Positions 1 through 64,000 are shown, counted from the first letter of the stretch. The stretch is 64,000 bases of DNA from Thermodesulfobacteriota bacterium (GCA_965215275.1 OZ244044.1:576001-640000); one strand, 5' to 3'. Numbers and translations: made by a program. The notes: generated from the sequence alone by a model not told the origin.

Positions 1-2
1 TT

Positions 3-1673
3 TATGGCATTACCAGACACTCACAACTGTTTACAGATAGACAATTACTGCTATTGGGGACTTTGTTCGAACTCCTTACTGATATTAGAGAACAGGTCTT
101 AAAAGATGCAATAAGCAGTGGTTTTGAGCATGGGAATAGACTTTCAGAAGGTGGAACCGGTGCTGAAGCTTACGCTGATGCTATTATACTTTATCTTTCA
201 CTTTCTATTTCCCAATGCACGAGTTATCACTGTATAAATGCTCGTTGGGTAAAACATAGCCAGCGTATTGCTCATGCCTTCGGACGCCAAGCAATCGTCA
301 TGAGTTGGGATTTTGCCGAGAGCAACCCTTTTTATGGACCTTTAACCATTACCACTGCAGTCAAGCGGGTAGCTTCATCTTTGGCGAACGTGGACCCATA
401 TACATGTGGTTCGGTTTCACAACGAAATGCTAATAGTAATAACGACAAATTAAAGGACGTGATAATTTCTACCGACCCACCATACTATAACAACATTGGG
501 TATGCAAACCTGTCTGACTTTTTTTACGTGTGGCTTCGCCTTGGGTTAAGAGATGTTTTTCCAAGACTTTACTCAACCATTACAGTCCCAAAATCAGATG
601 AATTAGTTGCTGAACCATATAGACATGGAGGCAAAAAGAATGCTGAATCCTTTTTTTTGGAAGGAATGACCGGAGCCATGTCAAATATGGCAGAGATATC
701 CCATCCCGCATTCCCAGTAACAATTTACTACGGCTTTAAACAGTCCGAATCAAGTTCGGCAGGAACTGCTTCAACCGGATGGGATACCTTCTTGCAAGCC
801 GTCATTTCTGCAGGTTTTACCATTACCGGAACATGGCCACTTAAGACGGAGAGTCCCACAAGGCTTCTGAGCCAAGGAACTAATACATTAACCTCATCTA
901 TCGTATTGGTATGTCGAAAAAGATCTACACACACCGAAGCAATTTCCAGACGTCAATTCCAGAGGGAATTACGTGAGGAGATGTCTGAAGCATTAGAAGA
1001 AATGATCGGTGGAAGCGAAGGCTCATCGCCAGTAGCTCCCGTAGATCTGGCACAAGCCGCAATTGGTCCTGGCATGGCAATCTTCTCCAGATACTCAGCG
1101 ATCTTGAACCAAGATGGCTCACCTATGACCGTTCATGAAGCCTTAATTTTAATTAATCGAGAGATCACTGAATATCTAAACCCTGAAAGCGGCAGGTTTG
1201 ATGAAGATACCTTGTTTTGCTCTTCATGGTTTGATCAGTACGGCTGGTCAGAGGGTAAATTCGGAGAAGCCGACACCTTGGCTCGAGCAAAGGGTACGTC
1301 CGTAGATGGCGTAAGGGATGCTGGTGTAATAGAATCAGGAGCTGGAAAAGTTCGATTATACCGCTGGGAAGAGTATCCAGCAGAGTGGAACCCTTATCAA
1401 GACAATCGCACTCCCGTTTGGGAGGCACTCCATCATATAATCCGTGTCCTTAACCAAAAAAGTGAATCAGATGCAGGTTTTTTACTTGCTCGTATGCCAG
1501 AGCGTGGTGAATCCATTCGCCAGCTTGCTTATCACCTCTACACACTATGTGAGCGTAAGAACTGGGCTGAGGAAGCCAGGGCTTATAACGAGTTAATTTC
1601 TGCCTGGCATGACATTGTCGCTGCATCACACAACGTTGGACATATCGGATCGCAAACCGAACTTGAGATTTAA
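3..1673 (+). CDS. DUF1156-family adenine DNA methyltransferase (5'-truncated by window edge)
   Basis: Frame is open from position 3 (YGITRHSQLFTDRQLLLL, DUF1156-like). Contains the TDPPYY catalytic motif, WDFAESNPF and the typical C-terminal APVDLAQAAIGPGMAIFSRY segment. Confidence 0.88.
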   Translation, partial: YGITRHSQLFTDRQLLLLGTLFELLTDIREQVLKDAISSGFEHGNRLSEGGTGAEAYADAIILYLSLSISQCTSYHCINARWVKHSQRIAHAFGRQAIVMSWDFAESNPFYGPLTITTAVKRVASSLANVDPYTCGSVSQRNANSNNDKLKDVIISTDPPYYNNIGYANLSDFFYVWLRLGLRDVFPRLYSTITVPKSDELVAEPYRHGGKKNAESFFLEGMTGAMSNMAEISHPAFPVTIYYGFKQSESSSAGTASTGWDTFLQAVISAGFTITGTWPLKTESPTRLLSQGTNTLTSSIVLVCRKRSTHTEAISRRQFQRELREEMSEALEEMIGGSEGSSPVAPVDLAQAAIGPGMAIFSRYSAILNQDGSPMTVHEALILINREITEYLNPESGRFDEDTLFCSSWFDQYGWSEGKFGEADTLARAKGTSVDGVRDAGVIESGAGKVRLYRWEEYPAEWNPYQDNRTPVWEALHHIIRVLNQKSESDAGFLLARMPERGESIRQLAYHLYTLCERKNWAEEARAYNELISAWHDIVAASHNVGHIGSQTELEI

Positions 1674-1688
1674 AGGAGGATAAGAACA

Positions 1689-4523
1689 ATGACGATCAAA
1701 CCCTGGCGTGAAATTATAAAACCTCACAAAGATGTGCTCGAGGGTACGTTCAAGCAATCTGAATTTGCAGCCGATATCTCTCAGGTGGCCTCCTGTACAG
1801 CAACCGATGAATACCAAGACCCAGAGAAGTTCTTTGCCCGCACATTCATTACGGAGGGCATGCGCCTGTTATTAATTTCCGTTGCTCAGCGACTGGCTGG
1901 TCAGGGTGGCGACCCTGTTATACAACTGCAAACCGCTTTTGGTGGTGGCAAGACCCATACCATGCTGGCCGTGTTCCATATGGCTGATCGAAAAGTCAGC
2001 ACCGATAAACTGGCAGGTATCCCTACTGTCCTTGATGAAGCAGGTATTTCTCAATTGCCTCGTGCCAAGGTCGCCGTACTGGATGGTATTAAACTCTCCC
2101 CAAGCCAACCGCTTGATCACGATGGCCTGACCGTTAATACCCTGTGGGGTGAACTGGCCTGCCAACTTCTAGGCAAAGCTGGATATAACAAAGTAGCACA
2201 AGCGGATCAGGATGGAACATCACCAGGTAAAGACGTTCTGGTGGATCTGCTGAACGAAGCATCTCCATGTGTGGTACTGATCGATGAACTCGTTGCTTTC
2301 ATCCGTCAGTTCGATATTGGTAAGCAGTTCAATGCCGGAACTTTCGACAGCAATATCTCGTTCATCCAGGCACTCACTGAAGCTATGAAATCGGTTCCTG
2401 ATGCCATTCTTTTAGCCTCCCTACCCGCGTCTGATCTTGAGGTCGGTGGTAACATGGGTCAAAGAGCATTGAACTCTCTTGAGCAATATTTTGCACGTGT
2501 GGAATCCGTCTGGAAACCGGTTGCCACCGAAGAAGCTTTTGAGATCGTCAGACGCCGTCTGTTCGATACCGTTGACGACAGCACTGAACTTGAAAACGTA
2601 TGTAAGCGTTTCGCTGATCTCTACCGGGACAACAGCGACAAGTTCCCATCGGATACCCAGTCCAGTCACTATCAGGACCGACTACGTCAGTCCTATCCTA
2701 TTCATCCGGAAATCTTTGACCGGCTGTATGAAGACTGGTCCACACTGGATAAATTCCAGCGTACCCGTGGCGTATTGCAATACATGGCAATAGTTATCCA
2801 TCACCTGTGGAATTCTGACAACCGTGACGCACTCATCATGCCTGGTTCTATTCCAATGTATGACGACAATGTAAGAACCAAGAGCATTCATTATCTGCCG
2901 CAGGGATGGGAACCTGTTATTGAGAAAGAAATTGATGGACCAAGATCAGAACCCTTTAATATTGACGGTCATGACACCCGGTTTGGCAGCGTACAGGCTG
3001 CTCGTCGTGCCGCACGTACTATTTTCCTTGGCAGTGCGCCATCGACTGGTGACCAGATGATCCGCGGGATCAAGGCAGATCAAATCCTGCTGGGAACTTT
3101 GCAGCCGGGACAGACGGCTGGTGTATTTGAAGACGTCCTGCGCCGCTTACGTGACCGATTGCACCACCTCTACTCGAAAGAGGAGCGTTTATGGTTCGAT
3201 ACCAAACCGAACCTTCGGCGCGAAATGGAAAGCCGTAAGCAAAATATCAATGATCAGAAGGAGGTACAACCACAACTCAAGGCTCGGGTCACCGGAGTCT
3301 TTGGGCGTAATAATTCCTTTGCCGGTATCCATGTATTCACACCATCCGCTGATGTGCCGGACGAATGGGGAACTGGTCCAAGGCTGGTCGTACTGTCACC
3401 AAGATCATCATACAGCCGTGGTGATGATGACAATATGGCCTGTGCTACCGAAGAGATACTACACAAACGTGGTGAACATCCCCGTCAGAAACAGAACCGT
3501 TTGATCTTCCTTGCTCCAGACTACGACGTTGTTAGCCGGTTAAGTGATCAGGCAAGAACCTATCTGGCATGGAAATCCATCCTTGATGATTTCCAGTCGG
3601 ATAAACTGGTCTATCAAAGTAATCAGCTTGCCGAGGTTAAACGTGCCGTAGAAGGTGCCGAGCAAACGCTTCAGCGATTAGTCCGTGAAACCTACAAATG
3701 GCTGATCTGCCCCGTTGTGGAAGAACCCGTCCGTGGCAAACAACCACTTAAGTGGGAGACCATCTTGGTATCCCCCACCGCACAGAACCTTGTGCAGGAG
3801 ATCGAAAACAAACTCCGCGAAGAAGATTGGCTGATATCAGAATGGTCACCCATACACCTACGCAACATACTAAACAAGTGGTATTTCAAGGATGGCGTCA
3901 CAGAGGTCAGTGCACTTAAGGTTTACCAAGACTGCTGCAATTACCTCTATTTGCCCCGACTACAAAATGACCAAGTGTTAAAGCGTTCCATTGAGCAAGG
4001 GCTGAAAACGGAAGACTTCTTTGGTTTCGCAAGAGGCAAGGAAGAAGGCAAATACCTCGGATTTGTCTTTGGTAACAACACCATGGTTACTCTGGATGAT
4101 TCAGAATTACTAATAGAACGTGATGCTGCCGCTGCGTACAAAGAAAGTATTAAGCCGCCACAGTCAGAACCAGATACCACGGGAGGTAGTGATCAGCCTG
4201 ATAATACTATTCCACCAAGCGGAGGAACTGCCTCACAACCTGGAGATAAAGTATCAGCAAAACCTACTCCGGGAGCAATGGTTAAAAAAGAGTTTTATGG
4301 CACGACCACGCTGGAACCTGTCGGTGCAACCATGGAGTTTCAGAAAATCGTGGATGAAGTGGTCCAGCAATTTACTTCGAAACTGGGTGTTGAGGTCACA
4401 ATTACAGTATATATCACAGCTAAATCCCGTGATGGTTTTGATGAATCCATGCAACGTTCGATCAAGGAAAACTGTAACGTGCTCCAGTTCAGTAGTGCGG
4501 AATTTGAGGAAGGTGAGCAATAA
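1689..4523 (+). CDS. DUF499-family AAA+ ATPase
   Basis: N-terminal [10 protein letters not shown]...SEFAAD, Walker A FGGGKTH, Walker B VLIDE, YPIHPE and FQRTRGVL motifs; RBS AAGGAGG upstream; follows the DUF1156 methylase. Confidence 0.9.
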
Positions 4524-4780
4524 TTGACTTTGCCTCGCTCTTAAATACTACAGACAAGATCAATAAGGTGGATAAAATCACAAAAAAGCCGTTTAGCAGA
4601 CAGGAGCAAAGGAACCAAAGTTTATTTGTTTTACAAATACACATAAATTAGAATCAAAGAGAACATCTCCTCCACCATTACTGGAACTGTTAATATTCTA
4701 TACAAGTGCACATCATGTTCTGGGATTGAGCATGGTAAAAACAATGAAAGACACAGATAATCAGCAGTAAAGAGAATAGT

Positions 4781-5536
4781 GTGAACAAAAAAAACGTGAC
4801 AAATAACAAGGTTTTAATGCCTGCTATTGAAAAGGTGGAACAATCTGATTCTGTCTATCCCAGTCGCTTGCTCACCGTATTGAAAAACAAAGCACCAACA
4901 ACACTTTATTTACAAGGGAATATCAGCCTTCTGGAAATGGATGGAATCGGATTTTCCGGGTCCAGAAATTCCAGTCAAAATGGAATAGATACAGTCAGAG
5001 ACTGTGCTGAGCAAGCTGCCAATGCCGGGCTCGCCGTAATCTCCGGCAATGCCGCAGGCATAGACCTTGAAGCACATTATCACGCGCTCTCCGCGAATGG
5101 CTCGACCATTCTCGTTATTCCAGAAGGAATTAACCATTTCCGAATAAAGCGTGCACTGGTACCCGTCTGGGATTGGGAGCGTACACTCGTAATCAGTCAA
5201 TTCAACCCTGACGATGCATGGAAAAATTATCGTGCTATGAAACGTAATCAGGTGATCATTGGTTTAAGCAAAGCAATGATCGTCATCGAGGCTGGAGAAA
5301 AAGGCGGGACCATGAATGCCGGGATGGAGACACTTAAACGTGATACCCCTCTCTACGTGGCTGAATACCAGGATATGTCAGTTGATGCTCGGGGCAACAA
5401 AAAACTACTTGAGCTTGGTGGAAAGCGGCTGGCTCGCAGCCGTTCAACAGTCCGTGCGAATATGAAAAATGTCTTTGATGATGTTACTAGAGACCCTGCA
5501 AACCAATCCCATCAAGATCAGACAGGACTTATTTAG
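4781..5536 (+). CDS. DprA/Smf-like DNA-processing domain protein
   Basis: YPSRL...APTTLYLQGN, GFSGSRNS, VISGNAAGID, RNQVIIGLS, IEAGEKGGT motifs of the SMF Rossmann domain. Confidence 0.85.
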   Translation: MNKKNVTNNKVLMPAIEKVEQSDSVYPSRLLTVLKNKAPTTLYLQGNISLLEMDGIGFSGSRNSSQNGIDTVRDCAEQAANAGLAVISGNAAGIDLEAHYHALSANGSTILVIPEGINHFRIKRALVPVWDWERTLVISQFNPDDAWKNYRAMKRNQVIIGLSKAMIVIEAGEKGGTMNAGMETLKRDTPLYVAEYQDMSVDARGNKKLLELGGKRLARSRSTVRANMKNVFDDVTRDPANQSHQDQTGLI

Positions 5537-5606
5537 TTGTGAATTACTGATGTCTGAAGATAAACCGTCACAAGGTTATTAAAAGTATACAGTCCACTTT
5601 TTATTT

Positions 5607-5699
<93 letters not shown>

Positions 5700-5772
5700 T
5701 TTAAGCTAATTGAAATAATGGCACGTTAAAGTCTGCAGTTAAAGTTAAAACCCCGTGCTATATTTCCTGAGT

Positions 5773-6153
5773 TTACTTAGGACGGCACTTGCAGATATCA
5801 ACCCTGATGTACTCAACTACGTTGGTTATATCTTCAGATGTAAGCGTGCCTTCCCATGGAGGCATCAGGAAAGACTTTCCAACTGAAGGACCTCCCTTGC
5901 TTATAACCTTTATAAGATGTGCGTCACTTAAACCAGACACGTAATCAGCACTGCTCAGGTCCCTCGGTTTTGGATTAAGGGCAGCTGCCGCCACACCATC
6001 ACCTTTACCACCCATGCCATGACAGGAAGCACAGATGTTGTTATATATTACCTTGCCCTTTGAAGCATCGGCGGCGTGGCTATTTGAGGCAGTGGTAAAA
6101 CTCAATCCTGAAAATATCAAAAACAATAAGATAGCACTTAATCCTTTATTCAA
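5773..6153 (-). CDS. class I c-type cytochrome, exported
   Basis: Signal peptide, CASCH heme motif, PKPRDL, distal Met in FLMPPW. Confidence 0.9.
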   Translation of the reverse strand: MNKGLSAILLFLIFSGLSFTTASNSHAADASKGKVIYNNICASCHGMGGKGDGVAAAALNPKPRDLSSADYVSGLSDAHLIKVISKGGPSVGKSFLMPPWEGTLTSEDITNVVEYIRVDICKCRPK

Positions 6154-6244
6154 AATCCTGCCTCCCGACTTTTTTCTAAATCCTAAACTTTACCACAAAT
6201 TTATATTGGTAAAAAATTTTTATATGGGAATAATTATTTTAAAC

Positions 6245-6326
6245 GGGCGGGTGGCGGAATGGTAGACGCGACGGTCTCAAAAACCGTTGGGCTTTGCCCG
6301 TGAGGGTTCGACTCCCTCTCCGCCTA
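6245..6326 (+). tRNA. tRNA-Leu(CAA)
   Basis: GGGCGGGTGGCGGAATGGTAGACGCG-ACGGT CTCAAAA ACCGT-...GGTTCGACTCC; CCA not encoded. Confidence 0.93.
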
Positions 6327-6383
6327 TAAATTTATCTGGTAAGTTCTAAACGCAATATATAATAAACCCCACTCATAATCACT

Positions 6384-7142
6384 ATGAAAATACTTGTTTC
6401 TAACGATGACGGTATAAGTTCCGAGGGATTAAATTCTCTTGTAGAAGTGGCAGAAGACCTTGCCGATGAAGTATTTGTCGTTGCTCCTGACAGAGACCAA
6501 AGTGCCGCAAGCCATTCCCTCAGCCTGCACACACCGCTCAGGGCGGTCAAGGTCGCAGAAAATGTTTACAGCGTAGAAGGAACACCAACTGACTGCATTA
6601 ATCTTGCAGTCAACGGCTTATTTAAAGACAATAAACCTGATCTGATCATATCCGGCATTAACAAAGCGGCGAACATGGGAGACGATATAACTTATTCAGG
6701 AACCGTAAGTGCGGCAATAGAAGGCACCTTGCTGAAAGTTCCCTCAATTGCCTTCTCGCTCGCTTCACGAAACAACTTCAATTTCAAAACGGGTTCATAT
6801 TATTCAAAAGTAGTTACAAAACACGTTATTGAAAATGGACTTCCTGAAGGGGTTCTTCTTAACGTGAACATCCCGAACCTTGATGTAGATGAAGTCAAGG
6901 GGATAAAGGTAACCAGACAGGGTAAAAGAGTGTACAACGAATCGATCGTAAGCAATATAGACCCTCGGGGAAAAGAGTACTTCTGGATCGGAGGCAACGA
7001 GATCGCCTACGTAAATATAGAGGAATCGGACATTGTTTCTGTAAATGAAGGATATGTGTCCGTAACGCCTATAAGACTGGATATGACCGACTATGACTAC
7101 TTAAAGGAGCTGAGCGGCGTAAAGTTCAATGAACTGAAATAA
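6384..7142 (+). CDS. surE: 5'/3'-nucleotidase SurE
   Basis: MKILVSNDDG, VAPDRDQS, GTPTDC, SGIN, YSGTVSAA motifs. Confidence 0.96.
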   Translation: MKILVSNDDGISSEGLNSLVEVAEDLADEVFVVAPDRDQSAASHSLSLHTPLRAVKVAENVYSVEGTPTDCINLAVNGLFKDNKPDLIISGINKAANMGDDITYSGTVSAAIEGTLLKVPSIAFSLASRNNFNFKTGSYYSKVVTKHVIENGLPEGVLLNVNIPNLDVDEVKGIKVTRQGKRVYNESIVSNIDPRGKEYFWIGGNEIAYVNIEESDIVSVNEGYVSVTPIRLDMTDYDYLKELSGVKFNELK

Positions 7143-7726
7143 TGTTGAAATCCCTTTATGATAAGATCCTTAAGTGGTGCGAAAATAAATACAGCGTGTA
7201 CGTACTGGCTGGCGTCTCTTTTTTTGAAGCATCCATATTCCCGATCCCGCCCGACCCTATCCTTATAACCATCTGCCTGAGCAAGCCAAAGAGGTCCCTT
7301 TACATCGCACTTGTATGCTCGGTTTTTTCAGTCCTTGGTGCGATCCTGGGTTATTTTATCGGTTCAGCCCTATGGTCGGCAGTTGACGGTTTTTTCTTTG
7401 ACTACATTTTCAGTGAGCAGGTTTTTCTGAACGTACGGGAGCTTTATCATGAAAACTCCTTTACAGCTTTACTGGCAGCGGCGTTCACACCGATCCCGTA
7501 CAAAGTCTTTACGGTCGCCGCGGGGGTCTTTCAAATAAGCCTGACAGACCTTATCGCAGCATCGGCGATCGGCAGGTCCGCAAGGTTCTTTCTTGAAGGA
7601 GGACTGATATATTTCTTCGGAGCGGGAATAAAAACGTTCATAGACAGGTACTTTAATCTCTTAACGATAGCAGCTACCCTGCTTATAATAGCCTTGATAA
7701 TAGTTTACAGATTACTGGACTGGTAA
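7142..7726 (+). CDS. YqaA/DedA-family (VTT domain) membrane protein
   Basis: SFFEASIFPIPPD and FTPIPYKVFT motifs; multiple TM segments. Confidence 0.88.
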   Translation: MLKSLYDKILKWCENKYSVYVLAGVSFFEASIFPIPPDPILITICLSKPKRSLYIALVCSVFSVLGAILGYFIGSALWSAVDGFFFDYIFSEQVFLNVRELYHENSFTALLAAAFTPIPYKVFTVAAGVFQISLTDLIAASAIGRSARFFLEGGLIYFFGAGIKTFIDRYFNLLTIAATLLIIALIIVYRLLDW

Positions 7727-7805
7727 CTTGTACCATCTACTTTGCAGATTAAGCTGGTGTATATATTGATAGAAAATCCATATACCTTGGTCTATACTAT
7801 AGGTT

Positions 7806-8723
7806 ATGAACAGGCATTACTATAAAGGTAAAACATCAATAAGAGATATATGCATCTTCTGGTCAGTCTCCGTCCTGCTCCATATCCTGCTCCTGTTTGC
7901 TCTATCCTTTGATCCCATGTCTCAAGACCTTCACGTAGAAAAGCCTGCAAAGACGGACTATTATGAAATAACCGAGTTCCCCGTTCCGGAAGATAAGGAA
8001 ACAGAACCGCCCGAAGACTCAAAGCTCCTGGCGGAAAAAAACCGTAAAGTTGAAAAAGAATCAGCACCCGACACCAACACTAAACTGTCAAGACAGATAA
8101 GACAGACGGCACAGAAGCCCGCGTCTCCAAAAAAACCCGCGGTCGCAAAGACGGACAGAGCAGAAAGGTCCAAAGCCAAACAGGAAAACGCCCTTGAAAA
8201 GACACAGGACAAAGTATCACTGCTTCCCCCAAAACAGAAATGGATAAAGAAAAAGACCGAAAAAGAGGCAGACAGACCAGCCAGGGATGAAAGGAAACTG
8301 GCTCGTGAAATGCCGGAGGTTCCTGCACCTTACAGATCGAAACTCCTGCCGGAAATAGGGGCAGACCACCTTAAGAAGAAAGAAGACACCATTGATCTGA
8401 ACACGAATCATTTTAAATACTATTCATATTTTATCGGCTTGAAAAAACAGATCGAAAACGTGTGGCACTATCCAAAAGACGCTGCAGTCAAAGGAAAACA
8501 CGGAAAACTGAACCTGATATTCACGGTATCGAGCGACGGCGATCTGGAGAAATTAAAGGTCTTACGGTCTTCAGGCTACGCTTCTCTTGACGATGAAGCA
8601 GTAAGGGCCATAAAGGTCGCAGCTCCTTATCACCCTTTTCCGAAAAGCTGGGAAGGAATGGAAAGACTGAACATAAAAGCTTCCTTTGAATACCGCTCTT
8701 CAAGGTCCCTGTACGTCAGATAG
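7806..8723 (+). CDS. TonB-family energy transducer
   Basis: N-terminal TM with SVLLH, charged linker, TonB C-terminal domain (WHYP...SSGYASLDDEAVRAI). Confidence 0.85.
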   Translation: MNRHYYKGKTSIRDICIFWSVSVLLHILLLFALSFDPMSQDLHVEKPAKTDYYEITEFPVPEDKETEPPEDSKLLAEKNRKVEKESAPDTNTKLSRQIRQTAQKPASPKKPAVAKTDRAERSKAKQENALEKTQDKVSLLPPKQKWIKKKTEKEADRPARDERKLAREMPEVPAPYRSKLLPEIGADHLKKKEDTIDLNTNHFKYYSYFIGLKKQIENVWHYPKDAAVKGKHGKLNLIFTVSSDGDLEKLKVLRSSGYASLDDEAVRAIKVAAPYHPFPKSWEGMERLNIKASFEYRSSRSLYVR

Positions 8724-8742
8724 GTCCTGAACTCGTGCAGAG

Positions 8743-9783
8743 CTACCCGTTCAGAAACTCTACCTTCGCGGGTCCCCGGGCTTTTACTACCTCCCCTATT
8801 ATGCATGCCTTCTGATCCAGTTTACCCAGCCTGTTCAGCACTTTGTTCTTCTCGGAAGCAGGGACCACAAGTACCATGCCAATACCGCAGTTGAACGTTC
8901 TGAGCATTTCATCCTGGTCAACGTTTCCCAGTTCCTTTATAAGCTTCATGATCCTGGGCATCTTCCATAAAGACAGATCGATAATCGCCTTTGTGTGCTT
9001 TGGCATCACCCTCGGGATATTGTCGGTCAGTCCACCTCCGGTAACGTGAGCAATGGCCTTAACCTCGTATTTACCTACGATATCCAGCACGGTCTTTACA
9101 TAGATCCTTGTCGGCTTAAGCAGTTCTCTGTAAAGAGGGACCCTGAAACCCTTTGGTTTATGGTCTAATTTCAGTCTGGACCTTTTAAACAGGACCTTCC
9201 TTGCAAGCGAATACCCGTTAGAGTGCAGTCCGGAGGAACAAAGTCCTATCAGGACGTCCCCATGACCTGCTTTACTGCCGTTAATGAACCTGCTTTTTTC
9301 AACGACCCCAACAGCAAATCCCGCAAGGTCAAATTCGTTCCTTTTATAAAAACCCGGCATCTCCGCCGTTTCTCCACCCAGAAGCACACACCCTGACTCT
9401 TTACATCCCCTGACGATACCTTTTATGACCTCAGCGTGCTGGCTCGGAACCAGTTTTGAGGTCGCCAGATAATCAAGGAAGAACAGCGGCTCCGCTCCGC
9501 AGGTCACAACGTCGTTAACGGACATTGCAACAAGGTCTATCCCGACCGTGTCAAGTATCCCGGAATCGAACGCGAGTTTCAGTTTTGTGCCAACGCCGTC
9601 AGTGGAAGACACGAGCAGAGGCTGCCTGTATTTGCGGGATAGTGAAAAAGCTCCGGAAAAACCCCCTATCTCCGTACCGGAATATACGTTGTGCGTGGAT
9701 CTGACCAGAGGTCTTATAAGCCGTACAAATTCGCTGCCTGCATCAATATCAACACCTGAACTCTTGTACGTGGATTTACTCAC
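8743..9783 (-). CDS. purM: phosphoribosylformylglycinamidine cyclo-ligase
   Basis: YKSSGVDI, STDGVGTK, GGETAEMPG, SSGLHSNGYSL, TFNCGIG. Confidence 0.97.
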   Translation of the reverse strand: MSKSTYKSSGVDIDAGSEFVRLIRPLVRSTHNVYSGTEIGGFSGAFSLSRKYRQPLLVSSTDGVGTKLKLAFDSGILDTVGIDLVAMSVNDVVTCGAEPLFFLDYLATSKLVPSQHAEVIKGIVRGCKESGCVLLGGETAEMPGFYKRNEFDLAGFAVGVVEKSRFINGSKAGHGDVLIGLCSSGLHSNGYSLARKVLFKRSRLKLDHKPKGFRVPLYRELLKPTRIYVKTVLDIVGKYEVKAIAHVTGGGLTDNIPRVMPKHTKAIIDLSLWKMPRIMKLIKELGNVDQDEMLRTFNCGIGMVLVVPASEKNKVLNRLGKLDQKACIIGEVVKARGPAKVEFLNG

Positions 9784-9812
9784 TTAAGATCATCGCCCTG
9801 ACCTGCGATCAG

Positions 9813-10457
9813 TTACTCATCTTCCAAGATCTTAACAGACCTTATAACCACGGACGTTGTTGGAACATCACTGAAATGCTCCACGACCCCCGTTTCCACC
9901 GCACCTATTTTATCAACCACGTCCATACCTTCCACCACCTCACCAAAGACGGCGTATCCATAATCCCTCTGTCCATGATCTAAAAAACCGTTGTCTGCCA
10001 GATTGATAAAGAACTGCGAGGTGGCACTGTTAATGTCCGAGGTCCTTGCCATGGCGAGGGAACCTCTCTTATTTAAAAGGCCGTTCTTAGCTTCATTGTC
10101 GATCGGCTGCCTGGTCGGCTTCTGGACCATACCTTCGGTAAAGCCGCCCGTCTGTATCATAAAACCGGGTATCACCCTGTGAAATATAACGCCGTCGTAA
10201 AAACCCTCCCTTGCATAAGCAAGGAAGTTATCCACCGTAACCGGTGCTTTTTTCCCGTTCAGTTCTACTTTTATATCGCCGAGATTCGTCGAGATCAGTA
10301 CCATTGAAATTACTCCTTTACCGCTGGTTTTTTGCATTTCCTTTTCTTTCTTTTTCACAAAAGTATCACAGGCAGATAGTGCAGCAGTAAATACCACTGC
10401 CATCAGCACCAAAATGATCTTATAACACATGCTTGAACGAACATTCATATTAGTCAT
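9813..10457 (-). CDS. cyclophilin-type peptidyl-prolyl isomerase, probably a lipoprotein
   Basis: [35 protein letters not shown]; lipobox-like LSAC near the N-terminus; exact start uncertain. Confidence 0.92.
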
Positions 10458-10538
10458 TTCCCTTTATCTGTTAGTTAAACCGAAAATATAGTGTATCATA
10501 TAGGGTCTGGTTTCAAAACAGCTTTTTGAGGAAAAAGT

Positions 10539-11474
10539 ATGAGCAAGATCGAATTCGGAGTTATGCTGCGGCAGCAAAAGATAGACTTCTCGGATATACG
10601 CGAGGCGGCGCAGCTTTGCGATAAACTGGGATATGATTCCATATGGTTTTACGACCACGTTCTCGGGCAAGGCATTATCGGCATTGACATTTTGGAACCC
10701 TGGACACTTATGTCGGCACTTGCACCTGTAACCGAACGGATTAGGATCGGGACCATGGTGCTGTGCAACGGGTTCAGACATCCTCCGCTGCTGGCAAAAA
10801 TGGCCTCAACCCTTGATCATATATCCACAGGCAGACTTGAACTTGCCATCGGCGCAGGCTGGTTCGAAGAAGAGTTCAAAGCGTATGGGTACGACTTCCC
10901 GGATGCAAAGACCAGAATAGAGATGCTCAGGGAATCAGTTGAGATATTAAAACTTTTATGGATAGAGGAAAAAGCAAATTACAACGGAAAATACTATAAA
11001 GTAGAAGAGGCCTTATGTAATCCCAAACCCGTTCAGAAACCTCACATTCCCGTTATAATCGGAGGAGCCGGGGAAAATCATCTGTTAAAAGTCGTTGCTG
11101 CGGTGGCCGATGAATGGAACTGTCCCGCAACCCACTCGGTTGAATTCGACAGGAAATACCTGGCACTGAAACGGCACTGTAATGACCTGCAAAGAGATAT
11201 TGAGACAATACGCATATCCGAGCAAACCGTGTGCGTGCTGGTCGGCAGGGAAAACGAACTTGCGGAAAAGCTCGAGAAAGCTCAACGCAGATACTCGTTC
11301 TTTGGAGACGTGGAAAAGCTGGGAATAGTTGGAACGCCGGATCAATGTATCAAAAAAATAAACGCCAATAAGGAAAAAGGCATAACAAAATACACGATCT
11401 TTTTTTCAGACGTAATGAATAAAGAAACCCTTGAACTGTTTGCAAAAGAAGTTATACCGGAGTTTGATCGTTAG
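10539..11474 (+). CDS. LLM-class flavin/F420-dependent oxidoreductase
   Basis: GYDSIWFYDH, EPWTLMSALA, RHPPLLAKMA, GAGW, PKPVQKPHIP. Confidence 0.9.
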   Translation: MSKIEFGVMLRQQKIDFSDIREAAQLCDKLGYDSIWFYDHVLGQGIIGIDILEPWTLMSALAPVTERIRIGTMVLCNGFRHPPLLAKMASTLDHISTGRLELAIGAGWFEEEFKAYGYDFPDAKTRIEMLRESVEILKLLWIEEKANYNGKYYKVEEALCNPKPVQKPHIPVIIGGAGENHLLKVVAAVADEWNCPATHSVEFDRKYLALKRHCNDLQRDIETIRISEQTVCVLVGRENELAEKLEKAQRRYSFFGDVEKLGIVGTPDQCIKKINANKEKGITKYTIFFSDVMNKETLELFAKEVIPEFDR

Positions 11475-11522
11475 CAGGATCATGCTGATGTTATATGGAA
11501 CTCTCAAAATGATCTTGAAAAT

Positions 11523-12152
11523 ATGACCGATAAAAGACCTTATACTCGCGAGAAACTTATTTATAAAAGATTTGTCTCACGTTTTAGTCCTACTAGTGTA
11601 GAGAGATATGTCCCTAACAGGCGAGGTTTAGAAGGTTTATTTGTAATCAGAGAGGTCGACCTGTGGAACAAGGGTATTGAAGAAATATATATAGTCGTTG
11701 ATGCTTCTTCATCGTTTGATGAAAAGAAATTATCATCTGTTATTCACCACATTTACAAACTTTTAGTCAGAGACAGAGTTGACGTTAAATGGAATATACT
11801 GATCTTTGCCACCAAGGCTGAACTGATCAAAAAAGTTAAAATAAAAAACGCTGATACCGTCTGTGAGATCATTAATGAAAACCGGGATAAAGTTGGCAGT
11901 ACTGCTGAATTTGCACCAGTCGAAAGCATTTTAAGGAAGAATTTTGGAAATATAACAGGGATAATTTTTGTTAGTGACTACGATTTTACAGAAGAGGACA
12001 GAAAGAATTTTTATCAGTTCGTTATTAAAAAATCACTTGCTGGATTTAAAGTTCCAATGCTGGTAATTGAGGTCGGTGGTGCCGTTCAGGAAGAAGTTAT
12101 ACAGACTTTCAGTAAAAAATCACACATAGACCTTTGCATTTTTAACTATTGA
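11523..12152 (+). CDS. hypothetical protein with a vWA-like domain
   Basis: IYIVVDASSS (DxSxS MIDAS-like), later IIFVSD; AT-rich relative to flanks. Confidence 0.55.
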   Translation: MTDKRPYTREKLIYKRFVSRFSPTSVERYVPNRRGLEGLFVIREVDLWNKGIEEIYIVVDASSSFDEKKLSSVIHHIYKLLVRDRVDVKWNILIFATKAELIKKVKIKNADTVCEIINENRDKVGSTAEFAPVESILRKNFGNITGIIFVSDYDFTEEDRKNFYQFVIKKSLAGFKVPMLVIEVGGAVQEEVIQTFSKKSHIDLCIFNY

Positions 12153-12165
12153 TCAACGGTCCTGC

Positions 12166-12951
12166 TTACTTGATCTCTATTTCCCGCTCGGTAGCGTTCC
12201 AGTCCGCCTGAATTAACTTACCGTCCTTGTCCAGCACCTCTAACCTGATATGGTAGGTGCCAGTACTGAGACCAGATACAAAAGCTGGTGTCCATTCGTC
12301 AGTTTCAAAAATATATTCACGGGTGTCACCTTTTTTACGGACCCTGTACCTTGCCGTATTCCCGTCGGCACTCAGTTCCACGTTGTTTAAATAAAAATCC
12401 AGCATGATCTTTTTTGCAGCATCACCAGCATAAACCCCTTTAGGACGGCTATAAACAACAAAAGGACTTCCTGTTCTTACAGGCTGAAATTCCAATCTGT
12501 TACCAGTCAGCTTAAAACTGACCACGCTGCCTGCACCCGGCGTCTTGACGCTTTCATGATAGGAACGGCCTGGAAATGCAAACAGCGTGTGCTGTCCTTC
12601 CGTTACTTCCTTTATATGTACCAGGTTATCCTTACCGTGCCTGTAAATCGCCAGATATGGCTTATTATCTATGATCAGATGAACGTGCTGCCCTCTTGGG
12701 GAATTTGCTATCTCCGCCGCTCTCGGCGTCTTTGTCTGAATACCTAACACAAAATCATCCACGTCCAGTTCCACGTCAATCCCGTTACCCTTCCTGGTGA
12801 TATTTACGATCCTTACATTAGGTTTTCCCGAAACTGCAGGTGACCTTTCTGCCTTGCTGATAACCACACCCGTTTTATTCCAGCAACCGGCCGCAAACGT
12901 TAATGCAGTTATAACAGAAATAAAAAGAACTTTAACTCGTTTAATCTTCAT
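12166..12951 (-). CDS. hypothetical lipoprotein
   Basis: Lipobox AAGC after a hydrophobic stretch; His-containing GQHVHLIID and RSYHES motifs. Confidence 0.6.
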   Translation of the reverse strand: MKIKRVKVLFISVITALTFAAGCWNKTGVVISKAERSPAVSGKPNVRIVNITRKGNGIDVELDVDDFVLGIQTKTPRAAEIANSPRGQHVHLIIDNKPYLAIYRHGKDNLVHIKEVTEGQHTLFAFPGRSYHESVKTPGAGSVVSFKLTGNRLEFQPVRTGSPFVVYSRPKGVYAGDAAKKIMLDFYLNNVELSADGNTARYRVRKKGDTREYIFETDEWTPAFVSGLSTGTYHIRLEVLDKDGKLIQADWNATEREIEIK

Positions 12952-13017
12952 TTTTTCAACCCGCTTAAAAATTTCAGTTATGATTTATATCAAGTAGTAT
13001 TATAACACCAGAGAAAA

Positions 13018-14046
13018 ATGAAAAGAAGACCGTCTCAAACCGTTCCCCATGAGGACATAGCAGGTCTGGACGTTCCCAGCAGACCAAGAAGGAACAGAAA
13101 GTCCGAGAGTATCAGAAAGCTGATACGAGAATCCCATCTTACACCGGGTGACCTCATTTATCCCCTGTTTATACACGATAAGGATACCGATGAAGATATA
13201 AGTTCAATGCCCGGATGTAAAAGGTTTGGCATAAAAGGACTGCTGAACGAAGTAAGAACGTCCCTTAAGCTCGGAATTTCGGCATTCGTGCTGTTCCCTG
13301 CAATCAAGGAAGATCTGAAGTCCTCTTTATGCGAGGAGTCGTATAACAAGGATGGACTGGTTCAAAGGGCCGTCAGATCGATCAAGGAAAATATCCCCGA
13401 GGCCACGGTCATAACCGACGTCGCCCTTGATCCCTATAACAGCGATGGACACGACGGAGTTGTATCTCCCAAGGGTGAAATACTGAACGACTACACGGTT
13501 GAGGTGCTGTGCAAGCAGGCACTCTCACACGCACGGTCCGGGGCAGACGTCGTTTCACCAAGCGATATGATGGACGGAAGGATAGGTGCTATCAGAGAGA
13601 CGCTTGACGAAGAGGAGTTTACAGGCGTTTCAATTATGTCCTACACGGCAAAATACGCATCGTCGTTTTACGGGCCATTTCGTGGTGCACTGGATTCCGC
13701 TCCCAAATCAGGTGATAAGAAAACCTATCAGATGGACCCTGCCAATTCCCGTGAGGCGTTAAGGGAACTTATGCTCGATGAAGAGGAAGGTGCCGATATA
13801 GTGATGGTCAAGCCCGCCGGATACTATCTTGACCTTGTACATCTCTTTAAAGAAAACACGGAACTCCCGGTTGCCTCATATCAGGTAAGTGGTGAGTATC
13901 TGATGATCAAGGCAGCTTCGGCTTCAGGATGGTTAGATGAAGATAAGGCCGTTTTAGAAAGCCTGATGAGCATAAAACGAGCAGGTGCTGATATGATACT
14001 GACGTATTTTGCACCAAAAGCGGCTTTACTTCTGAGAGATACTTAA
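13018..14046 (+). CDS. hemB: porphobilinogen synthase
   Basis: RPRRNR, DVALDPY, PSDMMDGR, YGPFR, MVKPA, YQVSGEY. Confidence 0.97.
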   Translation: MKRRPSQTVPHEDIAGLDVPSRPRRNRKSESIRKLIRESHLTPGDLIYPLFIHDKDTDEDISSMPGCKRFGIKGLLNEVRTSLKLGISAFVLFPAIKEDLKSSLCEESYNKDGLVQRAVRSIKENIPEATVITDVALDPYNSDGHDGVVSPKGEILNDYTVEVLCKQALSHARSGADVVSPSDMMDGRIGAIRETLDEEEFTGVSIMSYTAKYASSFYGPFRGALDSAPKSGDKKTYQMDPANSREALRELMLDEEEGADIVMVKPAGYYLDLVHLFKENTELPVASYQVSGEYLMIKAASASGWLDEDKAVLESLMSIKRAGADMILTYFAPKAALLLRDT

Positions 14047-14153
14047 CGATCAGAGGTATATTTAACAGAACTGCAGAGCGTTAAGGTCCGTATGCTCAGA
14101 TCCGACAGGAAAGAACACGGACAAAGATATCAGCTAAATGTATTATCGTTCTC

Positions 14154-14182
14154 TTTACAATTCCACAGACTTTTGATACAAT
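14154..14182 (+). promoter_or_regulatory. sigma70-type promoter of the L31 gene
   Basis: TTTACA (14154-14159), 17-bp spacer, TACAAT (14177-14182). Confidence 0.55.
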
Positions 14183-14214
14183 GTTTTGTTTACGATTTAT
14201 GAGGTGAAAAAAGT

Positions 14215-14493
14215 ATGAAAAAAGGCATACACCCTGAATACAATTACGTGGTCTTTAAAGACGCCTCCTCTGATTTTGCAGTGCTGACAAGATCGACCAG
14301 GACCTCCGAAGAGAAGATCAAATGGACAGATGGTAATGAATATCCGCTCATTACGGTCGAGATATCAAGTGGTTCCCATCCCTTTTACACCGGAAAGGAA
14401 AAGTCCTACGAGAAAGAAGGCCGCGTGGAACGATTCATGAAGAAATACGGCAAAGCGACTAAAAAATCAGAAACGCAGGAAAAAAACACCTGA
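14215..14493 (+). CDS. rpmE2: 50S ribosomal protein L31 type B (Cys-free)
   Basis: [33 protein letters not shown]; no Zn-binding Cys. Confidence 0.93.
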
Positions 14494-15243
14494 TCAGAAT
14501 ACCATTTCCTCACCGTCCCGGGGAATTAACAGTCTGTCGGGGCTGATATTTTCCCTGTCGGCAAGTTTTCTCAGATCCGCTCTTGTTATCTTGTAGTGAT
14601 CAAGGCTTTCCATGTGGACCGCCACGACCTTTGCCTCAGGTGCGAACTTACACGTGCTCACGGTCTGAAAACCGTCCATGACTATCGGTTCGGAATTACC
14701 CAGCCTTGCACCACTTGAATGAGTAATGATAACGTCGGGCTTATGCTCAAGAATTACGCTTTCTACCCCGTCGTACCATATAGTATCACCAGCCCAGTAA
14801 ACCGTTGGCTCATTTTCAGCTTTAAAGACAAAGCCCGATACCTTTCCCATTGACTGTGCCCATACCCCTACCCCGTGCTGACCTGCGACCCTGGTTATTT
14901 CGATACCTTCCCATACGGATGAGCTCTCGACCGGACGCACGTTCGTAAAACCGGTGCTCCCGATCATCGGTTCATCGCCCGGCTGACAGAATATGGTCAG
15001 GTCCCTGGGCATGACCTCCTGGGCTTTTGGATCAAAATGATCTATATGAAGATGTGAAACGATGCAGAGTTCAACACCTGACAGTACCTCTTCGATCGGT
15101 ACCGGCATATCCTCGAGTGGATTAGGGGACCGGCCGATAAAAGTTTCGTAAGCATACTTTCCTGCAAGCATAGGGTCCGTTAAAACCGTCCTTCCAGCAT
15201 ACTCAATCTTCATCGTGGCATTTCTTATAAGTCGTAATTTCAT
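14494..15243 (-). CDS. MBL-fold metallo-hydrolase
   Basis: IRNAT, TDPML, SHLHIDHFD, AGDT, VHM; ATG at 15243 preferred over the ORF-track start. Confidence 0.88.
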   Translation of the reverse strand: MKLRLIRNATMKIEYAGRTVLTDPMLAGKYAYETFIGRSPNPLEDMPVPIEEVLSGVELCIVSHLHIDHFDPKAQEVMPRDLTIFCQPGDEPMIGSTGFTNVRPVESSSVWEGIEITRVAGQHGVGVWAQSMGKVSGFVFKAENEPTVYWAGDTIWYDGVESVILEHKPDVIITHSSGARLGNSEPIVMDGFQTVSTCKFAPEAKVVAVHMESLDHYKITRADLRKLADRENISPDRLLIPRDGEEMVF

Positions 15244-15265
15244 TTCGGTCGCTCCCGGTTCAGTT

Positions 15266-15856
15266 TCAGGACCTTGCAAATTTTATAAGCGGTTCAAAGT
15301 TAAATTTATCAGCTTCCTTCAATGCCTTGATATATACTTTCCTTATCTTGCCTTTCTGGATCAAACTGACTCCCCCACCCCAGGTGAACCTTTTCCGCTT
15401 AAGTACGTTCTCAAGAAGAATATCCGCCATCAGCCTTGAAGTCCTGCCGTTACCATTACTGAAAGGATGGATAAAGACCAGGCGATGATGAAGTCTCGCG
15501 GCTATTTCATCCGGGGGATAGGTGTTACTTTCTATCCATATCTCCACGTCTCTGCACATATTCCTTACGGAAGAAGATATCTCCCACCATGATACCCCGA
15601 TGTTCGTATCCTGTTTTCTGAAATAACCGGCGTTTTTCCATACCTGACCGAACATCCTGCGATGCAGGTCCCTTATAAACTTTCCGCTCAGGATATTATC
15701 AGGTTTTACCTTTTTCAGCCAGATCAATGCCTCTTTAATGTTCTGATATTCCCATCTGTTCAAATCTTCACGGTTAGTAACATGGATCAATAAAAGCTCT
15801 CTTGCCTCGTCCGGGTCGATCGGGGTTGATCCCATTGGGGCTTTATTTTTGCTCAT
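15266..15856 (-). CDS. mobile mystery protein B (Fic-domain protein)
   Basis: GSTPIDPDE N-terminus, LHRRMFGQVW, Fic motif HPFSNGNGRTSR, FTWGG, C-terminal FARS. Confidence 0.88.
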   Translation of the reverse strand: MSKNKAPMGSTPIDPDEARELLLIHVTNREDLNRWEYQNIKEALIWLKKVKPDNILSGKFIRDLHRRMFGQVWKNAGYFRKQDTNIGVSWWEISSSVRNMCRDVEIWIESNTYPPDEIAARLHHRLVFIHPFSNGNGRTSRLMADILLENVLKRKRFTWGGGVSLIQKGKIRKVYIKALKEADKFNFEPLIKFARS

Positions 15857-15859
15857 TGA

Positions 15860-16327
15860 CTAATCCCACAGGTCTCTGGGCATATCGTTCATTATGCCTT
15901 CCACGTCTTCTGAAAATAAATTTTTCAAATTCTTATCCTTTATTTTCTGCTTTTCAAGGACCATTGTCTGATCAACTATTTTCAGTCTTTCTCTTGCGAC
16001 CTCTTCAGCTCTCTTTCTTACGGTGTCCTCCAGACTGGTCCGAGGAATAAGGCTATAGACAAGAACACAGTCCAGACTTTCAGCAACCTTTCTGAGGGTT
16101 TTTATCGTTATGGAACCCACGACCTCATCCTGCTCAAGCCTGGCAACGCTCTGCTTGGACGTATTCAGCCTCCTGGCAAGCTGCCTTCCGCTCATTCCCA
16201 GCCCTTCCCTTATTGAACGTATCCAGCCAAGTGGAGGAGTTCTGAGCTTTTTCAGCAAAGCGAACCCGGACAAAGCCCCGTCTATCTGTTCTCTTACGAT
16301 CTTTTTTTTCGTCTTCATAATTGACAA
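15860..16327 (-). CDS. mobile mystery protein A (XRE-type HTH)
   Basis: PPLGWIRSIREGLGMSGRQLARRL HTH, TMVLEKQ, C-terminal LWD; directly upstream of the Fic gene. Confidence 0.88.
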   Translation of the reverse strand: MSIMKTKKKIVREQIDGALSGFALLKKLRTPPLGWIRSIREGLGMSGRQLARRLNTSKQSVARLEQDEVVGSITIKTLRKVAESLDCVLVYSLIPRTSLEDTVRKRAEEVARERLKIVDQTMVLEKQKIKDKNLKNLFSEDVEGIMNDMPRDLWD

Positions 16328-16350
16328 TATATATTATGACTTTTATTTTT

Positions 16351-16376
16351 ATATGACAATATATATATTGTCATAT
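16351..16376. promoter_or_regulatory. perfect 26-bp palindrome, candidate operator of the HTH-Fic operon
   Basis: ATATGACAATATATATATTGTCATAT equals its own reverse complement; minus-strand TTGACA at 16388-16393; extra half site TGACAATATATA at 16322. Confidence 0.65.
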
Positions 16377-16546
16377 CTCCACGACCCTGTCAAGTTCCAA
16401 TGTAAGTTATTTTACTACTTCTGGATCGTTAAAGTCAATTATCAGGAGTTCACAGGTGTTTCGAACGAACGTGGACGACCGAGCAGCAGCTCAGGCAAAA
16501 CGGACCGAGAACTTCCAGGGTTACAGTATTTACGGACCTGTAGGGT

Positions 16547-17449
16547 TCAATCAGCTGCCTTTGACAGCAGGGATTCTGCCAGACGCTTACCCATATCTTC
16601 GGCTTCCTGCCTGCTGCCATCTGACCTTTCAGTTACAAGATCCCTGCCAAGTTCATCAGATACAAACCCTACTGCGCTCATGCCTTCCCCTGACGCTCTG
16701 GCATAGCAACCGGCGGGAACGTTGCAGTCACCTTCCAGGTGCTTCAGGAAAGACCTTTCAAGTAAGGTCTCGTACAGCGTCTCCGGATGGTTTATATCAT
16801 CCAGTATATCGCTGATATACTTATCGTCTTCTCTGGATTCCATGGCGATAGTTCCCTGACCCGGTGCAGGGATGAAAACGTTTGGGTCCAGGACCTGAGA
16901 GATCTTATGCTGAAGGTCCATCCTGTTCAGTCCGGCTCTGGCAAGGATCACGGCGTCAAGGTCCTCAAGGTACAGCTTTTTAACCCTTGTATCCACGTTC
17001 CCTCTGATAGGAACGACTTCAAGGTGTGGATAATAGTGCAGTATTTGTGCCTTTCTTCTAACGCTTCCGGTCCCGACCCTGGAACCGGGGATCAGATCAT
17101 CAAGGTGACGGTTTTTTTTTGAAACGACCGCGTCCTCGGGATGATCCCTTTCAGAGACCGCTCCGATCTTAAGCCCGTCAGGAAGTTCCGATGGAAGGTC
17201 CTTTAAACTGTGCACGGCAACATCGACCTCTTCGTTCAGGAGCGATACTTCGATCTCCCTGACAAAAGCACCCTTACCTCCTATATCAGAAAGAGAAGAC
17301 GCGGACATCCTGTCTCCGCGGGTTTTTATAATGGATATCTGAACATCGGTATCAGGGAGACGCTCCAGCAGTGCGGACCTTACAGAACCGGCCTGCCAAA
17401 GTGCCAGTTTACTTCCCCTGGTTCCAACTATTAACGTTCTCCTCGTCAC
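16547..17449 (-). CDS. hemC: hydroxymethylbilane synthase
   Basis: GTRGSKLALWQA, GGKGAFVRE, VHSLKD, IRGNVDTR, PAPGQG, LEGDC; GTG start at 17449 inferred. Confidence 0.95.
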   Translation of the reverse strand: MTRRTLIVGTRGSKLALWQAGSVRSALLERLPDTDVQISIIKTRGDRMSASSLSDIGGKGAFVREIEVSLLNEEVDVAVHSLKDLPSELPDGLKIGAVSERDHPEDAVVSKKNRHLDDLIPGSRVGTGSVRRKAQILHYYPHLEVVPIRGNVDTRVKKLYLEDLDAVILARAGLNRMDLQHKISQVLDPNVFIPAPGQGTIAMESREDDKYISDILDDINHPETLYETLLERSFLKHLEGDCNVPAGCYARASGEGMSAVGFVSDELGRDLVTERSDGSRQEAEDMGKRLAESLLSKAAD

Positions 17450-18740
17450 TTTGCGGGATCTCCAGCTTTTCACCCAGACCGTAAAGCCTCTGGATAGTTT
17501 CAGAATAAAGCATTCCGACCGAGGTCGAGGATTCTCTTTTAAGTCCTGAAATCGGTCCGTGAAGCACCTTGGCAATGATCCTGTCAGCCAAATTATCAAT
17601 AACCTTCTTCTGTTCCTGCTCAAGATGACCGAGCTTGCCGTACGCCCGTTCGAGTTCCCCGGTCTTTATATCTTCCATCTTGTCCTTCAGTTTTATTATC
17701 GTTGGAACTCCCTTTAAACCGTTGATCCAGTTTATAAACCTTGAAGTGTGTTCCTCCACGATCCTCTCGGCCTCTGCCGCACTTTCTTCTCTCTTGTTGA
17801 TATTCTGGTCCAGTACGCTCTGAAGGTCGTCAATATCATAGAGATATACACCTGAAATATCGTTCACCCTTGGGTCAATGTTCCTCGGTACCGCAAGGTC
17901 AACAAAGAACATCAGTTCGTTCCTTCTGAGCCTGAGCGCCTGCAGGACGTGCTCGGACTTAAAGATAAAATCACTGGAACCGGTCGCGGTAACCACTATA
18001 TCGACGTCAGTGAGCTTATAATATATATCTTCAAATCTGACCGGCGTGCCGTGAAGCCGGCGTGCGAGAATTTCCGCGTTCTCATGGTTCCTGCTGGCTA
18101 TGTACAGGTCCTTTATTCCAGATCTTATCAGATTTCTTGCAGTCAGTTCAGCTATCTCTCCGGTACCTATGAGCAGCACGCTCCTGTTGTCAAGGTCGTC
18201 AAATATCCTCTTTGACAGCTTAACCGCAAGATAACCAACTGATACCGACAGGGAACCTATGTTCGTGTCGGAACGAACTCGCTTGGCCACGGAAAAGGCG
18301 TATTGAAAAAGTCTGTGAAGTATTATCCCCGCTGCTCCGCTCTGAAGGGAACCGTTGTACGATTCTTTGACCTGACCGAGTATCTGTGGCTCACCTATCA
18401 GCATGGAATCAAGGCTGCAGGATACTCTGAGCAGATGCCTTACGGCCTGAGCGTTGGAGTAGCTGTAAAAATTATCGTCTATGATCTTTCTGTTCAGGCC
18501 ATTTTCAGAAATAAAATATTCCTGTACGTCGTCTATAAACGAGTCGTGATCATCAGTAACGGCGTATATCTCAGTACGGTTGCACGTCGATATTATGACA
18601 CACTCGTTTATGCTTTTCCTTTCCCTGAACTTTGTAACGGGATCAGCCGAACTGACGCCCAGTGCGATCTGTTCCCTTATGTGCACCGGAGCGGTTTTGT
18701 GGCTAATTCCATATACTATTAATTGATACATAGCTGTCAA
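17409..18740 (-). CDS. hemA: glutamyl-tRNA reductase
   Basis: GISHKTAPV, STCNRTE, GEPQILGQVK, DLAVPRNID. Confidence 0.96.
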   Translation of the reverse strand: MTAMYQLIVYGISHKTAPVHIREQIALGVSSADPVTKFRERKSINECVIISTCNRTEIYAVTDDHDSFIDDVQEYFISENGLNRKIIDDNFYSYSNAQAVRHLLRVSCSLDSMLIGEPQILGQVKESYNGSLQSGAAGIILHRLFQYAFSVAKRVRSDTNIGSLSVSVGYLAVKLSKRIFDDLDNRSVLLIGTGEIAELTARNLIRSGIKDLYIASRNHENAEILARRLHGTPVRFEDIYYKLTDVDIVVTATGSSDFIFKSEHVLQALRLRRNELMFFVDLAVPRNIDPRVNDISGVYLYDIDDLQSVLDQNINKREESAAEAERIVEEHTSRFINWINGLKGVPTIIKLKDKMEDIKTGELERAYGKLGHLEQEQKKVIDNLADRIIAKVLHGPISGLKRESSTSVGMLYSETIQRLYGLGEKLEIPQSDEENVNSWNQGK

Positions 18741-18759
18741 ACCTGCATAAGAACGGTCA

Positions 18760-19329
18760 TTACTTGAACCTGTGTTCGCTCTTGTGACTGATCAGGCTCA
18801 GAAGTTCCATCCTTGTTCTCTCGTCCTTTCTGAACGAACCGAGCATGGAGCTTGTGAGCATGTTGGCATCTGATTTCATTATTCCTCTCATCGCCATACA
18901 CAGATGAAAACCGTTAACAACTACAGCAACGCCCTTTGGATCTAACGCATCGTTCAGAAAATTCGCTATCTGCACCGTCATGTTCTCCTGCACCTGAAGC
19001 CTTTTGGCGTAAATATCCACAATTCTTGGTATTTTGCTGAGCCCTATTACCTTTCCATTCGGAACATACGCAACGTGACACTTGCCGAAAAAAGGAAGTA
19101 TATGATGCTCGCAAAGACTGTAAAACTCAATATCCTTTACAATGATCATCTCGTCATAATCAATATCATATATAGCTTCGTTTATGGTATCTTTCGGACA
19201 TTCCTTATAGCCACGGGTAAGTTCTCCGTACAGTCTTGCAACCCTTTCAGGAGTGCCTTTCAGTCCTTCCCTGTCAGGATCTTCCCCTATTGATCCCAGG
19301 ATCTCCCTAACGGCATTTTCCACGCTCAT
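18760..19329 (-). CDS. folE: GTP cyclohydrolase I
   Basis: [38 protein letters not shown]. Confidence 0.97.
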
Positions 19330-19745
19330 CTGATCTCCTCCTTGTAATACTCAAAACAGCTTCTGTCATTTTCCCATACTTTCACGTACTTAAGTGCACC
19401 ATTGAACCTGCCGGACAGACAATTCCAGATATAAACCGCGATATTCTCCACCGTGGACTGGTTCTTCCGAAAGTACTCGACCTCCTGGTCTATCCTTCTG
19501 TGATCAAGGCTGTTCTTTATCTCGTTAACGCCGTCCTCGATCGCCGGTCTTTCCATTATCATACCCGTGCTTTCCGATATGTCCGATGAAACCCTGAACT
19601 CGACCTTATAATCATGTCCATGACCCTGCGGATTTGCACATTTATCAAAGATCTTAAGATTTTCCTCCTCGCCCATACCTTCCACAAAGAGCCTGTGTCC
19701 CGCGGAAAAATCAAAGACCCTGGTAAGAAAGACCTTTTCCATCAC
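19326..19745 (-). CDS. PTPS/QueD-family protein (Cys-containing)
   Basis: [31 protein letters not shown]. Confidence 0.88.
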
Positions 19746-20170
19746 TCCTTCCAGTAATCAACGTAGAGATCATCCGTCTCATAAAGTCTGACCTTAAAAA
19801 GCCTGCAGTCGGCACCCCTTTGGCTCAGCTCATCCTCAATATCGCTCCACAACGTCCTGGCAATGTTCTCAGGCGTTGGTATAAGGGTCCTGAACGCTTC
19901 AACGTCCTCGTTTAAAAATTTATGGTCGTACTTTTCCAGAACGGTATTCAATATGGATTTCAGGTCAAAGATGTTTATAACCATTCCCGTCTGTTCATCG
20001 ATCTCTCCGGTAACCGTTGCCTCGACCTTGAAATTATGACCATGTCCCAAGGGAAAGGTGCTCTTGCCAAATATCTTTTTATTGGTGTCCTCGTCCCAGC
20101 TGGTGTTCCAGTACCTGTGAGAAGCTGAGAACTCAGCTTTTTGCGTTATCAGATTTTTATGCACCGTCAT
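19742..20170 (-). CDS. PTPS/QueD-family protein (no motif Cys)
   Basis: FSASHRY, GKSTFPLGHGHNF, YDHKFLN, PTPENIA, LYET. Confidence 0.85.
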   Translation of the reverse strand: MTVHKNLITQKAEFSASHRYWNTSWDEDTNKKIFGKSTFPLGHGHNFKVEATVTGEIDEQTGMVINIFDLKSILNTVLEKYDHKFLNEDVEAFRTLIPTPENIARTLWSDIEDELSQRGADCRLFKVRLYETDDLYVDYWKE

Positions 20171-21756
20171 TTAAGTTTAACCGATCTCAATATATTTTCT
20201 TCCAGGTCGGTCGCTTCCCGTGCTGCACTGGCCCTGTCCGCCAAAAGCTTATTGAAGGCAGGTCCTATCCTGTCAAGCGTAGGCTCTATCTTATCAAGAA
20301 AAGGTTTTGGATAAACGCCCATTATTATGATCATCACGGCTATCGGGAGCATGGACACGGATTCCCTTACGTTCATATCCGAGAGTCCCCTGTTCTGTCC
20401 TTTATCCAGTGGACCGAACATGACCCTCTGATAAGCCCAGAGCATATACACTGCCCCCAGCACGAGCCCGGTCGCTCCAAAGGCCGCAAGGACGTAACTT
20501 TCCTTGAATACTCCAAGCAGGATCAGAAACTCTCCAATAAAACCATTAAGGAGAGGCAGTCCTATGGAGGCAAGCATCGCGAGCATAAAAAACGCCGCAA
20601 ACACCGGCATTACCTTCGCAATACCGCCAAAATCCACGATCTTTTTAGTATGGCGACGATCGTATAACATCCCGACCAGCAAGAACAACGCACCGGTCGA
20701 AAGTCCGTGAGACACCATATGATAGACAGCTCCTTCCACTCCCTGTAAGTTCAAGACGAATATACCGAGCATGATCAATCCGAGATGACTCACGCTTGAA
20801 TAGGCAACCAGTTTTTTCAAGTCTTTCTGTGCAAAAGCGACCATAGCAGCATAGATCACACCTATGATGGCAATTATGGATAAAATGGGGACGTAAGCGA
20901 TCGTTGCCTCAGGAAAGAAAGGTATCAGAAACCTTAAAAAACCATACACTCCCATTTTAAGCAGAACACTTGCAAGGATCACGCTCCCGGCCGTTGGAGC
21001 TTCAACGTGTGCATCGGGAAGCCACGTGTGGAACGGGAACATCGGCACTTTGATCGCAAACGCGAGAAAAAAGGCAAAAAAGCAAAGGCCTTGAGGACTT
21101 AAGAACCCTGAGAACGGCAGCGTTACGTTGTACAGGTCGTATATGTTCATTGAAGCAAAACCCATCTGCCCTTTATGTGCGAAGTAAAGATAGAGGATCG
21201 CAACAAGCATCAGACCGCTTCCCAGTGCCGTGTAAATAAAAAACTTTATCGCCGCGTAAATCCTTCTCTCTGTACCCCATATACCTATAATGAAGTACAT
21301 CGGTATAAGCACCGCTTCCCAGAATACAAAGAAAAGTATCAGATCGAGTGCCGCAAAGGTTCCGATCAAAGCAGTTTCCAGAAGGAGGATAAGGCTCAGC
21401 ATTTCCCCCAGTCCTTTCTGAATGGAGTTCCATGTACACAAAAGCGTAACAGGGACTATGAAGGTCGTAAGGAGTACCAGAAGAAGACTTATGCCATCCA
21501 GACCCACGTGATAACTGATCCCCAGATCGGTCAGCCACTCCACTTTCTGTTCAAACTGGATACCACCAAATGAACTTTTAAAATTGATGAATAAAGGAAT
21601 TGAGATCAAAAACTCGATCGCGGAAACGGCAAACGCTCCAATTTTTATGTATTGCTCCGACTTTTTGAACAACAGAGAGCAAAACAGAATAAAAACGATC
21701 CCGATCAAAGGGAAAAAGATCAGCAGGCTAAGATTTACCGGAAAAAATGCGTCCAA
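20167..21756 (-). CDS. nuoM: NADH-quinone oxidoreductase subunit M
   Basis: GLDGIS, FFVFWE, IKVPMFPFHTWLPDAHVEAPT, LLKMG, AYSSVSH, GEF. Confidence 0.95.
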   Translation of the reverse strand: MDAFFPVNLSLLIFFPLIGIVFILFCSLLFKKSEQYIKIGAFAVSAIEFLISIPLFINFKSSFGGIQFEQKVEWLTDLGISYHVGLDGISLLLVLLTTFIVPVTLLCTWNSIQKGLGEMLSLILLLETALIGTFAALDLILFFVFWEAVLIPMYFIIGIWGTERRIYAAIKFFIYTALGSGLMLVAILYLYFAHKGQMGFASMNIYDLYNVTLPFSGFLSPQGLCFFAFFLAFAIKVPMFPFHTWLPDAHVEAPTAGSVILASVLLKMGVYGFLRFLIPFFPEATIAYVPILSIIAIIGVIYAAMVAFAQKDLKKLVAYSSVSHLGLIMLGIFVLNLQGVEGAVYHMVSHGLSTGALFLLVGMLYDRRHTKKIVDFGGIAKVMPVFAAFFMLAMLASIGLPLLNGFIGEFLILLGVFKESYVLAAFGATGLVLGAVYMLWAYQRVMFGPLDKGQNRGLSDMNVRESVSMLPIAVMIIIMGVYPKPFLDKIEPTLDRIGPAFNKLLADRASAAREATDLEENILRSVKLK

Positions 21757-21804
21757 ATTTTGGTCCTCTTGGGTTAATGTGCGAAAAAACAGTTCAATTA
21801 TACT

Positions 21805-22419
21805 TTATAGGCTGGTTTTCTCAAAACCCAAAATTACAGGTTCATATATTTCTTCTGTGAACTCAAATAGCAGGTTGGCAAGTTCATTAGCAAACTCACT
21901 CCTGTTGTGAGGTAATATCCGTTTAAGGGTTTCCATCTGTTCAAGGGTTCCCCTTGTTTGAAAATCATAGCCTGTATTTTCACAGACGGCGAGATACCAC
22001 TTGTTATCAGTTATTTCTCTGTCGTCTTCAAGGTTTTTTCTAATATTTTTAATTTCTTCAGTATACTGCCTTATTTTCTCTTCAAACCTTTCCTTCTTTC
22101 TTTCATTAATCCACAGCCCATAGCAAAGATTATACCCTTCGCTGCCAGATAGCCTCTCAAAAATTACTCTAATATCACCATCTGCAAAGCAAAATCCCAA
22201 CTTAGACCATTTGTTCTTAGTATAGTCTTTTTCTATCTTCCATCCTTTTTTCCCTTCTTCCACTTTTCTTTTTAATTCTCCCTTTACCTCTTCCCAGAAT
22301 TCCTCTACCAACCGATCTTTAATTTTTGGAAAATTCTCTGAAATCTCACAAGCCGCAGAAAAGTTCTCCTCTGTTTCGGTTAAAAATTCAAAAACCTTTT
22401 CGTCATACTTGCTCGTCAT
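21805..22419 (-). CDS. hypothetical protein, paralog of 23065-23643
   Basis: Near-identical N-terminus (MTSKYDEK.FEFLTETEENFSAACEISENFPKIK) and C-terminal block (ILPHNRSEFA.ELANLLFEFTEEI) to the other copy; RBS AAGGAG. Confidence 0.75.
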   Translation of the reverse strand: MTSKYDEKVFEFLTETEENFSAACEISENFPKIKDRLVEEFWEEVKGELKRKVEEGKKGWKIEKDYTKNKWSKLGFCFADGDIRVIFERLSGSEGYNLCYGLWINERKKERFEEKIRQYTEEIKNIRKNLEDDREITDNKWYLAVCENTGYDFQTRGTLEQMETLKRILPHNRSEFANELANLLFEFTEEIYEPVILGFEKTSL

Positions 22420-22444
22420 TTCATTCTCCTTACTTTCATAAAAA

Positions 22445-22726
22445 CTATAAACTAATTATCACTTCTATATATGTTTTCAGTAAATATTTAACCTTGGATG
22501 CCCCAATCTTTCTTACATTCTCTCAGCCAATCTTTAATATATTTTTACAGCTAATACTACATAAAACATTGTTGTCCTTTAGATACTCTCTTTTTCCTTA
22601 CACATTGAAGTATTTGAAGCATCCTTGCTTCCAACCGTCAGGAAATTTATAGTTTAGCTCTAATTGATCTGATTGATCATAAGCATGTATTTTATTCTCT
22701 ATCACGATAACAAATCTCTTTTGGGA
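22445..22726 (-). pseudogene. degenerate copy of the 3' half of the PD-(D/E)XK nuclease gene
   Basis: DNA similarity to 23669-23997 (e.g. TTTTATTCTCTATCACGATA, TTCAGTAAATATTTAACCTTGGATGCC) with internal deletion and frameshifts. Confidence 0.85.
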
Positions 22727-23017
22727 TTAATCAAGTGCTGCGAAGGTACTTATAAAGGCAATCTCCAGAAGAATAATCTTTAACACTTCCCCAAGCCTTT
22801 CTGAATGGAATTCCAGGTACACAAAAGCGTAACAGGAACTATAAAAGTCGTAAGGAGTACCAAAAAATTTATCCCTTATAAAACCAAATAATAACTGATT
22901 CCCAAATTAGTCAATCAATCTACTTTTTTTCAAACAACAGAGAGTAAAACAGAATGAAAACGACCCCGATCAAGGGAAAAATCAGCAGACTAAGGTTTCC
23001 CGAAAAAATGCGTCCAA
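22727..23017 (-). pseudogene. degenerate copy of the 5' end of nuoM
   Basis: Matches 21340-21756 (GTACACAAAAGCGTAACAGG, GTCGTAAGGAGTACCA, GAAAAAATGCGTCCAAATTTTGGTCCTCTT) with a deletion. Confidence 0.88.
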
Positions 23018-23064
23018 ATTTTGGTCCTCTTTGGGTTGATATGAAAAAACGGTGCAATTATATT

Positions 23065-23643
23065 TCACGAGTTAGTTTTATCAGGACCTGTAATCCCCCG
23101 AATTATAGGTTCTTCTATCTCTTCTGTGAACTCAAATAGCAGGTTAGCAAGTTCACTAGCAAATTCACTCCTGTTGTGAGGTAAGATCCGTCTAAGGGTT
23201 TCCCTTGTTTTAAAATCATAGCCTGTATCTTTATAGGCAAGCCGCCAATCGTTACTAATCATTTCTTTGTCGTCTTTAAGTTTTTTAATCTCTGAATCGT
23301 ACAGTTCTATTTTTTCTTTAAACTCTTCCTTGTTGTCGTAATTTCTCCACAGCCCATAATAGTTGCTTTTTTCACTTGATAGCCCCCCGAAAATTACTCT
23401 AATGTCACCACCTGCAAACCAAAATCCCAGATTAGCATTTTTGTTCATAGTATCGCCTTCTTTTTTTATATCCCATCCTTTTTCATTTTTTCTTTCTAAT
23501 TCTCCCTTTACCTCTTCCCAGAACTCTTTTATAAATCGTTCTTTAATTTTTGGAAAGTTCTCTGAAATCTCACAAGCCGCAGAAAAGTTCTCCTCTGTTT
23601 CGGTTAAAAATTCAAAAATTTTTTCGTCATATTTGCTCGTCAT
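23065..23643 (-). CDS. hypothetical protein, putative partner/C-terminal module of the upstream nuclease
   Basis: Starts 26 nt after the nuclease stop with its own AAGGAG RBS; paralog at 21805-22419. Confidence 0.75.
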   Translation of the reverse strand: MTSKYDEKIFEFLTETEENFSAACEISENFPKIKERFIKEFWEEVKGELERKNEKGWDIKKEGDTMNKNANLGFWFAGGDIRVIFGGLSSEKSNYYGLWRNYDNKEEFKEKIELYDSEIKKLKDDKEMISNDWRLAYKDTGYDFKTRETLRRILPHNRSEFASELANLLFEFTEEIEEPIIRGITGPDKTNS

Positions 23644-23668
23644 TTCATTCTCCTTACTTTCATAAAAA

Positions 23669-24412
23669 CTATAAACTAATGATTACTTCTATATATGCTT
23701 TCAGTAAATATTTAACCTTGGATGCCTCAACATCTTTCATACATTCTTCCAGCCAAGTTTTAATATCGTTTTTATAACTAATATCACGTAATACATCTTT
23801 ACCCTTTAGTTCATTTTCTAATTCCTGCTTGATTGTATAATCTGAAGCATCTTTTCCTTGAACCGTCAGATAAAATAATGCCATTTGTTCATCTTTATAC
23901 CTTTTGCTTAGAAATTCATGGTATCGCTTTAATTGATCTTCTTGATCAGAGGCATATATTTTATTCTCTATCACGATACCAAATCTCTTTTGGGGATCAT
24001 TGGAATGAACGTACAGGTCTAATCTGCCCCATCCCGTGTGATACTCTTTACCGACTATATAGCCGCTTTCCTTTTCAAGTTTAAAATGTTCCCTTTTTTC
24101 TTCCGAAATAAACCTGTCAATGAAGGACCGTAAGAATAAACCACCTTGTCCATGCGTGCCGTCCGGCTGTAACAGGTCTTTCAAAAATAGGGTATGTGTT
24201 TTTTCAGAAGTACTGACATCTATGATCTTAAAAATATTGTAATCAAATGCCTCTTTTTTATTGCACTCCGCAAACTTAGACCTAAAAGTATTATAATGTC
24301 CCAGCAGTGCCTGGAAATTCTGCTTAAACTCATCCACCCTTTCATCTGCAGTTTCTTCGGAAAACCGTCTGTAACGGTCTAAAAAGGATGATATTCGTTC
24401 TGTTTCATTCAT
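23669..24412 (-). CDS. PD-(D/E)XK nuclease superfamily protein (PDDEXK_4-like)
   Basis: SEKTHT, LLQPDGTHGQG, GRLDLY, IVIENKIYASDQEDQLKRY, FYLT. Confidence 0.85.
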   Translation of the reverse strand: MNETERISSFLDRYRRFSEETADERVDEFKQNFQALLGHYNTFRSKFAECNKKEAFDYNIFKIIDVSTSEKTHTLFLKDLLQPDGTHGQGGLFLRSFIDRFISEEKREHFKLEKESGYIVGKEYHTGWGRLDLYVHSNDPQKRFGIVIENKIYASDQEDQLKRYHEFLSKRYKDEQMALFYLTVQGKDASDYTIKQELENELKGKDVLRDISYKNDIKTWLEECMKDVEASKVKYLLKAYIEVIISL

Positions 24413-24441
24413 AGATAAACTAACCTAAACTTACCCGTAAC

Positions 24442-24469
24442 TTGACATACTTTATCTATCAAATACACT
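24442..24469 (+). promoter_or_regulatory. sigma70-type promoter of the initiator tRNA
   Basis: TTGACA (24442-24447), 16-bp spacer, TACACT (24464-24469). Confidence 0.55.
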
Positions 24470-24487
24470 CTAAAAAGTATTTTCAGG

Positions 24488-24564
<77 letters not shown>

Positions 24565-24582
24565 TTACCAGTTTCGTAAATT

Positions 24583-25647
24583 TCATTTCTGAACTGCAAA
24601 AGTCTCTATCTCTTTAACGAGTTCATCCACGATCTGGCTTTCCTTAAAAGAGCGGACAAGTTTTCCATCCTTGTAAAGCATGCCTTTTCCCCTGCCCCCG
24701 GCTATTCCTATATCAGCCTCCGAAGCCTCACCCGGACCATTTACCACGCAACCGAGTATCGCCACTTTTACCGGTTTGGGCAGTTCAATACCGTGAACTC
24801 TCTTTTCAACGTCGTTGACGAGTTTCACAAGATCGATCTCCAGCCTTCCACAGCCGGGACATGATATAAGTTCAATACCGTTGTTTCTTATCCCCAGGGA
24901 TTTAAGGATGTTTATACCCGCTATGACCTCATTGACCGGATCACCCGTTAGTGACACTCTGATAGTATCCCCTATGCCATCCACCAAAAGAGTTCCTATA
25001 CCAATTGAGGATTTTACCACCCCCATTTTGGGGGTTCCTGCCTCGGTTACGCCAAGATGGAGCGGATATTCTGTCTTTTCCGCAAGAAGTCTGTACGCTT
25101 TTACCATCTTTCTTACGTCGGTGGATTTAACCGAGATCTTAATGTCATAAAAGTCAAAATCCTCCAGAATACTTACGTGTCTGAGAGCACTTTCAACTAA
25201 GGCCTCGGCCGTGGGACTTCCATGCTTTTTCAGTATGTCTTTTTCAAGCGAACCGGAATTAACGCCGATCCTGATCGGGATGCCTCTCTCCTTCACGGCA
25301 TCCACAACGGTTTTTATCCTGTATCTTGCACCTATGTTACCGGGATTGATCCTCATACCGTCAACGCCCTGGTTAACTGCTTCAAGAGCAAGTTTGTAGT
25401 CAAAGTGAATATCTGATATCAGCGGGATATTTATCTGCTTTTTTATTTCTCCTATTGCTTTGGCCGCGTAAATATCCGGAACTGCCACGCGTACTATATC
25501 GCAGCCAGCGTCCTCCAGCTCGCGTATCTCGGCAACCGTAGCATCTACGTCCCTCGTATCCGTTATCGTCATTGACTGAACGGACACGGGAGCACCGCCT
25601 CCTATTTTTATGTTTCCAACCGAGATCTGCCTGGACTCTCTGATCAT
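24583..25647 (-). CDS. ispG: (E)-4-hydroxy-3-methylbut-2-enyl diphosphate synthase
   Basis: VQSMT, DIHFD, RINPGNI, IGVNSGSL, HLGVTEAG, SCPGCGR, GCVVNGPGE. Confidence 0.97.
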   Translation of the reverse strand: MIRESRQISVGNIKIGGGAPVSVQSMTITDTRDVDATVAEIRELEDAGCDIVRVAVPDIYAAKAIGEIKKQINIPLISDIHFDYKLALEAVNQGVDGMRINPGNIGARYRIKTVVDAVKERGIPIRIGVNSGSLEKDILKKHGSPTAEALVESALRHVSILEDFDFYDIKISVKSTDVRKMVKAYRLLAEKTEYPLHLGVTEAGTPKMGVVKSSIGIGTLLVDGIGDTIRVSLTGDPVNEVIAGINILKSLGIRNNGIELISCPGCGRLEIDLVKLVNDVEKRVHGIELPKPVKVAILGCVVNGPGEASEADIGIAGGRGKGMLYKDGKLVRSFKESQIVDELVKEIETFAVQK

Positions 25648-25840
25648 ATCAGGGGACTATCCTATACAAAACCGTCTCTGGTTTCAACTATATTAACCAC
25701 TTTCTGGCAATACACGAACTATCTTTACACTGAAAAGGACCAATGAACGTAATACTTTGAAAAAAGTTTTAAAGCTGTATATTTTAGTTTATTTTAAATC
25801 GTTCATACGTTAAGGCAATCAACGGAGGTTTCAGCTAAAC

Positions 25841-27391
25841 ATGGAAATTGACGGGTCAAAATTGTTAGAAGATCATAAGATTAAAAACACAGGAAAGGTA
25901 TATTACAACCTTTCCATTCCTGAACTTTACGAAGAGGCAATAAGACGAGGCGAGGCACAAATTGGACAAGAAGGTACATTGATCGGGGATACAAGACCGC
26001 ACACGGGAAGATCGCCCAAGGACAGATTTATAGTTAAAGAACCTTCGACAGAAGATAAAATCGACTGGGGTCAGGTAAATCAACCGATCTCACCCGAGGC
26101 ATTCGATTCTCTTTACAACAAGGTCGTAAATTACTTTGAAAGTAAGGACGTTTTTGTAAGGGACCTCTGTGTTTGTGCTCATGAGAACTATAAAACGAAC
26201 GTCAGGGTGATAAACGAGTTTGCATGGCATAACGTTTTTGTAAATAATCTTTTTATAAGACCTAACGCAGATGATCTGCCCCATAAAAATGTTGACTTTA
26301 CAGTTATTTCCGCTCCCGGATTCAAAGCTGACCCTGAAACGGATTCCACAAGAACAGAAACCTTTATAATCCTGAACCTGCAAAAAAGAATAGCCCTGAT
26401 AGGTGGGACCAAATACGCAGGTGAGATGAAAAAATCCGTGTTCGCCGCTATGAATTTCCTGTTACCTGAAAAGAACGTGTTTCCCATGCACTGCTCCGCC
26501 AACGTCGGCAAAAAAGGTGATGTTGCCTTGTTCTTCGGACTGTCAGGAACTGGAAAGACAACATTATCAGCGGACCCGGAGAGAAAGCTTATAGGCGACG
26601 ACGAACACGGGTGGTATGATCAGGGGGTATTTAACTTTGAAGGTGGATGCTATGCCAAGGCAATCAAGTTAAGTCCGAAGACGGAACCTGAAATTTATAA
26701 CGCAACTCTGCGTTTCGGGTCGGTTGTAGAAAACGTGGAACTTGATCCGAAAACAAGAAAAATAGATTTCAACAGCGATAAATTTACCGAAAATACAAGA
26801 AGTGCATATCCGCTTACTTCATTAAATGGAACTGTTGAAAATGGATTAGGAAATATCCCTTCAACAATTTTTATGCTTACCTATGATGCGTTCGGTGTTC
26901 TGCCTCCCATATCTAAACTAACTCCTCAGCAGGCAATGTATTTCTTTCTACTTGGCTATACTGCAAAAGTGGCAGGAACGGAGAGAGGCGTGAGCGAACC
27001 TCAGGCAACGTTCAGTTCTTGCTTTGGAGCTCCTTTTCTTCCACGACCGCCAAAGTTTTACGGTGAGATGTTAAAAAATAAAATGGAGAAGCACAAGGTT
27101 GAGATATGGCTGCTTAACACTGGTATATGTGGAGGACCTTATGGTATCGGACAAAGAATGCCACTTCCATCAACCAGAGACCTGGTCACCGCGGCAATGA
27201 ATGGAACTTTGAACAAATCCGAATTTGTGGAAATTCCCATTCTTGGACTCAAGGTTCCAGCAAAGTGCCAGAGCGTCGCTTCAAACCTTTTACAACCCAG
27301 GCTTTCGTGGAGCAATCCTGAAGAATATGACGCAAAGGCAAATGAATTAAAAAAACTGTTTGAAGAAGAATATAACAAATATCGGAAATAA
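25841..27391 (+). CDS. pckA: phosphoenolpyruvate carboxykinase (ATP)
   Basis: TGRSPKD, YAGEMKKS, MHCSAN, GLSGTGKTTLS, IGDDEHGW, NFEGGCYAK. Confidence 0.97.
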   Translation: MEIDGSKLLEDHKIKNTGKVYYNLSIPELYEEAIRRGEAQIGQEGTLIGDTRPHTGRSPKDRFIVKEPSTEDKIDWGQVNQPISPEAFDSLYNKVVNYFESKDVFVRDLCVCAHENYKTNVRVINEFAWHNVFVNNLFIRPNADDLPHKNVDFTVISAPGFKADPETDSTRTETFIILNLQKRIALIGGTKYAGEMKKSVFAAMNFLLPEKNVFPMHCSANVGKKGDVALFFGLSGTGKTTLSADPERKLIGDDEHGWYDQGVFNFEGGCYAKAIKLSPKTEPEIYNATLRFGSVVENVELDPKTRKIDFNSDKFTENTRSAYPLTSLNGTVENGLGNIPSTIFMLTYDAFGVLPPISKLTPQQAMYFFLLGYTAKVAGTERGVSEPQATFSSCFGAPFLPRPPKFYGEMLKNKMEKHKVEIWLLNTGICGGPYGIGQRMPLPSTRDLVTAAMNGTLNKSEFVEIPILGLKVPAKCQSVASNLLQPRLSWSNPEEYDAKANELKKLFEEEYNKYRK

Positions 27392-27594
27392 TATACTTTA
27401 GTAAACAAGATATTCAGAAAATTATATATACTAGTGCCTTCTATCGCATCTCTTATTGTCTCAATTATTTTTCCGTAGTAATGAACTTCTCACTTCATAG
27501 ACCGTTTGTCCTGTTTTTCAACTCGTTCAGAATATCAAGGGCAGTTCAATACACAGTAATACACCCGTTCAATGCTTCTGAAAGGACCGCATTG

Positions 27595-30500
27595 CTACGT
27601 CTTTATCTGATATCTTCTCTTCCTTCTGATAGCTACTGACACGGGTATAAGTATCAGACATGCCATTACTCCAAGCAGATCAGGAACAACGTTGCTCTGA
27701 TCTGAGACAGCACATCCTCCTCCACCTCCACCTGCTTCAGTATCTGGTGCTGGTCTTGGTCTTGGATTTGGTGGTGGCGGCGGAGCAGGAGGAGCCTCTA
27801 CAATAAGTATGAAACTCACCTCATCCGTATCTCCATTCCTGTCCGTTACTATATACCTGTAAGTATCAGTCGATGCTCTCGTCGGTGTGCCACTTATTTC
27901 TCGGGTAACTTCGTTAAAACTCAATCCAGCTGGCAGATCAGGAGTTATACTGTAAGTAACTGGTGGATTCCCTCCCGTTGCCTCTGGCAGCGTTATTGGT
28001 CTCCCTGCTGTGTACTCCATTTGAGTAGAAATTGTCGTACCGTCAAGGTCTGGAGTGCTGTCTTCTTCTATTGTTATTCTGAACATCAACTCAGCTGTAT
28101 CTCCATCTACATCTGTAACACTCCATGTATAAGGAGTTTCATGCATCGCAGTAGTGGGTGTACCGCTTATTTCTTGAGTAGCTGAGTTAAAACTCAATCC
28201 AGTTGGCAATGCAGGCGTTATACTGTACCTTAATCCTCCATTCCCTGATGTTGCTGCAGGCAGCGTTACCGGTGTTATTGAACTCCCTGCTATATATTCC
28301 TTATCATCTATCGTCTCACCACTAAAAGTTGGCATTGCGTCTGCTAATATTGTGATCCCGAACATCAACTCAGCTGTATCTCCATCTACGTCAGTTACAG
28401 TATATGTATAAACTGTTCTGCTCGCTGCAGTAGTCGGTGTCCCGCTTATCTCGCGGGTAGCAGGGGTAAAAATCAATCCAGCAGGTAATCCAGGTGTTAT
28501 ACTGTAAGTTAATGTTCCGTTCCCTCCCGCTGCTGCAGGCAGCGTTACCGGAAGGTTTATTGTTTTCCCTGCTATGTACTCCTGATCATCTATCATATCA
28601 CTGAAGGTTGGTTCTTCATTTGCAGTTACAGTGATACCGAACGTCAACTTTGCAGTATCTCCATCTATGTCTTCTACCGTATATGTATAAGTATCCTTAC
28701 TCATTGCAGTAGCCGGTGTCCCACTTATCTCGCGGGTATTTTCGTTAAAATCCAATCCAGTTGGTAACTTAGGTGTTAAACTGTAAGTTAATGTTCCATT
28801 CCCTCCTGCTGCCTCAGGCAGCGTTACTGGAATGTTTATTGTTTTCCCTGCTATGTACTCCTGATTAGCTATCGTATCACTGAAACTTGGTTCTTCGTTT
28901 GCAGCTACTGTGATACCGAAACTCAAATCAGCCGTATCTCCATCTATGTCTTCTACCGTATATGTATAAGTATCCTTACTCATTGCAGTAGCCGGTGTCC
29001 CACTTATCTCGCGGGTAGCAGAGGTAAAGATTAATCCAGTCGGTAATGCAGGCGTTAAACTGTAAGTTAATGGAGCATTTCCTCCCGCTGCTGCAGGCAG
29101 TGTCACCGGAAGGTTTGTCGTTTTCCCTGCTATATACTCCTGATTAGCTATCGTATCACTGAAACTTGGTTCTTCGTTTGCAGCTACTGTGATACCGAAA
29201 CTCAAATCAGCCGTATCTCCATCTTTGTCTCTTACCGTATACGTGTAAGTACCAGATGATGCACTCGCAGGTGTGCCGCTTATCACTCGGGTAGATGCGT
29301 TAAAATACAATCCAGTTGGTAACTTAGGTGTTAAACTGTAAGTTAATGGAGCATTCCCTCCCGCTGCTGCAGGTAATGTTACAGGAAGGTTTGTTGTTTT
29401 CCCTGCTATGTACTCCTGATCGGTTATCGCATCACTGAAGGCTGGTTCTTCGTTTGCAGCCACTGTGATACCGAAACTCAATTCATCCGTATCCCCGTCT
29501 TCGTCCGTTACTGTATATGTATAAACTGTTCTGCTCGCTGCAGTAGTCGGTGTCCCGCTTATCTCGCGGTGGGGGGGGGTAGATGCGTTAAAATTCAATC
29601 CAGTTGGTAATGTTGGGGTTATACTGTATCTTAATGCTCCATTCCCTCCCGTTGCCTCAGGTAGTATTTCCGTTACTGCGATACCCGTCAGATACTCCTT
29701 ATCAGCTATCATCTCACCGCCAAAAGTCGGTTCTGTGTCTGCTTCTACCGTGATCCCAAACCTTAACTCAAACCTATCTCCGTCTTTGTCTCTTACCGTA
29801 TACGTGTAAGTACCAGATGATGCACTCACAGGTGTGCCGCTTATCACTCGGGTAGATGCGCTAAAATTTAATCCAGCAGGTAATATAGGTGTTATACTGT
29901 AAGTTAATGGAGCATTCCCTCCCGCTGCTGCGGGCAGTGTTACCGGAAGGTTCGTTGCCGTCCCTGCTACGTACTCCTGATCATCTATCGTCTCACTGAA
30001 AGTTGGTCTGTCGTCTGCAGCTACTGTGATCCCGAACATCAGATCATCCGTATCTCCGTCTTTATCTGTTACCGTATACGTGTAAGTATCCTCAGGCATT
30101 GCAGTAGTGGGTGTGCCACTTAGCACTCGGGTAATTTCGTTCAAATCCAATCCAGCAGGTAAAGCAGGCGTTATAGTATATCTTAATGTTCCATTCCCTC
30201 CCGTTGCCTCAGGCAGCGTTACAGGAAGGTTTGTTGTTTTCCCTGCTATGTACTCCTGATCACCTATCATCTTACCGCCAAAGTCCGGCAGGCTGTCTGC
30301 TTCTACCGTGATCCCGAATGTCAAATCATCCGTATCTCCGTCTTTGTCTCTTACCGTATACGTGTAAGTATCCTTAGGCATTGCAGCAGTGGGTGCGCCA
30401 CTTATCTCTCGGGTAGCAGGGGTAAAGATCAATCCAGCAGGTAAAGAAGGATTTAAACTGTATATTAAATCTCCATTCCCTCCCGTTGCCTCAGGCAGCG

Positions 30501-33500
30501 TTACAGGAAGATTTGCTGTTTTCCCTGCTACGTACTCCTTATCAGCTATCATATTACCGCCAAAGTCCGGCATGCTGTCTGCTTCTACCGTGATCCCGAA
30601 CGTCAGATCATCACTATCTCCGTCTTTGTCTGTTACAGTATATGTATACATTCTCTTATTCGTTGCAGTAGTGGGTGTGCCACTTATCTCTCGGGTGGTT
30701 TCGTCAAAATCCAATCCAGCAGGTAAATCAGGTGTTATAGTGTATCTTAATGTTCCATTCCCTCCCGTTGCTTCAGGCAGCGTTACTGGAAGATTTGTTG
30801 TTTTCCCTGCTACGTACTCCTTATCAGCTATCATATTACCGCCAAATTCCGGCATGCTGTCAGTTTCTACTGTGATCCCGAACGTCAGATCAGCTGTATC
30901 TCCTTCTTCGTCTCTTACCGTATACGTGTAAGTACCAGATGATGCACTCTCAGGTGTGCCACTTAGCACTCGGGTAGCAGGGGTAAAGATCAATCCAGCT
31001 GGTAAAGCAGGTGTTATACTATAGGTTAATGCTCCATCCCCTCCCACTGCAACAGGTAGAGTTTCCGTTATTGCTGTATCCGTAACATACTCCTTATCAG
31101 ATATAGTCTCGCCGCTAAAGGTCGGCACATCAGATCCTACAGTGATCCCGAACTTTATTTGATCTGTATCTCCATCACCATCGATAACAGTATATGTATA
31201 CATGGTCTTACTCGTTACAGTAGTGGGTGTTCCACTTATCTCTCGGGTGGTTTCGTCAAAATCCAATCCATCTGGTAAAAAAGAGAATATGACGGGTATA
31301 TCAGAAGGAGCTAAACTGTACGTTAAGGTTCCATTCCCTCCCGTTGCAGCAGGTAGTATTTCCGTTACTGCGACACCCGTCAGATACTCCTTATCAGCTA
31401 TCATATTACTGCCAAAGTCCGGCATTCTGTCAGCTTCTACCGTGATCCCGAACGTCAACTCATCCGTATCTCCTTCTTCGTCTTCTGCTGTATACGTGTA
31501 AACAGTCTTACTCATTGCAGTAGTGGGTGTTCCGCTTATCTCTCGGGTAGCAGGGGTAAAGATCAATCCAGTTGGTAAAGCAGGTGTTATACTATAGGTT
31601 AATGCTCCATCCCCTCCCACTGCAACAGGTAGAGTTTCCGTTATTGCTGTATCCGTAACATACTCCTTATCAGATATAGTCTCGCCGCTAAAGGTCGGCA
31701 CATCAGATCCTACAGTGATCCCGAACTTTATTTGAGATGTATCTCCTTCATCATCAGTAGCAGCATATGTATACATGGTCTTGCTCGTTACAGTAGTGGG
31801 TGTCCCGCTTATCTCTCGGGTGGCTTCGTCAAAATCCAATCCATCCGGCAAAGCAGGTGTTAAACTATAAATTAATGTTCCATTCCCTCCCGCTGCCTCA
31901 GGCAGTGTTTCCGTTACTGCAATACCCGTCAGATACTCCTTATCAGTTATCATATTACTGCTAAAGCTTGGTACTGTATCGTCACTCCTATGACCATAGA
32001 CTTTGATACTCCACGAGTGCAAGGTCCCGACATCTCTAGAAGCAGTATCAGAGATATTAAGGGTCCATTCTCCAGCAGGATCTTCTCCTAGGTGTTTAGC
32101 TGAACCAAAACGATGAGTGTAATTGGTATAAGAGGTACGTGTTCCAAAAAGAAAAGCAAAGACCATAGCTCCCTGTACATGCTCCTTTGAAAGTTTCGAC
32201 ACGGTACCGTCAGGGGAGGTTATCTGTATCTCCAGATCTGCAAAGAAAGTGTGAGTGAACCTGAGATTGATCTCTACAAATTCCGTAAAAAGGTCAGTAT
32301 CGGATATGTTCAGGCTGGAAATAATTTCTCCGTCTGCTCCACCTGTGTGATCGGGGATCGCTGTATTAATATTACCCGAGGAAGCAGTCAGGGTTTTCAT
32401 CTGTGCAACCCGGTTCCAATTTTCGGCAAGTTCCACTGCCGCTTCAGCATCTACTACGCCAAAACCGTACTTTGGATTGTAATTATAACTGTCTGTATCA
32501 GAACCGTATTTAAGTGCTCCCGTTTCCCAGCCCGGGTCGGTCGGGTCGTTCCTGCGAGCTGAAGCTGCCAGTATCAACTTCAGGTCCCTCCAGCTCAGAT
32601 CACCGTTTACCTCTCTCATCAGTGCTGCTACACCTGAAACGGCCGGAGCGGAAAATGATGTTCCTTCCTCTCTAAAACCATAGCGGTCGTTATTAGCGGT
32701 CGTTGTAATAAACGAACCTGGAGCACATATCCATAGACTTACTCCCTCTTCTGAAAAGGAACTTTTCCTGCCGAAACCGTCTACTGAACAGACAGAAGTT
32801 ACGGCGTAGTAATTAGAATACTCTTCAAAATTAGCTTGGTCGTATAAAGTATGTCCATTTCCAGCCGACCAGACATAAAAAACTCCTTTACCACCAAACC
32901 CTTCCCTGATACCCGTTTCCACTGCCAGTTCCCAGGCTCTCCCGGAATTATGAAGACTGGGACGATCTGTTGCTCCCCAGCTGTTGCTGGATACCGCTGT
33001 TATAACGTGATTACGGGTCATAGCGTCTGCTATATTAGCTGAAGTACCATTACTCCCATCTAACAAGTTATAACTGTAGATACTTGCCTGAGGTGCTACC
33101 CCTCTCACGCCCAGTTCATTATCACCCACTGCCGCTATAACGCCCCCTGTTCGTGTACCATGACCTAAAGGACTGAATACATTATCGTTTCCGGAGTAAT
33201 CATGATTGAGGTCGGAATTCACATTGTCAGCAAGGTCCTCATGATCGGAGTCTATACCATCATCGACCACCGCAACGTTAATGCCACTCGCCAATATTTC
33301 ATCATTCCAGACCCCCTCCACGTTTATATCCTCTCCGGCGGTTATTCTCTGCCCGTTAAATCTCCACTGCCCCGTATTGTTCAGATGCCACTGACAACCG
33401 TATAAAGGGTCGTCGGGAAAACCGGTGATAAGGTCCTCACAATCAGAGGAAGAAGTATTATCTCTGGTATCCGTTATAACCTGAAGCTGGTACTGGTCGG

Positions 33501-33873
33501 CACCACTGCTTCCCACGACGATATAGTACGTTCCCGGAACGAGAGGAGCTGAAATATTCCGATTATCGTTGCTGTCACTTGCTATCAGGTCATCACTGCT
33601 GTCACACAACTGTAAACTGTAATCGAGATTATTACTGGTAAAGACTGTCCTTATAATGACGTCAATATCGGACGCCGGGTCCATCTGAAAGTAATGCAGC
33701 CCGCCGGCACTTTCAAAACTCCCATCGTGTGCCGCTCCGTCCACTGTCAACGTGGCTTCGGTCACTGCACCGGAGTCACAGTTATTATCACTGGTCTGAC
33801 CATAGGCAGCTATGGACGTTAAAAAGCACAGCATAAAAAAGATAAAGGGAATTATATGCATAACTTCATACAC
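27595..33873 (-). CDS. giant surface-anchored kexin/furin-like S8 serine protease with P-domain and 15 Ig-like (He_PIG-type) repeats
   Basis: Signal peptide; triad VAVVDDG / HGTRTGG / GTSFSAP, oxyanion SAGN; P-domain (THTFFADLEIQITSPDG...GEWTLNISD); repeats with LP.GL.F...TR.ISGTP; Pro-rich linker, GGGGGGC, TM, RRKRR. Confidence 0.88.
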   Translation of the reverse strand: MYEVMHIIPFIFFMLCFLTSIAAYGQTSDNNCDSGAVTEATLTVDGAAHDGSFESAGGLHYFQMDPASDIDVIIRTVFTSNNLDYSLQLCDSSDDLIASDSNDNRNISAPLVPGTYYIVVGSSGADQYQLQVITDTRDNTSSSDCEDLITGFPDDPLYGCQWHLNNTGQWRFNGQRITAGEDINVEGVWNDEILASGINVAVVDDGIDSDHEDLADNVNSDLNHDYSGNDNVFSPLGHGTRTGGVIAAVGDNELGVRGVAPQASIYSYNLLDGSNGTSANIADAMTRNHVITAVSSNSWGATDRPSLHNSGRAWELAVETGIREGFGGKGVFYVWSAGNGHTLYDQANFEEYSNYYAVTSVCSVDGFGRKSSFSEEGVSLWICAPGSFITTTANNDRYGFREEGTSFSAPAVSGVAALMREVNGDLSWRDLKLILAASARRNDPTDPGWETGALKYGSDTDSYNYNPKYGFGVVDAEAAVELAENWNRVAQMKTLTASSGNINTAIPDHTGGADGEIISSLNISDTDLFTEFVEINLRFTHTFFADLEIQITSPDGTVSKLSKEHVQGAMVFAFLFGTRTSYTNYTHRFGSAKHLGEDPAGEWTLNISDTASRDVGTLHSWSIKVYGHRSDDTVPSFSSNMITDKEYLTGIAVTETLPEAAGGNGTLIYSLTPALPDGLDFDEATREISGTPTTVTSKTMYTYAATDDEGDTSQIKFGITVGSDVPTFSGETISDKEYVTDTAITETLPVAVGGDGALTYSITPALPTGLIFTPATREISGTPTTAMSKTVYTYTAEDEEGDTDELTFGITVEADRMPDFGSNMIADKEYLTGVAVTEILPAATGGNGTLTYSLAPSDIPVIFSFLPDGLDFDETTREISGTPTTVTSKTMYTYTVIDGDGDTDQIKFGITVGSDVPTFSGETISDKEYVTDTAITETLPVAVGGDGALTYSITPALPAGLIFTPATRVLSGTPESASSGTYTYTVRDEEGDTADLTFGITVETDSMPEFGGNMIADKEYVAGKTTNLPVTLPEATGGNGTLRYTITPDLPAGLDFDETTREISGTPTTATNKRMYTYTVTDKDGDSDDLTFGITVEADSMPDFGGNMIADKEYVAGKTANLPVTLPEATGGNGDLIYSLNPSLPAGLIFTPATREISGAPTAAMPKDTYTYTVRDKDGDTDDLTFGITVEADSLPDFGGKMIGDQEYIAGKTTNLPVTLPEATGGNGTLRYTITPALPAGLDLNEITRVLSGTPTTAMPEDTYTYTVTDKDGDTDDLMFGITVAADDRPTFSETIDDQEYVAGTATNLPVTLPAAAGGNAPLTYSITPILPAGLNFSASTRVISGTPVSASSGTYTYTVRDKDGDRFELRFGITVEADTEPTFGGEMIADKEYLTGIAVTEILPEATGGNGALRYSITPTLPTGLNFNASTPPHREISGTPTTAASRTVYTYTVTDEDGDTDELSFGITVAANEEPAFSDAITDQEYIAGKTTNLPVTLPAAAGGNAPLTYSLTPKLPTGLYFNASTRVISGTPASASSGTYTYTVRDKDGDTADLSFGITVAANEEPSFSDTIANQEYIAGKTTNLPVTLPAAAGGNAPLTYSLTPALPTGLIFTSATREISGTPATAMSKDTYTYTVEDIDGDTADLSFGITVAANEEPSFSDTIANQEYIAGKTINIPVTLPEAAGGNGTLTYSLTPKLPTGLDFNENTREISGTPATAMSKDTYTYTVEDIDGDTAKLTFGITVTANEEPTFSDMIDDQEYIAGKTINLPVTLPAAAGGNGTLTYSITPGLPAGLIFTPATREISGTPTTAASRTVYTYTVTDVDGDTAELMFGITILADAMPTFSGETIDDKEYIAGSSITPVTLPAATSGNGGLRYSITPALPTGLSFNSATQEISGTPTTAMHETPYTWSVTDVDGDTAELMFRITIEEDSTPDLDGTTISTQMEYTAGRPITLPEATGGNPPVTYSITPDLPAGLSFNEVTREISGTPTRASTDTYRYIVTDRNGDTDEVSFILIVEAPPAPPPPPNPRPRPAPDTEAGGGGGGCAVSDQSNVVPDLLGVMACLILIPVSVAIRRKRRYQIKT
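27795..31975 (-). repeat. 15 tandem Ig-like coding repeats of about 270-300 bp
   Basis: Counted 15 units of about 90-100 aa (P.F....I.D.EY...LP.A.GGN...Y...D.DGD...FGITV); some blocks are identical at DNA level. Confidence 0.9.
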
Positions 33874-34087
33874 GAATAAGTCGTCAGCATCCCGCTTTGC
33901 ATGAAAAGCGGTCTCAACGACGTATCAGGATATCCGTTATAACGGTACAGTCGCTGACTGCTTTGTTTTATATTCATCAGATCCGGACTTACCCGTTTTA
34001 CTGATAAGGTTACCGGTTTTTCATAAAGTAAACCTCTGATCCCTGACGTAACGTCCATGAGTTGATTTCAGCTCACCTGATCTTCCA

Positions 34088-34954
34088 TTACCGGCTGTCC
34101 AGTAACTTTATTTCAAAAACCTTCGGCCAAAGTTTACCGGTTACAAATATCCTGCCCTTCTGCTTATCAAAGGCAATACCATTGAGAACCCCGACCTTAC
34201 CGCCTGCCTTGACCATGTAATGAAGATTTGACAGGTCGTACCGGTCAATGACCTTTCCCGTACCGGGGTCTACAGAGATTATTTTATTAGATTTCCATAT
34301 ATTTGCATAAATTTTTCCGTTTATGTATTCAAGTTCGTTAAGCAGGTTCACCGCCCTGCCATTGTAAGAGACCGTAATTACCCTGGCTTGCTCCAGGGAT
34401 ACAGGATCGTAAAAGAAAAGTCTGTCCGTGCCATTACTTATTATAAGGCTTTCTCCATCGTTGGTTATTCCCCACCCCTCAAAAGGATAATCAAAATAGC
34501 CAACTATATTGAAGTCCTCAATATCATATATTATCCCGGTCATCGCCTTCCAGGTCAGCTGGTAGATCATGTCGTTCAACACGGTTATTCCTTCACCAAA
34601 AAGGTCACGCGGGAGATCGTGGATCTTTTCGACCCTGCCAGTTCGCAGATCGATCTTACGCAGTGACGACCTGCCGTACAGACCAGTGCCTTCATACAGA
34701 TTACCGTTGTAAAATACAAGCCCCTGTGTAAACGCATCCTCACTATGAGGATATGATCTGATCACCGATACGCTTTTTATGGTGGATAAAGCAGATGCAC
34801 TCCCTGCATATGACGCACACGGAACTGTCAGGACAAACGCCAGTACGGTAAAGACAGCGTGATCGGCCCCTGAGCTAAACAACCTCATTTGAAGGTAAAT
34901 TAAATACTTCCTGAAAAAACTGCAAATCATACGGTTAAGCACCAATGCTCTCAA
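34088..34954 (-). CDS. glutaminyl-peptide cyclotransferase
   Basis: YPHSEDAFTQGL, EGTGLYG, FGEGIT, QLTW, EGWGIT, LNELE, LNGIA, TGKLWP; start uncertain. Confidence 0.92.
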   Translation of the reverse strand: MRALVLNRMICSFFRKYLIYLQMRLFSSGADHAVFTVLAFVLTVPCASYAGSASALSTIKSVSVIRSYPHSEDAFTQGLVFYNGNLYEGTGLYGRSSLRKIDLRTGRVEKIHDLPRDLFGEGITVLNDMIYQLTWKAMTGIIYDIEDFNIVGYFDYPFEGWGITNDGESLIISNGTDRLFFYDPVSLEQARVITVSYNGRAVNLLNELEYINGKIYANIWKSNKIISVDPGTGKVIDRYDLSNLHYMVKAGGKVGVLNGIAFDKQKGRIFVTGKLWPKVFEIKLLDSR

Positions 34955-34983
34955 TAATTTTTTAATTTTCTTGTCTTATCCTG

Positions 34984-35048
34984 AAAATTTAGGTATAGTT
35001 AAAAATATTATTAGTATACATAAATAAATTTTTATGCTTTACAAAAAT
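34984..35048. promoter_or_regulatory. AT-rich imperfect palindromes, candidate DtxR/MntR-family operators
   Basis: AAATTTAGGTATAGTTAAAAAT and following imperfect dyads upstream of the regulator-transporter operon. Confidence 0.4.
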
Positions 35049-35139
35049 ATTATTCAGTCAGTTTTAGTTTTACAAGAAGTCATTTATTAAACGGCGGGTT
35101 CTCATAATAACAGTTGCCGATGATCCGGAGATAATAAAG

Positions 35140-35805
35140 ATGCTTACTCGATCAATAGAAGATTATTTAAAGGTCATTTATGAAGTTCAGCAGGAGAACG
35201 AAAAAGTTACAACTAACTCCCTGTCCAGGAAGTTAAACGTGGCACCTGCTTCGGTTACCGGCATGATCAAGAGACTGTCGTCAAGAAAGCTGATCACTTA
35301 TAAGAAATACCAGGGGGTAAATCTAACTCCCTCAGGGGAAAAGATAGCTCTGGAAATAATAAGACATCACAGGCTCATTGAGCTTTATCTTAAGGAGGCA
35401 CTTGGTGTGACCTGGGACAAGGTTCACGAGGAAGCAGAAAAACTGGAGCACGTAATATCAGAGGATATAGAGAACAGAATGGATGAATTCCTTGGTCATC
35501 CGACCTCAGACCCGCACGGGTCCCTGATCCCGGGAAGGAACGGGGAACTCATTGAAAGAGAATGTACAAGACTGATAGAGGTAAAACCCAGATGCACGGC
35601 CGTGGTAGCGGAGGTCAGTGACCATGACCCCGATCTGCTCAGATATCTGGGAAAGCTCGGTTTTTATCCGGGGACGGTCATCAGGATCGATTCCATTGAA
35701 CCTTTTGACGGACCAATGAAGATAGAGATCAACGACAGGACCGAGTTCATAGGCGTGGAAGTAGCCAGGTATATATCAGTAACGGAAGTTCAAATAGCAC
35801 AGTAA
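35140..35805 (+). CDS. DtxR/MntR-family metal-dependent repressor with FeoA-like C-terminal domain
   Basis: EDYLKVIY, PASVTGMIKRL, RHHRLIELYL, HEEAEKLEH, DPHG. Confidence 0.93.
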   Translation: MLTRSIEDYLKVIYEVQQENEKVTTNSLSRKLNVAPASVTGMIKRLSSRKLITYKKYQGVNLTPSGEKIALEIIRHHRLIELYLKEALGVTWDKVHEEAEKLEHVISEDIENRMDEFLGHPTSDPHGSLIPGRNGELIERECTRLIEVKPRCTAVVAEVSDHDPDLLRYLGKLGFYPGTVIRIDSIEPFDGPMKIEINDRTEFIGVEVARYISVTEVQIAQ

Positions 35806-35817
35806 ACAAGAAAGCCG

Positions 35818-36759
35818 ATGAGACCAGTCGTACCGATCCTGATAATTTTTTCACTGCTGTCCTGTTTTCAGAGCAGCGGTCCGGGCACTGAAGAAGATAT
35901 ATCACAGAAGATCAACGTTGTAACGACGACCGGGATGATAAATGACGTCGTTCTCAATCTGGGCGGAGACAAGGTCAGCACGCGATCCCTTATGGGACCA
36001 GGCGTTGACCCTCATCTTTACAAGGCGAGTGCATGGGACGTTCAGACATTGCTGAAAGCCGACGTTATCCTGTACAACGGACTGAACCTTGAAGGCAAAA
36101 TGACCGAAGTGTTCAGGAACATGTCCAGGCGTGGTATTTCCACTACAGCCGTTGCCGAGGAACTGGAAAGATCCAGACTCCAGAGGCCCGAATCCCTTCA
36201 AGGCTATTATTACGACCCGCACATATGGTTTGACGTGGAACTCTGGACGGACGTGGTAAAGGTCATAAAGGACGTGTTGATCAGACAGGACCGTCAGAAC
36301 AGCAAGATCTACACGGCCAACGCGGAAATCTATAAAAACAAACTAAAAGACCTGCAGGGATACGTACATGAAAGGACACATGCACTGCCCGGAGAAAAAA
36401 AAGTGCTCGTCACCGCACATGACGCGTTCGGATACTTCGGGACCGCCTACGGTTTCGAGGTTATAGGACTTCAGGGTATCAGCACTGATTCAGAGGCAGG
36501 CGTGGCAGACGTGCAGGGATTATCAAAGTTAATAGCTGAAAGAAAGATCCCCGCCATATTCGTTGAGTCATCCGTTTCACCAAAGTACATCGAGGCCGTA
36601 AAAAAGGCCGTAAAGGCAAGAGGATTTGACGTCAGGATCGGAGGGACGCTGTATTCTGACGCCCTGGGAGATCCGGGAACGCCTGAGGCGGAATATATAG
36701 GTATGTTCAAGCACAACGTAGACACGATCGTGGACGCTCTAGGTCATGAAGGAAGATAG
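35818..36759 (+). CDS. Mn/Zn ABC transporter substrate-binding lipoprotein (TroA-like)
   Basis: Lipobox LLSC, GVDPHLY, DPHIWFD, TAHDAFGYF, LYSDALG. Confidence 0.93.
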   Translation: MRPVVPILIIFSLLSCFQSSGPGTEEDISQKINVVTTTGMINDVVLNLGGDKVSTRSLMGPGVDPHLYKASAWDVQTLLKADVILYNGLNLEGKMTEVFRNMSRRGISTTAVAEELERSRLQRPESLQGYYYDPHIWFDVELWTDVVKVIKDVLIRQDRQNSKIYTANAEIYKNKLKDLQGYVHERTHALPGEKKVLVTAHDAFGYFGTAYGFEVIGLQGISTDSEAGVADVQGLSKLIAERKIPAIFVESSVSPKYIEAVKKAVKARGFDVRIGGTLYSDALGDPGTPEAEYIGMFKHNVDTIVDALGHEGR

Positions 36760-37510
36760 ATCAGCATTAAACGTTACGGACCTGACGGTTGCTTATGATA
36801 ACAAACCCGCCTTGTGGGATATTGACCTTAACGTTCCCAGAGGCGTCCTAATGGCGATCATAGGTCCGAACGGTGCAGGTAAGACAACGCTGATAAAAGC
36901 GATCCAGGGTCTGGTGCCAATTACGGCAGGAAGGGTGCTGATCTTTGGAAAACCGTATCATGAAAACAGAAAACTGGTCTCATACGTCCCGCAGCGCGGA
37001 AGCGTTGACTGGGACTTTCCGACAAGCGTGCTTGACGTTGTCAAGATGGGTACGTACGGCTCCCTGGGATGGTTCAGACGTCCCGGTAAAAAGGAGCACT
37101 TACTCGCACTTGAAGCTCTTGAAAAGGTCGGAATGACCGAGTTTCAGAACAGACAGATAAGCAAACTCTCGGGCGGACAGCAGCAGAGGGTCTTTCTTGC
37201 AAGAGCACTGGTGCAGAACGCTGAAATATATATAATGGACGAACCCTTTCAGGGAGTTGACGCCACTACGGAAAAAGCGATCATCTCCATTCTGAAGGAG
37301 ATCAGATCGCTGGGAAAGACCCTTCTGATCGTTCATCACGACCTGCAGACCGTCAGGGAATATTTCGACAGCGTCGCACTTCTGAACGTCAGATTGATCG
37401 AGAGCGGGAACGTGCAGGACGTCTTTAACCCGGAAAAACTGGCCAACACCTACGGAGGCAGTATCAAGTACATTGAGAAAAAATTCAATCAGATAAGTTC
37501 GGTTTTTTAA
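36746..37510 (+). CDS. metal ABC transporter ATP-binding protein (TroB-like)
   Basis: GPNGAGKTT, LSGGQQQRV, MDEP, VHHDL. Confidence 0.94.
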   Translation: MKEDRSALNVTDLTVAYDNKPALWDIDLNVPRGVLMAIIGPNGAGKTTLIKAIQGLVPITAGRVLIFGKPYHENRKLVSYVPQRGSVDWDFPTSVLDVVKMGTYGSLGWFRRPGKKEHLLALEALEKVGMTEFQNRQISKLSGGQQQRVFLARALVQNAEIYIMDEPFQGVDATTEKAIISILKEIRSLGKTLLIVHHDLQTVREYFDSVALLNVRLIESGNVQDVFNPEKLANTYGGSIKYIEKKFNQISSVF

Positions 37511-37512
37511 TT

Positions 37513-38631
37513 ATGGTCCTTGAAGAGCTCATATTTGATTACACGTTAAGGAACATAGCTTTCGGGTCAGGCGTACTGGGTATCGTAAGCGGCTTTCTGG
37601 GTACCATAGTCGTGCTCCGAGAACAAAGTCTGCTGGGAGATACGATGTCCCACGCCGCTCTTCCCGGTATTGCGGCAGCGTTCCTGATATTCAGCACCAA
37701 GCACACCTTCGTTCTTATTCTCGGGGCAGGGACGGCAGCTTTGCTGGCAACTCTCTGTATCCACGTGACCGTTAATTATTCCAAGATAAAGTTCGATTCC
37801 GCACTTGCGATCTGGCTTTCGACTTATTTCGGTCTGGGGCTCGTTCTGCTGACGATGATACAGCATCTTCCAAACGCCAATCAGGCGGGTCTGGACAAAT
37901 TCATTTTCGGACAAGCCGCTGCCCTGACCCACGACGACCTGAGAACGATGATAATATTAGGGGTGATCTCCATTCTTGTTACACTTCTGCTCTGGAAAGA
38001 GATCAAGATACTGATCTTCGACCCAACGTACGCAAAAAGCCTGGGAATAAACGTCACTCTTATCAGTTCAGTTCTGATAGTCCTGATCGTCATAGCAATA
38101 ATGATCGGACTTCAGACGGTCGGGGTCATTCTGATGAGCTCAATGCTCATTGCCCCGGCATTAGCTGCAAGGCAGTGGACCGACCGTTTCAGTCTGATGG
38201 TCGTACTTGCAGCCGTTTTCGGATCGACCGCCGGAATGCTCGGTTCCGTTCTGAGCAGTAAGGTCACGCAACTGCCGACCGGACCGGCAATAATAGTATG
38301 TGCGTCAGCAATAGTGCTCCTTTCCATAGCCTTTTCTCCCAAATACGGTCTGATCTCCAGAAAAGTGAAGGACTACCAAGGAAAAAGAAAGATCAGATTA
38401 GACACCATACTGGTTAACCTGCTTAAACTTTCCGAAAATCACAACGACCCGTTCCATCCCCATTCGATCGGCGTTCTGAGAACGATGGACGAAGATCGGA
38501 CGCACGTGGACGCAGGGCTGAAAAAACTGCAGAAACAAAGACTCGTTACAAGTATCGGAGAGGACGAGTGGGCTCTCACGAGGCTGGGGTACGACAGGGC
38601 AAGGAACGACCTAAGGATCCTGGAAAGATGA
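37513..38631 (+). CDS. metal ABC transporter permease (TroC-like) with soluble C-terminal extension
   Basis: GDTMSHAALPG, LPTGP, multiple TMs. Confidence 0.92.
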   Translation: MVLEELIFDYTLRNIAFGSGVLGIVSGFLGTIVVLREQSLLGDTMSHAALPGIAAAFLIFSTKHTFVLILGAGTAALLATLCIHVTVNYSKIKFDSALAIWLSTYFGLGLVLLTMIQHLPNANQAGLDKFIFGQAAALTHDDLRTMIILGVISILVTLLLWKEIKILIFDPTYAKSLGINVTLISSVLIVLIVIAIMIGLQTVGVILMSSMLIAPALAARQWTDRFSLMVVLAAVFGSTAGMLGSVLSSKVTQLPTGPAIIVCASAIVLLSIAFSPKYGLISRKVKDYQGKRKIRLDTILVNLLKLSENHNDPFHPHSIGVLRTMDEDRTHVDAGLKKLQKQRLVTSIGEDEWALTRLGYDRARNDLRILER

Positions 38632-39740
38632 ACGCCGCTCAGATAGAAATACTTATAATCGCCGTTCTTGTATCTTCCTCATGCGCGGTAATAGGTAATT
38701 TTTTAATACTGAGGTCCATGGCAATGATGTCAGATGCAATAAGTCATTCGGTCCTGCTTGGGATCGTTCTTGTATTTTTTATCGTACAAAGCCTGAACTC
38801 GCCATTTCTGATCATAGGAGCCACGCTCAGCGGCCTGGCGACCGTCCTGCTGGTAGATATTTTCAATCGGAAAAAGTACATAAAGAAAGATGCCGCGATC
38901 GGACTCGTGTTCCCCCTTCTGTTCAGTATAGCGATCATAATCATCTCCAGGTACGCAAGGAACGTACACATTGATATAGACACCGTTCTGCTTGGTGAAC
39001 TCGCGTTTGCCCCTTTTAACAGATTTGTGGTATATGGGATTGATATAGGACCAAAATCCCTCCTCGTTATGGCGACCTTGTTCGTTGTTAACGTTATGTT
39101 CGTCACCGCTTTTTACAAGGAACTTAAAATAACCACCTTTGACCGGGCCTTATCAAAGTCGTTCGGATTCCTGCCCTCCCCTATCAATCTCGGATTGATG
39201 ACAATGGTATCGGTTACGTGCGTGGCCGCTTTTGACGCCGTAGGTTCCGTGCTCGTTATCGCCTATATGATAATCCCTCCGGCAACCGCGTTCTTGATAA
39301 CTGAAAGATTATCCCTTATGATCCTTATCAGCGTAGTGGTTGGAGTACTTGCGTCTTTTACCGGCTTTCTTCTGGCAAATTTAATAAACGCCAATATTGC
39401 GGGAACCATATCGGTCGTCTGTGGAGCGCTTTTTATCCTGACGATGCTTTTTTCACCCAGGAACGGAATAATATTCAATATGAGAGAAAAGGTCAGAAAA
39501 AGATGGATCTTTGCACAAAACCTGCTTCTTTTTCACCTCTCAAACCATGAAGGAGAGCCGGATTATGATCGTGAATCAAGGATTTCACATCTATATGACC
39601 ATATGCTCTGGAGCGAAAAATTCGGGAAAAAGGTCATAAGTATGGCCCAGAAGAACGGATTTATCTTGATATCGGACGAGAACCTGGTCCTGACGGCAAA
39701 AGGGAAAAACCACGTTAAGGACATAGACCTGTCTTATTGA
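38628..39740 (+). CDS. metal ABC transporter permease (TroD-like) with soluble C-terminal extension
   Basis: DAISHSVLLG, YKELKITTFD; ATGA overlap with the preceding gene gives the start at 38628. Confidence 0.92.
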   Translation: MNAAQIEILIIAVLVSSSCAVIGNFLILRSMAMMSDAISHSVLLGIVLVFFIVQSLNSPFLIIGATLSGLATVLLVDIFNRKKYIKKDAAIGLVFPLLFSIAIIIISRYARNVHIDIDTVLLGELAFAPFNRFVVYGIDIGPKSLLVMATLFVVNVMFVTAFYKELKITTFDRALSKSFGFLPSPINLGLMTMVSVTCVAAFDAVGSVLVIAYMIIPPATAFLITERLSLMILISVVVGVLASFTGFLLANLINANIAGTISVVCGALFILTMLFSPRNGIIFNMREKVRKRWIFAQNLLLFHLSNHEGEPDYDRESRISHLYDHMLWSEKFGKKVISMAQKNGFILISDENLVLTAKGKNHVKDIDLSY

Positions 39741-39810
39741 AACCCCCTACCGCAATGAAACCAACGAAACGGATCTCATAACTCCGTTTATCCTGGGTCG
39801 CTGAAGGGAC

Positions 39811-40713
39811 CTAGGTAGAAAAACCTTCCCTGGACAGCCAGGATAAGATCACATCGACCGTACTTTCAGGGTTTTCCATACAGTCATGTCTGGCATTGGG
39901 AATGTACCTGAGTATAACGTTCTCGTTTCCGGCTTTATTGAGTATCTCCTTCAGGTCCTTTGGTTCCCAGAGGTCGACTATATCGTCGCTTTCACCATGG
40001 ATAAACAGAATGGGGACCTTAACCTTTGATATATGCCTGTAGGTCTTGGCAAGGTCAGCCTCGGGACTTCTCATAAACCACCACGTTCTGTAAGAGAACA
40101 TCTCTATATCGCCCGGACCGTAAGAATTTCCCCATGCCTTGTAAACTATAAACAGCTGGTCGTTCTTACTGCTGTCAGGGTCCTGGCCGAGGATCTGCTT
40201 CGCCCGTTTGTATATATCATCGTACTGGGGAACGCTGTTGAATTTCTTCAGTCTCCTTTTCTGTGAATCAGGTAACGAATAGGAACATCCTTCAAGTATC
40301 AGTCCTTTTATATCCTCACCACCGCTTTGGGTCACGTAATACACCGCCAGATTGGCACCAAGACTGTAGCCCAGAACGTATATGTTCTCAAACCCGTTCC
40401 TTATGAGAAGCTTCACGGACTCTTCTATATCCTGTCCGGCTTCATGATAGATGCCTTCACCAAATATCTGTCCTAAAAACCCCATTCTCGTGTTAATGGA
40501 AAGCGTGCTTATACCCCTTTCAAGTAACATGGGTGGAAGTATCTGAGGAGTACCCCGTGCGAGAAAATTGCCCAGTACCCCGTGTACATTGATAATTATC
40601 GGCTTCCTGAACATCTCCTTACTGTTTTTAAATTCAGGAGTGGTTAAAAGAGCGTTAATTTCAAATCCGTCCGGGGCGTTATAAGTTAATAATCTACGCT
40701 GTTTAGCTATCAT
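39811..40713 (-). CDS. alpha/beta-fold hydrolase
   Basis: HGVLGNF, nucleophile elbow GYSLG, HGESDD, ARH. Confidence 0.8.
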   Translation of the reverse strand: MIAKQRRLLTYNAPDGFEINALLTTPEFKNSKEMFRKPIIINVHGVLGNFLARGTPQILPPMLLERGISTLSINTRMGFLGQIFGEGIYHEAGQDIEESVKLLIRNGFENIYVLGYSLGANLAVYYVTQSGGEDIKGLILEGCSYSLPDSQKRRLKKFNSVPQYDDIYKRAKQILGQDPDSSKNDQLFIVYKAWGNSYGPGDIEMFSYRTWWFMRSPEADLAKTYRHISKVKVPILFIHGESDDIVDLWEPKDLKEILNKAGNENVILRYIPNARHDCMENPESTVDVILSWLSREGFST

Positions 40714-41640
40714 CTAATTTCTGAATCTTCTATCCAGCCACCTGACTATAATATCTCCCAGTTCCTCTTCCTTACCCGAAAGCTGATGACCCGTGTTCAG
40801 ATAAAAGGCGGACACGTCGTCATTACCGGCTTCAATAGCGACCTGGGCCAGATCGTGCATCTCGTGAGAGCGTACGAACTCGTCGCTCCAGCCCTGTATA
40901 AGCAAGATCGGTTTGGTTATGTTCCTTATCTGAACGTACCCCTTTGCATCCTCGGCTTCCGGACCTGCCAGATACCACCAGGTCCTGTAGGTGTAAACCT
41001 CGGTATGATGCGGTCTGAAAGTATCTCCCCTTGCCTTATATATCAGTATCGTTCTGTCATGGTCCGGCGCCTTTGGTCTTGACTTCAGTATCTGTTTCGC
41101 TTCCTCATAAACCTCATCGTACGAAGGTTTGCTGCCGTAATGATCCCAGCGCCTTTTGATGGAGTCGGGCATTGAATAAGGCGTTGCCAGAGCTATAACG
41201 CCTTTTAATGCTTTCAGATCATTTCTGGCCGAGGAATATTTAATAACTATACTTCCGCCAAGACTGTAGCCGGAAACGATTATTTTAGTATAGCCACTTT
41301 TTTCAAGATAGCGGATAACCCCGTCTATTTGAGGAATGGTATCCTCCAGAATGCCGTAGCCGAAGAACAGGCCAAAATTGGCCATCCTGGTATTTATAGC
41401 AATCGAAGAATAACCAGCTTTTGCAAGTATAGGTGGCAGAAACCGCTGACTTCCGTCAAGGAAGTTTCCCAAAAAACCATGAACGTGAACCACGATCGGT
41501 TCCTTGTCTTCAGTATCACTGTGTTTGAGAGCTTTGTAAAAAAGAGCGTTTACCTTACTTTTGCCAACTGGAATAGAGATCAGCTCCTGTTCCATATACT
41601 TCATGTTAACTGCCTCATCGGTCATAGAAAGATCTGCCAC
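40714..41640 (-). CDS. alpha/beta-fold hydrolase, paralog of neighbour
   Basis: HGFLGNF, GYSLG, QGWSDE, TGH; shares YS.PDS and YRTWW with 39811-40713. Confidence 0.8.
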   Translation of the reverse strand: MADLSMTDEAVNMKYMEQELISIPVGKSKVNALFYKALKHSDTEDKEPIVVHVHGFLGNFLDGSQRFLPPILAKAGYSSIAINTRMANFGLFFGYGILEDTIPQIDGVIRYLEKSGYTKIIVSGYSLGGSIVIKYSSARNDLKALKGVIALATPYSMPDSIKRRWDHYGSKPSYDEVYEEAKQILKSRPKAPDHDRTILIYKARGDTFRPHHTEVYTYRTWWYLAGPEAEDAKGYVQIRNITKPILLIQGWSDEFVRSHEMHDLAQVAIEAGNDDVSAFYLNTGHQLSGKEEELGDIIVRWLDRRFRN

Positions 41641-41674
41641 GATACAAGTTCTAATATGGAACAGATTACAACAA

Positions 41675-41965
41675 TTATATGATATTTTCCAACACGGCGT
41701 GGTCGCTTCTTATATCGTCAGCATGTGATTTTGCCTCTTCCCATGTCTTACATTTGCAGTACTCGGCAACCCTTTCAGAACGAGAGGACTTCAATAACAA
41801 CGTGTCAGATTTTGAATCCCAGATGATCTGCCAGTTATCCTCCTTGAAGTTCCTCACCCATCCAAACGGAAATGACGCTGCAAGTCCAATTCCACGCTCG
41901 TTTTTCATTGACGTTCCTGACAACCTCACCGGCACCAAAGTACCCTTTAAATCTGGCTCCAACAA
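41675..41965 (-). CDS. hypothetical protein
   Basis: Co-oriented with the downstream hydrolases, plausible composition; no motif recognised; start uncertain. Confidence 0.4.
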   Translation of the reverse strand: MLEPDLKGTLVPVRLSGTSMKNERGIGLAASFPFGWVRNFKEDNWQIIWDSKSDTLLLKSSRSERVAEYCKCKTWEEAKSHADDIRSDHAVLENII

Positions 41966-42377
41966 GACTGCATTCTATCTTTGCAGTACATGTTCCAGGG
42001 TACCTCACGGCATCCGTCCCTGATGACCGGTTTCTGTCCTGCATTTCACTTTTATACCCTCTGTGAAAGACAAACAGATACCATGCTGCTGCCAAGCGGA
42101 TAAAACAAAAATATAAACTGGAACACGGGTTTAAATGGGCTTTTCACAGCACAAACACCAGCCGGTCATCAGCTTAGGGGTTCATATACTCTATCAGACA
42201 AATCCTTGTAACTGCTTGCTTTTCTTATTTTTCTTTGGGAATTACACCGAATAGCTGACAACCCACGGATCATTCCTCTTTTTCCTCTCCATAATACCCT
42301 GTTCAAGATCCGTTTTACCCATAAGGAACTTAATAACGCTGTCAGACGCTGTCTCGTTCATTATCTGATCCCTTATG

Positions 42378-42869
42378 TTATTGTACGTATTTACCTTCTT
42401 TTTTAGTACTGTCTCTAGCGTCTTTTAAAACCTTTAATTCTCCTTTCATAAACTTTTTACCACTTTCATCCAAAAGATCCTTATTACTTAACATGTCTTC
42501 CGCTATTTCTATTAACTCATTTACTATCTTTAAAGAAAAATCCCTGTTATCCTGAGCTACTTCTGATTCCGGATCAATTTCTAACGCCTTATTAAAATCC
42601 ATAAGCGCCTCTTCATGATGTCCGAGCTTTACTTTACCAAACCCCCTGTTGGTATAGATCTCTGCCAGATAAGAACATCTTAATGATTCATCTTCTTTGT
42701 TAATTAAGTGACTGAGCTCTATAGCCTTGGTAAGGTCCTCAACTGCCTCTTCATACTGCTCCGTTTCAAGTTTAATACAACCTCTATAACTGTATGCTTC
42801 TTGACATTGAGGATTCTGCTCTATAGCTTTATCAAGTTTTTTAATAGCTTCTTTCTGCTTTTTAGTCAT
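42378..42869 (-). CDS. TPR-repeat protein
   Basis: AYSYRG...YEEAVEDLTKAIEL and IYTNRG...HEEALMDFNKALEIDP; AT-rich. Confidence 0.85.
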   Translation of the reverse strand: MTKKQKEAIKKLDKAIEQNPQCQEAYSYRGCIKLETEQYEEAVEDLTKAIELSHLINKEDESLRCSYLAEIYTNRGFGKVKLGHHEEALMDFNKALEIDPESEVAQDNRDFSLKIVNELIEIAEDMLSNKDLLDESGKKFMKGELKVLKDARDSTKKEGKYVQ

Positions 42870-42952
42870 TACTTACCCCTTTATCTTTTACCAACCTGTT
42901 CATTATAATTCCCTTTCAGTTCATTACAGGAACGGACCGATCAGAGGTTTGT

Positions 42953-43390
42953 TCAGCCCTGTTTATTAACCGTTATTTTCCCTGTGGTTACTAACTCATT
43001 GAGCAGTGAAGTCAGTTCCGCCTTCTGCTGAGCAAATTTTTGATCAAACCTTGCATCTTGCTCAGCGAACTTTGCATCTTGCTGATCAAATCTTGCATCT
43101 TGCTTTTTAGCAAAACTATCTACTATGCTTTCAACGTCCTGTCTGAATTCTTTACCCATTTCCTTCTCCTTAATACTTAACTGGTTATCTATATATACTC
43201 TGACAAAGAAAAACGCAGTTGCAACTATTGACGTTGCTAATAATACGAACGCAACTAAATTCGTTCTTAATTTGTCATAATAATTATCATAAGTAGATAT
43301 ACCAAAAACACATATACCAAGCACAAGGTATATAAATATTAAAGCAGTTAACCAACCATCTATTTTACGTTTAATATCTTCTCTTTCCAT
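42953..43390 (-). CDS. two-TM membrane protein with heptad-repeat coiled coil
   Basis: Two hydrophobic helices, then QDARFDQ/QDAKFAE/QDARFDQ 21-bp repeats. Confidence 0.65.
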   Translation of the reverse strand: MEREDIKRKIDGWLTALIFIYLVLGICVFGISTYDNYYDKLRTNLVAFVLLATSIVATAFFFVRVYIDNQLSIKEKEMGKEFRQDVESIVDSFAKKQDARFDQQDAKFAEQDARFDQKFAQQKAELTSLLNELVTTGKITVNKQG

Positions 43391-43587
43391 AGTAAATTTA
43401 TATCAGACCGAGAATGTTTAGTCAACATTTTTAGCTAATTAATTCCTCGTATTTTAGCCTCTTACCTTCTAATCCTTTAACAATGTTCTCCATCTGATCC
43501 ATAAGCAGGTAAAGGTCCGTTGTTATGCCGTCCAGCATAATCATCAACATGGCGTTACAGGTGTTTCTTGCTCATCTTGAAGTTTAT

Positions 43588-44238
43588 TTATGCCACTTTA
43601 TGGTATGAAGGACAGATATTTCCTATTTTACACCGGTCGCAAAGGGGCTTTCTTGATCTGCATATTGATCTTCCATGATCGCCAAGTGCGTTTGAAAAGA
43701 ACGTACAACTGCTTTCAGGAACGATCTTTCTGAGATCAGACTCTATCCTGACCGCGTCGGTACTTCTGGTAAGACCCAATCTTCTGCTAAGTCTTCCCAC
43801 GTGGGTATCTACGATAATTCCAGGCTTGCCATAATAGTTCCCTATGATCACGTTGGCGGTCTTTCTGCCAACCCCTTTTAACTTTACCAGTTCCTCAATA
43901 GTGTCTGGTGGTTCTCCATTGTGATCCTTAACAAGCGATCTGGTACATTCTATAATGGACCTTGCCTTGGCGTTATAAAACCCTGCTGACCTTATATCGT
44001 TCTTCAGTACCTCTATATCGGCTACAGAAAGCTCATGAGCATTTGGATACTTCTTAAAAAGGTCCTTCGTTATCTTGTTGACCCTTGCGTCCGTGCACCG
44101 TGCAGATAATATAGAACCGATCAGCAACTCGAAGGCGTTTTTAAAGTTCAGGTGGCACCTGGCGTTCGGGTACTCTTTTTTAAGGAAGGCAAGAACCTTC
44201 GTTAATCTCTCTTTTCTTTGTGACAAATCGACCTTCAA
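43588..44238 (-). CDS. nth: endonuclease III
   Basis: LKGVGRKTANV HhH, VDTHVGR, C-x6-C-x2-C-x5-C Fe-S motif. Confidence 0.95.
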   Translation of the reverse strand: MKVDLSQRKERLTKVLAFLKKEYPNARCHLNFKNAFELLIGSILSARCTDARVNKITKDLFKKYPNAHELSVADIEVLKNDIRSAGFYNAKARSIIECTRSLVKDHNGEPPDTIEELVKLKGVGRKTANVIIGNYYGKPGIIVDTHVGRLSRRLGLTRSTDAVRIESDLRKIVPESSCTFFSNALGDHGRSICRSRKPLCDRCKIGNICPSYHKVA

Positions 44239-44365
44239 CGCTGCACGGAAAGTAACAGAGGAACCTGATCAGCGTCAACCTCGTACTGAACGGAAAACGG
44301 CAGATACGTTTGAAACAAACCACCTTTATAAGGTCACACCTTATATGAACAGGTATTAACAGTAA

Positions 44366-44635
44366 CTAATCGTCTTTACGTGCGGGTTCCAGACCTTCTT
44401 TTCCGTCAAAGAAATCTTTGTTCATATCAATGAATTTCTGCCACTTTTCAGGAAGTTCATCTTCATGGTAGATAGCATCAACAGGACAGGGGTCCACGCA
44501 TGCCCCACAGTCTATACATTCCTCAGGATGAATAAAAAGCTGATCATCACCTTCATAAATGCAATCAACGGGACATGCCTCAACGCAGGCTTTATCTTTA
44601 ACGTTGATACACGGTTCAGCAATTATGTATGCCAT
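44366..44635 (-). CDS. 7Fe-type (dicluster) ferredoxin
   Basis: [18 protein letters not shown] and [16 protein letters not shown]. Confidence 0.93.
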
Positions 44636-44721
44636 CTAACAGTACCTCTCCAATGCAGTAATTAAGTGATCTAACCGTAGAAATAATACTTTATTTGTCA
44701 AGAATAAAAAGATTCTGTGTA

Positions 44722-45183
44722 TTATTTACTTTCAGGAACTTTACTTTTCATCTGACCGTCAGGCTTTCTATTCCTGTTCAGTCCGGCCTCCGGCGTGCCA
44801 GGTCCATCCGGAGCAACGGGAGATTCCATTAAAAAGTCCACGTCCGTACCTTCATCCACGTCAGTATCCGAAACGGGGGCTTCCCGATCGTCAGAAATGA
44901 TCTCCTGGATCTCCGACGTTCCTTCAATTACGGAAGACTGTGTCTTCTGAATGGAAAAATACCCTAAGGATAAAGAAGTAATAAAGAAAACCACGGCAAG
45001 CAGTCTGGTCAGTTTTGCCAGGAAAGGGACCGCACCACTCGCGCCAAAAACCGATTCCGAGGTCCCTCCTCCAAAGACCGAGCCCAGATCACCAGACTTC
45101 CCGGGCTGCAGAAGTACCACGAGTACCAATATCAAACTCACTAATATATGAACTATTTCCACTACCGGTATTATAAACTGCAC
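44722..45183 (-). CDS. secG: preprotein translocase subunit SecG
   Basis: VLLQPGKSGDLGSVFGGG, FLAKLT; adjacent to tpiA. Confidence 0.92.
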   Translation of the reverse strand: MQFIIPVVEIVHILVSLILVLVVLLQPGKSGDLGSVFGGGTSESVFGASGAVPFLAKLTRLLAVVFFITSLSLGYFSIQKTQSSVIEGTSEIQEIISDDREAPVSDTDVDEGTDVDFLMESPVAPDGPGTPEAGLNRNRKPDGQMKSKVPESK

Positions 45184-45189
45184 TGTAAA

Positions 45190-45948
45190 CTAACTCCCTA
45201 TGATCTCGATCAGATTTATAAACGACTCGGCATTAAGACTGGCCCCGCCGATCAACGCCCCTTTGGCGTCCTGTGCCTTAAGTATTAAGTTAATATTATC
45301 CTGATTAACGCTCCCACCGTAAATTATCCTTATATTATCCGCATCCTTGCCGAATAGTTCAATTAATTTATCCCTTATCTCTTTATGTGACCGCTCGATC
45401 TCCTCAGGAGTGGCATTATTACCCGTTCCGACCGCCCATATCGGTTCATAGGCAACAACTATATTTTCTGCATTATCACCCTTGACGTCCTGAAGTGCAC
45501 TTTCTATCTGACGTCTTAAAACGATCGGCGTCATCCCTTTTTCTCTCTGTACCAGGGTTTCACCTATACAGATGATCGTCTTTAATCCCGCACTCAGGGA
45601 CGCAAGGACCTTCTTTCTTACGTCGTAGTCTGTTTCACCAAGGATCTGTCTCCTTTCCGAATGCCCAACGATCACCCAGGAGCAGCCTATATCCACCAGC
45701 ATCGCGGGAGATATCTCTCCAGTATAAGCTCCGGAGTCTTCCCAAAAAACGTTCTGTGCTCCCAGTGACACGTCCGTATGGTTTATGACCCTGTGAACGA
45801 TCTCCATGTTCGTAAACGGAGGGGCCAGGACGATCTCAAATTTCAGATGTGCAGGACTTACCATGTTTAAAATAGATTTCGTCAAGAACTCAGCTTCTTC
45901 TCTAAGAAGGTTCATCTTCCAATTAGCCACTATTAACTTTTTCTTCAT
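45190..45948 (-). CDS. tpiA: triosephosphate isomerase
   Basis: ANWKMN, GAYTGEIS, GHSERR, AYEPIWAVGTG, YGGSV, GGASL. Confidence 0.97.
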   Translation of the reverse strand: MKKKLIVANWKMNLLREEAEFLTKSILNMVSPAHLKFEIVLAPPFTNMEIVHRVINHTDVSLGAQNVFWEDSGAYTGEISPAMLVDIGCSWVIVGHSERRQILGETDYDVRKKVLASLSAGLKTIICIGETLVQREKGMTPIVLRRQIESALQDVKGDNAENIVVAYEPIWAVGTGNNATPEEIERSHKEIRDKLIELFGKDADNIRIIYGGSVNQDNINLILKAQDAKGALIGGASLNAESFINLIEIIGS

Positions 45949-46159
45949 TTAAAACTCGGATCGGGTGGATTTTAATAATGTAACGCTCTTTTACAGGTAC
46001 CGTGTCGATAATAATAACAGAGAAAAAAAGTAATTAAAGAACTCTCACTATACACACCTTCTCAAAAAGGTAAAAAACTTTTTTCATAACTGCAGACACT
46101 TAACGATCAGAACGTTTAAGTTCAGGCCGAAGCGGCACAGGCCGCCAAGGTCGTCCGGT

Positions 46160-47305
46160 CTACCGTCCAGGCTGATCAAAATACTCTTTCAGTCGTCCCA
46201 TTCCTTTCTGTATCATTTCCACGGAAGTTGCATACGAGAACCTTATATAGCCTTCACCTCCGCCGCCAAAATCGATCCCGGGAGCAACGCCGACCCCGGC
46301 CCTGTTTAAAATATCAAACGCAATTGCCTTGGAGTCCATGCCTATTTCTGAAACGTTTAAAAATATATAAAAGGCCCCGTCCGGCTTATAACTGAGAGCA
46401 AAGCCCAGTTCCTCTATACCTTTGAGCATCTCTATCCTTCTCCTGTTAAAGACCTCCACCATGTTCATGTCTTCCAGACCGACCCCCTGCAGTGCCTCTA
46501 CTCCAGCTCTTTGAACAAAAGGATTTGCCGAGATAAAGAGATTTTGCTGGAGTTTCTGAACAAAACGAACAAAGCCGGCAGGTGCGATAATATAGCCAAG
46601 CCTCCAGCCCGTCATTGCATATAACTTGGAAAATCCGTTTATCACAAAGGCATTATCGGTAAATTCCAGGATCGATCTTGCTTTTTTACCGTATTCCAGC
46701 CCGTGATAGATCTCGTCTGAAATCACCATAATCCCCATATCCGCGATCTTGCTGATCAGGAACGGGTCCATCGTAACGCCCGTCGGGTTCGCAGGGGAAT
46801 TTATAATAACGGCTTTCGTTCTTTTCGTTATCGCCTTTTTCACGTCAGATATTTCCACCTGAAATCCATTTTCCTCATATATCCTTACTTTTTTAGGCAC
46901 TCCTCCCGCGACCTTGATTATCTGGGGATAGCACGAGTAATGAGGGTCGGTGATAATTATTTCATCACCGGGATCTATGACCGCCGTTACAGCAAGGAAC
47001 AGTGCCGGGGAACTTCCAAGCGTGACAATAACGTTCTCAGGACCTATACTCCGTCCATAAGCACCTTTATAGCTGCTGACGATGGCATCTCTGAGCTCCG
47101 ATATCCCGACGCTCTCCGTATATTTGGTCTCGCCCCTTTTGATCGATTCTATTGCGGCGCTGCATATATCATCGTGAGTTGCAAAATCAGGTTCCCCAAC
47201 CTCAAAATGTATGATGTCTTTCCCTTCTCTTTCAAGCCTTTTTGCACGTTCAAGGACCTCCATGACGTAAAAGGGGGAAAGATGCTTTGCCAGTTTGGAA
47301 GGCAT
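46160..47305 (-). CDS. PLP-dependent aminotransferase class I/II
   Basis: GEPDF, NSPANPTG, SDEIY, GFSKLYAMTGWRLG. Confidence 0.93.
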   Translation of the reverse strand: MPSKLAKHLSPFYVMEVLERAKRLEREGKDIIHFEVGEPDFATHDDICSAAIESIKRGETKYTESVGISELRDAIVSSYKGAYGRSIGPENVIVTLGSSPALFLAVTAVIDPGDEIIITDPHYSCYPQIIKVAGGVPKKVRIYEENGFQVEISDVKKAITKRTKAVIINSPANPTGVTMDPFLISKIADMGIMVISDEIYHGLEYGKKARSILEFTDNAFVINGFSKLYAMTGWRLGYIIAPAGFVRFVQKLQQNLFISANPFVQRAGVEALQGVGLEDMNMVEVFNRRRIEMLKGIEELGFALSYKPDGAFYIFLNVSEIGMDSKAIAFDILNRAGVGVAPGIDFGGGGEGYIRFSYATSVEMIQKGMGRLKEYFDQPGR

Positions 47306-47316
47306 AAGATAACCGG

Positions 47317-47826
47317 TTATTTAAGGATCAGAGCTTTTTTGATCTTTCTTTTAAACAGCTGCTTTTTAAGTCCTGACATCCTGTCAAAGAACATTATTCC
47401 GTCCAGATGATCTATTTCATGCTGTAAAACCCTGGAAAGAAAATCAGAAGCTTCAACCACCACTGTATTACCATTTCTGTTAAAAGCCTCCACGACGATG
47501 CTTGCTTTCCTTTTAATGGTGCTTTTAAAACCCGGCAGGCTCAGACACCCTTCTTCGCTCATCTGAGAACCATCTGACCGGATAATCTCAGGGTTGATGA
47601 ACTCCTGGGTATTTTTCCTGCCATCTCCCACAAAATCAACGTCAACGACCACTGCCCTGATGTTCTCACCTACCTGCGGTCCCGCCAGTCCGACGCCTTG
47701 TGCCTTGTACATTGTCTCTGCCATATCATCGAGCAGTCTGTGAAGAACGCCGTCGAAACTATTGACCGAGGCAGACCTTTTTGTCAGTCTGCGGTCAGGA
47801 TAAACCAGTATTTCACGTAAAGACAT
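47317..47826 (-). CDS. def: peptide deformylase
   Basis: GVGLAGPQ, EGCLS, QHEIDHLDG. Confidence 0.96.
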   Translation of the reverse strand: MSLREILVYPDRRLTKRSASVNSFDGVLHRLLDDMAETMYKAQGVGLAGPQVGENIRAVVVDVDFVGDGRKNTQEFINPEIIRSDGSQMSEEGCLSLPGFKSTIKRKASIVVEAFNRNGNTVVVEASDFLSRVLQHEIDHLDGIMFFDRMSGLKKQLFKRKIKKALILK

Positions 47827-47922
47827 TATAACTTTGAAAGATAATATATAAATAACCGTCTCAAGGCTGAAACCGGGACCCGTCCGGGACAGTCAAGACC
47901 TGGCTTTACCCGAAGTGAACGA

Positions 47923-48198
47923 TCAGCCGTTTATTCGCTTAACGAGTTCTCTGCTCACTTTGAAACGAGGGAGTTTCTTGTCAGGTACGTGAACGTGCTC
48001 GCCGGTCCTTGGGTTCCTGCCTTCGTACGAGCGGTATCCTTTAGTGAAGAAACTGCCGAATTCCCTGATCTCAATGCGCCCATCTTTTTTAAGAACGTCC
48101 AACATGCTCTCTATAAGAACGTTCAATATGCTCTCAGACTGCTCCGGCTGTAATTCAAACTTTTCAGCGATTTCCTTTTCTATATCAGACTTTCTCAT
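47923..48198 (-). CDS. IHF/HU-family DNA-binding protein (IHF-beta-like)
   Basis: RIEIREFGSF, GRNPRTG, PRFK. Confidence 0.9.
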   Translation of the reverse strand: MRKSDIEKEIAEKFELQPEQSESILNVLIESMLDVLKKDGRIEIREFGSFFTKGYRSYEGRNPRTGEHVHVPDKKLPRFKVSRELVKRING

Positions 48199-48344
48199 CC
48201 GATCTCACGCTACCAGTAAACGGTTTTGTAAACTATTTGCTTTAAATCCGTTTGTCAAGTATATGTTTTCAGGTCCATTGGATCTTTTCAGATAAATTAC
48301 AGGTCCTAAAACGCGAGGTAAGTCGGCCAGAAGACAGATAACTG

Positions 48345-49250
48345 ATGAGCAAGGTTGAAAAATTCCTGAACGAAGCTGAACGACTTAAAGAAGATGGTAA
48401 ATTTGCCGAGGCACTGTCCACGCTGAACAAGGCCAATAAGATCTCTCCCAACAACCCCTGCGTGTTCCTGTCATACGCGGTCACCTATGATATGATGAAC
48501 CAGCTTGAAAGTTCAGCGGGATATTTTTCCAAGGCACTGAAACTGGAACCGGACAACCCCACGATATTAACCCATTACGGTATAACGCTCTGTAAGACAC
48601 ACAAGTACGAAGAGGCGATCGTTACCTTTAAAAAAGCACTTCACACGGACCCTGACCACTCCTTTGCAAAATGGCATTTAGGGATCACCTACAGAACGAT
48701 CGGACTTTATGAAGACGCCACCAGGCTGATGAAGGAGTGTCTGGCCTCCGATCATGAGGACTTTGCAGACGAGATACACTACCAGCTGGGTTCAGGTTAT
48801 TACGACATGGGATGGACCTAGGAGGCGATCAGGGAGTTCAAGGCCCATCTTGAGATAGTTCCTGACGACCCGTGGGCAAACCTGTCCCTGGGCAACTGTT
48901 TTTTAGACATGGGATGGGTCGATGAAGCAATTAAAAGATTTCAGGGGATCATCAGTCTTGATCCCGAGTTCATCCCTTCATACAACGCACTTGCCTTTTC
49001 TTTTGCTGAAAAAGGATGGTACAAGGAAGCCCTTGAGGTCCTGAAGGACGCACAGAGGATATCCCCAGAAGATCAGATGATAAAGGACAGTATTGACTAT
49101 ATAGAATCACTGATCGATAACGGTAATAAAACCGTAATGCTGATATATATACTGCTGAAGATCCATGCTGACGGCTTAAAAAAGCGGCGGGATCAATGGA
49201 CGGAGAAGCAAAGCAGGGAAGCTAAAACGTACTACCGCAGGCAGGTTTAA
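48345..49250 (+). pseudogene. TPR-repeat protein interrupted by a single in-frame TAG (48819-48821)
   Basis: ORFs 48345-48821 and 48909-49250 are in the same frame; read-through gives DMGWT*EAIREFKAHLEIVPDDPWANLSLGNCFLDMGWVDEA, a continuous TPR register. Confidence 0.75.
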
Positions 49251-50275
49251 CCACTGCCTGGATTAAGGATCACCTTCAGGCTTTCCTTTGACCCTTCCGC
49301 TATATTAAAACCTTTCATACCTTCATCAAGAGGAAGGCGGTGAGTTATCATATCCGCAAGGTTGAGCCTCCTGTGCCTTATCAGGTCCAGTGCTAATTTC
49401 AGGTCTTTTGGTGCCGCCGCATATGAACTTATGATCTTAACTCCCGACCACCACAGGTCATTAAAGTTGATCTTCAGTTCGTACCGGGGGTCGGACGGAG
49501 CAAAGAACAGTATGGTCCCGCCTTTTTCAACGATGGATAACGCCAGATCGATGGCCGATCCGGCACCGGTGCAGACGATCACAAGGTCCATGAGTGCATT
49601 CGTATCTTTTTTTATCTTTCTGGAAATATCCTTATCAGACGCCGTGTAAACCCGGTCGGCACCAAATCTTTCCGCCATCCTGAGCTTAAATTCATTTACA
49701 TCGACGGCACAGGTATATCCCGCTCCCTGACCTATGGCGTACTGTAGATTTAACATACCCGTAACGCCGCTCCCGATCACGGCCGTGCTCATCCCGACCT
49801 CAAAACCCGCAAGCCTGTGACCTCTTACCACGCAGCCAAGTGGTTCGGTAAAAGAACCTTCATCACAGGAAACGTCATCGGGGAGCAGGAACGTTCCACT
49901 GTTCACGTTCATCTGCGGAAGTCTGATATACTCTGAAAATCCACCCGGGTCGAAATACGTCTCTTTAATGTACGGACAGACCGTATGACGGTCAGAAAGA
50001 CAGTAATTACAGGTATTGCAGGGAACATGATGGGTTGCAACTATCCTGTCACCCTTTCTGAACTCAGACACACACCTACCGGTCGCAACGACCCGGCCGG
50101 CTACCTCGTGTCCCAGAACAAGTGGTGCCTTTGGCAGTCTGTACCATTCCATGAGGTCGCTGCCGCATATTCCACTTGACTCGACCTTCATCAGGATCTC
50201 ACCATCCTTTATTTCAGGGACCGGTCGCTCCTCTAATCTGATATCGTGATTGTTATAATAGGTCAGGACCTTCAT
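49247..50275 (-). CDS. zinc-dependent alcohol/sugar-alcohol dehydrogenase (MDR family)
   Basis: GICGSD, LGHE, CNTCNYC...C structural Zn site, GSGVTG. Confidence 0.92.
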   Translation of the reverse strand: MKVLTYYNNHDIRLEERPVPEIKDGEILMKVESSGICGSDLMEWYRLPKAPLVLGHEVAGRVVATGRCVSEFRKGDRIVATHHVPCNTCNYCLSDRHTVCPYIKETYFDPGGFSEYIRLPQMNVNSGTFLLPDDVSCDEGSFTEPLGCVVRGHRLAGFEVGMSTAVIGSGVTGMLNLQYAIGQGAGYTCAVDVNEFKLRMAERFGADRVYTASDKDISRKIKKDTNALMDLVIVCTGAGSAIDLALSIVEKGGTILFFAPSDPRYELKINFNDLWWSGVKIISSYAAAPKDLKLALDLIRHRRLNLADMITHRLPLDEGMKGFNIAEGSKESLKVILNPGSG

Positions 50276-50309
50276 GGCGATTTGGGGTTTTAAAAAGCCT
50301 GAACTGTAT

Positions 50310-51107
50310 TTACTGCTCGTTGTTTTTTACCGACCTGAACAGTTCAAGTGCTTTTTCCGGGCCGTTATCCTCGTGCACTATGGATCTGATCGCCCTTATC
50401 ATGGCAACCGGATGGTCATGCTGCCAGATATTCCTTCCCATATCCACGCCCGCTGCTCCCTTGTTCACGGCATCGTGCACCATATTAAAGACGTCCATTT
50501 CAGTTTCAAGCTTAGGTCCGCCTGCAATTACAACGGGTACAGGACAGCTTGACGTTACTTTCTCAAAATCCTCGCAGTAATAGGTCTTTACTATATGCGC
50601 CCCAAGTTCCGCACAGATCCGGCAGCAGAGGGACAGATATCTCGAATCCCGTTTTTCAAGTTCCTTACCCACGGCCGTTATACCGAGCACGGGAATTCCA
50701 TATCTTTCTCCCTGGTTTACCAGTTCAGCAAGGTTCAAGAGCGTCTGTTTTTCGAACTTAGTACCAACGAACACCGACAGCCCTACCCCAACGACGTTCA
50801 GTCTTATGGCCTCTTCAAAGGAAGTGGTCAGTCCCTCATCCTCCAGATGTGGTCCGGTTATACTGGTTCCCCCGGATACCCTGAGCACCACGTTAGCTCC
50901 CGAGTCGGGATCAATGGAAGTTCGTAAAACCCCTCTTGTCAGCATAATGGTGTCTGCATAAGGAATGAGCGGCGTTATGGTCTGCCTTGGTATCTCCAGT
51001 CTGTGAGTGGGTCCCAGGAAATATCCATGGTCGAGAGCGAGCATGACGGACCTTCCCGTTTCAGGCTGAATTATTTTAGATAATCTGTTCTTCATCCCCC
51101 AGTCCAT
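50310..51107 (-). CDS. lsrF: LsrF-like DhnA-type aldolase/thiolase
   Basis: MDWGMKNRLS, ALDHGYFLGP, ELGAHIVKTYY, IAGG, GVDMGRNIWQ; ATG at 51107. Confidence 0.88.
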   Translation of the reverse strand: MDWGMKNRLSKIIQPETGRSVMLALDHGYFLGPTHRLEIPRQTITPLIPYADTIMLTRGVLRTSIDPDSGANVVLRVSGGTSITGPHLEDEGLTTSFEEAIRLNVVGVGLSVFVGTKFEKQTLLNLAELVNQGERYGIPVLGITAVGKELEKRDSRYLSLCCRICAELGAHIVKTYYCEDFEKVTSSCPVPVVIAGGPKLETEMDVFNMVHDAVNKGAAGVDMGRNIWQHDHPVAMIRAIRSIVHEDNGPEKALELFRSVKNNEQ

Positions 51108-51251
51108 AGTTATCACCTCACAGGTTCTGTCAGTTTTACAGGGGAAGTATATATTCAACTAAGCAGAAATAAAAGATGGATACTGTATATTTATAGTTAT
51201 TAACTGATCCGTTGATCAGGATCTTTACAGTATGAGATATTATTTATGCAC

Positions 51252-51281
51252 TTGACATTCGGTCATTATACAGAGTAGAAT
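51252..51281 (+). promoter_or_regulatory. sigma70-type promoter of the surface-protein gene
   Basis: TTGACA (51252-51257), 18-bp spacer, TAGAAT (51276-51281); the upstream/-35 block recurs at 57431-57481. Confidence 0.6.
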
Positions 51282-51291
51282 AATCATTAAT

Positions 51292-52606
51292 ATGTCATTC
51301 AGAACAATACCCCCCCCCGTCTAATCTGTTAATCCATTTTTTCTTTCTTCTGTGTTTTGTATCCATTGAGGCATATGGTCAGAGCGATAATGATTGTGGT
51401 GGTGCATCCAGTGCGGCTATTGAAGCCACGTTGCAGCTGGACGGAATGCAGCAAGAGGGGGGTTTTGTCAGCGGTGGAATGCATTACTATCAGATAGACG
51501 TAACGACCCCTGTTATAGCAAATATAAGGATAGGTATATTAGTTTCTTTCAGCACTCGAGAAAAAAGTTTACAGCTGTGTGACAGCAATTATGATCTGAT
51601 AGACATTGATACTTTTGGAACTGAAAGATCTACTGGGAATATTTCAGCTCGCCTCAGAACGGGAACGTACTATGCCGTTGTGAAAGTTGGTGATACTGTG
51701 GGATACAGGGTTTCAGTTGCAACGGTCGTTAATAACTGTGACGCCAGTACAAGTACAGAAGACACGCTGGAGGTTGACGGAGGTCCGAAAAACGGAAGTC
51801 TGAGCACAGGTGAACTGGATTACTTTCAGTTAGACGTAACGGATGATACCGTAATAGATATAGAGATGGATGAACTATCATCCACCACCAGGGTCTCAAT
51901 ACAGCTGTGTGACAGCAGTGACGGTCTTATAGCCAGTGATACTTTTGGACAGTTTATTGACAGAACTGCCGGTACCATCAGGGCTTTTGTCAGAACGGGA
52001 ACGTACTACGTCTACGTGGGAAGCAATAGTGCTGTATCGTACAGGGTTTCAGTTGCAACGGCTGATGACTGTGACTTCAGTGAAACTGCTGAAGCCACGT
52101 TGATGGTGGACGCGGCGGCACATGATGGAAAGTTAAGTGCCGGTGATGAGCTTCATTATTTTCAGATAGGTCCAGCAAACGATATCAGTGTAACCATAGA
52201 GGCAGTTTTCACCCATGATAACCCTGATAACAGTTTACAGCTGTGTGACGGCAGTGATGATCTGATAGACGTTAGTGCTGACAGTATTTCAGCTCTTCTA
52301 ATACAGGGAACGAGTTACTATATAGTTGTGGGAAGCAGTGCTCCTAATGATTATATGCTTACAGTCGAAGAAAGAGATACTGATCCTCCGCCTCCTCCGA
52401 CACCGCCACCACCACCAAGACCAGACCCACCATCACCAGACCCAAGTCCAAGAGCATCAGATACTGAAGCTGGAGGTGGTGGAGGGTGTGCGATCTCAGA
52501 TCAGAACGAAGCTGTTTACGATCTGCTCGCAGCAGTGGCATCTCTGATGCTTATACCCGTATCTGTAGTTATAAGAAGGAAGATAAGGTCTCATATAAAA
52601 ACTTAG
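51292..52606 (+). CDS. surface-anchored protein with three Cys-containing PPC-like modules; start codon out of frame across a C9 tract
   Basis: ATG 51292 runs into TAA just after C9 (51310-51318); with one C fewer it reads MSFRTIPPPSNLLIHFFFLLCFVSIEAYGQ into ORF 51431-52606; C-terminal Pro-rich linker, GGGGGC, TM, RRK. Confidence 0.75.
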
Positions 52607-52810
52607 CGATCATTCATTTCCAATGCACTGAACTAACTGAAGTTTTTCCGTCAGATATAAATTCGTTAAGAACATTGTCTTCGTTCATTCAGAATAGCTT
52701 TATATATTGTTCCTTTTACAAAGTCAGGGTCGTATTTAAGCAAAACCAAAGGTCTATCAAAGAAAAGTGGTCACACCACTTACGGGAGGAGCAGGAGAAA
52801 AAACCTGAGA

Positions 52811-53989
52811 TCAGATCATCTTTACCCTCTCTGAAACGGTCTTGAATGCTTCAATCGCCAGATCAATGTGCTCCTTGTTATGTACCGCCATAATAGAGGT
52901 ACGTATCCTGCATTTGCCGGGAGGTACGGAAGGCGGCCTTACCGCTGGAGTGAACACCCCTTCCTTTATCAGCTGATCTGCAAATCTAAGCGCCGGTTCC
53001 GGCTCTCCTATCAGGATCGGAACAATGGCCGAACTTGAGAAAATGGTCCTCAGACCTATTTTCTCAATGCCTAATCTAAACCTGTGTATCATTTTCCACA
53101 GATGATCACGCCTGCTCTTCTCCTCAGCAATTATATCGATCGCCTCCATTGACGCGGCCAAGGAGGCAGGTGGAAGGGACGTGTCGAATATATAGCTTCT
53201 TACCCGGTTCCTGATAAGGTCCACCAAGTTCCTGCTTCCTGCAACGTATCCCCCTAACGACCCGACCGCCTTGGAAAGAGTTCCCATTACGACCGGCACC
53301 TTGTCCTCCACGTTAAAATGTTCCGTTGCACCACTGCCCCTTTCACCAAGGACGCCAGTGGCATGGGCCTCGTCAACCATGAGCATTGCACCGTACCTTT
53401 CACAGATCGCAGACAGCTGTTTCAGATCAACAAGGTCACCGTCCATACTGAATACCGTGTCAGTAACGACAAGTTTTTTACCCTTGCTTTCAGAATCCTT
53501 TATAAGCAAGGTCTTAAGTTCTTCAAGGTCAAGATGGGAATAAACTCGCAAATCTGCCTTTGACAGTCTGCATCCGTCAATAATGGACGCGTGATTCAGC
53601 TGGTCACTGTAAACAAAATCGCCCTGACCTACCAGAGCGGAAATCGTGCCAACATTGGCAAGATAGCCTGAACTGAACAGTATGGCCGCCTGGGTATTTT
53701 TAAATCCGGCTATTTTTTCCTCAAGCTCCCGGTGCAGATCAGAACTGCCACTTACCAGCCTTGAACCACCGCTTCCGGTACCGTATTTTTCAAGAGCCGT
53801 CCTGGCAGCACTTATGACCCTCGGATCAACTGACAGACCCAGGTAGCTGTTCGAGGCAAAAAGTAAATACCTCCGTCCTCGTATCACTACTTCCGGGGTC
53901 TGACCTGACTGAAGTTCCGTAAGGGTCCTGAAGAGTTTCCTGTCGCAAATGTCCCTTAACTCTTCATCTATCCACTGCATACTTTCCAT
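52811..53989 (-). CDS. bioF: 8-amino-7-oxononanoate synthase
   Basis: SNSYLGL, SRLVSG, NHASIIDG, FSMDGD, DEAHATG, GTLSKA. Confidence 0.95.
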   Translation of the reverse strand: MESMQWIDEELRDICDRKLFRTLTELQSGQTPEVVIRGRRYLLFASNSYLGLSVDPRVISAARTALEKYGTGSGGSRLVSGSSDLHRELEEKIAGFKNTQAAILFSSGYLANVGTISALVGQGDFVYSDQLNHASIIDGCRLSKADLRVYSHLDLEELKTLLIKDSESKGKKLVVTDTVFSMDGDLVDLKQLSAICERYGAMLMVDEAHATGVLGERGSGATEHFNVEDKVPVVMGTLSKAVGSLGGYVAGSRNLVDLIRNRVRSYIFDTSLPPASLAASMEAIDIIAEEKSRRDHLWKMIHRFRLGIEKIGLRTIFSSSAIVPILIGEPEPALRFADQLIKEGVFTPAVRPPSVPPGKCRIRTSIMAVHNKEHIDLAIEAFKTVSERVKMI

Positions 53990-54000
53990 AGTTTAAAAGA

Positions 54001-55494
54001 TCAGTCGATGCCTTCCGTGGCCTCTTTTATGGACTTATAAGTCACCTGGACGAGTTTTTTCAGATCGTCCATGGGTATTCCTACCGGAGGCATCAATACC
54101 ACTACGTCGCCAAGAGGTCTTATAAGCACCTCATCCTCCAGAGCCTTGTCGGCAACTTTCCAGCCCATTTTCAGACCCGGCTTAAATCGTTCACCGGTTT
54201 TTTTATCCTTTACCAGCTCAATACCGACCATAAATCCCTTGTTCCTGACGTTACCCACGTGATCCAAAGACAAAAACTCCTTGAGCTCGTCTTCAAGGAA
54301 CTCTATCTTATCCCGAAGTTCTTCAAGAACGTTATTGTTCCTGAAGGCCTCAAGGTTTCCCTTGGCCGCGGCACACGATAAGGGATTTCCCGCATAGCTG
54401 TGCCCGTGATAAAACGTTTTATACTCCTCGTAACTTCCCAGAAATTCATCATAGATATCCTGAGTCGTTATCGTGGCAGAAAGAGGCAGATAACCTCCGG
54501 TCAGCCCTTTGCCAAGAACTAAAATATCCGGAGTAACGTCCTCATGCTCGCAGGCGAACATCTTTCCCGTTCTGCCAAACCCGGTGGCAACTTCGTCCAG
54601 TATCATTAAAACGTCATACATGTCACAGTACTCCCTGACCCTTTTGAGATAGCCTTCAGGAGAAACTATCATTCCTCCAGCAGCCTGGACGTAAGGTTCC
54701 ATAATGACCGCCGCGATTTCCTCGTTGTTTTTCTCAAGGAGACTTCCGAGTTCATCGGCACAGGCAATATCACACTCCGGATAGGTCTTGTTAAGCGGAC
54801 ATCTGTAACAGTAATACGAAGGAGCTTTGAAAGACTCGAACAGAAGAGGCTTGAAAGTGGAATGGAACAGGTCAATTCCACCTACCGAGACCGCACCGAG
54901 CGTATCTCCGTGGTAGCCATTTTCCAGATGTACGAACCTGATCTTATTTTCCTTACCCTTGTGCTGCCAGTACTGAAAGGCCATTTTAATGGCCACTTCA
55001 ACCGCAGAAGCTCCATCACCTGAATAAAAGACCTTCTTCAGTCCAGAGGGACATATATCAATTATCTCTTTTGCCAGTTCCGCAGCAGGCGGGTTCGTAA
55101 CGCCCAGAAGCGTACTGTGAGCAAGGGTCTTTATCTGTTCATTTATGGCATCATCAATTTCAGGGACCTTATGACCGTGGACATTTACCCATAAGGATGA
55201 AACACCATCTATATATTTTTTTCCTTTGGAGTCAATAAGATAAGCCCCGTCCGAATCCTCAATAACGATCGGGTCTTTTTCCTCATATTCCTTCATCTGG
55301 GTAAAGGGATGCCAGATGTGGTCCTTATCATATTTGCTGATCTTTTTCGTGCTATCTGACATTTTGAGAAACTGTAAAAGTAAGTCCCGTAGGTAATGTA
55401 GGAGACTGATCTTGTTCGTACTATCCGACATTTTGAAAGTCATCTGTTCAAATTTCTTATCTTTACGACTGATCTTGTTCGTACTATCCGACAT
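54001..55494 (-). CDS. bioA: adenosylmethionine-8-amino-7-oxononanoate aminotransferase (triplicated N-terminus)
   Basis: IWHPFTQM, SSLWVNVHGH, YHGDT, DEVATGFGRTG, GKGLTGGYLP, HGHSYAGNP. Confidence 0.95.
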   Translation of the reverse strand: MSDSTNKISRKDKKFEQMTFKMSDSTNKISLLHYLRDLLLQFLKMSDSTKKISKYDKDHIWHPFTQMKEYEEKDPIVIEDSDGAYLIDSKGKKYIDGVSSLWVNVHGHKVPEIDDAINEQIKTLAHSTLLGVTNPPAAELAKEIIDICPSGLKKVFYSGDGASAVEVAIKMAFQYWQHKGKENKIRFVHLENGYHGDTLGAVSVGGIDLFHSTFKPLLFESFKAPSYYCYRCPLNKTYPECDIACADELGSLLEKNNEEIAAVIMEPYVQAAGGMIVSPEGYLKRVREYCDMYDVLMILDEVATGFGRTGKMFACEHEDVTPDILVLGKGLTGGYLPLSATITTQDIYDEFLGSYEEYKTFYHGHSYAGNPLSCAAAKGNLEAFRNNNVLEELRDKIEFLEDELKEFLSLDHVGNVRNKGFMVGIELVKDKKTGERFKPGLKMGWKVADKALEDEVLIRPLGDVVVLMPPVGIPMDDLKKLVQVTYKSIKEATEGID

Positions 55495-55502
55495 TTTGAA
55501 AG
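55337..55502 (-). repeat. three copies of the bioA start region separated by different spacers
   Basis: 36-bp GACTGATCTTGTTCGTACTATCCGACATTTTGAAAG identical at 55404-55439 and 55467-55502; diverged copy at 55337-55367; periods 69 and 63 bp. Confidence 0.9.
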
Positions 55503-55546
55503 CTATAACGAACCGTCCAGGTTAACAAAGCCATAGATCTCTGTAA

Positions 55547-56032
55547 TCAGTAGATCTCATGCCTTTCAGGTTTCACCTTTATAACGAGCGTCCCTGCGAT
55601 CATATCGTGTAAACCCTGTTTTCTCTTCGTAAAACCGATCATTAAAAAACCGATGCAGAGAATTAATGCGGAAAGTATCTTTGCAAAGAACCGTCCAGTC
55701 GCCCTGGCAAAAGACACGCGATTACCCTCTCCATCAACGACCTTCAGACTCAAGATCCTTTTCCCAACGGTCGCCTGCCAGGATGATGAGATCAGTACGG
55801 CCTCATAGATCCAGCCAATCAGAAAAGTCCATGAGGTAAATATGGATTCCTGTAAACCGTCAGGCAGTTCAAAGAAACCCGTTCCGATAAAAACCACGGC
55901 AAAGATCAAACACAGGAATACTGCAATAACAAACTGTATAACAGAATCAATGACGTGAGCTACGAAACGTCTGAAGAAACCGCCGAACTTGGTGGTATCC
56001 CCTACTTTATACCCCGTCTCTTGTGGGTTCAT
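55547..56032 (-). CDS. RDD-family membrane protein
   Basis: GFFRRFVAHVID, QATVGK, KQGLHDMIAGTLV. Confidence 0.9.
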   Translation of the reverse strand: MNPQETGYKVGDTTKFGGFFRRFVAHVIDSVIQFVIAVFLCLIFAVVFIGTGFFELPDGLQESIFTSWTFLIGWIYEAVLISSSWQATVGKRILSLKVVDGEGNRVSFARATGRFFAKILSALILCIGFLMIGFTKRKQGLHDMIAGTLVIKVKPERHEIY

Positions 56033-56056
56033 ATCTTTTCTACCTTAAGACCAGTT

Positions 56057-57046
56057 CTAATTACTTATATCGGTCCTTACAGGCATCTGCAGATCATCAA
56101 GCATTTTCAGGTCTTCTTCAGGAGACCTTCCCGGGGTCGTCAGATAGTTACCAAGTATCATTGCATTTGCACCCGCCACAAGTCCCATCGCCTGAAGGTC
56201 CCTGAGCGTTACCTCTCGTCCTCCAGCCGTCATGATGATCTTATCAGGAAGCACGAGCCTGTAAACAGATATCATCTTGACCGCGTCAAATGGAGATATC
56301 TGCTCGTAATCCCTGAAAGGCGTTCCAGGTCTTGGATTGAGAAAATTAATAGGTACCCAGGTCGGGTCCAGGTCCCTTATCTCGAATGCAAACTCAATTC
56401 TCTGCTGAACGCTCTCGCCCATACCCAGAATTCCTCCTGAACACAGGTGCATTCCGGCGTTCTTTACGTATTTTGCGGTCTGCATCCTGTCATCGTAAGT
56501 ATGGGTAGTGCAGATACTTGGGAAGTGACTGCGGCACGTTTCCATATTATGATTGTATCTCCATACCCCATGTTCGCTCAGTACGTTCGCCTGGTCCTCA
56601 GTAAGTTCCCCTAACGAACAGCCGACCTTCAGGTTCGTTTTTTCAACCAGAAGATCAACTGCTTCAAGGACCTTTTTGAATATTCTCGGCGTGGGACCCT
56701 TTGCACTTATAACGATACAAAAATCCATCGCTCCCATTTCTTCAGCTTGCCTGGCGGCACGAAGTATCCTTTCAGCCGCCATTAACGGATGAGCCTCGAC
56801 CTCCGTGTCATAGTGTGCCGACTGAGAACAAAAAGAGCAGTCCTCGGGACAGTTGCCGGTCTGTGCGCTAATGATCGACCTTAGAAACACACCGTCTCCC
56901 TTGTACTTTAAGGTTACTTTCCGTGCCAACGATATTAGATCGGGAACTTCGTTCTTTGGCAGTTCCACAAGTGCCAGTGCCTCTTCAAAATCAATTGGCT
57001 CTTTTTTATTTAATAACTTGTCTGAAACAGATCCTAAAACGTTAAT
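56057..57046 (-). CDS. bioB: biotin synthase
   Basis: CPEDCSFCSQS radical SAM motif, YNHNMET, CSGGILGMGE, GNYLTT; start placed at ATT 57046, 7 nt after GGAGG. Confidence 0.93.
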   Translation of the reverse strand: MNVLGSVSDKLLNKKEPIDFEEALALVELPKNEVPDLISLARKVTLKYKGDGVFLRSIISAQTGNCPEDCSFCSQSAHYDTEVEAHPLMAAERILRAARQAEEMGAMDFCIVISAKGPTPRIFKKVLEAVDLLVEKTNLKVGCSLGELTEDQANVLSEHGVWRYNHNMETCRSHFPSICTTHTYDDRMQTAKYVKNAGMHLCSGGILGMGESVQQRIEFAFEIRDLDPTWVPINFLNPRPGTPFRDYEQISPFDAVKMISVYRLVLPDKIIMTAGGREVTLRDLQAMGLVAGANAMILGNYLTTPGRSPEEDLKMLDDLQMPVRTDISN

Positions 57047-57249
57047 TGTAGTGCCTCCAGTAAAATTATAGTTTTATACCCGCAAACAAAACAGGCAGAT
57101 GATCAAAATGTCTTAAAGGTGTTTTAGTTTATCACAATTTTCAGGAATTGCTTATTATTTAACCAGTGAATTTGAAAATCATACAGGACTGCAGGTTGGA
57201 GGTTGGAAGAATTTCTGACAAATTAATGCTTAAACATCGCAGATTATGT

Positions 57250-57329
57250 AAAACATGTAAAAAAAATCGCAAAATCTTTACACGTTTTGAAAATATGTAA
57301 AAAAAACAGAGAAATCTTTACATGTTATG
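57250..57329. repeat. two tandem 40-bp units, each an inverted repeat
   Basis: AAAACATGTAAA-N15-TTTACACGTTTT followed by AAAATATGTAAA-N15-TTTACATGTTAT. Confidence 0.8.
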
Positions 57330-57501
57330 GGAACCTTGCTCGTCCGTTAATATATTCAATAAAGGAATTATATACTTAATTACCAAAAAACTCAGACTAC
57401 TTCTCTGCACTAGCGTTAAAGTTTTGAACAGATCTTTTCAGTATGAGATATCATTTATACACTTGACATTCGTTCATAATACGAAGTGAAATATCAATGT
57501 T

Positions 57502-57720
57502 ATGAAAAGTTCAAATATAAAAACGAGTAGTTCCATTACCCCCCCCCATCTAAATCAGTCCTTACCTTGGTCTTATTTCTTCTGTGCTTTATGCCCATAG
57601 GTGCATATGGTCATATCAAAGCTAATTATTGTGAGTCCAGTGAAACTGCACTGACAGTGGATGGAACTGCACACGATGGAAGTTTTGAGAGTCCCGGGGG
57701 ATGAGATTATTTTCAGAGAT
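57502..57720 (+). pseudogene. truncated remnant of a third surface-protein family member
   Basis: ATG 57502, C9 tract 57539-57547, then in another frame LVLFLLCFMPIGAYGHIKANYCESSETALTVDGTAHDGSFESPGG*DYFQ, homologous to the N-terminus of the 2092-aa protease. Confidence 0.82.
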
Positions 57721-58153
57721 ACATGTCTCATATAAAAACATAGCAACGCAGTTCTTTCCAAAGTATTGAACGGACTGAAATTTTCTCGTCAGAATATCCG
57801 CCGGCTGCTAACGTCATGTCTGTAGTTTATATCTTCAATGGAAAAGATATGTACCCCCTTATTGACAGTAAAACTCAAGAGAGAATTATAGCCTGGTTTT
57901 CTTTTATTAATTCGTTGAGGAGAACGGATGTATTATCGTGTATTGAATTAATAAACTATTTATCAACATCTTTGAGTCTCGTGTTTGGAAAAAATTTTTT
58001 CTCCGAAAACAATTATTTAACTTATCAAGTTATCCTTATAATTTTCATATTTTATTAAAAATTGAGCAATAAGTAACTTGATTATTCCTTAATAGAATTT
58101 TTAGAAAAAGAGAAGAAACTGTGTTTTTGATTGTTGAAATAGTAAAAATTGTT

Positions 58154-58861
58154 TTAGGGTTGTTTTTTGTGGATGGGACTATAATTATCTTCCAAAATAC
58201 TCAGTATATTCTGAAATTTCTTAGGAGGGATTTTTTTCACAAAACACCTATATACTTTGTAATGAGAACCACAATCTCTAAATTTTTTCTGACTACCGCA
58301 AAAACACAAATGGTGCCCCCTATTATGATTTTTCCCTGAGCAAATTTTAATAAAATCCTTTATTTGTTCAATAGAAGTATTTTTGCCTAATTTTTCCTTA
58401 TAAAACTCTGTAATACTTTTCTTTTTATCATGTGGGTATTCCCCAAATATCCAACCTTCCTTTACCCTACTAAAGTAGGATTGAGAAAAAAAGAACGGAT
58501 AAACTAAGTTGTCAATGAAACTTTTAAAAGGAGCATCCAGATCAATTCTCATCCACTGTTCTTCATCCATTCCTAAACAACAAACACCATCAGTATAAAA
58601 ATGTTTATTGGCATTTTTATCTTTTATTCTATTTCCAGATTCTAGAACCCTAGGCAAACTTTTTGGAAAGTTTTTATAGAAAATTAGTTGAATTTCAAAA
58701 TCATCTATATGAATTTTATCCGCATAAACTCCAAGACGACCAGAAATAATTAAATTTCCGTCCTTATCACAAGAATTTTTTATTCTTTGAAAAAAACGAT
58801 GATCCTGCGATTCCTTTATTATCTTGTGATAATATTTATTATTTACTATAATCTCCTCCAT
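58154..58861 (-). CDS. prokaryotic E2/UBC-like protein with C-terminal SEC-C zinc-binding motif (CBASS ancillary)
   Basis: FPKSLPRVLE...KHFYTDGVCCLG resembles the E2 active-site segment; LCFCGSQKKFRDCG resembles SEC-C; overlaps the cyclase stop. Confidence 0.7.
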   Translation of the reverse strand: MEEIIVNNKYYHKIIKESQDHRFFQRIKNSCDKDGNLIISGRLGVYADKIHIDDFEIQLIFYKNFPKSLPRVLESGNRIKDKNANKHFYTDGVCCLGMDEEQWMRIDLDAPFKSFIDNLVYPFFFSQSYFSRVKEGWIFGEYPHDKKKSITEFYKEKLGKNTSIEQIKDFIKICSGKNHNRGHHLCFCGSQKKFRDCGSHYKVYRCFVKKIPPKKFQNILSILEDNYSPIHKKQP

Positions 58862-59873
58862 AAAGCTTTGGACCAATCACAGCAGTACCTGATTTTACTG
58901 CTGCATCCATAGCAGATATTTTTCTTTGTTTATCGTTGTGGTCTTCTTCCAAAGGAAAATCCTCTCCAAACTGTTCTATTAAAATCTTGCAAGCCTTTTC
59001 TAAACTCTTTTCATTAATTGCTTTCTCTAAAGCTTCATCAAGTTTAGCGAATCTATCAATAAGGTTAGTCATCCCTTCGTCACTAATTTTACCAAAAACA
59101 TCTTCATCTTTAGTAGGGGGTTTTTTTACAGTAATTCTTGAGCTATTTATAGAAATTACAACACTTCTTAAAGCCTCTATATCACTAAGGTTGTCATCAG
59201 AATCAAAAACAGGCTTTTTAAGTTCTTCTATACATAAAAGAAGCAATGCTAAGCCAATGGGTTTGTCATCACTTTCGTTCGGTATTGCTTTATCATTCCA
59301 CCTTTTTAAATAACGAACAACTCTTTGTAATTGATCTGAACCACTGCTATCGTTAGAGTCGCTAAAAGGTTTTCGAGCATCTTTAATGTATTTCTTTAAA
59401 GCTTTAGGGTCTGCAGGTTTCCAAGTCCAATTTTTATGAGCAAGGTTAAAATTTTCACTCTCTTGAGAGTCATTGCTTGCATAACAAACAAGATCAACAT
59501 GGTAACCCGCTCTATAACGTACACGAATGCAAGCCCCTTTCTCTTCTACATTTTTAGTGTGATTTTTAATAGCATCCAAAACCCACTTGCGTACTTTTTC
59601 TGCTTTATAACCGTCTTCTGCGCTATAATCGTCAGACTCTATATCAAAGACTAAACCAACATCAATATCATATTCTTGATCATCAGAAATTGGCTTTATT
59701 CCTACTCCATAAATATAGCTTCCTTGGTTAAGTAGCTCTGGAACAGGTTTTTCCTGCTCCTGAAGAGATTCTTTTATTTCGTTAAACAAAATATCTCTTT
59801 TTTCTTTTAATTCGTCTTTTTCCACTTTTATATCTTTGTGGAAGCTTTCAAACTGTTTTTGTAAATTGGCCAT
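58839..59873 (-). CDS. CD-NTase (SMODS/cGAS-DncV-like cyclic oligonucleotide synthase)
   Basis: QGSY...IKP...EYDIDVG, K.ACIRV.Y, HVDLVCY, W..ADP, VRYLKRW; GGAGG RBS before ATG 59873. Confidence 0.9.
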   Translation of the reverse strand: MANLQKQFESFHKDIKVEKDELKEKRDILFNEIKESLQEQEKPVPELLNQGSYIYGVGIKPISDDQEYDIDVGLVFDIESDDYSAEDGYKAEKVRKWVLDAIKNHTKNVEEKGACIRVRYRAGYHVDLVCYASNDSQESENFNLAHKNWTWKPADPKALKKYIKDARKPFSDSNDSSGSDQLQRVVRYLKRWNDKAIPNESDDKPIGLALLLLCIEELKKPVFDSDDNLSDIEALRSVVISINSSRITVKKPPTKDEDVFGKISDEGMTNLIDRFAKLDEALEKAINEKSLEKACKILIEQFGEDFPLEEDHNDKQRKISAMDAAVKSGTAVIGPKLYGGDYSK

Positions 59874-60982
59874 GGGTACCTCCTTCTGGTAAGTCATTTA
59901 AGTTAATAAAAATATTTTTTAATATATTGAGTTTTGTATCTTCAGTTTCATTACAGGTTTTACCATAAATCTCCTTTCCGTCTTCTGCTCCCAAGCTAAT
60001 TAAAGTATTACAGGCTTCTTTGGTTGCCTTATCAAGACCAATAACTTTTTCTTGAGCAGAAGATAAACACCTTTGTGGTAGTCTATAAATAGATACCTTC
60101 TTTCCTAAAGCTGACAATCTCTTCTCTAGGAAATTACATATAAATTCAACATTCTTAGCTTGAGCGTTCCCCGAAATTTCTAATATATCAACTCCCCAAC
60201 CCCAGTCTATAATACCTTTTTCTACATTCTCATCTTTAAGAGTTTCTCCAAAACTGGCTGGGCAGGTTCCAATTGAAATAATATCTATAGGCTGATTTTT
60301 ATCTGAAATCTCTAAAGCTTCAATCAAACCCATTAGTGTTGGATTATTTGCCCAAATACCCCCATCAACAAAATGTTCTGTTACATTTGAATTATCTGGT
60401 TCAGGAATAGCTACTACAGGGAAAATAATTGGTGCAGCTGAAGTAGCAAGACAAACATCTGCTAAATTCCTTTTATTATCAGCATGTTTTTTGGGATTGT
60501 GAGGAGTTTTAAATACTCTTGGCGAATAGTCCACCAGTTTAATTGATGCAATACAAAGTCCTATTTTCCTTCGAGTATAAATTTGTTCAATTGTTTCGTC
60601 TTTAAAGAGTTCTTCTAATATAACTCTTAAATGCTTATTTTCATTTGCTGGTTTTTTTTATATGACAAAAAGCCCAAATAATTTTTCTTAAAAAATTATT
60701 TGGTACCGGAGATTTAAAAATATTTTTTCCTTCTTTGTAATAAATTTCAATGATTTTATCAATCTCAATGCCTGCAACAAGACCTGCTGCTAGAATGCCA
60801 CCTGTACTTGTTCCAACTATCAGGTCAAAACCTTTGCCTATATCCTTATTGCTTGATTTGCAAAACCTCTCAGAAAGGGATTTTAGCAATGATGCAGTAT
60901 AGAGACCCCTCATTCCTCCACCATCTAAAGAAAGCACTCTATAAGGCTTAAAGTGTTCTTTGTCTTTTAATTTTTCATACAT
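59848..60982 (-). pseudogene. patatin-like phospholipase (CapV-type CBASS effector), frameshifted in an A8 tract
   Basis: LSLDGGGMRG and GTSTG in the 5' ORF, ATSAAP and DGGIWANNP in the 3' ORF; removing one T from 60652-60659 joins them. Confidence 0.85.
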
Positions 60983-61107
60983 TACACTACCCCTATGCTT
61001 GAAACCATATTGCCTAAATAAACAAATTTTTCTCTTGAAATATCATTGTTTTTGTTATAACATATAATTATACCTTATTGGCATATTAAAATCAAGGAAG
61101 GCTTGCT

Positions 61108-62904
61108 GTGAAAGATAAATTATTGAAAATAAGAAAAAAACTCAATCTCAGTCAAGAAGAGCTTGCCACAAGGCTAGAAGTTTCTTTCGCTACAGTCAAC
61201 CGTTGGGAAAATAGCAAGACGACCATTAGAAAGAAGGCAAAAGAAAGAATAGAAGAACTTTACAGAAATGTTGCCTACATAGACGAGACTGTAGAAACAG
61301 ATATAAGTGCAAGAAGAAAAAAAAGAGGGGTTTCCAAAAGTTCAATTCTGAGCAATAAATCTATGGAGAAAATGCTATGGAATGCGGCTTGCTCCATAAG
61401 AGGCGAAAAAGATGCTCCTAAATTTAAAGATTATATTCTTCCACTTCTTTTTATCAAACGGCTTTCAGATGTATTTGATGATGAGGTTAAGCGAATTACT
61501 GAAGAGTTAGGTGATGAACAGACAGCCTTAAAAATGATTAGGGCAGATAGGTCTCTAGTTTGGTTTTACATTCCTCCAGAAGCACATTGGTCTGTTATCA
61601 GTGGAAAAGAAAAAATTAAATACCCTAAGGGTAAAAGACCTCATAGTTTAGGAGAGCAATTAACCTTAACAATGAGAGCTATTGTTAAAGAAAACCCACA
61701 GCATTCATTAGGTGGTGTGACAGACCTTGTGGATTACAATGCCACTCAACAAGGGGAAAGAAAAATCAGTGATAGAGTTTTAAGAAGAATTATAGATGCT
61801 TTTTCTGATTCAAGATACCGCTTGGGTTTAAAGGATATTGAACCTGATTCTTTAGGTCGATCTTATGAGTATCTTCTCAGAAAATTTGCTGAAGGCAGAG
61901 GCCAAACTGCTGGAGAGTTTTTTACTCCTCGTGAAGTCGGTTTTATTATAGCAAATATTCTAAATCCGAAAGGTGGAGAGACCGCCTATGACTATGCTTG
62001 TGGTTCTTTTGGTCTTTTAGTTAAACTCCAATTGGTATTAAGACAAAATAATCCTCTGAACAGACTTCCTTTAAAACTTTACGGACAGGAATTAAACAAG
62101 GACAACTTTATATTAGGGTGCATGAATAAAATTCTTCATGACATTGATGGAGAAATTAAACGAGGGGATTCCATGCAAAAACCTAGGTTTCGCGAAAAAG
62201 ATGGAACTCTTAAAACCTTTGACATAATTATAGCCAACCCTATATGGAATCAGCCTTTCGACCCCTCTATTTATGAAAACGATCCTTTTGAGCGATTTGA
62301 AAATCATGGTGGCTTTACTGCTGGTAAAGGAGACTGGGCTTGGCTTCAACATACTGCAGCTTCTCTTAATTCAAAAGGTCGTGCTGCAATTGTTTTAGAT
62401 ACAGGAGCCGTTACTCGTGGCAGTGGCAGTAAACACGATGATAAAGAAAAGATGATTCGAAAATGGTTTATAGAAAAGGATTTAATAGAAGGAGTTATTT
62501 TATTTCCTGAAAACCTTTTCTATAACACTTCAGCTGCCGGGATTATTGTTTTCTTAAATAAAAATAAGCCAAAAAATAAAAGGGATAAAATCATATTATT
62601 AAATGCCAGCAAAGAATTCTATAAGGGAAGACCAAAAAACCATATCTCAGAAGAAGGCATTGAGCGGATCGCAGAAGCTTTTATAAAAGGAGAAGATGAA
62701 GAAAAATTTGTGAAAGTCATCACGAAAAGAGAAGCAGAAAAAAATGATTACAACCTATCCCCCTCTCTATATATTAGTTTAGTGGATACAGAAACTTATA
62801 GAGAAATCCCTGAAGTGCTTGATGAACTTAAAAACTTAAGAAAAAAATCAAACAAGCTTGATAAAGAACTTAGTGAAGTGATGTTCTTGATAGAGCTTAA
62901 TTAA
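61108..62904 (+). CDS. hsdM: type I R-M methyltransferase subunit with N-terminal XRE HTH
   Basis: LNLSQEELATRLEVSFATVNRWE HTH; YEYLL, GEFFTPREV, YDYACGSFG, ANPIW, ENLFYNT, YNLSPSLY. Confidence 0.88.
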   Translation: MKDKLLKIRKKLNLSQEELATRLEVSFATVNRWENSKTTIRKKAKERIEELYRNVAYIDETVETDISARRKKRGVSKSSILSNKSMEKMLWNAACSIRGEKDAPKFKDYILPLLFIKRLSDVFDDEVKRITEELGDEQTALKMIRADRSLVWFYIPPEAHWSVISGKEKIKYPKGKRPHSLGEQLTLTMRAIVKENPQHSLGGVTDLVDYNATQQGERKISDRVLRRIIDAFSDSRYRLGLKDIEPDSLGRSYEYLLRKFAEGRGQTAGEFFTPREVGFIIANILNPKGGETAYDYACGSFGLLVKLQLVLRQNNPLNRLPLKLYGQELNKDNFILGCMNKILHDIDGEIKRGDSMQKPRFREKDGTLKTFDIIIANPIWNQPFDPSIYENDPFERFENHGGFTAGKGDWAWLQHTAASLNSKGRAAIVLDTGAVTRGSGSKHDDKEKMIRKWFIEKDLIEGVILFPENLFYNTSAAGIIVFLNKNKPKNKRDKIILLNASKEFYKGRPKNHISEEGIERIAEAFIKGEDEEKFVKVITKREAEKNDYNLSPSLYISLVDTETYREIPEVLDELKNLRKKSNKLDKELSEVMFLIELN

Positions 62905-63164
62905 GAGAGAAACTTTATGAAAATAAACCAAAATCAGAAGAAAAAAGATAATCTTATTTTAAAACCGTAAAATTAGAAAGGTTGGCATAATTAAAGAAAT
63001 AATACTACTCTGTAATGTATGTTTTATGAACTTTGACAGACAGTATTGATCCAACAGATTATTATAAGGAAAATACGAAAAAGAGATAGGCAAAAGAGTG
63101 ATTTTCAAAAAAACTATTTGAGCAAAACAAAGCAATTAAATTCAAAAATAAAAGGAAATATAAT

Positions 63165-63827
63165 ATGGAACAAAAGAACAATCAAACCTCCCCCAATCAA
63201 AATTATACAGCACCTGAATATGATAAAAACAATTTCCATTGCCCCCACTGCAATGTTTACGCTCATCAAATCTGGCATTATGCCAGCCGTGCAGGGTACT
63301 CCTCATATTCTATTAAAAACATTAAATTTAGCTTCTGTAGTTGTTGCAACAAATACTCTATATGGGTGGATGAAAAAATGGTTTATCCTAACCTACCTAC
63401 AGTTCCACCTCCTGTTGCTGAAATGCCAAAAAATGTAAAAGAAACCTATAATCAAGCAAGAAGTATTATAAACCTCTCCCCAATTGGAGCTTGTGCTTTG
63501 TTAAGACTATCCATTCAATTACTTATTAAAGAACTCGGAGAGGATGAAACAAATTTAAGCAAGGCTATCGGTAACTTGGTCAAAAAAGGATTGCCAGAAA
63601 GAATTACACAAGCTTTAGATTCAGTAAGGGTCATTGGAAACAACGCAGTTCATTCAGGGAAAATAAATATTGAAGATAATTCAAAAATAGCTAGTTCTTT
63701 ATTTCAACTTGTAAATTTTATTACTGAAAAAACAATTGTAGAAAACAAACAGGTTGAAAGAATTTTTAACTATTTACCTGAAAATCAAAAACAAGCAATA
63801 GAAAGAAGAGATAATAATAATAGTTAA
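63165..63827 (+). CDS. DUF4145-domain protein with N-terminal Zn ribbon
   Basis: FHCPHC...CSCC, then YNQARSI...ACALLR, VRVIGNNAVH. Confidence 0.8.
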   Translation: MEQKNNQTSPNQNYTAPEYDKNNFHCPHCNVYAHQIWHYASRAGYSSYSIKNIKFSFCSCCNKYSIWVDEKMVYPNLPTVPPPVAEMPKNVKETYNQARSIINLSPIGACALLRLSIQLLIKELGEDETNLSKAIGNLVKKGLPERITQALDSVRVIGNNAVHSGKINIEDNSKIASSLFQLVNFITEKTIVENKQVERIFNYLPENQKQAIERRDNNNS

Positions 63828-63838
63828 AGTCTAAAAAT

Positions 63839-64000
63839 ATGGAAAAAACCAAGCAAACAAAAATTGGAGAAATTCCTGAGAGTTGGAATCTTAAAACTCT
63901 AAAAGAAGGGGCTAATATTAGTTCAGGAAATTCCGCTCCTCAAGAAAATAGTTTTTTTATAAATGGGAAATTTCCTTTTTGCAGAACTTCAGACGTAGCT
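63839..64000 (+). CDS. hsdS: type I R-M specificity subunit (3'-truncated by window edge)
   Basis: Read by hand: MEKTKQTKIGEIPESWNLKTLKEGANISSGNSAPQ, a typical HsdS N-terminus; downstream of hsdM. Confidence 0.78.
   Translation, partial: MEKTKQTKIGEIPESWNLKTLKEGANISSGNSAPQENSFFINGKFPFCRTSDVA

Follow-up and report, generated by a model that had tools for sequence, protein, structure and literature searches.

Three adjacent genes of a Thermodesulfobacteriota bacterium encode a patatin effector, a CD-NTase with a Gly-Gly doublet near its C-terminus, and an E2-like protein extended by a SEC-C module; the question that this locus raises is what in the cyclase tail such an E2 would act upon in an operon where no E1 and no JAB gene follow. 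The window, that is, the whole stretch of 64,000 nucleotides analysed here (GCA_965215275.1 OZ244044.1:576001-640000), holds the three genes in the same orientation on the minus strand, each overlapping the next, by 26 bp between patatin and cyclase and by 23 bp between cyclase and E2 (Table 1). The ORF coordinates thus agree with a preliminary description of this DNA, which had reported three overlapping, co-oriented genes. Its statement that neither E1 nor JAB follows was likewise borne out, both by the neighbours, a short ORF, then a decayed remnant and then bioB downstream of the E2 gene, and by tblastn of the whole genome with four queries, two homologues each of Cap2 and Cap3, which returned no match; supply of Cap2 and Cap3 from another site in the genome was ruled out on these searches. 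No second copy of the patatin or of the cyclase was found in the genome. By gene content, with a stand-alone E2 beside the cyclase and no E1 or JAB in the operon, the locus is an E2-only (type II short) CBASS. The operon lies in a stretch with a GC content of 29-35%, versus ~45% across most of the window. A promoter-like match lies upstream of the patatin gene; the promoter scan gave 21 sites against 17.3 expected, a set not above chance, and the terminator scan likewise gave a set not above that of shuffled sequence.

Table 1. Features of the operon, with positions counted from the first letter of the window.
Feature	Position	Strand	Remarks
Sigma-70-like promoter match upstream of patatin, 10/12 consensus positions	61067..61095	-	consensus match only
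Patatin, both pieces together	60982-59848	-	broken frame
Patatin N-terminal piece, 113 aa, CapV-like phospholipase	60641..60982	-	DGGG-x-RG and GTSTG motifs; stop just past the frameshift
A8 run (T8 on the plus strand), site of the patatin frame change	60652..60659	-	homopolymer
Patatin C-terminal piece, second frame, catalytic DGG motif	59848..60651	-	in-frame GTG at 60534
CD-NTase, 344 aa, intact	58839..59873	-	NF041078, PADLOC and PDB matches
Cyclase tail, P335-K-L-Y338-G339-G340-D-Y-S-K344	58839..58871	-	variant of [KR]-P-[WYH]-x, Leu for the conserved Pro
Stand-alone E2, 235 aa	58154..58861	-	UBC fold at ~residues 1-145, then helices and SEC-C knuckle

Several other features were recorded in the window and elsewhere in the genome. 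Divergent from the operon, in window 61108-64000 together with G000:C1:639839-641104, an Xre-type HTH fused to the type I methyltransferase HsdM is followed by a PD-T7-4/DUF4145 gene and then by an HsdS-like gene, with no HsdR-sized gene in the next 10 kb; the Xre-type HTH could be a regulator of the island. At window 51431-52606 there is a C-terminal Gly-rich/Cys/transmembrane/basic tail resembling a sorting signal, which recurs at dozens of sites genome-wide, is often accompanied by a repeated extracellular domain and has a decayed copy at ~57550-57750. Repeats were also observed in the start segment of bioA (three near-copies, window 55320-55494, minus strand), in a tandem array of ~279-bp units (10.4 plus 2.4 copies, window 28148-31966), likely a repeat-domain surface protein, and as internal duplications at G000:C1:937654-938610 and G000:C1:940484-941881, where one ORF repeats a unit of 24 aa and an RmuC-like gene likewise contains a repeated unit.

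The cyclase scored 159.3 bits against the cGAMP synthase model NF041078 (cut-off 150) and matched PADLOC (8e-88) and the PDB entries 8ysn (1e-35) and 7ljo (6e-22). Its start codon is the ATG at 59873, preceded by an AGGAGG site, and the homology with 8ysn starts at the same Met; the active-site residues G51-S52, D69, D71 and D127 are invariant in relatives. As regards the hallmarks of CBASS, an intact CD-NTase active site is present, and the patatin effector is adjacent but frameshifted. The likely product is cGAMP, to judge from the matches to NF041078 and NF041079, the latter by the N-terminal half of the patatin and under the cut-off. We take the enzyme to be DncV/CdnB-like and to belong under the 'clade B' label. 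Viral contigs contained no relative of the cyclase and only one TIR, which is tailless.

The identity of the effector as a patatin stood, but the gene is no single ORF: it runs in two frames, broken at the T8 run of the plus strand (60652-60659), a break to which the preliminary description had alluded only by its mention of a 'frame-repaired effector'. The N-terminal piece matches Pfam Patatin (8e-16) and the PADLOC CBASS phospholipase (3e-34), and the C-terminal piece matches the same family (Pfam 1e-8; PADLOC 1e-48), the protein being presumably a CapV; 11 intact relatives, 47-65% identical, align through the break point. With its patatin frame broken, this copy of the CBASS is probably inactive. 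It is quite unlikely that the operon is active, with full-length patatin made in part of the population, whether the A8 run allows slippage or phase variation or stems from a faulty assembly. Such a state would agree with a break that sits in a homopolymer, with catalytic motifs kept in both halves and with intact cyclase and E2 genes, and the break is not spanned by the independent runs X5 and X6; however, contigs from runs X1 and X2 (one study, depth 110 and 61), which may be the assembly's own source, show the A8 run without an indel, relatives conserve no poly-Lys stretch at this place, A/T 8-mers number 240 in the genome, and the Pro-to-Leu change in the cyclase tail also fits relaxed selection.

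In the last gene, both segments noticed beforehand, HFYTDGVCCL and CFCGSQKKFRDC, are present, and its product could be recognized as E2-like with a SEC-C module. The key residues are H87, C95 and H144 in the E2 part and C186, C188, C197 and H200 in the knuckle, a CxC...C plus His arrangement. With the single sequence, a PDB search gave no match and a word-indexed homologue search found only the protein itself and one sibling; HMMER (E <= 0.001) then retrieved 1,264 clusters, formed at 50% identity, as members of the family. Among PDB entries the family profile matched UBC enzymes at 1.8e-6 and SecA zinc peptides at 1.6e-5. The AF2 model (pLDDT 92.4) agrees with a UBC fold. Foldseek returned nothing at E <= 0.001, with top rows that are all UBC/UEV folds, and VIA aligned the Serratia E2 (8hsb_B) at Z 9.6 and rmsd 3.7 over 134 residues, the longest alignment in the list, in a tie with eukaryotic UFC1/UEV (Z 9.6-10.3). 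This alignment reaches residue 154 of the model; the region beyond was barely covered by the fold searches.

Conservation was assessed in an alignment of 150 proteins, comprising 148 of the top HMMER matches in addition to the query and its sibling. C95 and H144 are kept in all 150 and H87 in 148. The three cysteines of the knuckle are retained in 148, 147 and 148 of the proteins; the fourth ligand is a His at +3 in the present E2, as in 7 of the 150. Pfam SEC-C matches 54 of the 150 members, the present E2 by itself falling under the Pfam cut-off, and Pfam E2-ntca (PF20298) matches 12. From its motif, the knuckle would bind zinc. No lysine is invariant among the aligned proteins, and K146-K148 of the present E2 are not conserved. 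The best PADLOC match is the CBASS E2 model PDLC00865 (1e-42, residues 23-224, knuckle included), one of the E2 models for type II (short) CBASS (PDLC00865, 00872, 00861, 00871). Judged from these profiles and alignments, the E2/SEC-C fusion is real and the norm of its family; a rare, one-off fusion was ruled out by the 1,264 clusters, and the PADLOC models likewise show that the architecture is not rare.

The tail PKLYGGDYSK is present at the end of the cyclase. It had been called a low-complexity tail; it is instead a variant of a specific family motif, Pro-[Trp/Tyr/His]-x. Among 120 listed of the 143 cyclase homologues found, 103 end in P-[WYHF]-x(2-8), 14 have Ser/Ala-rich tails and three have other tails (the present K-L-Y, one S-Y-G and one fragment). 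The aromatic residue of the 103 is Trp in 61, Tyr in 25, His in 16 and Phe in one, and the residue that follows it spans 11 amino acids, with Gly in 26 and Arg in 14. After the aromatic, no tail of the 103 has one residue and 24 have exactly two; two loci, L109 and L045, the latter with a broken cyclase, do show a single residue after Trp. At position 337 the present cyclase has Leu, in contrast to the Pro found in at least 90% of 105 relatives.

These counts bear directly on the Gly-Gly doublet, which had been put forward as a conserved conjugation signal. An aromatic residue followed by two glycines occurs in two of the 120 listed close cyclases, the present one and its 77%-identical sibling P0004. 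The codons for Y-G-G-D are also, in the other frame, the start codons M-E-E of the E2, and the presence of the doublet can be explained by this overlap; the two protein sequences of the sibling point to the same arrangement there. On these grounds the doublet was rejected as the signal. That a ubiquitin-like di-glycine, exposed by a cut after G340, is nonetheless the conserved signal of conjugation is highly improbable: its occurrence here and in P0004, and the two partners of short E2s that end in YGG-x, would agree with it, against its rarity among close homologues and the double duty of its codons.

The type of tail was then compared with the accessory genes across genomes. The cyclase survey covered 80 of 170 confirmed genome loci. 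Fifteen have an E2/SEC-C gene, all with patatin upstream and with tails of the P-[WYH] type (14) or S-Y-G (one). In 49 loci, called as E1-E2 by motif and length with PADLOC confirmation for L009 only, the tails are of the Ser/Ala/Gly type; one of these (L069) also fits P-H, and the cyclase of L086 is broken. Eleven loci are tailless and have neither partner, and at five a contig end interrupts the locus. Among the genomes the nearest relative is L009 (L009:3956-7149), whose cyclase is 63% and patatin 65% identical; it has Cap2 and Cap3 and a Ser/Ala tail. In a quick tree built with the tails removed, which of the 80 loci left out L024, L025, L030, L036, L045, L056 and L086, L009 groups with the present cyclase in a 16-row set that otherwise has E2/SEC-C (support 99). 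This placement indicates that tail and accessory genes were swapped as a unit at least once, in either direction.

A second survey that started from the E2 gave, seeds excluded, matches in 11 of 119 genomes of the same phylum; for three other phyla the numbers were 3, 4 and 10 of 350, about 1-3% of the genomes sampled there. The upstream partner ends in P-[WYH]-x in 22 of 23 non-redundant loci, and these partners are 19 CD-NTases (best matches in three PADLOC models), two PycC and one TIR; the lone exception is a short, knuckle-less E2 with a cyclase ending in F-Y-G-E. This count requires a separate upstream gene; set aside from it were the three seeds, a duplicate, a locus at a contig start, a remnant and a rearranged gene. 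The homologues of the E2 are therefore linked to CD-NTases and other signal synthases with the motif tail, in keeping with the preliminary description. As a control, the short-E2 model retrieved 17 E2s, none with a knuckle; among the 15 partners that could be read, 14 have an aromatic-Gly ending and one a Leu-Gly ending (there are also one fusion and one E2 for which no partner was found), and in the aromatic-Gly tails, too, at least two residues follow the aromatic. Outside the 23 loci, L006, L007, L097 and L121 are natural fusions of cyclase and E2/SEC-C in which [KR]-P-Y-A is retained within the linker, where it may serve for self-cleavage; the fusion in L121 ends before the knuckle.

The motif also occurs on other signal enzymes. 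Two Pycsar cyclases (L117:461-2133 and L119; PADLOC PycC 4e-135 and 5e-155) end in K-P-Y-F-x directly upstream of the E2. Among TIR homologues, a P-W tail was found in 13 of 14 long and in none of 106 short proteins, and the E2 is next door in 3/3 tailed versus 0/79 tailless loci, 63 of the latter having at least 300 nt downstream and 2 further loci being cut. One of the three lies in this same genome: L100:596-2169, plus strand (G000:C1:942235-943808), is a second intact operon, cyclase-free, with SLATT_1, a ThsB-like TIR and E2/SEC-C, in which the TIR bears a 25-residue extension ending in P-W-S-S; L123 and L124 share this layout. The three tailed TIR loci are likely a single lineage, and they, like many Bdellovibrionales loci, are kin and not independent events. 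Taken as observed, the Pro-[Trp/Tyr/His]-x tail tracks the knuckle E2 over CD-NTases, two Pycsar cyclases and three TIR proteins, knuckle-less E2s go with aromatic-Gly tails, and Cap2/Cap3 go with Ser/Ala tails.

To this co-variation a modelled complex of cyclase and E2 can be added. It scored 0.70, versus 0.02 for the best of three controls, passing a mark that 116 of 157 solved complexes and 2 of 215 mismatched pairs also attained; contact agreement between runs was at least 89% and partner pLDDT at least 82. The modelled contacts join cyclase residues 331-343 with E2 residues 87-90, 95-98 and 137-146, and the interface on the cyclase also takes in residues 315-326. Residues 334-337 of the tail run along E2 139-142, with C95, H87 and H144 inside the interface, and the tail is thus predicted to lie in the active-site groove of the E2; the knuckle is outside the confident interface residues but may still make contact. 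The model, whose pass may perhaps come from its likeness to the solved CdnG-E2 complex, supports binding rather than any particular cut site. Of the proposal that the tail is conjugated via the E2, the part that survives is that the tail is a likely substrate of the enzyme, on co-variation and on the model, and the part that falls is the Gly-Gly signal.

For the chemistry, the Serratia enzyme offers a guide. As reported, the Serratia E2 cuts G406|E407 without cofactor, forms a thioester on C101 helped by H87 and uses H152, parks the cyclase on K159, with defence not lost in K159A, and, once its C-terminal loop is perturbed, yields polymers of the cyclase that are activating; G406R, G406V and G406L are inactive (10.1101/2022.05.25.493364). 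By spacing and by the range of the VIA alignment, C95, H87 and H144 of the present E2 appear to correspond to Serratia C101, H87 and H152. In both classes of E2 at least two residues follow the aromatic, which favours cleavage behind the first of them, here G339. Taking this and the above correspondence into consideration, we propose the following as the probable, though not assured, course of events in an E2-only CBASS: with Cys95 and His87 the E2 would cleave the tail of the cyclase after Gly339 and, no E1 being needed, keep the cyclase bound as a thioester; on phage infection the cyclase would be turned on, and the resulting cGAMP would activate the patatin lipase, whose gene is now frameshifted, leaving this copy probably inactive. 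The cut would most probably fall after G339, less probably after Y338 and with only a small chance after G340. Trimming to expose a Gly, as first suggested, is hence probably right here, at the first Gly (339) and owing to the preceding aromatic. Three elements of this scheme are carried over from Serratia: a likely transpeptidation, a cyclase that would be kept inhibited for as long as the E2 holds it, and polymers of the cyclase that would activate it. E1-free transpeptidation needs a leaving group after the cut.

Several observations speak against this reading: of the 103 tails no more than 26 have Gly behind the aromatic and 14 have Arg, versus the inactive Serratia G406R, G406V and G406L; L109 and L045, with one residue after Trp, are off register; Leu337 replaces the conserved Pro; and the E2 offers no invariant lysine as acceptor. 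The first two would be accommodated if the E2 cut right after the aromatic (Tyr338 here, Trp in most members) and joined the cyclase via Trp, Tyr or His and not via Gly or Ala, with the aromatic as the best-conserved position of the tail and a variable residue behind it; we consider this unlikely, given that no tail of the 103 has one trailing residue, a minimum of two that matches the register of Serratia Y405-G406|E407 and the short-E2 controls. A further alternative, in which the E2 forms no stable conjugates and works as a switch, either a protease that just clips the bound tail or an inhibitor that grips the cyclase non-covalently, would agree with the missing invariant acceptor lysine and with the bulky residues at the presumed P1. 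It is very unlikely, however, since the complete Cys/His/His set of the conjugating Serratia enzyme is retained, and defence is not lost in Serratia K159A, so that a fixed lysine is dispensable.

Returning to the favoured reading of thioester formation after Gly339, the knuckle remains to be placed. Because the knuckle region follows H144, in the place of the Serratia regulatory loop, we infer that it could act as a lid or a sensor; the sensor role that the preliminary description suggested for SEC-C is plausible. That the helices and the zinc knuckle replace the regulatory C-terminal loop of the Serratia E2 and receive the phage trigger is a finely balanced suggestion, leaning slightly to the doubtful side. 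In the text available of the Serratia study, a term search gave zero mentions of zinc and SEC-C (10.1101/2022.05.25.493364).

The locus itself is ordinary, probably a dead copy of a catalogued variant of E2-only CBASS that is unstudied in the literature covered, and the subclass carries the greater weight. The only E2-only CBASS studied so far is reported to require a conserved Gly at the terminus, a rule that the knuckle E2 family breaks; the family has a conserved appendage, metal-binding by its motif, where the studied enzyme has a regulatory loop; and it serves three kinds of signal enzyme, by which the question of what triggers E2-CBASS becomes testable. It is possible, and we put it forward only tentatively, that knuckle E2 and Pro-aromatic tail form a portable, E1-free conjugation cassette with a third tail code beside those of Cap2 and short E2, transferred onto three unrelated kinds of signal synthase, namely CD-NTases, Pycsar cyclases and TIR enzymes, and joining via residues other than Gly, including Arg, Cys and Ser, with the knuckle as shared phage sensor. 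The parts of the literature that were available contain no text that separates a zinc-knuckle/Pro-aromatic from a short-E2/aromatic-Gly subclass, and a logo may show the motif (Extended Data Fig. 8a of 10.1101/2022.03.31.486616); within the same scope the search gave no description of a knuckle-bearing E2 or of its tail, and the source paper of PF20298 may hold one.

Compared with known systems, the SEC-C of PMC11381338 belongs to an unrelated system. The second operon of this genome, SLATT plus TIR, resembles type VII Thoeris (TIR plus SLATT); tailed TIRs with CBASS ancillary genes have been described, and the accessible part of that work names Cap2/Cap3 and Cap9-11 and not an E2-only partner or a Pro-Trp tail (10.64898/2025.12.03.692087). 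With Cap2/Cap3 type II CBASS the locus shares the cyclase lineage and the patatin effector, but here E1 and JAB are lacking, the tail is another one and conjugation is likely to proceed without need of ATP. Compared with Serratia marcescens SmCdnG-SmE2 (PDB 8HSB), the present E2 has 235 aa with extra helices and the SEC-C knuckle, against ~160 aa; the 344-aa cyclase, with only ~37 residues after the core, probably has no room for the extra helix and three-strand motif of CdnG; the terminal Gly is not conserved in the subclass (26/103); and the effector is a broken patatin instead of 2TM-SAVED. Both systems consist of a cyclase and a stand-alone E2 without E1 or JAB, both E2s have a UBC fold with a Cys and two His, and the present cyclase, too, ends in aromatic-Gly plus extra residues. 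Type II (short) CBASS comprises 616 systems, 74% of them of clade G (PMC12948482), and with the catalogued type the present locus agrees in that its three genes match the PADLOC models for effector, cyclase and E2, the check that the preliminary description had proposed.
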